NCBI GenBank assembly: GCA_951406725.2 | Contig: OX597834.1 | Coordinates: 4,712,001 to 4,776,000, forward strand | Direction: 5' to 3' | DNA from: Octopus vulgaris | Taxonomy: Eukaryota | Length of the DNA stretch: 64,000 bases | In this document: positions 1 through 64,000 of the stretch, one piece after another | Numbering within the stretch: the stretch's first letter is position 1 | Layout of the letters: the number at the start of each line of letters is the position of its first letter | Made by a program: the position numbers and the translations under genes | The notes under the pieces: generated by a model | Database searches by the model: none | What the model was told of the DNA's origin: nothing | What the model saw: the letters and a program-made list of their open reading frames with translations, nothing else

Positions 1-1235
1 AACAATATCCCACAATACATTTGCAGTACAAATACCGATCCTAACATTTGAAATACTTGATTGGTCTGTAGAGGAAACCCACTCCGTACATATAAAACCC
101 CGCAAAATCCTGACAAAAAATGGGAAATTCTACAGAAACAGTGATGTTGATAGTCTCTACCTAAGAAGAAATGAAGGTGGTAGAGGCCTGCGATCAGTGT
201 AGATGGCCTTCAAATGCCGTATGGTATCACTCAAATGCCGTGTCGTATCACTCAGGCTAAATAACAGGAAAAATAAATATATAGATGCAGTGCTGAAAAG
301 TGAAGTCAACAACATTGTACGAGTTGGCAGTGAGCTCTTCAAGAAGCACTCTCTTCCAAATGATCTCCTATACAGCCTCAAAAAAGCTGGGCTCTCTTAC
401 TTACCTTAGAGGAGACCTGGATGGAAAGCACTAAGCATAAAAAAAGACAAAAGACTATGAATGGGTATTTTGCCCAGAAGCCTGAAGAAGACAGTAGAAT
501 TAACACGAAGCGCTGCCTCTCTTGGACATAAGGCCACTACCTCACATCACACTTTGAGGGCTATGCGTTTGCAATCCAGGAATAGATTGCCACAAAGTAC
601 CTGGTGAACAAGAGAGACAGTGACGCTCTTGTAATCCCAAGGTGCAACCGCATGTGTAGTCTATGTCATGTTTCTGTGGAAGACATCATGCATACGATTA
701 GCAGCTGTCCTAAAATATCGTCAGAGTACTACCTGCCTAAGCGGCACGATGCTGTTGCTAAAGCAATTTACAATGCCAACCGCAAAAAAAGTCTGTCCTG
801 AAAATCCCTCTGTTATGGAATACATTCATAGACAGTAACTCAAGGAATACTGGTGGAATATTCCCATCAAAACGTCTGTCAAATGTAAATATAATAGGAG
901 GCTTATTGTTGTTTCAGATATATGGGCAAAGGTATATACCATTATAGAGTTCAGCGGCCCTGCAGATATAAATTTTCTCTTGGAAAATCGAAGTAAAATA
1001 GGATATCTAAGGACAACTGCTTCAAAACCTTCAGCTTCTATATCCAGATTATGAATTCCTATTCATACCAATAATAATTGGAGCACTAGGTTTTGTTAGG
1101 AAATGCTTAAAGTAGAATCTGGGTAAACTGGGATTTTCAGAAAGAGAAAACGATCGGCTGATTTGTACATTACAAGAGCTATCTGTGAGTGGAACAGTAA
1201 AAGTATGCGAGACTTTTCTCAAGTTCCAAATGTGA
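1..1235 (+). mobile_element. Decayed 3' part of an RLE-type non-LTR retrotransposon (R4/Dong-like)
   Basis: Interrupted frames encode LYLRRNEGGRGLRSV (post-RT), HFEGYAFAIQE, a CCHC knuckle (CSLCHVSVEDIMHTISSC) followed by KRHD, then YWWNIPIKT and PIIIGALG. This order is typical of the RT C-terminus/zinc knuckle/restriction-like endonuclease. Stops and frameshifts are present. Confidence 0.85.
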
Positions 1236-1335
1236 ATTAGTCTGTGTTAATTACATCGCAAAGATGGAACCTTGTATCTTTGTTGGAAACTGGTTCCCTG
1301 TTCAGTGGAAGATTTATAATAATTAGAAAATAGAA

Positions 1336-1371
<36 letters not shown>

Positions 1372-1676
1372 AATATATGAATATACACAGGTCTGGCCAA
1401 TAGTCACCCGACAGTAACTAAAAAAATTGCATAAATAATTAATAATCAATTTTATTTATTCATTCCAATAATGATTGCTTAATAATTGAATGCTGTGAGT
1501 TAAAATCCCAAATTGTTTTCAATATTTGCCTTTTTATTAGCGAAGTCTCATATAAAACATTTAAAAAAAAATCTTGGAATTAAATGGTTTTGAATTACTG
1601 TCAGGTGAGTTTTGGCCATCCTGTGCATTATATATATATATATTTATATATATGTGTGTGTTTGTGTGTGTGTGCA

Positions 1677-1730
<54 letters not shown>

Positions 1731-1734
<4 letters not shown>

Positions 1735-2360
1735 TAAAAACGGTAAGATAACAAAAGATATATATACATATATCTTAGACTACCCGTTACATGTTGGGTC
1801 ACCGGGAGACTCTGAGTTTCCCAGCAACGGAGTTTTGTTTCGTACGTTTTTTTCTTTACCAGGTTATTTCGCATGCTTTCAACGAATGTGACATCGAAAT
1901 CTCGCGTAAACGGCTCCTTTCCCCAGAAAAGGAAAGCTCTAGCTGCTATTTTTTGCACGGGGTCTTTTATTGCAAATTTGGACTCCTTTATCGCAAATAG
2001 CTGTTTCGTGGTAGCAGGGCGTGCTAGAAATAGCAACGAAATCTTTGGAGGTGAGACCCGTTGAATGCACTCGAAAAAATCCCATGGAAAAAAACCAATT
2101 TCACAATAGCACCACTAATGCACGTGTTACAGACCTAGGGGATCTCTTCGTCTAATGTTATTTTTGTAGACATCATCAGAGACAAGAGTGTCACTACTCG
2201 CCTCGTCTGTAACTGAGCATGAAACAGCTTTTGGTCCTGTATTCACAACTCTGATTAATACTTCCCGTAACTTAACGATGATTTCTACCTGATGATCAAA
2301 ATTACACATTTTAAGGGAGGTGCATACGCATTTAACCCGCTTGCGGAATTCGAACTTAGA
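1731..2360 (-). mobile_element. (TA)n-associated repeat with a degenerate hammerhead motif (Penelope-like terminal-repeat remnant)
   Basis: Abuts a (TA)n tract. The minus strand at 2142-2183 reads GTCT-CTGATGA-T-GTCTA-loop-TAGAC-GAAG-AGAT, giving the core, stem II and stem I but no stem III or cleavage site. Confidence 0.45.
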
Positions 2361-2372
2361 AGAAATAAACAT

Positions 2373-2770
2373 AGGAGTGGCTGTGTGGTAAGTAGCTTGC
2401 TTACCAACCACATGGTTCCGGGTTCAGTCCCACTGCGTGGCACCTTGGGCAAGTGTCTTCTACTATAGCCTCGTGTCGACCAAAGCCTTGTGAGTGGATT
2501 TGGTAGACGGAAACTGAAAGAAGCCCGTCGTATACATGTATATATATATGTATGTGTATATGTTTGTGTGCCTGTGTTTGTTCCCCCAACATCGCTTGGC
2601 AACCGATGCTGGTGTGTTTAGGTCCCCGTAACTTAGCGGTTCGGCAAAAGAGACCGATAGAATAAGTACTGGGCTTACAAAAGAATAAGTCCTGGGGTCG
2701 ATTTGCTCAACTAAAGGCGGTGCTCCAGCATGGCCACAGTCACATGACTGAAACAAGTAAAAGAAAAGAA
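2373..2770 (+). mobile_element. tRNA-derived SINE family A
   Basis: A-box-like TGGCTGTGTGG, B-box-like GGTTCAGTCCC, internal TA/TG microsatellite and (GTAAAAGA)-type tail. Near-identical to other copies in the window. Confidence 0.9.
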
Positions 2771-4087
2771 AAACGAAATGTAACGAAGTACATTAGCAGA
2801 CACCGTACTACCTACCACAAAGCTTATCAAGCATATATAAGCGTTCGTATAGCAAATTATTCGCTTCTCATCTTCTTGTCTATATTATCAGTCAGTCACG
2901 TATAATATATTCTCATTACCAATATACCAGGGAATGACTAAAAGACTACACAAGCTATTACGGACATACTGAAAGCGATAGAAACCCATGCGCAAACAGA
3001 CGCATACATAAGACCATAAAACATACACACACACACATACAGACACAAACTCAAACACACAAACACGTACTACAACAGTACAGGTCATGATACTAGTATC
3101 TCTTAACAACCTAAATCTGTTTTTCTTTCTCATTTTCTTTCTCTTGTCTCGTCTTTCAATTCTATCCCTCCATTCATCATTATATTCCTACATAAAAACA
3201 TCCGAAATAGACTAAAAACGTGTTCTGTTTTTATTTTAAATTTAACTCATGCAGAAATATACCACAAAGATTGCCACATCCGCTCCTTAGAGTTGGTAAG
3301 AATTTTTATCAGTAAACATAGCCATATGAGACTTCTATCAACTTCAGACATGAATAGAATTGTAAAACTGTTTATTCTCACTTGTTTCTCCCACTGGGTA
3401 CGATGCCAAACCGAAAAGATAAATTTGTGCAGATTGTGGGTAACACACCAATTACAACAATACATTAAAAGATTCAAAATATTGTTAAAGAACATTTAAA
3501 TGTCAAATGTTTTTATTTTTTACTAAGATTTCTTTAGTAATTCTACGTTTATTTTATGATTTTTATGCTGTTTTTCTTTATCTGTTTTATACATTTCTTT
3601 TTTCTTTTGGGTTCTACAATTCTTATTTTTTTTACTTCCTCAGTATTCGAAACTAGAAAAACAAAAACAGAAAGCAAATAGCTTTAAAATGTGTATAAAA
3701 CAAACAATAAGCTTAGGCGACAATACAATAAACAATACAAACACAACGAATGTAAAAGATTTCTGGAATATCTCTGTGATTGCAGATTCGCTTGAAATGC
3801 ACGGAAAGTATTTCTAAAATGTTAATTCATAGATTTTCACCCTTGGTGGTTGAAGTTTTATTTTTGTATGTTTCTTAACGCTCTCTTTCCTTCTTTTTTT
3901 TATTTATAAATAACACAAAATATCTTTTGGGTTGTTATCATTGATATTTCATTTCCTTTAGACAACAAAATAATCATTTTGAGAATTTCATCAGAAAATA
4001 AAAACAAATTTTGAATACAAACACGAAGAAGATCTATGAATATTTCTGAAATCAATATACTGGAGATATGTCCGTCGGTTTGATAAA

Positions 4088-4343
4088 TATGCATGTGTGT
4101 ATATTTCTATGTATGTATGTATGTATGTATGTATGTATGTATGTATGTATGTATGTATGTATGTATGTATGTATGTATGTATGTATGTATGTATGTATGT
4201 ATGCATGTATGTACGCACCCTCAGTATGTATGTATATGTGTATGTCTGCCTGTCTGTATGTATGTATGCATGTGTGTGTCTGTGTGTGTGATTATAGTTA
4301 TCCATAAAAACATATTCATACACATATTTACTTATATGCATGA

Positions 4344-4378
<35 letters not shown>

Positions 4379-4540
4379 TACATATGTATGTACGTATGTA
4401 TATATATACACAGATATACACACGCGTATATATATATACATACATAGATGCATATATATATGTACGCATGTGTATGTATATATATATACATTCATGAGTA
4501 AATACATATGTACATACATACGTACATACATACACACACA
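4088..4540. repeat. Compound (TATG)n/(TA)n/(TG)n microsatellite
   Basis: Directly visible. Confidence 0.95.
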
Positions 4541-4800
4541 TAAAATTTCACAACGGACTGGCATCGTCTAGAAATTGAACTTGCTGCCGGTTGCACTATA
4601 TTGGTCATCTCGTTTGTGCCTGTTATTGAGATGCTACTTAGATCAACAGACTGCTCAGAAGAAATGGCTAAATTGAAATCATTCAAAAATGCATTCATGG
4701 ACTACATAGCAATACTAATAAGGGACTAAAAGGCTATGCAAATAGTTCTGGATAGAGTGGTTAGACCAGAATGCGATATAAGGCAAATAAAGCGCACAGT
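4541..4800 (+). mobile_element. Reverse transcriptase fragment of an RLE-type LINE (probably HERO/NeSL-like)
   Basis: Translates NFTTDWHRLEIELAAGCTILVISFVPVIEMLLRS...KNAFMDYI, a decayed form of the G.xxGCTIS and (Y/F)MDD RT motifs. Confidence 0.7.
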
Positions 4801-6500
4801 CTAACTTACGCGAAAGGTCGGCAAAAGCAAGAGAAGTTCAAAAATAGCAGGAGAAAACTCCCAACAGTTGAAGACAAACGTGTAAGAAGCTAAGGACGAT
4901 TGTATGCTTACTCGTTGTCTGATAGGAGTAAGGGGCTTTGAGATCTGCATAGCCTTTGCACCCTACCCTCCAATCGGCTACTTCCACATAATCTTTGCGT
5001 GCGTCCAACATCCCATTCCAATAGACCACTGATAATAATAAGCAAAGTCTGTAGGCAATTAGAGAGATCGTATGACTCCTGTCTGAGAGTATACGTTCCC
5101 CAGTCTAAAAGCATAGTCGTTACCTTTATTGCTACTCATATCCAAGACCACCAACTTACTGACTGTATTCGCTTTTATATTTAGACCTTTCCTAAACAGC
5201 ACCATCACACCATTTGATTCAGGCCAAGCAAAGGAGACACAAAACTCGTAGTCGTCCAGAAGAAAACCCAGCGACTACTTTTCGGTAATCCTGGCCTCGT
5301 TAATACCACAGCAATCCGTATATAATAACCTGATATCTTTGAGCAGGTGTCTATGCATCCAGCCTATTCGTAGTATTGTCTTTACTGGACAAAGAGGAAG
5401 TGAAGAAAAAAATAGTATTTCTGTGTCTTATGGCGATTAGAAAATTTCATTCTTCTGCATTAAAGTTATGACCAGGCAGAGGCAATATCTTGAAATTTTG
5501 CTCGTCAGTAACAGTAGTTATTGCAGCTTATGTATGTATTTGCTTTTGCATCCAGTACTCCATTTTATTGTAGAATATTTTCTTCTCTCTACTTTAAATG
5601 TCGAATACATTTTTGAATGCGTAGCAGCATAGCATTTGCTTCGCTATCCATACAAATGTGTGTGTGTGTGTGTATCTACCTTTATTAGTATTTTCTTTAA
5701 ACACGTTATACCACTTTACTGTGACATTTATTGACTCTAAATCTAATCTATATACTCATTTACCTTTGACAGGTAAATAATAATGCCACTACAATTACAT
5801 TGGAATTTGGTTAGGTCTGAAGTGTTTATGGATTTTGATTAGGGTTAGGAATATATCAAGAAATATATCAACCTATCCACCTGAAGTTAGCCTCGGCAGA
5901 AAACTGAATTTATCGCAATAAAATGTTACGTTTGTCTGGTATTGACAACTTAAATATCATCTGCATCATACTTCATTTCAGCAGCAAGTACGCAGATGGA
6001 ACATCACACTCATCATTTTAGGAATACTCGCATCATATGACGAAGGTAATTATTTATTATATTTAATTTGTGGATCACAATTTGGGCTAAAGTTCACCTT
6101 AAATTGCCGCATCAAATTTCTTGCTACGCTGGGTATCAGCGGTATATTTATTTAAATGCTGGCAGGCTTGCAACCATTGAAATTATCCAAACGAATATAG
6201 CCATAAACTGAATTTATATTTTTAATTACCCCACGTATGACTATGCACTACGTAATCGAATTCAATAAAACTATGAAATCAGATTGAAACTAAGCTATCG
6301 AGCAGCCGAGGATATTCTCAGGGGTAGAAAAAAAAAAGACTATGAAATTGAATTTGAGATAAAATCTTCTATCACATTATAAGTCGAAGGAATTACCGTC
6401 GTCGGTTACATGAAACTCTAAAAAAACGACTATTACCAACTTACATAGTTGCACAAATACACACACTAGCACTATATATATATATACATATGTATGTATA

Positions 6501-6529
<29 letters not shown>

Positions 6530-6532
<3 letters not shown>

Positions 6533-6637
6533 CTTTGTGCTATTTGTTCCATTTAGTCTCGTTGTTTGCATATTTAACACGGTTGCTTTCATACTTCATG
6601 TTGTTTACTGTTGGTGACGTCCTGTACCCATATATGC

Positions 6638-6640
<3 letters not shown>
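6530..6640 (+). repeat. Short (TA)-flanked dispersed repeat (3' fragment of the element at 6830-7455)
   Basis: The run 'tcgttgtttgcatat...tacttcatgttgtttac...tgacgt.ctgtacccatatatgcata' is shared with 7370-7452. Confidence 0.75.
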
Positions 6641-6701
<61 letters not shown>

Positions 6702-6742
6702 AATAATAAAATGACAAAAAAAGAATGAGACCTCGATATTAC

Positions 6743-6799
<57 letters not shown>

Positions 6800-6829
6800 C
6801 ATACACGTATATATTATTTATATTATTAT

Positions 6830-7455
6830 TGAATTGAATGCCATGCATCCATTTCCAAATAAGTTTATCTTAACCTGTCTGATGCGACTCTGTTCTATAA
6901 AGTTTCCTCCACATTCTTCTCTAATTCCCTTTTCTCCACCGTTTTCTATCTCTCTCCCCTTTTTCTCTTTTCTCTCGTTGCTCACATGTGACCATCATCC
7001 ATCTTTCTTTACCTCACGCGTCCATCTCCCTTTTCCTGCATGGACGTTCTAAGGACTGGACGTATTCTATCTCTTCTGCCTTTTCTCATTTCAAAGAAAA
7101 TATTTCTCTCAGAGTTTACTTTTTTCCACTCATTTTGGTCTAACGACCCTCTACGTTTTCGTTCGGTATCCTTGTACATCTCTACTCTCCTGTTTTTGCT
7201 CCCAATTTTGATCCTCCATAAAATCCAAAATTTTATTTAGGAAGTTATGGGAGCAACTGTTTTCGAACTCTTATGTTGTGGTTGAATGCTCGAAATGAGG
7301 CGGAGATAGACAGCCGGCAACTGATGAAGGGTCGTTGTTTGTGTTACTTGTCCTGTTTTCCACTTTTTTTTCGTTGTTTGCATATGTAACTAGTTTGTTT
7401 TCGTACTTCATGTTGTTTACAATTGCTGACGTTCTGTACCCATATATGCATATAC
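6830..7455 (+). mobile_element. (TA)n-embedded dispersed repeat, possibly Penelope-like derived
   Basis: Bounded by TA tracts, pyrimidine-rich body, isolated CTGATGA at 7321, and 3' end duplicated at 6530-6640. Confidence 0.4.
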
Positions 7456-7467
7456 ATGTTGTGTATG

Positions 7468-7524
<57 letters not shown>

Positions 7525-7530
7525 TAAATG

Positions 7531-7584
<54 letters not shown>

Positions 7585-7630
7585 CATGTACACACACCAT
7601 TATATATATATATGTATATATATATTATAT

Positions 7631-7682
<52 letters not shown>

Positions 7683-8609
7683 GTATTGTTTACAGGTGTT
7701 ATCGAAAATGTACTTCTAAATAAAAAGTGGATGTATGGAATTGTTTTTCTAATTAGTATAAAAACCCAATATTTTTTAGATGTCAGTCAATAGTTTTCAC
7801 CAAATGTCAGTCATGAGGCTTCTCGGTCATTGTTATTTGACAAATAAAATGAACGTAACGGCAAAAATATATCTGTTGCAAAATATACACTTTGAGAAGG
7901 CTGCTTACAAAGCATGTTTACACTGTCATATTGTCCCTAAATTTGGGAATAGAATTATTTCCCTATCATATGTAAATTAAAACCCGTAGAATGCTTAATA
8001 ATTAGGCTCAATTATTTTCTTTGAGGAAGCACCAGTAGATTCTCGGAATCCAACTTTACAAAAAATGAAAAAAATATGGAAAAGAATAATTGTAATTCCT
8101 AAGCAGAGACTCGTTGTCTGAGTACATAAACTGAATACCAGATTCTCGTTCCTTGGAGAAAAACATTGTTCCTATAGATATTACATAGATTATAATACTA
8201 TTTAAGCTTATTTAAGACGAGTGTTATCTGTAACCCAGATTATTCACGAATATACATTTAAGTCCTAGAGAAAAGACTTTTTCTTCAAACTTAATCAAGT
8301 TTGAAGAATCACGACAAAATAAGTGTTTGGCAAAACGTATGGGCTTCGTATTCCAACGATACTCCGTAAAATTAATCATGATACCCTTCCTTTAAAACAT
8401 GTGGCCTTGTGCCTGCGTCAATTAGCAGGAATATATGCAAATACAGCTGATGACTTTACGAAAATACTTGGTAGTGAAACACATGGGTAGAGAAACATGT
8501 TTAACACAAGAGAATTCACAATAAAAGCAATAAGCAATTTTGGCAATATTTTCAATTCTACCAACTTTTAGAACACACATACATACATGCTCTCCTTTTC
8601 CCCTCTCTC

Positions 8610-8650
<41 letters not shown>

Positions 8651-8948
8651 ATATATATATATATATTCGTCCTTCGGTTCGATAGATGACCAACTATATC
8701 TAATAAAAGGAATTCCAGACCTTGTCTGGTTTTCACGATTTACAATCCGGCAATGATATATTATAAGATAATATATTATAATTGAATAAAATAAAATGAA
8801 ATAGTAGAATGGCTAAATGTTCTTTACTGCATTGAACTAGTACTTTCATGCATTAACCGAATCCGTCAATCTTCGGCTGTTCATGTAGTAGTCTTGACAG
8901 ACATTTCCATCGGAACAGAGACCAGAATTTGTGCCAACCGCTCATCCT

Positions 8949-9046
<98 letters not shown>

Positions 9047-9595
9047 ATAATTACTACGTTTTGAAAACATTTTCACATAGTTGGAGGGAGTGCTATGAGT
9101 ACAAAGATGGTAAAATTTATAGTTCCAGTAGTAGATTAACCAGCCAAAAAGGGTCGAGTCAGAACGTATGGCGCGGTAGAGCAGGGAAGAGTTGAGTGAC
9201 GAAGGAAAAATGGTCGGAAGAGGGGAAGACGGATCTCCCGAGGCAGTATAGAGAAGAGAAAAAGAAGTAAGGAGAATCGAACAAAGCGATACGAAAAGGA
9301 GGTAAGGAGGTTCGAACTATGACAAGTGCATGTATGTCTGTGTGTGTTTATGTGTGTTGTAGGCGTGCGTGTGTGTTTGTGTAGCCGCGTGCAGAGGTTT
9401 AAGCTACGAATTCGGAACCGTAAAAGAGGTTCTCAGAGCGTTTGTCAAGCAGAACGGTGGTGGCGGGTTAAGTGGAAGGCGTGTGAGTGTGTTGGAAAAC
9501 GCATGCGTGCGATTGTATATACGCGCGTGTGTGTGTGTGTGCCTGATGTGCATTCTTGTGCAGGTGTTGGTGTTAGTGAATATATGCGAGTGTTA

Positions 9596-10916
9596 AAGGC
9601 GGCGCGCCGGGCGAGATGCTTAGCGGTATTTCGTCTGCCGTTACGTTCTGAGTTCAAATTCCGCCGAGGTCGACTTTGCCTTTCATCCTTTCGGGGTCGA
9701 TAAATTAAGTACCAGTTACGCACTGGGGTCGATGTAATCGACTTAATCCATTTGTCTGTCCTTGTTTGTCCCCTCTGTGTTTAGCCCCTTGTGGGTAATA
9801 AAGAAATAGGTATTTCGTCTGCCGTTACGTTCTGAGTTCAAATTCCGCTGAGGTCGACTTTGCCTTTCATCCTTTCGGGTCGATAAATTAAGTACCAGTT
9901 ACGCACTGGGGTCGATGTAATCGACTTAATACCTATGTCTGTCCTTGTTTGTCCCCTCTGTGTTTAGCCCCTTGTGGGTAATAAAGAAATAGAAATAGGT
10001 ATTTCGTCTGCCGCTACGTTCTGAGTTCAAATTCCGCTGAGGTCGACTTTACCTTTCATCCTTTCGGGGTCGATAAATTAAGTACCAGTTACGCACTGGG
10101 GTCGATGTAATCGACTTAATACCTATGTCTGTCCTTGTTTGTCCCCTCTGTGTTTAGCCCTTGTGGGTAATAAAGAAATAGGTATTTCGTCTGCCGTTAC
10201 GTTCTGAGTTCAAATTCCGCCGAGGTCGACTTTGCCTTTCATCCTTTCGGGGTCGATAAATTAAGTACCAGTTACGCACTGGGGTCGATGTAATCGACTT
10301 AATACCTATGTCTGTCCTTGTTTGTCCCCTCTGTGTTTAGCCCCTTGTGGGTAATAAAGAAATAGGTATTTCGTCTGCCGTTACGTTCTGAGTTCAAATT
10401 CCGCCGAGGTCGACTTTGCCTTTCATCCTTTCGGGGGTCGATAAATTAAGTACCAGTTACGCACTGGGGCCGATGTAATCGACTTAATACCTATGTCTGT
10501 CCTTGTTTGTCCCCTCTGTGTTTAGCCCCTTGTGGGTAATAAAGAAATAGGTATTTCGTCTGCCGTTACGTTCTGAGTTCAAATTCCGCTGAGGTCGACT
10601 TTGCCTTTCATCCTTTCGGGGTCGATAAATTAAGTACCAGTTACGTACTGGGGTCGATGTAATCGACTTAATACCTATGTCTGTCCTTGTTTGTCCCCTC
10701 TGTGTTTAGCCCCTTGTGGGTAATAAAGAAATAGGTATTTCGTCTGCCGTTACGTTCTGAGTTCAAATTCCGCTGAGGTCGACTTTGCCTTTCATCCTTT
10801 CGGGATCAATAAATTAAGTACCAGTTACACACTGGGGTCGATGTAATGGACTTAATCCATTTGTCTGTCCTTGTTTGTCCCCTCTATGTTTAGCCCCTTG
10901 TGGGCAATAAAGAAAT
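9596..10916 (+). mobile_element. SINE family B concatemer: one head plus seven ~184-bp units
   Basis: Units start at GGTATTTCGTCT at 9625, 9809, 9998, 10181, 10365, 10550 and 10734, each with B-box GAGTTCAAATTCC. A 16-bp TSD ATATATGCGAGTGTTA lies at 9580-9595 and 10917-10932. Confidence 0.95.
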
Positions 10917-11145
10917 ATATATGCGAGTGTTAGTGAAAGACAAAATGTGAATTTGAGACACTAAACTCTAAAGAAATAGCTAATATATACTTCAAAAGTA
11001 GAAATGAAACTCAGGTAATATTTTTTCTCAATGGAAGTATAACATGTGTATGGACACATGTGGTGAAAACTGAAAATATAGTCGCTCCATAATAATACAA
11101 TGATTTTCAATATTAGTTTCAGGAAAAGGCGGTGAGGTGACAGAA

Positions 11146-11335
11146 ATGCTTGCTCGCCGTGCAAAATGCTTTATAGCATTTCGTCCATCTTTGCGTTCTG
11201 AGTTCGAATTCTTCTGAGGTCGACTTTGCCTTTCATCTTTTCGTGGATCAATAAAATTGCAGTTGAGTACAGGAATCGATGTTACCGACTTATCCCCTCC
11301 CCCAAATTGCTGGCCTTGTGACAAACTTTGAAATT
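11146..11335 (+). mobile_element. SINE family B, older subfamily with alternative tail
   Basis: Diverged head and central GAGGTCGACTTTGCCTTTCATC domain, with tail ...CCCCAAATTGCTGGCCTTGTG instead of the GAAATA tail. Confidence 0.8.
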
Positions 11336-12064
11336 AACGTTACGGTTCAGAAACCTATTCTATATTGAAATCTTCATCGTGTATATAGAATATGACGTGC
11401 AATATTATCGATGGACATATAAAAATAACAACCACTATACATTTACTGCTTCCTTTCTTTTACATAAATTGACATTTATATAATATAAGCTTTCTAGAAA
11501 AGTTATAAAGAAAACGTTGGATACGTTAACCGGTATAGATATGCTAACCAGTATAGAATATGAACAAGTGAAAATTAAAAATAAATAGTTGAATAATATA
11601 TATTTATATTAGTTTAGAGGAAAATGCTAGCTTCAATATAATTTGAAGTGGGGTGCGTCGGGGGTGTATTTACACTCAGTCAAATTGACCTTTTGTGCTA
11701 GGATGATATTTTTAAAGCAAACAGCATCTTGTGTCATTAAACAGAAATTCAAATACTAAATCAATACCGGAAATGAGAAGGCAAACAAGGAAAGCGGGGA
11801 AAGATAAAAACGCATTTATGATTTTGTTAGAGAAAAGTGATGATTTTGTTTCAATATAGGAAAAAATTTCCTCAGTGTACATTTATATAATATATTGTTT
11901 CCGATAAAAAAAACCCCCAAAAAACTATTTTTTATTTACGATATACATTCAAATATTTCTCCGCATACGTGAAATATATGAGACATTAACATAGAAATAC
12001 ACTTTTAAAGACAGGCAAACATACACACACACACACACACACACATATATCAATATCAATATCA

Positions 12065-12103
<39 letters not shown>

Positions 12104-12270
12104 CATACGTATGACTTTACGCACACACACTTCGCACACGCACATTTATATTTTAATATTTCGCTTAGGTATAGCGATACGTATAACTTGGATTTAGAAC
12201 TCAATATAAATATGCTTCGATATAAAGTATTAGTTTTATGCAGAGCATAGCAACAGATAATTTAAATGAT

Positions 12271-12323
12271 AATGGAACAAGAAATTATGTAATGAATTTC
12301 ATTACATAATATCTTGTTCCATT
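12271..12323. repeat. Near-perfect 53-bp palindrome
   Basis: AATGGAACAAGAAATTATGTAATGAA-T-TTCATTACATAATATCTTGTTCCATT, with one mismatch. Confidence 0.9.
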
Positions 12324-12337
12324 GTTATTTATATATA

Positions 12338-12645
12338 CTAGCAGAAAGACCGCCCTTCAGGCGGCTTTCTGCTAGCCCTTTGTTAATATTTTCACATTTG
12401 ATTCCCAATTCTAATAATTTCTCATATTTTATGTCTAATTATTTCTTTGTATAATAGTGCTCACTTGCTTAGTAAATATTGCCTTCATTATTTTATCACA
12501 GTCATAATCTCTCTTTTTTAAACAAACACCACGGTAGTCCAACTACAGAAAGAGAAACAATTTGTTAAGTTTTACCCTCCCTTCAAAGCAAGATAGAGAT
12601 TGCAATTCAGCAGCTCATCTGTTAGCGTTGCAGTGTGTGTGTGTA

Positions 12646-12677
<32 letters not shown>

Positions 12678-13812
12678 GGTGGGGGAGAGAGAACATTTCA
12701 AATAATGAATGAAATAAACATGAAATGAAAAAAAATTGTATAAATAAAAAGGCAGATGTATACACCTCTGAATTTGTTGTCTCATAACATCCAGAAAGAT
12801 GGATAATTTTGCACAAAATTTTCTACAAATACCGCTTAGATGTTGTGGCTGCAGAGTATATAGGGAATTATATGAAAGAATTTTTCCGAGGGGGTGGAGA
12901 CAGGAGTTTTTGGAAAATTCACACGATCTGATTTTGTTCCCTCATTATTTTCACGAAAATGGGTATCTTTTAATGAAAATATATACAAATCCCTTTCAAA
13001 CGGCATAGATTACGATTTTAAAGAAATTGACGGTGAAAATTTTTTCGAGGCTTTTCCACAATCTTTTTAAACAATAGCCTTCACAATGTTGGTAGGGGGC
13101 ATCGATATATGAAAAAAATTTTGAAAACTCTTTCTTTTAACCACCCCCTCCTTCATCATCCCACTCCATTTTTTTTTCACTTCAAAACCATGGGAAGAAC
13201 ATTTTCGGTAGCAACAAAAAAAACAGTTAATATTTTCAGAGGGAAAAGTGAATGATTTAAAGGCGATTTGGCTGTTGTTTCTAGCACATCCAAAGATACC
13301 CCCCCCTCGTTTCTTTATCACTCTCGCATGTATTGATGTTTTTCAATATAAATGAGGCGAGAAATGAACCCCGCACCCCACTGCTATAATATGAAGGGAT
13401 AAAGAAGAGGATTAAATGGTAAATAAAAATTATTGAGAATTATTTATTACAAAAAAGAGAACTGTGAATGAACAAGGAACATTTTAAAAGGGTGGAGGGG
13501 GGAAAGATTTTTGCAGAAATATTTGAATTAATTGTAAAAACGTAAGCACCCGAGAGTGGGGCCGAGGTGACCGTCTCATCTTTATTTGTACAAATCCATA
13601 GCATTCATCTTTCATATGTTATATGTCCCCACATATCCTGTATTGTCCCCTCTTCGTTGGCCCTTTGTGGGCAAAAGAGAAGCAAATTTCTTAGAACATG
13701 AATTTATACAAATATTTCCAGACGGTCAACCCTTTAATAATTGCTTTCGTTTAGTATTTTTACTAATTGTTACATATCTAATTAATAGGCAGCTTTCTCC
13801 ATTTAGTATAGA
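12338..13812 (-). mobile_element. Non-autonomous Helitron-like element
   Basis: The minus strand begins TCTATACTAAA and ends with a GC-rich hairpin (CCGCCTGAAGGGCGG) followed by CTAG|T. No TSD. Confidence 0.7.
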
Positions 13813-13851
13813 CATGTGTGTGTGTGTGTGTGTGTGTGTGTCTGCATATAT

Positions 13852-14084
13852 ATTTCTTTACTACATACAAGGGGCTAAACACAGAGGGGACAAACAAGGA
13901 CAGACAAACGGATTAAGTCGATTAGATCAACCCTAGTGCGTAACTGGTACTTAATTTATCGACCCCGAAAGGATGAAAGGCAAAATCGACCTCGGCGGAA
14001 TTTTGAACTCAGAACGTAACGGCAGGCGAAATACGGCTACGCATTTCGCGCTGCGTGCTAACGTTTCTGCCAGCTCGCCGCCTT
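13852..14084 (-). mobile_element. SINE family B monomer (GAAATA tail)
   Basis: Full head plus one unit on the minus strand, flanked by TGTGTGT(C/G)TGCATATAT direct repeats. Confidence 0.9.
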
Positions 14085-14149
14085 GTGTGTGTGCATATAT
14101 GTATGCATACACATACACGAAACTCACTCACATACACACATATATTATG

Positions 14150-14440
14150 AACTCTCCCGTCGAAGACAACGTGCGAATGTTCAGCTTTTTGTCGAATGAC
14201 CTTCACAAATGATTCGTTTATAGTGATCAAATGTTCGTGCCGCATATTAGCTCCCTCTCTCCATCAAATCGACGTTGTCTGAACTGGTGCAAGGTGTGCC
14301 GAGCGTCAGGTGTCGAAGTGATCTCAGAGCAACGCGAGATGAAGTGTTTTTTGCTCAAGAGCGCAACGCACCACCCGATCTAGGAATCGAAACCACAATC
14401 TCGCGTATACTACCCTAACAACTAAACCACGTGACCTCGC
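14150..14440 (-). mobile_element. Old tRNA-derived SINE (head related to family C)
   Basis: The minus strand has a GTGGTTTAGTTGTTAGGG A-box region and a GGTTTCGATTCC B-box, followed by a TTGAGCAAAAAACACTTCA segment. Confidence 0.6.
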
Positions 14441-14479
14441 ATATCAACTACATTATTGTTGGGAGATTACAGTTTACTC

Positions 14480-15200
14480 GAAGTATCAGCACCCAGCTTC
14501 CACTGCAGCATCAAGACTGCTCTGGAATTTGGCCCATATGCGTTCCACACAGTGTTCATGGGGAAAGCGCCTTGATCTTGGTCACGACTACGACCCGCAT
14601 GTTGCAGGCAAAGCGGTTGGTGTCTTTGTCAACCGCACCCCGCACGTAGCAGTCCACATGATTACAATCGGGAGAATTAGGAAACAGAAATTGGGACTGG
14701 TGAAGTAGTAGAAATTGTCCGACAACTACTTGGTCCGTGGGTATTGCAAGGAGCCAGATCCCGCTGCGAAGCATATTACCTTTGAGCAGCAACCCGTTTC
14801 TGCCAGGGATTGACCACCAGGGATTGACCACAGTCTGCAGCAGCTTCACATAGACGTCAAAATTGCCCCTAAGGACTTGTACAAAAGTGTGAGGATGAAC
14901 TCCAGCAGACGCAGTCAGGGCCCATGTCACATCTTACAGCCTTTACAGTGTTCATAGAGAATTGAGCAGCAGTGATGCTGTCGGCATTTTGATACCCGGT
15001 TCGAATCATCAGGATACTTGTAACTCTTTTCCAATATTCAAATGGCTTCCTAGCTTCCATGTCAACTGACTTTTTCTCAACTACAACTTGAATCATTATG
15101 CTCTCCAATGTCGTTGACTTTTCCCCTAAAACATCAAGCTGTTCCTGCAAAAAGGATACATAAATGTCGTCGAATTTAGCCCGCCCGAACATCCTGTATA
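14480..15200 (-). mobile_element. Decayed Tc1/mariner-superfamily transposase (maT/DD37D-like)
   Basis: ORF 14556-14930 contains FPNSPDCNHVDCYVRGAVDKDTN, matching the WPxNSPDxNPxDYxVWG third-Asp motif. Frameshifted. Confidence 0.7.
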
Positions 15201-15989
15201 TTGAGAGGAAGAGGGATAGTGAAACAAATCGTGTTAGCTCAAGCCCATCCTAAATCGGAAACCTTCCGGCACTTTGGACCTTTCAAGTACGTATCTGGAA
15301 GTATACAAAGAATATTTCATATGTTATATAACTTTTGTTTGGTTTGAGGATGATTTGTTATTCCTTTCAGCATGACGAGTGTTACAAAATTATGATAGTT
15401 GCAAGATTATCAATAGTTAATTATTTCTCTTTTATGATCAAAATGTCATCATAGAACATATAATACTTGGATTAAAAACAAGATGATGTTCTCACATTAC
15501 CTTAATGGTGGAGTCGTTAAATGGAATAAGACGGTATAACAGATTAAAAATATCTGTACAAATCTGCTGAGAAAGCGTAAAATATAGTAGGACATAGTAA
15601 TCAAACTCCAACTTTAGCTTGAACCCCTCCTTGCTCTTCCCATCTGTAAATTACTGGATCAATTCAACTATTGGCGTCTTTTAATTCTTAGCACTTTGGT
15701 CAGTCTCACATATCTACTATCAAATTTGCAAGGAGGCGGCTAATCCATTTTCGTCTTCTTCTCTTCCAATTACTCAGCTGTGTCCAGATATTAGGGATTA
15801 TATAAATGTATTATGTAGAAGCAAACAAACACGTTAATTCTTTATGTTTGTCATTTCTTAACTCTATTCTGTGAAATTTTAGCCTATTCAACCTTTTACC
15901 TTTCGGAAAGTAATTTTATTTTTATCCATACAAATTTTCCTAATAACCGAATGCAGTTGTATCGTTGTTACTTAAAACTATTCGAAGTA

Positions 15990-16359
15990 GGCACTACTAG
16001 CGAACAGTGGTCCCGGTGCGCGCACTCGCGCATCCGCGCTAGCTAGTCGTAAGTAGTCGATCCTATTTTTCGAACAAAGTAAATAACACGCAAAGTAAAT
16101 AATTTTTTAAACTAAGTAAATAAATTATTTTTTATAAACGAACTAAGGTTAGGGTTAGGGTTAAAAATAATTAAAAAAAAAATTATTTACTTTGCGTTTT
16201 ATTTACTTTGTTCGAAAAATACAAAAAAACCCATTTTCAGCCTTGAACTACAAACATGTATCGCGCATGCGCGAAAGTCATTGTAGGATTGACTACTTAC
16301 GACTAGCTAGCGCGGATGCGCGAGTGCGCGCACCGGGACCACTGTTCGTTAGTAATACC
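15990..16359. mobile_element. Foldback/MITE with nested inverted repeats and a central (TTAGGG)-like tract
   Basis: Outer 76-bp CpG-rich arms at 15990-16065 and 16284-16359, inner arms at ~16069-16108 and 16175-16216, and GGTTAGGGTTAGGGTT at ~16147-16162. Confidence 0.85.
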
Positions 16360-16556
16360 TTCGATGTAATCATACAAAGTTGTTTTGTTGTTTATATTTG
16401 CGGGGCAGACTTTAAATAATCTTCATTCTTACGAATAATTTAATATAATATAATTAATTACGATAGAGAAAGCAATCAGTCATAAAATTATATACTTCCA
16501 AAGACAACGGGTAAAACTGTACAACGGCTTAATGTTTGTCGGCACAACTCTGAATA

Positions 16557-16750
16557 TACTCTTGTTTCAGTCATTTGACTGCGGCCATGCTGGAGCACCG
16601 CCTTCAATCGAGCAACTCGACCCCGCGAATTATTCTTTGTAAGCCCAGTACTTATTCTATCGGTCTCTTTTGCCGAACCGCTAAGTGACGGGGACATAAA
16701 CACACCAGCATCGGTTGTCAAGCAATGCTAGGGGGACAAATACAGACACA

Positions 16751-16841
<91 letters not shown>

Positions 16842-17004
16842 GACGGGCTTCTTTCAGTTTCCGTTTACCAAATCCACTCACAAGGCTTTGGTTGGCCCGA
16901 GGCTATAGTAGAAGACACTTGCCCAAGGTGCCACGCAGTGGGACTGAACCCGGAACCATGTGGTTGGTAAACAAGCTACTTACCACACAGCCACTCCTGC
17001 GTCT
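16557..17004 (-). mobile_element. SINE family A, full length
   Basis: Reverse complement of the 2373-2770 family, with a long internal (TA)n(TG)n. Confidence 0.92.
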
Positions 17005-17851
17005 ATAACTTTAATATATGTTGAAAACAGAAATGATTCTTCTCTTATTAGATATTTCTCCAAGGTCGCTTATAATTAATGATATCATCTAAAAAATAAT
17101 TGCGGGTTTGATCATTTCGAAGCCAATAGATACTGATAAAACATTCCCCCAGTGCAACAGAATTCAAGACTTTAAATGTTGAAAGTTTGTATTTGACCCC
17201 GTAGTTAGACGTGTATAAATACTATAGGAAAATACGAAAATATGTTGGAAATTATCATTAATATAGAATTGAAAGCATGTTATTTAGAATCAATGACAAT
17301 CTGGAATATGTCATAAAATGTAAGTGGACATTATTATAATCTTAAAATTATTACATTCATTGTCGTTTGCTGGCCGATATATAAGTGAATGTAATTTACT
17401 TGACAGAACAAAACTAGATTACGACAACAGACTTAAAATGTTCTGGCTGTTATCAGAGGAAAACAATTGTAAATGGGAAAAGAAACAATGAGATGTTTCG
17501 TTTGCTTTGACAACGGAAAACAAAAGAAATATCATTTTTTTCTTTTTGTAAAAATCAAATTCCTTGGAAAGTATTTGTAATAAATGTATATACAATGGCG
17601 AACGCTAGTCTCTACGGAAGATTAAAGTTAAAGAGGATTTCAAGATGGTTAAGCAACTGATGCTTTTTATAGTTATTAGATTTTACGTTCTTCTTTTTAC
17701 CTTGCTTATTTCCAGTTTTATGAAAAGAAAAAAATATAGACAGCAATTGTGCAGCGTACAGACACGCGTACATCTATATAGATATTTGACACAGATACAT
17801 ATATGTGGTTGTGTGAGTACGCCTGTCTCTTTCTGTAAATATATAAAAGTG

Positions 17852-18200
<349 letters not shown>

Positions 18201-18759
18201 CACCCACATTATTTTCCGTGTTCCAGAGAGAGATAGGAAATGAAAGTAAAAAAAAAAAAATTAAGCATATAATGAAAAAGTCGATATTAAAAATATCTTG
18301 GCAAACAAGTTAAAAATTTCTATTTTCAGGAACTGGATTTTTTTCTTATATTAAAACAAATCTGAATATTTAACCAATGAAAACATTTTTTGACAATTAT
18401 CGTTTCCTTTTATTTCTTTAATATAATTTGGAAATAGCATTAAGTCTTAGACAAAATGTATTCACTTTAGTAGAAATAGGGGAAAATAATTTATATTTCT
18501 TTTTCTGAAATACTTTTTCCTGATAGGTGCCTGTATCTATTTTATATTTTCTAATACATTATATTCGGCAGTGGCTGGTGTTGTTTGTAGCCTTGGTGGG
18601 AGTGAAAATGTTGTTGATGACGATTATGTTAATGAATATAATGTAAATAAAGTTGTTTTTGATTTGTTCTTGCTTTATAAAACTGCAACAATACTTTTAT
18701 GGATATGTACTTGCATAGCAAGTGACTTGATCTGAGATCGTGTGCTAGAACGAAAACAA

Positions 18760-18919
18760 TTGCAGCGTGGGAGGATATGCAGCACGAAGTTTCGTCAGCG
18801 AACAGGTCGCGGTCTCAAAGTGACGAAAATAGTTTGACAAATTAACTTTAAATGTTGGAGTGAATCGAAAGGCTTTTGTGTGTTTCTTAAATGGCTTATA
18901 AACACCTCCCACGCTGCAA
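18760..18919. mobile_element. Small MITE-like element
   Basis: Perfect 15-bp inverted repeat TTGCAGCGTGGGAGG / CCTCCCACGCTGCAA. Confidence 0.55.
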
Positions 18920-19134
18920 ATATGTGTTTGATTTGTAGTAAATAAACTCTTTATGAAACAAGTCAGATTCAGGGGGAAATATTACTGAAGTGTTTGTCCA
19001 TTTCATAAAAGGATATCCATCAATAAAACAGATTTATAACGTAGAGAAAATGGTCTTATAAAATATTCACCAGGGGTTTCAGTGTTTAGTACTGAACTTA
19101 ATATAATATAGGCAAATTTGTGTGCATGTTCATA

Positions 19135-19545
19135 TTGGTCTCAAATTTTGGTAAAGGGACAGCAATCTCATGGGAAGAGGTAAATCGATTGTGTTGACCC
19201 CAGAACTCAACTGGTACTTATTTTATAGACACCGAAAAGATGAAAGGCAAAGTCGACCTCGGCAGAATTTGAGCTCAGAACGTCAAGTCAGACGAAATGC
19301 TGATACGCGTTTTAGCCGATGTGCCAGCGATTTCAGAGCCGGCAGAATCGTTAGCACGTCGGGGCAAAATGTTTAATGACGTTTCGTCCGTCCTTAAATT
19401 CTCAGTTTAAATTTCGTTGAGGTCCACTTTGCCTTTCATCTTTTCGGGGGTTGTTAAAATAAGTACCAGTTGAGCAATGAGCTCGACATGATCGGCTTAC
19501 CCCTTGTCCGAAATTGCTTGCATAGTGCAAAATTTGATACCAATA
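19135..19545. mobile_element. Two old SINE B copies (alternative tail) arranged head-to-head
   Basis: Minus copy at ~19135-19335 (GATGAAAGGCAAAGTCGACCTCGGC) and plus copy at ~19336-19545 (GAGGTCCACTTTGCCTTTCATC). Confidence 0.75.
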
Positions 19546-19586
19546 TACTTTCTTCACGTATTAATTATTCTGTATTCATTTTCCAT

Positions 19587-19967
19587 AAGGCGGCGAGCTG
19601 GCAGACTCGTTAGCGCGCTGGACAAAATGTTTAGCGGTATTTCGTCTGCCGCTACGTTCTAACCCCGAAAGGATGAAAGGCAAAGTCGACCTCGGCGGAA
19701 TTTGAGCTCAGAACGTAACGGCAGACGAAATACCTATTTCTTTACTACCCACAAGGGGCTAAACACAGAGAGGACAAACAAGGACAGATAAACAGATTAA
19801 GTCGATTGTATCGACCCCAGTGCGTAACTGATACTTAATTTATCGACCTCGAAAGGATGAAAGGCAAAGTCGACCTCGGCGGAATTTGAACTCAGAACGT
19901 AACGGCAGACGAAATACCGCTCAGCATTTCGCGCGGCGTGCTAACGATTCTGCCAGCTCGCCGCCTT
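19587..19967. mobile_element. Rearranged SINE B: plus-strand head fused to a minus-strand head + unit + partial unit
   Basis: AAGGCGGCGAGCTGGCAG at 19587 and its reverse complement ending at 19967. The internal junction GACGAAATACC|TATTTC at ~19735 is identical to that of the other concatemers. Confidence 0.85.
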
Positions 19968-20983
19968 ATTGAACGCCATTATTAAAACTCATCAATACAT
20001 CAGTATTAGCTACAATTATTACGATATCGATTTAAGAACCATCCAACTTACCTACTTAGAGTAGAGTTTTGGAAAATACTTGCGCATCAACCTCCTTATG
20101 AGGACATTCCATTTAAAAAGCTTCGTTAATTTTTCATGAGAAAAATCTTTTTAATTCGAAAACGTGGGCGATCCAAAGTTTACGGAACGAGGCAAAAAAT
20201 TAAATGGAATTTTTTCACTGAATGATCAAAGCTAAATAAGGAGGTTGGCGAGAGTGATTGATGATATTGATGATGATGATGATGATGATGATCATTTCAA
20301 TTAGTATCAAAGGATTAAAATATTTTCTAACTACATTAGATCCCGAACAAACAACATGGTGTCTTTCATTTTGATGATGATGACGACGACGACGACGAAG
20401 ATGATCGCAGTGGCGATGAAGAAGTTCTTCACCCTTATCTTCTATAGTATTATGATTCTTGTTTTGGTAGTGGTGGTGGTGGTGATGATGATGATGATGA
20501 TGACGATGATAATATTCATGAATATGAGTCTGATCCTGATAGTACTGATGATGCTCGTATTAATTGGAATATTTGCAATAACATTATTGTATTGGATATC
20601 ATATTGATAAAATGTGATTTAAGCCAGATTAAGTATAAGAAACCTGTTCAATTCTAACTCTTAAATGGGTAATATCTAACTCCACTTAAACGTGCGTCTT
20701 TTGTTAGAACAAACTATTGTGTGGTAGGTACCATGAGAGAAACTCTCATAGAGGCATTCTTCGTATAAACTAGACTTTGCCCCTGAAGGAAAGGATAAAC
20801 AAGACTTAGTGAATGCCAACTGTAACACATGGGGGATCATACGGGACACGTCTCTCCATTACAAGTGCTATAAACCATGATGCCTCCTGTTTTTCTCTCT
20901 GTATTTAACTGAGTTTAACTCAGTTCATTTAATAAACACGCAGTTTATTAAGTGTATATATATAGTACCATATATTGTAATGT

Positions 20984-21276
20984 GTGGAGGCGCAATGGCC
21001 TAGTGGTTAGGGCAGCGGACTCGCGGTCGGAGGATCGCGGTTTCGATTCCCAGACCGGGCGTTGTGTGTGTTTATTGAGCGAAAATACCTGAAAGCTCCA
21101 CGAGGCTCCGGCAGGGGGTGGTGATCCCTGCTGTACTCTTTCACCACTCTTTCTTCTGTTGGCCTGCTCGCTTAGTCAGCGGGGTGGCGTCATTCGAAGG
21201 CCAAAACAATGCGAACACATTGTGACCAGCGATGTGTAACAACATCTGATGGTCTGGTCGGTCACGTGATCACGTG
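20984..21276 (+). mobile_element. tRNA-derived SINE family C (tail type 1)
   Basis: A-box TGGCCTAGTGG, B-box GGTTTCGATTCC, tail ending CACGTGATCACGTG, and a 12-bp TSD ATATTGTAATGT at 20972-20983 and 21277-21288. Confidence 0.92.
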
Positions 21277-21469
21277 ATATTGTAATGTATTATAGAATAT
21301 ATCTATAGATGTGTTTGCTAACACTGTTTTACGACAAATGTAAATGGTGGGTTCATGGGGTTGAAAAGAAAAGCGGCAGACGCTGAAGACATATTTTGAT
21401 TCTTATTAGAATATTTATCACCAACTGTGCACCCCACTTAACTATCTGCGAACAAGTGCTTCTACACCA

Positions 21470-21504
21470 ATTTCTTTACTGCCCACCGGGGGCCAAATAT
21501 AGAA
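21470..21504 (-). mobile_element. 35-bp 5'-truncated insertion of a SINE B-type 3' tail
   Basis: Matches TATTTCTTTACTACCCACAAGGGGCTAAACATAGA and is flanked by a 16-bp TSD AAGTGCTTCTACACCA at 21454-21469 and 21505-21520. Confidence 0.8.
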
Positions 21505-21630
21505 AAGTGCTTCTACACCAGTTGATATTAGCCGTTAAAGTAAACTGAATCGACTAATTTGCATGTAAAATATTCTCTCGGCAACTAGATGAATTTTAAA
21601 ATACAGTTATATTAATAGTATTTTGTATGT

Positions 21631-21945
21631 GTGGAGGCGTAATGGCCCAGTGGTTTGGGCAACGGACTCGCGGTCATATGATCGCGGTTTCGATTCACAA
21701 ACTGGGCGTTGTGAGTGTTTATTGAGCGAAAGCACCCTAATCTCTAAGAGGCTTCCTGTTTCTGTTATACCTGTATTTCAAAGAGCCAGCCTTGTTACAC
21801 TCTGTATCACGCTGACTTCCTCCGAGAACTACGTTAAGGGTACGCGTGTCTGTGGAGTACTCAGCCACTTGCACGTTAATTTCACGTGCAGGCTGTTCCG
21901 TTGAGTGGATCAACTGGAACCCACGTCTTGGTAACCGACGGAGGG
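21631..21945 (+). mobile_element. SINE family C (tail type 2)
   Basis: Same head as 20984. The tail GAGAACTACGTTAAGGGTAC...GTAACCGACGGAG is shared with 41207-41592. Confidence 0.85.
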
Positions 21946-22014
21946 CCACGATTTTGTATCTGTAGCGTAACATTGACAACACAGTGTGTTATGACGACTT
22001 TAAATAATATCTAC

Positions 22015-22415
22015 AGGTGTGGCTGTGTGGTAAGATGCTTATTTCCCAACGACGTGGATCCGGTTCAGTCCCACTGCGTGGCACCTTGGACGAGTGTCTT
22101 CTACTATAGTCGCGGGCCGACCGAAACCTTGTCAGGGGATTTGGTAGACGGAAACTGAAAGAAGCCCGTCTTTATATGTGAAAATATTTATGTATGTGTG
22201 TCTTTATGTTTGTGTTTATTCTCTACCACTGCTTGAGAACTAGTCTTGGTGTGTTTACGACCCTGTAAGTTAGCGGTTCGTCAAAAGATTCCGATAGAAT
22301 AAGTACCAGGTTTAAAATAATAAGTCACGGGGTTGATTTAGTCGACTAGAATTTCTTCAAGACAATGCTCCAGCATGGCCGCAGTCTAAAAACTGAAACA
22401 GATAAACGATAAAAG
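22015..22415 (+). mobile_element. SINE family A, diverged
   Basis: GTGGCTGTGTGGTAAG...GATTTGGTAGACGGAAACTGAAAGAAGCCCGTC...CTCCAGCATGGCCGCAGTC. Confidence 0.85.
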
Positions 22416-23873
22416 CTATGACATCTTACTGGACCGTACAGTAGCCATTACCTTCTGTTTTTTTTTTAATGATAGTTTGTTTATTAAACGTAGCACAAAA
22501 ACCAACAGGAGCGAGTATCCGTTGGCTCTTCAAAATTGTTAGTCTACCGTAGAATAAATATTAGGATAATTGTCAAATTAATGAACGTTTTTTTCATACG
22601 CTTACCTATTTTTAGGAAGGTTCCAATCGATATTCAAGGAAGATTTCAATCAATATTATTTCCAGTCTACTTCAGATAGTATTCCTGTTCCAGGGCTGAA
22701 ACTGAACTTGGAAGAGACATCACTATGTACTTGAAACTAAAGAAAATGTCTAAATAAAGTAGGTACCGTCAAGCTTATTTAGCGTAAATATACTAGCTGA
22801 ACATGAAGTTTGTAAGACGAAGTGCAGCGACATGTACATTTATAGTTGCGAAAATAACCACAGACAGATGTGCGTGGATCTTGTATTTAACAACGGTAGT
22901 CATGTCTGTATTTCATAACCGTATAGCGAAATGAACAAAGCCATAGAAAAGTTATTGCTTCTATATGACAGAAAGTTATGAATTCGGTTAAAAATATATA
23001 TCGCTTCCGGAGATCCAAAAATATCAAACAATGTCGATCTCTAAACACACCAGAAATGCATTTCAAAAGCCATCTGACATTTTCAATATTACTACTGAAA
23101 AACAACGCAGTCAAAAACATAGATAAGTCTATTAATAACATCAACTGAAATATATTTTCATGGTTTTATTAACGTTTAGCAACCTACCTACTCTTGTCAC
23201 AATTTGGCGTCTGCATATATGTAGTATCCTATATAAATAACGATGTGCGTAAAAAGCTAGTGCATTTATATATACAAGTACACGCTAGTGTGTATATATA
23301 TATATATATATATATACTTATGTATTTGTATGTATGTATGTATGTATGTATGTATGTATGTATGTATGTATGTATGTATGTGTATGTAGGTACATATGTG
23401 CATACATATAAACAAGCAGGTATTCATACAAGTACCCGCCTATTGTCACGAATGTATTGCAAGAGTAAGCACAACTTGTTTATTTTATAGACATAAGTTG
23501 TTCAAATCGCATATTGTGGGTAAAATAAGTTTTCTCAACTCGAGTCTCTATCAGAAGCAATCGATTTGTCCCATCATTGAACTAATCTCGTCAATCAGTT
23601 TTGAAAAAGGGAATTCAGTTGTGTACCGAATTACACAATTCTTCAGAGTTTTTTTTTTTTCGCGTCGTCTGCTATAATATCATTTTTCCCGAAGGTTGAC
23701 CATCAGGAGACCTAAAATGTGAACTAATATTTCAAATGAAAAACAATATTTCGGTAATGCTCATGATGAAATAACTAGCTCAACGAAATCAACATTATGT
23801 ATGTAATATATATATATACCGCCAGCGATTTTTTTCCTCTGTCTTTCCTTCTCGGGATCTTCCCTTCTCCTAT

Positions 23874-23908
23874 GTTTCCGACGAAGAGCTCCGCTCGAAA
23901 CGTTAAAC
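23874..23908 (+). ncRNA. Minimal type I hammerhead ribozyme motif (U4C core variant)
   Basis: GTTT-CCGACGA-A-GAGC-TCC-GCTC-GAA-ACGT-T-AAAC. Stem I is GTTT/AAAC, stem II is GAGC/GCTC, stem III is the palindrome ACGT, and the putative cleavage triplet is GUU. Confidence 0.65.
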
Positions 23909-24074
23909 CCTCCTTCTTCCCTTCTTTCCTGAGCATCCAATAATACTTTATTTGTTCCACGTCCTCGCGTTGCTGTGTTTTTTGTTTTTTTGTTTTTTGT
24001 GTTTTCTTGTTTGGATTAACTATATATAGTTTTTTTCCTCTGTCTTCCCTTCTCGGGATCTTTCCTTCTCCTAT

Positions 24075-24109
24075 GTTTCCGACGAAGAGCTCCACTCGAA
24101 ACGTTAAAT
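24075..24109 (+). ncRNA. Second minimal type I hammerhead motif
   Basis: GTTT-CCGACGA-A-GAGC-TCC-ACTC-GAA-ACGT-T-AAAT. It has one stem II mismatch next to the loop and a G-U pair in stem I. Confidence 0.55.
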
Positions 24110-24207
24110 CCTCCTTCTTCCCTTCTTTCCTGAGCGTCCAATAATACTTTATTTGTTCCACGTCCTCGCGTTGCTGTGTTTTTTTTTTTGTGTTTTCTTG
24201 TTTGGAT

Positions 24208-24242
<35 letters not shown>

Positions 24243-24244
<2 letters not shown>

Positions 24245-24409
24245 TTGACTGCTATTTCTAAATTCGGTGTGTTGGTGAGGCAATTCGTTGCTAAATCCTT
24301 AATTACTTAGTATTACTTAAATTTTCCTCGAATGGGGCTTTTACATACCGAAATCTACTTGGTGTAATTGATAATTATCCCTAATTAATTAATTTCACCC
24401 TTTTATTAT

Positions 24410-24415
<6 letters not shown>
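24243..24415 (+). repeat. (TA)n-embedded repeat related to 47510-47695
   Basis: Shares 'ctgctatttctaaa...cttttacatac.gaa..ctacttggtg.aatt...cccttttattatt' and lies between TA tracts. Confidence 0.65.
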
Positions 24416-24454
<39 letters not shown>

Positions 24455-24511
24455 CACATATATATAATGTAGGCACATTAAAAGGGTTTGTTTTGTTATT
24501 GTTTTATGAAA

Positions 24512-24799
24512 TAAGGTACGAGTGCTCAAATATGTTGACTATACATCGCTATGACGGGTATCTCAGATTTGTATTGGCAGCTCATTTTATATTTCTGGTA
24601 TCGTTCTGTTGCTTTATCGAATAGTTTTCTCTTTTGTTTATTTCCATTATTATGTAACATAAGGTTTGAGTGCTCAAATATGTTGACTATACATCGCTAT
24701 GACGGGTATCTCAGATTTGTATTGGCAGCTCATTTTATATTTCTGGTATCGTTCTGTTGCTTTATCGAATAGTTTTCTCTTTTGTTTATTTCCATTATT
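24512..24799 (+). repeat. Near-perfect tandem duplication (~148-bp period)
   Basis: GAGTGCTCAAATATGTTGACTATACATCGCTATGACGGG...TTTCCATTATT occurs twice. Confidence 0.9.
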
Positions 24800-25731
24800 T
24801 GTACATGGTTTGGTTCGTTCTATTCCTTTTCATAAAGTTCGTTTATTTATCATATATTAGCAACAGTTTAAACACGTTCAGTACTTCATATTGATATGAA
24901 GTTTCTACTTACACAAGTGTAATTCCCATTCTCGATCCCAAACTGCACATTGTACTGACGATAATGGGGCATTATGATATGGAAAATTTACCTCCCGCTT
25001 TTTTTTTTGCTTTGTTTTGGACAATCTGACAATCTGGCTTTAGTGCTAGCTTAACGAATACAGAAATAGGATGTAAGCATTTTTCGACCATTACTCGTAT
25101 GATAGAACAGAGTTTCACTCGTTAGTAATACAAAGAGACTGGTGTATGATCACATAAGCCTCCACGGGTTTGTATTGTTGTTTGTGATTCTTGTAGTTTG
25201 GTCGTATATTGTATATTGTACAGCATTCAGTTTCTGCTCAGTTAATTCATTTAGTTTGCTTACGTAATCTTTATTTACTTGATTCCCAGTATATGCTATG
25301 GAAAACATGCTTTATAAATAAGAATGACAGTTGCTGCAGATAATCCATAAAAGTTCCGAACACTCTCTGTTCCAGTTGGGTTTAATATCTAATTAATTCG
25401 ATAATTTGTTCAACTTTTACGAAATAAAGTTATTGGTTTCGAAATTGCTTCTCCGAAATGGCGTTCGAAAATAAGACAGCTCAGACAAAGACAAAAACAA
25501 CAAAATCAACAAGGAGTAACAATAACGACAACGATAACTACAATCTGCTACAGAACCTCGTCTAGCCAGAGTCAAAAAGCAACAACACTGTTACAGTGAC
25601 TACAGAAGGTAGCCGCAAGAACAAACGGAACAACGATAATAATTGTCATAAGCGATAATGATAATGGCAATATTTCGTTTTTGGATTTGATTTGCAAGAT
25701 TCTTTATATGAGTTCGTGTGTTGAAGTATAT

Positions 25732-25927
25732 TCTGTTCTGTCTGGGGAGAGTCATTTTCTTTTTGTGCCTTATAATATAACACACTCATCGGTAAAAACT
25801 ATTGAAAAGTTTGCAAGACGCAACGAAAATTTTAGGAAAATAAAAATAAGAAAAAAGTGGAAATTTTACCGGTGAGTGTGTTACATTATAAGGCACAAAA
25901 AGAAAATGACCCTCCCCAGACAACAGA
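25732..25927. mobile_element. MITE-like element with ~65-bp inverted arms
   Basis: 25732-25797 is the near-exact reverse complement of 25864-25927. Confidence 0.75.
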
Positions 25928-26099
25928 TAATGGCAGTGATTTCAGTTAATTTATTTCGTACTCTCAACTTATCCACTGAAGATTACAAATTAGCAAGGGA
26001 TTCTCTGCGAACTCATTCGGCATGATAGAGAAATCTGTTAAATCTCTTTCAAATCGGACCTAACATCTAAGAGAAAGGACACATCGGATAATATAATTG

Positions 26100-27390
26100 T
26101 GTATGCGGCTGTCCATGTGAAAGGTTCTGGAAATTAGTGCCACCACTGCTTTGCAGGGGCCGGTGTAACTCCTGTGTAAGTGTGAGTCCTACAGCCAGTT
26201 ACACAGGAAGAACTTGGCGTTCCCAAGCCTTGGCCGTCAACCAAGTTAGAGTTGGCGTTGTAAATGGGGTGTCCCGTTACCTGAATATCTCAACTAGACA
26301 CATTTGAGGAACAAACCCTAATCACTTGTTCAATCCGGCGATGATAACTAATACCTATTCAAATAACGGCGTGAACAGGAAGATTCACCTAAGTGTCTAA
26401 GACACTGGAGCTCCCGCGCCCGACAAAGCTCGCTCAGAGGGCAATGAAGTGGTAGATCAGACTCCGCCCGGTCGTGTTCCTTTTACTGTTCAAATATGCA
26501 ACGTGTTAGCAAACGCAAGTGGTCGATCGATGTAAAAAAAAAGCCATTAGGTGTCGTGTACAAGCCTTGCTAGACAAAGGCAATGGTAAAAAGAGCACTT
26601 GAACTTTAAAGCCAGCTAAGTACGTTCCAGATTAGTGAAAATGGGCTCATGAATCTTATAAGAACGATTCGGAACAGAGGCGTTCTTTATGAAACCCGAA
26701 TTCAGACAATCAGAGAGAGCCTCTGTAGTGATGATAACTTCGAGCAGGATAATATAAGGCGGCGAGCTGGCAGAAACGTTAGCACGCCGGGCGAAATGCT
26801 TAGCGTTATTTCGTCTGCCGTTACGTTCTGAGTTCAAATTCCGCCGAGGTCGACTTTGCCTTTCATCCTTTCGGGGTCGATAAATTAAGTACCAATTACT
26901 CACTGGGGTCGATGTAATCGACTCAGTACCTATGACTGTCCTTGTTTGTCCCCTCTGTGTTTAGCCCCTTATGGGTAATAAAGAAATAGGGATAATATAA
27001 GCGAAAATCAACGAGGTGAAGTTATTGCAGAGGAGAGGTAGTTGCGTGGTGAAATGGGAAGGATGCAGTATAATCTTGAGAACCAAGTATTATCATGGAT
27101 ATGACTGGGGATACGACTGGTATGACTGTGCTACTAGGATATGACTGAGGAACAAAGAGACCTAAACATAAGACGACTCAAAGAAATAATCAATACAAGA
27201 GCTGAGACCGAACCGGGGGATTTTGAACTGCTTCCACCGCGACAATGTGAAATGCGCGATTCAAAAGCTTCATAGAATCCTGAAGAATATTTCAAAGAAA
27301 GATCTAACAGAAACAAGGGACTTGTTTAGATCCACTTCAATTTCAGTTGGTGAATGGTTGGAAAAACATAGGAAATCAGGCAAACAGAAA
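26100..27390 (+). mobile_element. Possible 5' UTR and N-terminal ORF remnant of an R4/Dong-like LINE, interrupted by a SINE B
   Basis: A GC-richer structured leader is followed by KRKWS... and NLIRTIRNRGVLYETRIQTIR, recalling the N-terminal RxKW / 'IRTIxxxGxL' region of R4-clade ORFs. This is recalled similarity, not a search result. Confidence 0.4.
26756..26989 (+). mobile_element. SINE family B monomer (GAAATA tail)
   Basis: Full head plus one unit. TSD GGATAATATAAG at 26747-26758 and 26990-27001. Confidence 0.92.
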
Positions 27391-27393
27391 TAG

Positions 27394-27430
<37 letters not shown>

Positions 27431-27432
27431 CT

Positions 27433-27771
27433 GTGTATGTGTGTGTGTATAGAGATAGATAGGTAGACATAAATGTGTATACATACACATAAGAAGACAA
27501 TCTCCACATATGTTTTTACGTGTTTTTACGTGTGTGCAGAAATATATATGGGTAGAATTTGCGCAGATGTGCAAGTTGGTAAACATATACGCATGTGTAA
27601 AACAAAGTTATCTCGGAGGTTTATGTAGTAGATACATGCACAAATCTTTTTTATCATAATATACTGACGTTACAACCACATATGATATATATCTTAGAGG
27701 TGTATTGGACATGTGTGTTTTTTCATGACTCTATTACATTTTTATATCTTTTATTACTTTATTCTTTCTGT
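27433..27771 (+). repeat. Local ~335-bp duplication, copy 1 (copy 2 at 31112-31442)
   Basis: AGAGATAGATAGGTAGACATAAATG...CTTTATTCTTTCTGT is nearly identical at both sites, and both follow a (TA)n tract. Confidence 0.9.
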
Positions 27772-28564
27772 GGAGAATCGAAGTCGCATAGAAGAACACT
27801 ACAAAGGGTAGCGGAAAGAAACTAAAAAAGGTGTGAAGGCATATCTTGAAACGAAATGCCATATGAAATAGAAAGGGCTCAAAACCCGTTATTGAAATCC
27901 TAAAACAACCTATTCAAGCAAAAGTATTGAAGGTGAAACACTACACTGAACGCGTATCGCCGTTCCATCAAAATAGGCTATTCACAAACAACCAGAGGCA
28001 GGTTTTGAAGAGCTTGATATACCTCAAAAGATGATATACCTCATCAGCTGAGGAAACCCACCAATTTTGGAATAACGTCTGGGACCTGTAGTAATCAATT
28101 TACGCTGCGTGTCAAGCAGGGTAACCTCATTTCTTCAGGATTCTAGAGGCTCTCCTCGGAATGTTTTAATGTTTAGTGTTAGTGGTCAAACACTATGGAA
28201 ATAAAACATTCTACATGTAGGCAATTAGATATTTTATTCAATTTGAATTTCAGATTTTAAGTATATTACGAAAAGAACAAAAACTTTGTTTTCCCTGAAA
28301 TCAATTGTAATCAGCCGTAATCAAATACTAAAGACTAGCAGTAAATATAATGATTGTAATATGTGACTTGGAATCAAAATATAATTGGAAAATTGGTAAA
28401 ATATGTGTAAATACCGTAGTTTTCGAAATATTTATTCGTCATTCAAAAAATGCTGCGAAACAAAATAATTAATAGCTCAATATTTCATAATCATAATTTA
28501 TCGAAATGCCTACAGTATTTCTAAAATTTAATTTGTAAAGTTTAATTAACCGAGTTAAATATTG

Positions 28565-28680
28565 ATTCCAAATTTTGGCACAAGGCCAGCATGTTCGGGA
28601 GACTCTAGTGTTCAACTGGTACCTATTTTATCGACCGCGAAAGGATGACAGGAAAAGTTAATATTGGGCGGAATTTGCGA
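28565..28680 (-). mobile_element. Old SINE B fragment (alternative tail)
   Basis: AAATTTTGGCACAAGGCCAGCA...TTTTATCGACCGCGAAAGGATGA. Confidence 0.7.
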
Positions 28681-29114
28681 GCTCTCCGTCTTAACTGATT
28701 AAATGTTAGTTTTCCGAATGTACACAGAAGTGTATGTTCAATTGTAATACATACCCAAGCCATCTTTCCTTTATTCGCTTTTAAGGTTTGGGGAACTTTT
28801 GTGTCAGCTGTGTATGCTTATACTGGTGGTTGGTGTGGGGTAGGGGATGCAGAAGCAAACTGAAGGGACTGACCTAAGGGGAAGTGCTGGGGGTGGGACA
28901 AACAGTGTAAAACAAATAAACTTTGATAGAAGGCCTCTTCTAGCTTGATAACACTTTCACTTTTCTCCGTTAGCCACGTCAGATAGTTTCCTTGATTTTT
29001 CTGGATGTTCTTCAACGAGTACGTAAGATGTGTTCTCTTCATCGCAAACTGTTAGCCAGACGCTTGTGAATGAAGCTCAACAAGGTCTACTATTTCAGAT
29101 CCGTTAACGAAGCG

Positions 29115-29645
29115 CGCTCACAAAGCTTTGGTCAGCCTGAAGCTATAAAAGAAGTGATGTGCCCTAGGTGCCACGCAGTAGAACTGAACCCAAAACTATG
29201 AGACTGGAAAGGAAAGAAACACAGCCATAGGTGCAAGAGTGGCTGTGTGGTAAGTAGCTTGCTAACCAACCACATGGTTCCGGGTTCAGTCCCACTGCGT
29301 GGCATCTTGGGCAAGTGTCTTCTGCTATAGCCCCGGGCCGACCAATGCCTTGTGAGTGGATTTGGTAGACGGAAACTGAAAGAAACCCGTCGTATATATG
29401 TATATATATATATATATATGTATGTGTTTGTGTTTGTGTGTCTGTTTGTCCCCCTAGCATTGCCTGACAACCGATGCTGGTGTGTTTACGTCCCCGTCAC
29501 TTAGCGGTTCGGCAAAAGAGACCGAAAGAATAAGTACTGGGCTTACAAAAAGAATAAGTCCCGGGGTCGATTTCCTCGACTAAAGGCGGTGCTCCAGCAT
29601 GGCCGCAGTCAAAATGACTGAAACAAGTAAAAGAGTAAAAGAGTA
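29115..29645. mobile_element. SINE A full copy (29227-29645, +) with an older inverted SINE A head abutting it (29115-29226, -)
   Basis: The plus copy has a GTAAAAGAGTAAAAGAGTA tail. The upstream CACAAAGCTTTGGTC...GGTGCCACGCAGTAGAACTGAACCC is the reverse-complement head. Confidence 0.88.
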
Positions 29646-30026
29646 TACATATGCCTATAAGTATGAGTATGGAACTATTTTCACTACAGAGTTTGCACTA
29701 GAATTATAGAGCACCGTCTTACATCTTTAATCATCTCTACACCATCTTAATAAAGTCTTTGCTATAAGTTCTCAGACCTAATTGATATATAATTTAAAGA
29801 ATGTTATGAAGAAATTATTTACTTTGTATACACCGAAACACTTTTGTTCTGCCTTCGACTTACAATACACTGCAGGCCTAAACAGTCGCACACAACAGAA
29901 TATACAATCAAAATTTTAATACTGGATGGCAAAGAGATTGATTTGAGAGAGAGAAACAGTTTGAAAGTTAAAAGCAGCGGAAGTGAAACAAAAATGACAG
30001 AGTAAGTAAAGCAATGACACCTGCTT

Positions 30027-30054
30027 CATATACGTATGTATGTATGTATATATG

Positions 30055-30147
<93 letters not shown>

Positions 30148-30285
30148 ATATATATATATATATATACATACATACATACATATATATACATACATACATA
30201 TATATATATGTATGTATGTATGTAAGTATATATATATATATTTATATATATATACACATACATATATATATATATACAAGCATGC

Positions 30286-30331
<46 letters not shown>

Positions 30332-30426
30332 TTACATACATACATATATATATATATATGTATGTATGTATGTATGTAAGTATATATATATATATATACA
30401 TACATATATATATATATACAAGCATG

Positions 30427-30477
<51 letters not shown>

Positions 30478-30512
30478 TTAAGTATATATACATTTAAGTG
30501 TATGTATATATG
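30027..30512. repeat. Compound (TA)n/(TATG)n/(TACA)n tract with internal higher-order duplication
   Basis: Directly visible. The landmarks 'gtaagtata' and 'caagcatgcatac' each recur. Confidence 0.95.
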
Positions 30513-30962
30513 TATTAATGCAACAAATTTATTCTGTTCGTTTTTTTTTTACGTTTTCTTCTCTTCTTTACTAGATTTATTACTTACTTTTCAAATCACC
30601 TTTAGCGTTATTTTCCTGACTTCCTTTAACACTTTCGACCAATGAAATCTAAGTATATTTTATTCCTCATCATTTTTTTCTTCTTTGCGAACAAATCAAA
30701 ACAGAATTGACTTTTAAGAATCTATAATATCTAGCAGGCCCATTTTATAAAATGCTAAATGGAGTCAATTTTGTTTTTATTCAGGACATGTCAATTGATT
30801 ATTGGTTGTTTCTTTACTTTATATTTGGGTTAAATTTAGTGAAAATCTTGTAAACAAGTCGTGCTGAAATCCTTCCTCAAGGACATAATACAATTGCTGA
30901 GTTTTTCACGAGTATATTGCTTCAAGTATTAACTTCTTATGAAACTTAAGTATTATACAAAT

Positions 30963-31002
<40 letters not shown>

Positions 31003-31038
31003 GCATACGCATATATACACACATACTCATACGCCCAC

Positions 31039-31111
<73 letters not shown>

Positions 31112-31112
<1 letters not shown>

Positions 31113-31442
31113 GTGTATGTGTGTGTGTTACAGAGATAGATAGGTAGACATAAATGTGTATACATACACATAAGAAGACAATCTCCACACATGTTTTTAC
31201 GTGTGTGCATAAATATATATGGGTAGATTATGCGCAGATGTGCAAGTTGGTAAACATATACGCATGTGTAAAACAAAGTTATCTCGGAGGTTTATGTAGT
31301 ACATACATGCACAAATCTTTTTTATCATAATATACTGACGTTACAACCACATATGATATATATCTTAGAGGTGTATTGGACATGTGTGTTTTTTCATGAC
31401 TCTATTACATTTTTATATCTTTCATTACTTTATTCTTTCTGT
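31112..31442 (+). repeat. Local duplication, copy 2
   Basis: Near-identical to 27433-27771. Confidence 0.9.
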
Positions 31443-32260
31443 CTTCCATTATATATGCACAAAAATAAACGCACGTATACATACACATGCATATATGTAT
31501 AAATATCTATTTCTCTAATTCTCTCCCTCTGCCTACCTACCTATCTATATATGATGTATGCATCATTAATTCCTTTGAGATGAGAGATAAGCTTGACACT
31601 TCTTATGCAATACATATTGTTGATTCCCTCCAAACATGACATGAAGATAAATCTAGTCTCTTAGTTCAGAAAAGTGAGAGACTTGTCTTGTCAGATTGAA
31701 AGATGTAAGAGTTCCAAAACTAAAGCTTGAAGAACTACTCCAGTCGAAATAGAAAACTATACTTATATTCATAAATAAAACTATTCAGAGAACGGCGTAT
31801 GTGCTTGTGCTGTAGTTGATATTTTTGTTCATAGTACAGATTACAACGGTGTTTATGCAGATATTGATGTCATTGATAAAAGGTAAATACACACAATTTG
31901 TAGTTCGCTGGTATTAGTATCCATGCAAGTTATTGAATAGTGTCCATGTCTGCTCTGGTTGTTTATCGTCGGAGTAATCCTGATTGGAGAAAACTATATA
32001 AAAATCGCCCTTGCTGAGATCTTTCCATTTCTTCCCGAGCATTGTATATCAAGACCAGTAAAATAAAGCACGCCCTTCATTCCTTAACATTGTGCTCGTT
32101 AAGTGTTGATTTCCTGCTGTTCATAGGTGATCTATCTGTCTGGTAAAAATCTGTGCCCTCATTAACATGGTTTTCGATGTATTATGTGCGTGTTTGTGGA
32201 AAAATATAGATGGTACCGATTTTAGGGATTAATCAAATGATATTGAGATCTTTTGAGATA

Positions 32261-32685
32261 AAAGGCGGCGAGCTGGCAGAAACGTTAGCGCGCTGGGCGA
32301 AATGCTTAGCGGTATTTCGTCTATCGTTATGTTCTGAGTTCAAATTCCGCTGAGGTCGACTTTGCCTTTCATCCTTTCGGGGTCGATAAATAAAGTACCA
32401 GTTATGCACTGGGGTCGATGTAATCGAATTAATCCCTTTGTCTGTCCTTGTTTGTCCTCTCCTGTGTTTAGCCCCTTGTGGGTAATAAAGAAATAGGTAT
32501 TTCGTCTATCGTTATGTTCTGAGTTCAAATTCCGCTGAGGTCGACTTTGCCTTTCATCCTTTCGGGGTCGATAAATAAAGTACCAGTTATGCACTGGGGT
32601 CGATGTAATCGACTTAATCCCTTTGTCTGTCCTTGTTTGTACTCTCTGTGTTTACCCCCTTGTGGGTAGTAAAGAAATAGAAATA
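32261..32685 (+). mobile_element. SINE family B dimer (head + 2 units)
   Basis: Junction AAGAAATA|GGTATTTCGTCT at ~32496. A 16-bp TSD GATATTGAGATCTTTT lies at 32239-32254 and 32686-32701. Confidence 0.93.
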
Positions 32686-33728
32686 GATATTGAGATCTTT
32701 TCTGTTTGGATTCACATTTAAAAATTTTAAAATTAACTGAAAATCTTTTTCATTTGGCATATTGATGTAATTTTTTACGCTGAATCTGATGTTATTCACT
32801 TGTTTCAAAAATAGTTTAGAAACATCTAACAGAGGTTTAAAGTTTCATCATTTTCACCCAATGAGAAGACAGGATTCAGAAGCTGGCGTTTTGTAATGGA
32901 CAACATTACGATGACACGTGACAACATTTAAAGACCAAAGTTTTAATAAGTTTTAACAAATAAAGTAATGTGAAACCTTGGAATAGGCATGCAATGCGAA
33001 CACTAGTCGAATGTTAAATTACGGAAACAAAAAAGAAACAAAACAAACTGTAGTTAAATTCATAACGATTGAACTGCTGGAGAAGGCAGCCAATTCTCCT
33101 CCCGAAAAAACAACCTAACGTTATGAAACGAGGAAGGACATACTAGATTATGGTACTCTTAGACAGCTCTAAAGCTGTGGGGCATTCAGCATTAGAATGT
33201 TCCGTTTGATCATAGGGCTACTCGGTCAACTACATCCTCTTTGGTTTTCAATTTCTTCATCATACACGACAGGGTATGCAGACCACACTGCAACTTGGCT
33301 TGTTATTACAAAAACAGGCACCAGTATGTCTGTGGCTTTCGACTGGCTAAAATGACTCCAAATTTGCAAACTTAAAAGGCTATTAACTTTCTGTATTTAT
33401 TAATTTAAGGCAAAAATAAATTCAGTTCCATAATAAGCATACAAAACTACATCAATACACCAAGTTTGAAATCAACAGAAGGAATTGAAAAGTAGAGGCC
33501 AAACAGAAAAGATCCTGATATTGTTCTACTATCAGGAATGGTAACCTATTTGCCTTAATTCGTCTACTTCATCCGTTTCTGGAAGATATATATTTAGTTG
33601 TAATTTTCAATTGATCATAGCCTTTTTGAACTTTTAAAATAAGTCCGTTTAAAATATTATCGCTTAATTTTCTTTATGAAGCTCAATTTAAGTAACGATT
33701 TTTAATTTAGTAATATTTCAACTTGAAA

Positions 33729-33948
33729 AAGGCGGCGGCGACTTTGCAGAACCGTTAACGTGCGGGGCAAAATGCTTGGTGGCATTTCGTCAGTCTTTAC
33801 GTTCTGAGTTCAAATTCCACCAAGGTCGACTTTTTCCTTTAATCCTTTCGGGGTCGATAGAATAAGTACCAGTTGATAACGGGAGGGGGTATGTAAATGA
33901 CATACTTCACCCAAAATACTGGTCTTGAACCAAAGTTTGAGATCAATA
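33729..33948 (+). mobile_element. Old SINE B (alternative tail)
   Basis: AAGGCGGCG head, GAGTTCAAATTCC B-box and CCTTTCGGGGTCGATAG central domain. Confidence 0.8.
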
Positions 33949-34519
33949 CTTTAACACGAAATCGTAAAATGAGCCATTCTTCCAAAATTAAAATAAACTC
34001 AGAGCGTATATTTGTTGTATTTAATTTTGATATAAAAGTATTCTCTAAATTTCTTATTTCCTGAAATTCCTTAAAACTGTGATTAAAGTATTAATCTGAA
34101 TTGAATGCCTATCATTAAAATTTTATTCTTGAAGACTTAAATCACGGTTTCTGATATAACTTCTATCGAAATCGTATAATTCTGTGTTATTTTTAAGGAT
34201 TCGGATTATAATCAATGCTTCAATGCAACTAACTCTGCATTGGGAAATTCATACCAGTCGTGATATTCTTCGTTTCATTGATATTTGACTTAGAATAAAA
34301 TGGATAGCGATTAATAAAGTGTCTCTAAAGATTACAGTAGAGATTCATTTCATTTCTTTTCAATAGTTTCAAATATCTGACATTACATTACATACTGAAT
34401 ACGTAACTTCAAAGACCTCAATTATTATAGTATCTAAGGGACGGATCAGAATAAAGAATTTATACAAATCTCAACCAGCAAGTAAAGTGAGTTTATATTA
34501 AGTAATAGTGATAATAATA

Positions 34520-34733
34520 ATGGTTTCAGACTTTGGCACAAGGCCAGCAAGTTCGGCGCGTGGGATAAATCAGTTAGATTGATCGGAGTGTTTAATTCAT
34601 ACTTATTTTATCGACCTGAAAGGATGAAAGGCAAAGTCGGCCTCGGCGGAGTTTGAATTTGAACGTAAAGACGAATGAAATTCCACTAAGCATTTTGCTG
34701 AGTATGCTAACCATTCTGCCGGTTCACCGCCTT
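34520..34733 (-). mobile_element. Old SINE B (alternative tail)
   Basis: TTTGGCACAAGGCCAGCAA...AGGATGAAAGGCAAAGTCGGCCTCGGCGGA...CCGCCTT. Confidence 0.8.
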
Positions 34734-35662
34734 CGATTTAGTATTTCTAAATTGAATTTTTTCCTTGTAAGTTAGGAATAATATTCCCTCAAATTATTAT
34801 TATATATATTGTATATACAATTACATACATATATGTGTGTGGCATTGTTTTTCGTGTTCAAGATAAGGAGACTGGAGATCTTATTATGATAATTATTTTC
34901 AATTGAATATAATTTCGAAACTTCTGTCTGAAACAAATTTTTCTTCAAATTTGAAAATCATATATGTTTTTTTTAGAATTCTTATTATTATTTAGATGTT
35001 TACGTTACAGTTTAATCACATTATGTTGCATTATGTTATTTTTCTATTTAACTATTTAATTATACACTTAACAGATGGGGATATTATTGTTAGAAACAAA
35101 AGAATGAAAACGCAAGCATTGCTATATCTAGTCGCATATATTTTTACACATAGACATACACGAACCCTCATTTTTAGATATACTGTGTATGTGTGTCTGC
35201 GTGTGTATCTGTGTGCATGTGTGTGCTAAACGGGGAAGTGATATTGATAATTAGAACATTGGTAATGAAGACGGAAATGAAAACTAGTATCTCTCCAAGA
35301 GTTATTAAATTCTGTGAAGCTTAATAAAGTACTTTTGAACTTTTCATTTATATCTAAGGCACTCGCAAAAATACGTCTGCGTTATTTTAAAAAAATGAGC
35401 TAAGCTGATTTACCCTGGGAGTCTTACTATAGATAATCAATATATTGCTGGCTTAATTAATTCATTATACATTTGGTAATGTTCATTAGCATCATTGTCA
35501 TATTCTGCTTCTACTTCACATTCTAACCGTACTTATCGTTAATTATATTATCAGAGTGGTACGTTGGTTCATTCTTTACAACATTGATCGGTATTTAACT
35601 TATAGTTGTTTACATTCTGATTTCAAAACCGCTGAGGTGAATATCACATTTGGCCGTTCTAA

Positions 35663-36072
35663 TACTCTTTTTTACTCTTTTACTTGTTTCAGTCATTTGA
35701 CTGCGGCCATGCTGGAGCACCGCCTTCAATCGAGCAATTCGACCCCGCGAATTATTCTTTGTAAGCCCAGTACTTATTCTATCGGTCTCTTTTGCCGAAC
35801 CGCTAAGTGACGGGGACGTAAACACACCAGCATCGGTTGTCAAGCAATGCTAGGCGGACAAACACACACACACAAACACACATACACACATATATATATA
35901 AATATATACGACAGGCTTCTTTCAGTTTCCGTCTACCATATCCACTCACAAGGCATTGGTTGGCCCGGGGCTATAACAGAAGACAGTTGCCCAAGATGCC
36001 ACGCAGTGGGACTGAACCCGGAACCATGTGGTTGGTTAGCAAGCTACTTACCACACAGCCACTCCTGCGACT
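35663..36072 (-). mobile_element. SINE family A, full length
   Basis: Reverse-complement match to family A. Confidence 0.92.
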
Positions 36073-39000
36073 AATGTCGATAAAATGAAGCAAAAGCCGC
36101 CACATACTAAAATCAGTTCAATCCATTGTTCTCGCCAGCACCCAAATTTTTGGCCCTGTGCGCATGTTAGAAATCATGACTATTTTTAGTTTGGCAGTGG
36201 ATCGACAGAATTATGACAATATTGGTTCGTTTGTTTTAGTTCCCGCTAGAAACGCTTCACTTCAAATTTCATCCTGGTCAACATTACCTACCAATCTTCA
36301 AATTAAATTTGATTACGAGTGAAATACTTGCGGTAGTTTTATAAACTAACGCCTCTCCCAAATACTGTGTTTTTGTGTCTACATTGGAAATAATAAATGT
36401 TAAACGGTATGTCACGAATATTTATTATCCTGTTTTTTTTTTCCTTTTGCACGCTTATTTTGTTTCCGTAATGTGGATTGGGTTACGACAGCACACAAAA
36501 TGAATACTGAACACTAGTCGGCGATTCCGTTCAGCCTTTATTGGGACACGCTTCAGGTTTTAGGCTTCTAAAAATACTCTTAAAGCTAATTTTGTTAATA
36601 TGGCGTCATCTTATGCTTGAACCGACCGCCGGAGTTGTGAATCTCTCAAAAGCAGGCCGCTTGCTCAAATTGTAGAGCCCTTGATCAGAACAACCACAGC
36701 AATCGATGGTCAAGTGCCGGGAGATGTACAGAAGGACCATGATGTAGATTAATTAATATTCTTTCTAAAAGAAATGTTTTTGATAGAAGAAAGAAGTAAA
36801 ATCTCTTAGAGGTACAGTAAATACCGTTCCTGCAAACGGTGAACAGATCGTAATGCTTCACTACATATCGAAATTTCTACAAAAAATGAGGAGACATTAT
36901 AAGACACAGGTAACAGTGAAGAGAGCGAGATATAGAGTAACCGACATGATATTGTGAAACGGGGTCGAAAGGAATTTATGTAGTCACATGCGTATCCAAA
37001 GAGTTCGCTCATTTCCCAGCATGCACGTGGAAATTTCTACCTGACGTTGATGAAAATATGGTCAACTGATCAGCTCAGGCATTAGCCAAGGTTGATTCTC
37101 GAGGAACTATTAATAATAGAACTGGTAAACTTGTCGAGATTTTATGATGCCAATTGCTGTAGGTAGAAGTGGAATGTCGATTTACATTATTGCAACTTTA
37201 GTTTGATCTGTGGTGAAGGAAACGAACGTATGCACTCTGCTGTTTCCGGTGTAACAGAATAATTAGAATGACTACGACGAACAATAGCAGTTATATTTCC
37301 ATATCTGCTCTACAGCCGCTGTCAGACATCGGGTGTGCATGTTTCCCCAGTGAAGAACAAGCATGAAAATTCAAACAAACTAAAAGTAAAACGCGCGAAT
37401 GTTTGTTTACATATTGATACAGAGATATGTATGGATATGACAGATAATTTGTCTCATTACGTTTAATTATCAAACAACATATACGAAAACAACGATCCAT
37501 GGCAAAATGATATATCACGTCTGATGAAGTTAAAGGCCAGAACTTTGATGAGGCATCTGCATATTCATCGAATATATAGCTGCCAACAAAATCATCAGCG
37601 GAAAACGAATAGCACAAACAACAAAAGCTAAACCAAAAATCCCGCTAACAAAACCAACAGAAACTATAATTTAAGCAACGGTAAAAGCAACAGACGTAGC
37701 TCGTTCTTCAAATTTGTAAGCTGTTGCTCTTAGAACCAATAATGGAATTAACATTAAAAGCAATAACAAAGAACATGCACAAAGAGAATAAAAATCAGAC
37801 ACAAAAAAATAATCCCCTATCATAACATATAGTCATTCACAAAAAAACATCCATCCGTAACTTCACTGATGCAAATGGAAATAAGAGTGATTTGAATAAC
37901 TGCTAAACACATACAAGCACAAACGATAAATTACTAACAAAGGTGGAAGGATTCGTGATGATCACAATCATCTTGAGTAGAAAAGAGAGGTTGCCAGCGA
38001 GGAAGCGGAGTGGAATGGTGAAACCAGTAGTGCCATAAAAGAGAAACAAAGATGACACAAATCGTTCAGTCATGCTTCAGCATCACCAGCAGTAATACAC
38101 ACAAAAACAAAAACCTGAGCAATATCTCATGTAACAAAACGAGTAGTAACATCACGTGGAGCAGGTACAGTCGCAAAAACAGTTACAACTACAACACAGC
38201 CAACAGTTATAAAATCAAAGGAGACACACATACACCACGCACGATAACAATAACAGTATTATTTGCTTCATCGATTGGAAAAGTGAACTCTGCAATTTAC
38301 TGCCGGTAATGATGTTGATCTATCCAGAAATATATCAACATAACAACATATAAGCCGGAAGCAAATTTCTCCACCCAGTTCACTACCACTTTTACATACA
38401 CGCCAAAGTTAATGTCCCCCTGCAATCTGGCACGGCAGCTCTAAAAAATAAATGTTAAATTGTTAAATTTATAAGTTTATAAAATACATTAATAAGATTA
38501 ACAAAATATGAGACTCTTCAATTTTGGGAATTTCATACAAAAATAGCGTGTTTACAGATAATATGTAGTGTTTATCGATCAATCAAATTTACCCTTACTG
38601 TCACAAATGACTGTTTGTCATTGATTGCACTGTGCATGTAATATTTACAAGTATATTATCCTCCATAAAATTAGTAAATTAATGGCGTTTCTTATATGCT
38701 TTTAATTTTACGGTAATTTTCTCGCCTGAATGACTAAATATTTGGATGGACAGAAAGTTTGAAAGAGTTATATGCTAGAGAAATAGGTAGCGGGTTTTAT
38801 AAACAGAAAAATTATTCATTTTGTTTGTAAAAGATAAATATTTCATTATACACTTTTGTTAATTGAAAAAGATAATTTTCCTACTAAGGCCGATGAACTT
38901 TTCCTTAATACGTTATTTTCTTAACAAAATAATTAAATTTACTTAATAAATTCAAATTTCCCATGTTGGGCGACAATTTTCTTAATACTTTTATGAAGAG

Positions 39001-39514
39001 AAATTAATTTTCATTTCTGCAAACATAAATATTTCTCTAAAATCTTGCTCAAATTTTAGTTTTAGTACTATACAAAATTAATTTTGCATTTTGTCTCTAA
39101 AACAACCAAAACGTTCATTAACTGTTTTAAATAGAAAAACAGAAAAATGATAATTATTTGAAACTTTGGAAAATACGAATTTAAATTATTGCATGTTTTA
39201 AGTATTTTATTAGAGAAATTAATTTTTGTAAAGAATTAAATTTTCATTATATGATTTTTAAATTTATTTATTTTCTTATTTTAACCTATAATTACGTTTC
39301 TTTTAAATGAAAAGTAACATAATTATGTTCCTTATAATTATCTAATAATATTACAGACAAAAACTATACAGCTATTAAATTATTTGGCTGCTGTATTATT
39401 CTGCTTTTCATTTGTTCAAATTTCACGCGTTTCACAATGACTATAGAACGAAATCGAACGAATCGTTGAAATCATTAAAATAAACAAGTTCGATTAAAAA
39501 CACAAATATTTAGC

Positions 39515-39606
39515 ATCATCGACCCCAGTACTTGACTGGTACTTAATTTACCGACCCCGAAAGAATGAAAGGCGAAATAGACTTCGGCGGAATTTGAACT
39601 CAGATC
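39515..39606 (-). mobile_element. SINE B central-domain fragment
   Basis: ATCGACCCCAGT...GACCCCGAAAGAATGAAAGGC...GGCGGAATTTGAACTCAGA. Confidence 0.75.
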
Positions 39607-39730
39607 ATAGAAAGGATCAATAATAATCTCTGATATAATATACAATACAAAATTTAATTCCTTCCGTTACAATTAGAATGCAATGAATGCTCTCTGAACA
39701 ACAATTTTTTACGTTAGAGCGAGCCAGCTG

Positions 39731-40884
39731 CAACCACGACCACCACGACCACCACGATCACCACCACGACCACCACGACCGCCACGACCGCCACGACCGC
39801 CACTACCACCACCACCACCACGACCGCCACCACCACGACCACCACCACCACCACCACCACCACGACCGCCACGACCGCCACGACCGCCACTACCACCGCC
39901 ACCACCACGACCGCCACCACCACGACCACCACCACGACCACCACGACCGCCACGACCGCCACGACCGCCACTACCACCGCCACCACCACGACCGCCACCA
40001 CCACGACCACCACCACGACCACCACGACCGCCACGACCGCCACGACCGCCACAACCACCGCCACCACCACGACCGCCACCACCACGACCACCACGACCGC
40101 CACGACCGCCACGACCGCCACTACCACCGCCACCACCACGACCGCCACCACCACGACCACCACCACGACCACCACGACCGCCACGACCGCCACGACCGCC
40201 ACTACCACCACCACCACGACCGCCACCACCACGATCACCACCACGACCACCACGACCGCCACGACCGCCACGACCGCCACTACCACCGCCACCACCACGA
40301 CCGCCACCACCACGACCACCACGACCGCCACCACGACCACCACGACCACCACGACCGCCACGACCGTCACCACCACCGCCACCACCACGACCACCACGAC
40401 CACCACGACCACCACGACCACCACGACCGCCACGACCGTCACTACCACCGCCACCACCACGACCACCACAACCACCACGACCGCCACCACCGCCACGACC
40501 GTCACCACCACCGCCACCACCACGACCCCCACGACCACCAGGACCACCACGACCACCACGACCGCCACGACCGCCACCACGACCGCCACCACCACGACCA
40601 CCACGACCACCACGACCGCAACCACCGCCACCACCACCGCCACCACCACCGCTACCACCACCGCCACAACGCTACGACCGCCACCACCACCACAACCACC
40701 ACCACCACCACCACCGCTACCACCACGACCACCACGACCACCACGACCACCACGACTGCCACGACCGCCACCACCACCACCACAACCACCACGACCACCA
40801 CCACCACCACTATAATCATCATAAACATCATCAGCATCGCCAGCAGCAGCAGCATCACCAACAACACCGCCACTATCACTACCT

Positions 40885-40916
<32 letters not shown>

Positions 40917-40920
40917 AAAC
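39731..40920. repeat. 1.2-kb cryptic trinucleotide repeat (CAC/GAC/CGC/TAC) with higher-order periodicity, ending in (AAC)n
   Basis: Directly visible. The block (GACCGCCAC)x3-TACCACCGCCACCACCAC recurs roughly every 60-70 bp in the first half. Confidence 0.95.
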
Positions 40921-41206
40921 ATAATTGATAACATTAACTTTTAATCGTTTCTATTGTCAACAACTGAGGGACAGTTCAGAGGTGGAATACAAAATTAAAC
41001 AACAATCAACGAGAGATTTATATAAAGTCGAATAATGAGATGAGGAAAAATGAAAGACAATAATTAGATGATTAATTGACAATATGACGAGATATTAATT
41101 GTATAGAAAGCAGTAATGAATTCGGTGGGGGGGGGGCTCAAAGATATGAGATGATTTGCGGTACGGATCCTCAAACACTGACACCCCTTAAGCCAAATAA
41201 TGGTAG

Positions 41207-41592
41207 GTAGGAGCACTCCGTCGGTTACGACGACGAGGGTTCCGGTTGATCCGAATCAACGGAACAGCCTGCTCGTGAAATTAACGTGTAAGTGGCTGAG
41301 CACTCCACAGACACGTGTACCCTTAACGTAGTTCTCGGGGATATTCAGCGTGACACAGAGAGTGACAAGGCCGGCCCTTTGAAATACAGGTAAAACAGAA
41401 AGAGGAAGTAAGAGTGAGAGAAAGTTGTGGTGAAAGAGTACAGCAGGGATCACCACCACTCCCCTGCTGCAGCCTCGTGGAGCTTTAGGCGTTTTCGCTC
41501 AATAAACACTCACAACGCCCGGTCTGGGAATCGAAACCGCGATCCTACGACCGCGAGTCCGCCGCCCTAACCATTGGACCATTGCGCATCCA
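41207..41592 (-). mobile_element. SINE family C (tail type 2), full length
   Basis: tRNA-like head at 41520-41592. A 14-bp TSD CCAAATAATGGTAG lies at 41193-41206 and 41593-41606. Confidence 0.92.
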
Positions 41593-41723
41593 CCAAATAA
41601 TGGTAGCCTACTGATGTATAGTAAACCAAGCGAATAGTCACCCAACTTTTAAAAAAATTATTGCAGACCAACATAACCCTTTTCACATTCACTTGTTTTC
41701 TCAATTGTTACTTGAAAGAAATT

Positions 41724-42292
41724 ATTTATTTCTTTATTGACCACAAGGGGCTAAACACGGAGAGGATAAGCAAGGACAGACAAACGGGTTAAGTCGATTA
41801 CATCGATCCCAGTGCGTAACTGGTAATTAATTTATCGACCCCGAAAGGATGAAAGGCAAAGTCAACCTCGGCGGAATTTGAACTCAGAACGTAACGGCAG
41901 ACGAAATACCTATTTCTTTACTACCCACAAGGGGCTAAACATAGAGGGGACAAACAAAGACAGGCAAACAGTGCGTATCTGGTACTTTATTTATCGACCC
42001 CGGCGGAATTTATCGACCTCGGCGGAATTTGAACTCAGAACGTAACGGCAGACGAAATACCTATTTCTTTATTACCCACAAGGGGCTAAACATAGAGGGG
42101 ACAAACATGGACAGACATAGGTATTAAGTCGATTATATCGACCTCAGTGCGTAACTGGTACTTATTTAATCGACCCAGAAAGGATGAAAGGCAAAGTCGA
42201 CCACCGCGGAATTTGAACTCAGAACGTAACGGCAGACGAAATACCGCTAAGCATTTCGCCCGACGTGCTAACGTTTCTGCCAGCTCGCCGCT
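41724..42292 (-). mobile_element. SINE family B trimer (head + 3 units, middle unit internally rearranged)
   Basis: Junctions GACGAAATACC|TATTTC at ~41910 and ~42061. TSD TTACT(T/A)GAAAGAAATT at 41708-41723 and 42293-42308. Confidence 0.92.
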
Positions 42293-42940
42293 TTACTAGA
42301 AAGAAATTTTGAGTACTCGAACAGTGACGACAGAACGTTCCCAGATATAACCTCTGCACTGGAAAATAGGCTATTCGAGCTCCCTTGCTAGGGGTAATAT
42401 TGGTTGTATTCGAACGATGAAGTCAGGCGTTAGTCAGAATTATCTAAAAATTCATAACAACTGTTCGACAAAAACTTATAAATCTGCACTGCACAAACAT
42501 ATAACAAGCTTGCGTATGTTTAACAATAATCAACATAAATATATAGCAATTAACTGTACAATTCATTCCCTATAACACCATATAAATTATAGCAACTGAC
42601 ACAACCTATTCTACCTAATCTAAATGAAATAATAAACATTCTACTCAATCACTCGTAATGCGATAAAACAGTAAATATTCTCACATAATCGATAACTGCC
42701 ACTAAACAACGTCTCTAACCATCATTATAATACAGCATTATGGATATATCATTGACACAATCACCGCATGACTATAAAATATATTAGCAGAAAAATGAGG
42801 GTAAACTCGCCTTAAGATAAAATATGGCAGATGATGAGTAAGGTTGAAGTACACGGAGACGGTGGAAATGTAACCCGTCTTTTAAAATTTCGAAATTTCA
42901 GCTACCTCCATCTAATGTTTTGATAACAGCGGAGATTATA

Positions 42941-43333
42941 TCTTTATATATAAAAGTGAAGTTGTGTGTCTGTCTCCTACGATTTAGATTCCTAACTACT
43001 CCCACATTTTGCGGTGCAGTTTAACCAAAACCGGGTATCTTATAGTCGTGATTCATATCGAACCCTTCTGGGTATTAGCGCGCGTCTACGATGAGTTTAC
43101 GATTAAAAAAAAAATACCATAATTTTTTTCCATTTTAATGCATTTTTTCGCTATTAAATAAGGGAAGTAACTCTCTAAAATTGTCTAGGATGAGTCAACG
43201 ATTTAAAAAAAAATTACCATAATTTCTTTTCCATTTTTAATGCATTTTTTTTGCTATTTTACGGCTATATCTCTAAAAATGCTTATATAGTTATTTCTCT
43301 TACAAACCCGAGCAACGCCGGGTATTCTGTTAG
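42941..43333 (+). mobile_element. Non-autonomous Helitron-like element
   Basis: A|TCTTTATATATAAAAG 5' end, internal duplicated segment, and a 3' hairpin CCCGAGCAACGCCGGG followed by TTAG|T (CTAG variant). Confidence 0.75.
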
Positions 43334-43635
43334 TTTAGATATATAGAAATATGTTACCACTTAAGGTGGAGGCGGGGTGCTTAGGATGCATTTCAATTTG
43401 TCTAGTAAGAGTTAAATGAGCATTTGTAATCTGCGATGCTCATAAACTGATGAGAAATCATAGGAGTAGTGCTTTAGGGAAGGTGCCTACATTTTGCCAC
43501 AAAAAAAAAAAAAAAAATCAGAAGATATGCCTACATGTGACAAAAAATTGATATCAATACCACTGAAGCTCTGGAATTCCAACACTTTTTCGACTACGTA
43601 TACCAAGAAAATCCACTCTATCGTCATGGCATATA

Positions 43636-44442
43636 GTGGGTCATCCCATAAATAATGCGGTTTTTTAAATACTTCTTGTATTATTCTAAATTAAGATAAA
43701 TTTCTTTTTAAAGTTACTCTCTTTCATTTTCTACAAAGTTCTTCCACCTATCTGGTAGACTTGCAAGGTCCCTCTTCCAAAATTTGTCTGTGACGAAAAA
43801 TACTCCTCCAGTATTGTTCTGACCTCATCTACAGAATTCATATTTCTTCCGTCCGAATGATTTTGAAGACTGTGGAATAAATGATAATCAGTTGGGGCAA
43901 GGTTCGGCGAATATGGTGGGTGGGGCATCGTTTCCCATTCAAACTGCTCCAGCCTTTGGAATGTCATCTTCACTGTATGTGGCCGAGCATTATCCTGATG
44001 GAAGAACACCGTTCATCTTCAAACCAAAGATGATCGTTCTCCGATGACACGCAGATGCCAATGAATCAGGTTTCTCTGCTAGTTTCTCAACAGTTACGAT
44101 AGGATTTTGCTCCACCAGGGTTTGCAGGATGTCCTCGTCGTTCTCTTTCAGGACGAGGCTCGTCTTTTAGGCTGTAGTTTTCAGTTTGGAATATCTTGAC
44201 CTACCGCACTTTTTTTGCCTTTATTGAACTCACAAAGCAAAATATGTTGAATATACTCCTTTCTCGCTTCCATTTCTGCGTTGGAAAAATAACTGTTAAA
44301 CTCCAACTGCACTCTTTGAAACTTGCACTAAAAATAAAACTATATGCTTTTATATCAAGTTGATGGAGGTAGATTATCCTGCCCACCTCCGACGTTTAGT
44401 TCATGCAATTGAAAAAACCGCATTATTTCTGGGACGACCCAA
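43636..44442 (-). mobile_element. Internally deleted mariner transposon
   Basis: TIRs (G/T)TGGGTC(A/G)TCCCA(T/G)AAATAATGCGGTTTTTT flanked by TA. ORF 43731-44009 encodes HQDNARPH...HPPYSPNLAPTDYHLF, the mariner DD34D catalytic region. Confidence 0.92.
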
Positions 44443-45404
44443 TATATTGCTGAACCAAAACAGACCCACTGCCTCCAAAATGCTCAAAATTGAAATCATC
44501 TTTCTTAGGCTCAACATAAACCATTTGGAGTGATCTGAATTTGATATTTCACCTCATTAACAACGTGCTACTCAACATTACCCTTCCTTTTAATCTTTTC
44601 CTTATCGTTTTTGAAAGCCTTACCCTCCTCCTACAAACGCATATTATTTCAATTTAGATTTAGACTTTAGCTGCAATATTTTTCAGCTTACACTTCATGA
44701 CTTGTACTTTTTTCCAGGTTCAATTAAGTAAGTATATTATAACTCCCTAAACTGCAATTTTCTTGAGAATCTATTCATTTTCAAGGCAATGCTTTTTACG
44801 CATAATTAATTTTTCACAAATGTTTTAAGTATAACCGGAAAGTAAATGTTACATTAAAAAAGGATTACATAAAGATGACAACGAGGCACCAATGTGAGTC
44901 TGCTATTACTTTTACGCGCCACTTTTCTCGCATTAAAAATATTACTTAATCCATACTATATTCCTTTCACAATTAGATAAATGAATTTGTTGAGAAATAG
45001 AGAAATCTATAAAAATAATGTTTAATAAATAACCATTTTATAAAGCATTTACTTTCGCTTATCCACGATAACCTTATTTAGTTTTTAATATAATATATTA
45101 AGTTTTCTTCCAATTTCAATCTTGCACTTACTTGTCCTTAAAAGAAAAGATCATATAATCCTACCTTTAACATAAAACCATTAATTTATGCGCCTAGAAA
45201 TTGCAGCTAAAAGAATATTTCACCTAAAATCCAATATTTTCATAAGAATTATTAAATATACTTATTTTCAACTTCTGTATACGCAATTCCACTCAGAAGC
45301 TGGGCTGCAGAATGTATCGTTTGCGAAAGAAGATGCTACGCAGCGAGAAAGAAAATACGAAATCTTATTTGTCAAAAGACTTCAGGAACGCTTTGTGCTT
45401 CTTT

Positions 45405-45775
45405 TATATGTATGTATGTATGTGTGTGTGTATGTATGTATGTATGTATGTATGTATGTATGTATGTATGTATGTATGTATGTATGTATGTATGTATGTA
45501 TGTATGTATGTGTGTATGTATGTATGCATGCATGTATGTATGCATGTATGTATGCATGTATGTATGTATGTATGTATGTATGTATGTATGTATGAATGTA
45601 TGTATGTATGTATGTATGAATGTATGTATGTATATATGTAAGTATATTTAAATATGTATGTATGTAAGTATGTATGTATGTATATCTAAATATGTATGTG
45701 TGTGTGTATGTATGTGTGTATGTGTGTATGTATGTATGTACGTACGTACGTACGTATGTATGTATGTATGTATAT
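45405..45775. repeat. (TATG)n microsatellite
   Basis: Directly visible. Confidence 0.95.
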
Positions 45776-46625
45776 TTAAAGAGATTTGTTGGATAAGGTC
45801 GAAACAATGACGGAAGTTTAATGTTTTCTCATCCGTTAAATGCTATTGTTAGCATCGTCACCACTTTGGTAGCTATTAGGAAAGGCTTCCGATGTAAAAA
45901 GTACAATTTCATACTTCCCACTTTCCCTGTACACGCTTGTGTTGTCATTTCATTTTTAATGTTAGAAATACATCTGGTATTCGCATAATTCTTATAATTA
46001 GGCGATCATTGCCTTCACTCAAGAACATTATTATAACTGGATAATCTTTTACAATTCTACCTGTAACCATTTCAGAATAAATTGGTTCTATGAAGACAGA
46101 CTCAGTGTTCTTTTCCTCTTATTGAAGAAGACATATAACGTTTCAGTTTTCCTCCTTCTTCGAAATAATGGATTCTAACAAAGGAACAATGTCGGAAATC
46201 TCAGTAGGGATCGACATGACGCTGTTTGAATTAGAATCTAGACAGAGATAAACAAATGATACAAAGCGTCGCTCACCAATTATGTCGTCACCTGCTCTCT
46301 CCATTTTATAGCGATAATAACAATAATAAATTCAGTTCATCACAGAAGTATCTTATGTTTCTAAACAACTTTCTGTGAGAAATTTTATAATGTATTACTG
46401 AATAAAGAAAAACTGCTCCAGTGTTCGAGCAAAGCCATATATTACCTGTTAAAGTAACTATTAAATATATAAGGGAACTGATATTCAGATGGGCTTCTTC
46501 ATGGTTCAATCCGATTTGACAAAACTCAATGCTCCTCGCGATCTGATCTCATATTACGAGTTTATTTGATAGCATGCAACAGAAGAACAATTGGTTTGCG
46601 ATAAAATGTTACATAGCATGTTACG

Positions 46626-46788
46626 TAGGCGTAGGAGTGGCTGTGTAGTAAATAGCTCGTTTACCAACCACACGGTTCCGGGTTCAGTCCCACTGGGTGG
46701 CACCATGGGTAAGTGTCTTCTACTATAGCCTCTGGCCGACCAAAGACTTGTGAATGGATTTGGTAGACGGAAACTGAAAGAAGCCCGT

Positions 46789-46790
<2 letters not shown>
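46626..46790 (+). mobile_element. SINE family A 5' half, ending at its internal (TA)n
   Basis: Head through GAAAGAAGCCCGTTG then TA tract. The 3' half is not found nearby. Confidence 0.88.
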
Positions 46791-46820
<30 letters not shown>

Positions 46821-46824
<4 letters not shown>

Positions 46825-46879
46825 ATCCAAACAAGAAAGCACAAAAAAACAGCAACACGAGGGCGTGGAACAAATATAG

Positions 46880-46884
<5 letters not shown>
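46821..46884 (-). mobile_element. 3' fragment of the 201-bp hammerhead repeat family, within (TA)n
   Basis: Reverse complement of TAATAC...TTTGTTCCACG.CCTCG.GTTGCTGT...TTTCTTGTTTGGATTAAC seen at 23941-24020. Confidence 0.85.
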
Positions 46885-46958
<74 letters not shown>

Positions 46959-46959
<1 letters not shown>

Positions 46960-47690
46960 CGTTATATAATTAGGGCTCAGTAAAATAATTTACTTTACCA
47001 CATACTGAAACTTTTAGAAGTAGCAGCCAAAAAGTTTTTTAGCCATTTTTTCTACTATAAGAAAAGTCTCCCAGATAGTGTCTACTCAAAAATAATTCAC
47101 GTAGATATGGAGGGAAAAACAGCAAAATATCACATGTACAAAGATCATTTGAGAACGTTACGTTTCTGGATAAGTTGAATTAAAACTCGACATTTCTTTC
47201 GTCAGCTCAAAATTTCTTAATTTGGATTTGAAATCACTAAAAAATTGAACATACCCGTCTGATATGAGTAACCGTAGACAAACCATCTCCAAACTGCCAG
47301 TGCCAGCAAATTCAAAAAGTTCGAGTGAAGATTCGTATTCTTCCCGCTTCCATCCACGTGAGTTATAGAGTAAACATATTATTACGATGAGAACCGCAGT
47401 AAAGAACAGGGTGAGAGGAATTGTATTACCAATAATAAAAGGGTAAAATCAATTAATTATTAATTAATTTCACCAAGTAGTGTTCAGTAGTGTTATAGTA
47501 GAAGAAATGGCTAAAAAAACTTTTTGGCTGCTATTTCTAAAAGTTTCAGTATGTGGTAAAATAAATTATTTTACTGAGCCCTAATTATATAACGTAATAT
47601 TTTGAATATACCTTGAATGGTCCTTTTACATACTGAACACTACTTGGTGAAATTAATTAATAATTAATTGATTTTACCCTTTTATTATTG

Positions 47691-47695
<5 letters not shown>
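46959..47695. mobile_element. (TA)n-embedded Penelope-like remnant with inverted terminal segments and a hammerhead
   Basis: 46959-47059 is inverted at 47493-47593, and 47430-47489 is inverted at 47631-47690. A hammerhead lies on the minus strand at 47148-47211. Confidence 0.65.
47148..47211 (-). ncRNA. Type I hammerhead ribozyme motif
   Basis: Minus strand: TTTGAG-CTGACGA-[imperfect long stem II]-GAA-ACG-TAA-CGT-T-CTCAAA. It has a 6-bp stem I, a 3-bp stem III and a GUU site. Stem II is degenerate. Confidence 0.6.
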
Positions 47696-47722
<27 letters not shown>

Positions 47723-47727
<5 letters not shown>

Positions 47728-47916
47728 CGAAGGTTATAATGGACACAGTTTGTGTGTCAAATAGCTAACTTAAGACGATGGCCTCATGGAGCTAATCAGT
47801 GACAGCTTTAGTCTTATATCTATAAGACTGCCATATTAATATGGCGATAACAATTAATTTCCAGTAACGCTGCCGTAATCTCTTTTTGAGAGACTTACTA
47901 ATTTTAATATTTCTAT

Positions 47917-47917
<1 letters not shown>
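47723..47917 (+). repeat. (TA)n-embedded repeat, same family as 51493-51694 (inverted)
   Basis: TTGTTCGAAGGTT.TAATGGAC.CAG...GCCATATTAATATGGCGATAAC is the reverse complement of 51497-51629. Confidence 0.8.
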
Positions 47918-47968
<51 letters not shown>

Positions 47969-47990
47969 TATACATACATACATACATACA

Positions 47991-48064
<74 letters not shown>

Positions 48065-49575
48065 TGTATATCATATATATGTATATATCGTATACACACT
48101 GACATTGCAGGAAGTAAATGGACACCTTTAATTTTCAAAATCATTTATCTAATACACAAAGCGAACAACTTGAACGTAATCGATATGTAGGGCTACATAC
48201 TTTAGTATTTAGCTGACATTCCCTTTGCAGTTTTTAATTCAGAAACTCGTTTTGGCATTCAACTGATGAGCTTTGTCTCTTGTGGAATTTCTGCCCACTT
48301 TTAATTGTTTTATTAAATATGTGTTATTACAGTTGCAAATAATATTAAGGACGTACGTATTCTGTAAAATTTCTATATTGATTTCACACAACATGCATTT
48401 GAATGATCGATATCGAGTCTATGACGATTAATGCTAACAATACGTTTATATTAATTCGTTTGAGAGACGGAGCTCCTTTCGTTGCCCTATCCAGGTTACG
48501 GGTATTTACTACGAGCTAACCAATGTTTTTCCAAAGTATATTGACATGCAGTAATGCAAATGAATTGTAAATATTTACATAAAGACACTTTGAGCCTATT
48601 ATACGGTGAAGATGATTTTATGCGAACTGTTCATCTCTAAATATTGAATCAGATAACAATAAAAATGTACTTTTCGTAGTCTTTGAATGAAAGGTGAATG
48701 CTTTTTTTAGTAAAATGCCATGCATGCTACGCCAAACAATATCTCACCAAAATTAATTTCTACCCAACTTGCAAAAAACGAAATAACGAAATTTTCTTCT
48801 ATTTTTTTTATTTTTGAGGTGTTGTTAAAAATTAAAGTCAGATTTTATCTAATTTTAAAGGAAATTATTTTAATCATATTACCACAGCCTAATTTCATTT
48901 AATTAAAATCACTTTAATTATATTATTAAAATTTATTGAAGCTAAAATCCGAATTGAAACGATAATGAAAATTTGAACAGAAACAAAAGAAAAGAAAAAA
49001 TAATAATTTTATATATTTTGTTTTATTTTCTTAAAAGGTTTCTTTTTTCTTTAAGATAATTAAACAAGGCCTAATTTAGTATTCATTCGTCTGCATTCAC
49101 TGTTATCAAAATCCATATTGGTAGGAGGGTTGATTTGACGTTGTAATTATTTAGCCCGAGGCCAGCAATGTCCACGCAGAAGTATTATGGAAAGCTTTCT
49201 AACTATCATCATTTGTATTTTATGTAGATAATGTCTCATTTAAGAATATGCCATCCATGCTGCACAATCTGAAGGGTACATAATGTCCAGCCAGGTAAGA
49301 GGCCCTGATAGCCTGAGAAGAACATCAAACAAAATGTTACCTCGATACTAAATGGCTAGTCTTTTATAGACACAGCGCATATATTCCTCATGGTATTGAC
49401 ACTCGAACCTGCTCATTACTCAGACGCATGGTCATAATTTGCATGAATATTTGAAAAGTAGCACAAATCCCAGAAGGAATGAGGTACTTTGAATAAAATA
49501 GTTTTGCGCTCCGTCAGTCAAATTAAACATTAAATTTCCTGCCTCAAGAACAATAATTTACGTAATAACCATGTA

Positions 49576-49791
49576 CGCGGGCGTGCTGAAAATGTCCTGG
49601 CTTTGGGTGAAAGAAAATATAGGAAGATAATTTAATTATGATTTTATTTAACACATTCCCTTCTCAGCTTCACACCATTATTGCAGCAGTACTTTGGTTT
49701 TTCTAAGTGCTGTAAAGAACTCGGAAAGTAGGGCCTCCAACCAGTTTTTTTGTGAAACCCTTAAGGCCAGGAACTTCTCAGCACCCCTTCG
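49576..49791. mobile_element. Mariner-derived MITE
   Basis: Imperfect TIRs CGCGGGCGTGCTGAAAATGTCCTGGCTTT and AAGGCCAGGAACTTCTCAGCACCCCTTCG, with TA at the left end. Confidence 0.65.
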
Positions 49792-51492
49792 TTTTGTGAA
49801 AAATGCCACGAGAATAGATTTAGGCAGGTCTCATGCACAGACATATAATTACTGCAAATTGTTTACAGAAAGTGTTTGAAGAGGACAGCACTCTGTTAGG
49901 TTAAGAAACAGATTCTTATATGGTATTTGAATCTATTTTACTCCAATCAATCATTAATATTACTGTGAAACGAGCAAAGATCACACAGCTCTTAAGTGTT
50001 AAAATGTGTTGCTATATATTTCAACGGAAAAATTCTCATTTTGTATTGCACGTCATCTGTATGGCTTTCAAATCAAATACGGAGAGAAGCAATGCGCAAC
50101 GTGTTAGCCCACCGTCCACTACGATACCCTGCCAACCTTAGCAGGTGCCTTCCACGGCTTTGAACTGCTTCGGTCCTGTATTATACACGCCGCAAATTTT
50201 TGACTCGCTCCAGTACAGACACATATACATACGTTGTACAAAAATATATACTAGTAAAAAAATTCAAAATAAAGTTTGGTCGAATGCAAATTTGAAATCT
50301 ATGTTTGTTTATTCCAACATATTGTCAGAAATATGCTTCTAGGTTATGTGGAACATATGTAATTTATATCCTCATTCTCAGACATATTCAGATATGGCAT
50401 GTTTATGAGGAGGATACATGCTGTTTCTTCAGTCAATAGATTGTACTACGTTCATTTCTTCTGTGTTGAGCTGCTTTAATCAAGATATTCCATTGTAAAT
50501 GGTTCCTTATATTGTTATCATTTAAGCACCAGGAATTGATTCAGAGAATATGTTTCACAGAGATATTTGTATTAATAATGCAATACTACATGACATTTTA
50601 TCGGTTTTCTGATTTGACTAGGTATGAAGTATATTGACTCTGTCAATATTACAATTCCAGCGACAAATATTGGAAAATAACTTCGCAGTATTACAATTTA
50701 TGATATCAAGGACACGATATAATCTAGTGTCAAATCGTATTAACATGACTCCGTATGGTTTACAAGCTACTTGTGTCAACCATGCTCTTTCACCCAAATG
50801 GTATTTATTCTTGTAACATTGAACACTATTTTATTCCAAATAAATGATTAAGATACGAAAATAATTACTGCAAACGTTTTTCACCGCCAAGCATATGCTC
50901 CATAGAGATTTACTTATCAACAAAATCAGTGAAGTTTTCTAAATTTGATGTGATTCTTTCAATTGAACAGAACACCCATTTAAGCGGGTTAATTATCCAC
51001 TACATTTTACCATTTATTTCGTTGCATGGTAGACCGTTATACTGAACCAAAATATGATATTTTTAAACTGCGATAAACATTTCTCTGTTTTCCTATTTAG
51101 TGAAATAATCTTAATCAATGGTTGACTCTAGTGTGCGTCTTTATAGGGTATTAAATGGAGAAAATATCTTTTTGTGAGTTTCTTCACTGAGGAAAGAGAA
51201 TACTTTTGACTTCTTTATCTCATTTTAGTCGTGAAAGATATCTGTATAGTTCCAAATGTGAAAAGAATTTTCTGCTTCAGTTTTTTTTTATCAATCACCA
51301 ATTCCTCTTAATGAAGGAATTATTAAGGACATTGGTTTCAGAAACTACAAAGGGCATTTTCAACTGTTGCTTCTTTTGCTAGTGTCCACTGCTTGACCAC
51401 CAATTTTAAGTTAGGTTTGACCTGAAGTAGAGGGATTCGTAGATGATAACATTGCATTATTTTAACGTTTTATGCGTATCAATAATTAGAAT

Positions 51493-51694
51493 TAATAGTT
51501 ATCGCCATACTAATATGGCAGTCTTATAAATATAAGACTAAAGCTGTCGCTGGTTAGCTCCATGAGGCCACCGCCTCAAGCTAGCTATTTGACACACGAA
51601 CCTGCGTCCATTAAGAACCTTCGAACAAGGGAGGTCAGCCGCTTCATCCTGCCAGTCAGACAGCTACAGACGAAGTTTCAGGGTTGTTGCCCCT
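51493..51694 (-). mobile_element. 5'-truncated retroposed repeat starting inside a hammerhead core
   Basis: 16-bp direct repeats TATCAATAATTAGAAT at 51477-51492 and 51695-51710. The minus strand begins (TGATA)A-GGGG-CAACAA-CCCT-GAAAC-TTC-GTC-TGTAG. Confidence 0.7.
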
Positions 51695-52289
51695 TATCAA
51701 TAATTAGAATGCTGCCAAATTAGGGTATCGATCAAAACCATCCAAGTATATATTCTTAAACTCTTGCAAATATTTTCGTAACTTCCCTTTACTGCATTGT
51801 AATAATGGACTGTTAATGGTACCGGCCATTAAGGCAGACGATGAGATTCTCTTGACAGCTTATTCAACCTGAATTTCAGAGAAAGATATGAATCCCAGAT
51901 GACACGAATCTTAAAGGAAATTTTACTATAAATTTATTAGTGAACCACCACCACCAGTAAATATTCTTTTGATCCTCCTACATTTGCTTTAAAGTAATTA
52001 CTTGAATTTAATTATTATCCATGTCTGTGTGTGTATAGATAATAGTTAAATTCAATATATATATATATATATTCACTTATATTTACTATAATATTTGCAG
52101 CCTTAATAAAGCTGGTCTTCGTACGAAACAATTGTACCGAAATATTGATCCATTTTTGTTGTTTTTTTCTTGTTTATAATCATCCCGTATTATCTTATGG
52201 TTAATACCATATAGATTTCTGCTGCATCTAAGTTAAGTACCGCATTCATGTGAATTCAACAGAACTCAATTGAATCTTAATTGCTTTTA

Positions 52290-52740
<451 letters not shown>

Positions 52741-64000: not shown

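Follow-up and report, generated by a model that had tools for sequence, protein, structure and literature searches.

Arrays of a SINE with one head and one fixed junction in a 64-kb window of the Octopus vulgaris genome

How can a SINE come to lie in a genome as one head followed by several copies of the rest of the element, always joined at the same place and enclosed by a single TSD? The question is raised by positions 9580-10932 of a 64,000-nucleotide stretch of Octopus vulgaris DNA (the whole stretch is called the window here), where a single pair of 16-bp TSDs encloses one SINE head with seven units, each about 184 bp long. A sequence-only reading had described this array within its single TSD, and the description holds: the TRF call at 9625-10917 gives a period of 184, 7.0 copies and 96% matches, and the TSD copies agree at 16/16 positions. 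The array is composed as follows.

9580..9595, + strand: left TSD of the seven-unit array, 16 bp, 16/16 match
9596..9624, + strand: SINE head, about 20 bp missing, including the A-box-like motif
9625..9808, + strand: unit 1, CCATT subtype, without any substitution that is private within the array
9809..10733, + strand: units 2-6, ACCTA subtype, 0-2 private substitutions per unit; unit 2 ends in a doubled GAAATA
10734..10917, + strand: unit 7, CCATT subtype, 6 of the 10 private substitutions of the array
10917..10932, + strand: right TSD, 16/16 versus the left TSD

Because its head has lost the A-box-like motif, the seven-unit locus is probably not itself a source copy. Three single-base homopolymer indels within the array may be assembly errors.

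A BLAST search of the window with head plus unit as the query gave 26 matches. Those of the young family are the seven-unit array, a dimer, a trimer, two monomers, and a dimer cut off beside an inverted neighbour; the others are a short related tail and older relatives. The young family occupies seven loci in the 64 kb, and its principal copies besides the long array are these.

32239..32701, + strand: dimer, TSDs 32239-32254 and 32686-32701, 16/16 match
32262-32310, 32311-32495 and 32496-32679, + strand: intact head and two units of the dimer, with a doubled GAAATA before the right TSD
41708..42308, − strand: trimer, intact head, TSD 15/16
42245-42062, 42061-41911 and 41910-41727, − strand: units of the trimer, namely ACCTA, a rearranged unit of 151 bp, and CCGTT
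19662..19967, − strand: partial dimer, head, one unit and 73 nt of a second unit
26747..27001, + strand: monomer with a mutated ACCTA variant (copy at 26756), TSD 12/12
13835..14100, − strand: monomer with a G-C closing pair in the head (copy at 13851), TSD 16/17; its unit starts with C

The feature is real and frequent. Arrays make up 4 of the 6 young copies in the window with a readable first tail, and among the 15 young-family tails ten are followed by another unit and five are terminal; all ten inner tails reach GAAATA, the same as the five terminal ones. The head comes first in 4/4 arrays and 2/2 monomers, and no headless copy of the young family was seen among the 26 matches. TSDs of 12-17 bp bound five loci (the seven-unit array, the dimer, the trimer and the two monomers), which bears out the earlier statements that the dimer and the trimer each lie within one TSD of about 16 bp and that monomers exist.

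Other parts of that reading needed correction. The head it ascribed to each array is intact in the dimer, the trimer and the partial dimer, but in the seven-unit array it is shortened as listed above. The units are regular at about 184 bp, except that the second unit of the trimer is rearranged, one internal GAAATA is doubled and 7 nt of filler separate the left TSD of the dimer from its head. What had been called a partial dimer does have a head, a unit and the junction, but it ends abruptly against an inverted second copy (19587-19660, + strand), so that its unit number is only a minimum; no TSD was seen by eye for 19662-19967. The whole of 19587-19967, two inverted young copies with the intervening sequence missing, is likely the product of a deletion between inverted repeats. 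A TTTT run, said to be lacking, is indeed absent inside the loci at 9596, 32262, 41724, 26756 and 19661 but present inside the monomer at 13851. Since the dimer, the trimer and the partial dimer combine an intact A-box-like motif with the absence of such a run, they could be source copies.

Older relatives, all single copies, are located at 11126-11330, 28500-28700, 33729-33950, 34500-34733, 39500-39610 and 57630-57750; they have the head and centre in common with the young family, and most have a different tail. Two older-family copies at 19181-19499 stand head to head with overlapping heads, and opposite-strand joints near the head start also repeat in three DNA runs (X2, X6 and X3, introduced below); both arrangements may reflect snap-back copying. 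At 21469-21503 (− strand) a 35-nt insertion similar to the family tail has an exact 16-bp TSD on both sides; it may represent the 3' end of a sister SINE or of the LINE partner. Three other repeats were recorded in the window. A 201-bp tandem of 1.9 copies at 23829-24201 lies in a TA microsatellite and includes a stretch resembling a minimal hammerhead core of the kind found in Penelope-like elements; this region has no hammerhead match in Rfam. The 148-bp tandem duplication at 24504-24803 (96% matches) is not SINE-related by eye, and the repeat of 9-bp period at 39733-40810 (about 120 copies, open in several frames) is probably a simple satellite.

According to the section of the SINEBase description used here, a SINE is an interspersed, non-tandem repeat of at least 100 copies and less than 1 kb, with a head at least 60% identical to tRNA, Pol III transcription and a partner LINE (PMC3531059). 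The octopus family has at least 100 copies, and its 233-bp monomers fit the size and non-tandem limits, whereas the 1322-bp seven-unit array does not. As to tRNA identity, ARAGORN found 0 genes and Rfam gave no match; A-box-like and B-box-like motifs were found by pattern search. TSDs of variable length and a simple-repeat 3' end (GAAATA, doubled at the dimer) place the family among non-LTR retroposons. The central stretch of the unit appears to resemble the Meta domain. In the MetaSINE superfamily, as characterised in the part of the source consulted, this 66-bp domain lies right after the head (PMC4824008). No motif match was found in the supplementary files searched, and neither the family sequence nor a partner LINE tail was found in the searched parts of supplements that include those of PMC9115989, PMC4824008 and PMC4758252.

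The family is present in Octopus: 3 of 27 candidate proteins match the translated head (93% for Octopus vulgaris, 83-88% for O. bimaculoides), apparently as gene models that extend into the repeat. Four public runs (X2, X6, X3 and X11) were used as contigs, which were aligned to a monomer reference, 26640-27120; two of the four runs are possible sources of the window and so not independent, X11 is only guessed to be RNA, contig depth does not equal copy number and some joints went uncounted. Per DNA run, 262,523-482,261 contigs align to the one monomer, a count that includes the older relative family. The joint from tail to unit start (26990 to 26807) occurs in 21, 33, 23 and 5 contigs of the four runs; of the tail-to-head joints listed for X2, X6 and X3 (15 of 937 joints), none has better support; a variant two bases shorter occurs in 7, 9, 4 and 0 contigs. 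The loose ends that precede the unit start (868, 1513 and 748 records in X2, X6 and X3) are short, with a median of 15-21 nt, and carry the tail consensus; true 5' ends in the same runs have long unique flanks (median 255). A short-unit variant of about 100 bp (reference 26895 to 26807) uses the same junction and reaches a depth of 1757 in X2, where the unique flanks have a depth of about 17-26. Joints from 26894 or 26923 were set aside, as these are the places where the alignment of the older family and of other subtypes to the reference ends. Six RNA runs (X15-X20, with insect, invertebrate, wastewater, termite gut and organism D labels) contained 19-41% of the words, possibly through contamination, and were left out of the analysis. 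A pattern scan of viral contigs, metagenome contigs and prokaryote genomes found no further copies, and a protein search with the 73-aa frame spanning the junction gave no candidate.

The claim that all arrays use one fixed junction is upheld both by the contig joint from 26990 to 26807 and by the window itself. A 20-mer spanning the junction matches the window at 10 places, 9 of them exactly and 1 with a single mismatch, where 100 shuffles lead one to expect 0.00: six in the seven-unit array, one at 32488, two in the trimer (41899 and 42050) and one at 19723. All 10 use the same joint, and in 9 of the 10 cases the junction is invariant and free of filler bases; one junction, at unit 2 of the seven-unit array, has the doubled GAAATA also seen at the 3' end of the dimer, and this internal doubling looks like a fresh initiation of reverse transcription. 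The position at which the units begin can be related to a predicted structure of the head.

9608..9637, + strand: predicted 13-bp head hairpin (RNA fold), loop 9621-9624; the heads of the dimer and the trimer fold likewise

In the predicted fold the unit start (9625) is the first base of the hairpin 3' arm. The monomer at 13851 has G-C instead of U-G as the closing pair of this hairpin; in all four runs, each of the two single changes that make the G-C pair accounts for 15-20% of the depth summed over contigs, their linkage being seen in the 13851 monomer only. On its 5' side the junction has no microhomology, and in 6 of 7 stretches folding predicts no local hairpin that would span it. Because the unit starts at the hairpin 3' arm and 5'-side microhomology is lacking, we infer that the origin of the junction was guided by RNA structure at least once. 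The hairpin-boundary position does not show repeated origins, and the fixed junction alone is no evidence of a new mechanism.

Several other routes were rejected by inspection. Unequal recombination between TSDs would leave a TSD between units, and none is there; microhomology slippage at the GAAAT common to tail and head would place the junction about 7 nt further 5'; inspection revealed no donor/acceptor pair fitting back-splicing on either strand; and arrays of TRIM-type LTR elements are incompatible with the 12-17-bp TSDs and the lack of LTR-internal alternation. The sequence-only reading was also right to argue against random local duplication, which cannot explain the fixed junction; the arrays have the bounds of one retroposon. 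Its further step, from the recurrence of one junction to independent origins, is not supported, because an invariant junction is what a single founder, subsequently retroposed, predicts. The same argument was made for R2/U12 chimeras, for which the portion of the source used here reads identical junctions as one jump and recurrent jumps as variable (PMC3414825).

Substitutions among the units indicate that the arrays differ in their making. Two main subtypes are distinguished by three differing sites near unit position 124-128, CCGTT (or derivatives) versus ACCTA. The seven-unit array has the order CCATT, five ACCTA, CCATT; its units 2-6 differ at 1-4 sites and are near-identical, and unit 4 has no substitution beyond the ACCTA subtype. 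The last unit holds 6 of the 10 private substitutions (p=0.007), an excess that fits growth in place equally well. The trimer also mixes subtypes, and its units, with 18-22 differing sites (a count that for unit 2 is partly due to its rearranged stretch), are as distinct as units of different loci: units 1 and 3 differ at 22 sites, each unit carries 7-9 private substitutions and there is no sign of homogenisation. In the dimer, the two units have 7 substitutions in common versus the window majority, 3 of them at CpG sites, which means the same source or local duplication. Some arrays are therefore made of units that differ in origin, and in others a single source is repeated. With mixed subtypes inside two arrays and the shared changes of the dimer, neither one circle nor plain local duplication gives both.

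The ACCTA subtype has a further property. Through its three-base change it contains a stretch of 9 nt that is perfectly reverse-complementary to the junction.

10301..10309, + strand: 9-nt ACCTA variant of unit 4, exactly reverse-complementary to the 9-mer of the junction (10362-10370)

This 9-nt complement lies within a 16/22 match, other subtypes reaching 13/22 or less. A helix between ACCTA and the junction is predicted with a probability of 0.36-0.92 for the central pairs in 4/4 ACCTA junction stretches and of 0 in the 3/3 others, and in circular folding it is also predicted, at about 0.5-0.75. The computed duplex with the junction has -15.8 kcal/mol for ACCTA versus -5.4 to -6.2 for the other subtypes, and with the head context ACCTA gains almost nothing (-6.7 versus -6.0). 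Random three-base changes with this spacing seldom have such an effect: out of 4320, 13 produce a 9-nt complement anywhere in the circular unit, and in 4 it spans the junction, in a test chosen after the pattern had been seen. Only one of the three ACCTA changes is junction-specific, the other two also matching the head. The simplest reading is that ACCTA would be a templated change, or would have been selected, in a junction-bearing molecule. As the monomer at 26756 also carries the ACCTA variant, monomers can descend from multimers; this suggests that monomers derive from junction-bearing molecules, which are likely the sources.

We consider it about an even chance that headed, terminator-free multimers retropose whole, while homologous template switching and duplication in place vary the units. 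The founding junction would have formed once or a few times at the RNA level, by a cut or a reverse-transcriptase run-off at the loop of the head hairpin and then joining to a tail, and would have been inherited by multimeric source copies. Transcription by Pol III would begin at the head and continue across every unit; a LINE reverse transcriptase would prime at any tail and thus yield monomers, dimers and longer chains, all with a single head and a single TSD. If a cDNA stopped inside a unit, it could anneal again to any of the units in a different SINE RNA, with units added or mixed and the junction kept, and later duplication in place would alter the unit number and explain the shared changes. 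Multimeric sources need no extra assumption, because headed arrays with intact boxes and no TTTT run exist. The head on every array and monomer and the short loose ends with a tail consensus speak for this reading; the GAAATA doubling inside the long array and the excess of private substitutions in its last unit count against it. Homologous switching between SINE RNAs is reportedly known for Entamoeba EhSINE1. Of the three candidates named in the sequence-only reading, a multimeric master copy fits best, but the mosaic arrays require unit exchange to be added to it. It is a more tentative proposal, rather doubtful in our estimate, that the replicating form is a junction-bearing RNA rebuilt repeatedly through a loop-cut hairpin, chained or circularised fragments and pairing of the subtype helix with the junction.

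A recurrent origin of the junction at the RNA level would have SINE RNA cut in the loop and its 3' fragments chained behind other SINE RNAs by jumps of the reverse transcriptase or RNA ligation. The unit start at the boundary of loop and 3' arm in young copies speaks for this, as do the U-G to G-C closing pair of the 13851 monomer with its single changes at the depth given above, the junction free of 5'-side microhomology, the two mixed-subtype arrays and the one internal GAAATA doubling. There are precedents too: template jumping and head-to-tail copies are reported for R2 (PMC11371274, PMC3414825), and in the part of the preprint considered, U6/L1 chimeras are made by RNA ligation or switching and tRNA halves occur in L1 chimeras (bioRxiv 2025.02.02.635956). 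We nevertheless hold recurrent joining to be unlikely. It requires defined 3' ends at GAAAUA in a unit without a terminator, and it predicts headless TSD-flanked copies and tail-to-full-head joins, of which the 10 junctions here include none; repeated jumps are reported with variable junctions (PMC3414825, as far as the portion used extends), and the 7 shared changes of the dimer are not easily explained. Those shared changes, with 3 at CpG sites, and the 1-4 differing sites of units 2-6 would rather suit a purely DNA-level history, in which a founder dimer was retroposed and then altered in place by unequal exchange, slippage and ectopic gene conversion, as proposed for squamate satellites; unit number indeed varies between orthologous squamate arrays (PMC10702118, in the part consulted). 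The private substitutions of the trimer units, lacking any sign of homogenisation, and unit 4, which has no substitutions beyond ACCTA and so did not arise by duplication of an old copy at the locus such as unit 7, make this history very unlikely.

Growth in place by retro-insertion, where a nick in the head loop primes on an old unit and the 5' end of the cDNA is resolved by homology, would place the most diverged unit of the long array at its 3' end, next to inner units that look young, and would account for the head being always first. On that reading the unit start conceals the new TSD, and the old one remains on the outside. The trimer shows no such gradient, however, and six insertion sites have no clear common target motif by eye; we hold this reading to be very unlikely. 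Least probable of all is rolling-circle reverse transcription of a 184-nt circular RNA, a candidate of the sequence-only reading, here ended by a switch onto a headed RNA. The five near-identical inner units of the long array and the ACCTA helix predicted across the junction of the circle are compatible with it, but subtypes are mixed within arrays and the head on all four arrays demands an extra step. Neither a ribozyme nor a stable circle was found: Rfam gave no ribozyme match at E<=5, a pattern of the hammerhead core had no match on either strand, and the circular unit, with an MFE of -32.7 against a shuffle mean of -35.2 (z +0.65, +0.66 and +1.65), folds no better than shuffles.

SINE multimers are known from other animals, and the comparisons below refer to the parts of the cited papers used here. 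The closest case is the blood clam Scapharca broughtonii, with TSD-(SINE)n-TSD arrays of 4-15 units: it too is a mollusc SINE with one TSD per array and a full head on the first unit only, later copies being truncated at one head position (PMC11481361). The inner Scapharca units, however, lack the 3' tail end, as by internal duplication, whereas the octopus units all keep the full tail; arrays form about 3% of the Scapharca copies, as against 4/6 readable young copies in one octopus window; and its authors suggest recombination, the description used here containing no junction-complementary subtype (PMC11481361). The squamate satellites sSat1-3 resemble the octopus arrays in their tandem units of part of a SINE, their one longer terminal unit and their unit boundaries common across loci, at unit sizes of 70-290 nt (PMC10702118). 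They tend to be subtelomeric, can be long and homogenised and are ascribed to duplication at the DNA level, unlike the short, dispersed, TSD-bounded and often mosaic octopus arrays (PMC10702118). Homogenisation in the octopus is absent from the trimer; the five inner units of the long array are near-identical. Multimers of the Dip, B2 and Ves SINEs (the jerboa is among the hosts) are likewise head-to-tail, with up to eight units and nearly half of the Dip copies involved, but they consist of full-length units, in contrast to the head on the first octopus unit only, and their authors left the origin open (PMC8466645).

Beyond SINEs, R2 offers a non-LTR reverse transcriptase that joins templates end to end, with an identical junction read as one jump that spread, but R2 is a site-specific autonomous element or was studied with engineered templates, and the parts of these reports used here contain no SINE chain (PMC3414825, PMC11371274). 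Metazoan non-LTR retrozymes are similar in having tandem units of 150-300 nt, TSDs and a proposed multimeric cDNA from circles; they differ in the hammerhead of each unit and their stable circles, neither of which was found here, and in that the octopus arrays are headed (PMC7761336). SINE multimers are a known kind of arrangement, to which the octopus arrays add a unit start at a hairpin boundary and a junction-complementary subtype. No description of these octopus arrays was found in the open-access literature searched, where most matches were judged by title or the start of the abstract. The octopus tRNA-derived SINEs OK, OR1 and OR2 were reportedly described by Ohshima and Okada in 1994, and the family, perhaps with its arrays, may already be recorded in that paper, in Repbase or in the 2015 genome paper.

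Four features give grounds for a genome-wide count: mosaic arrays, inner units with full tails, the unit start at a hairpin boundary and the complementary subtype. The very large copy number together with subtype markers makes it possible to count frequent joining and switching by a non-LTR reverse transcriptase in vivo against rare founders. If the junction-bearing RNA were rebuilt repeatedly, a repeat that ranks with the most abundant in the octopus genome would have a ribozyme-free concatemer life cycle. If multimers are source elements, the number of copies in the retroposing unit of this SINE would vary, and SINEs and tandem repeats would be directly linked. SINEs account for 11.6% of the O. 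vulgaris assembly, and the SINE families active there in recent times are mostly unclassified, according to the part of the assembly report used here (PMC13282606); array structure, with multimers as source elements, would affect both the annotation and the dating of O. vulgaris SINEs.
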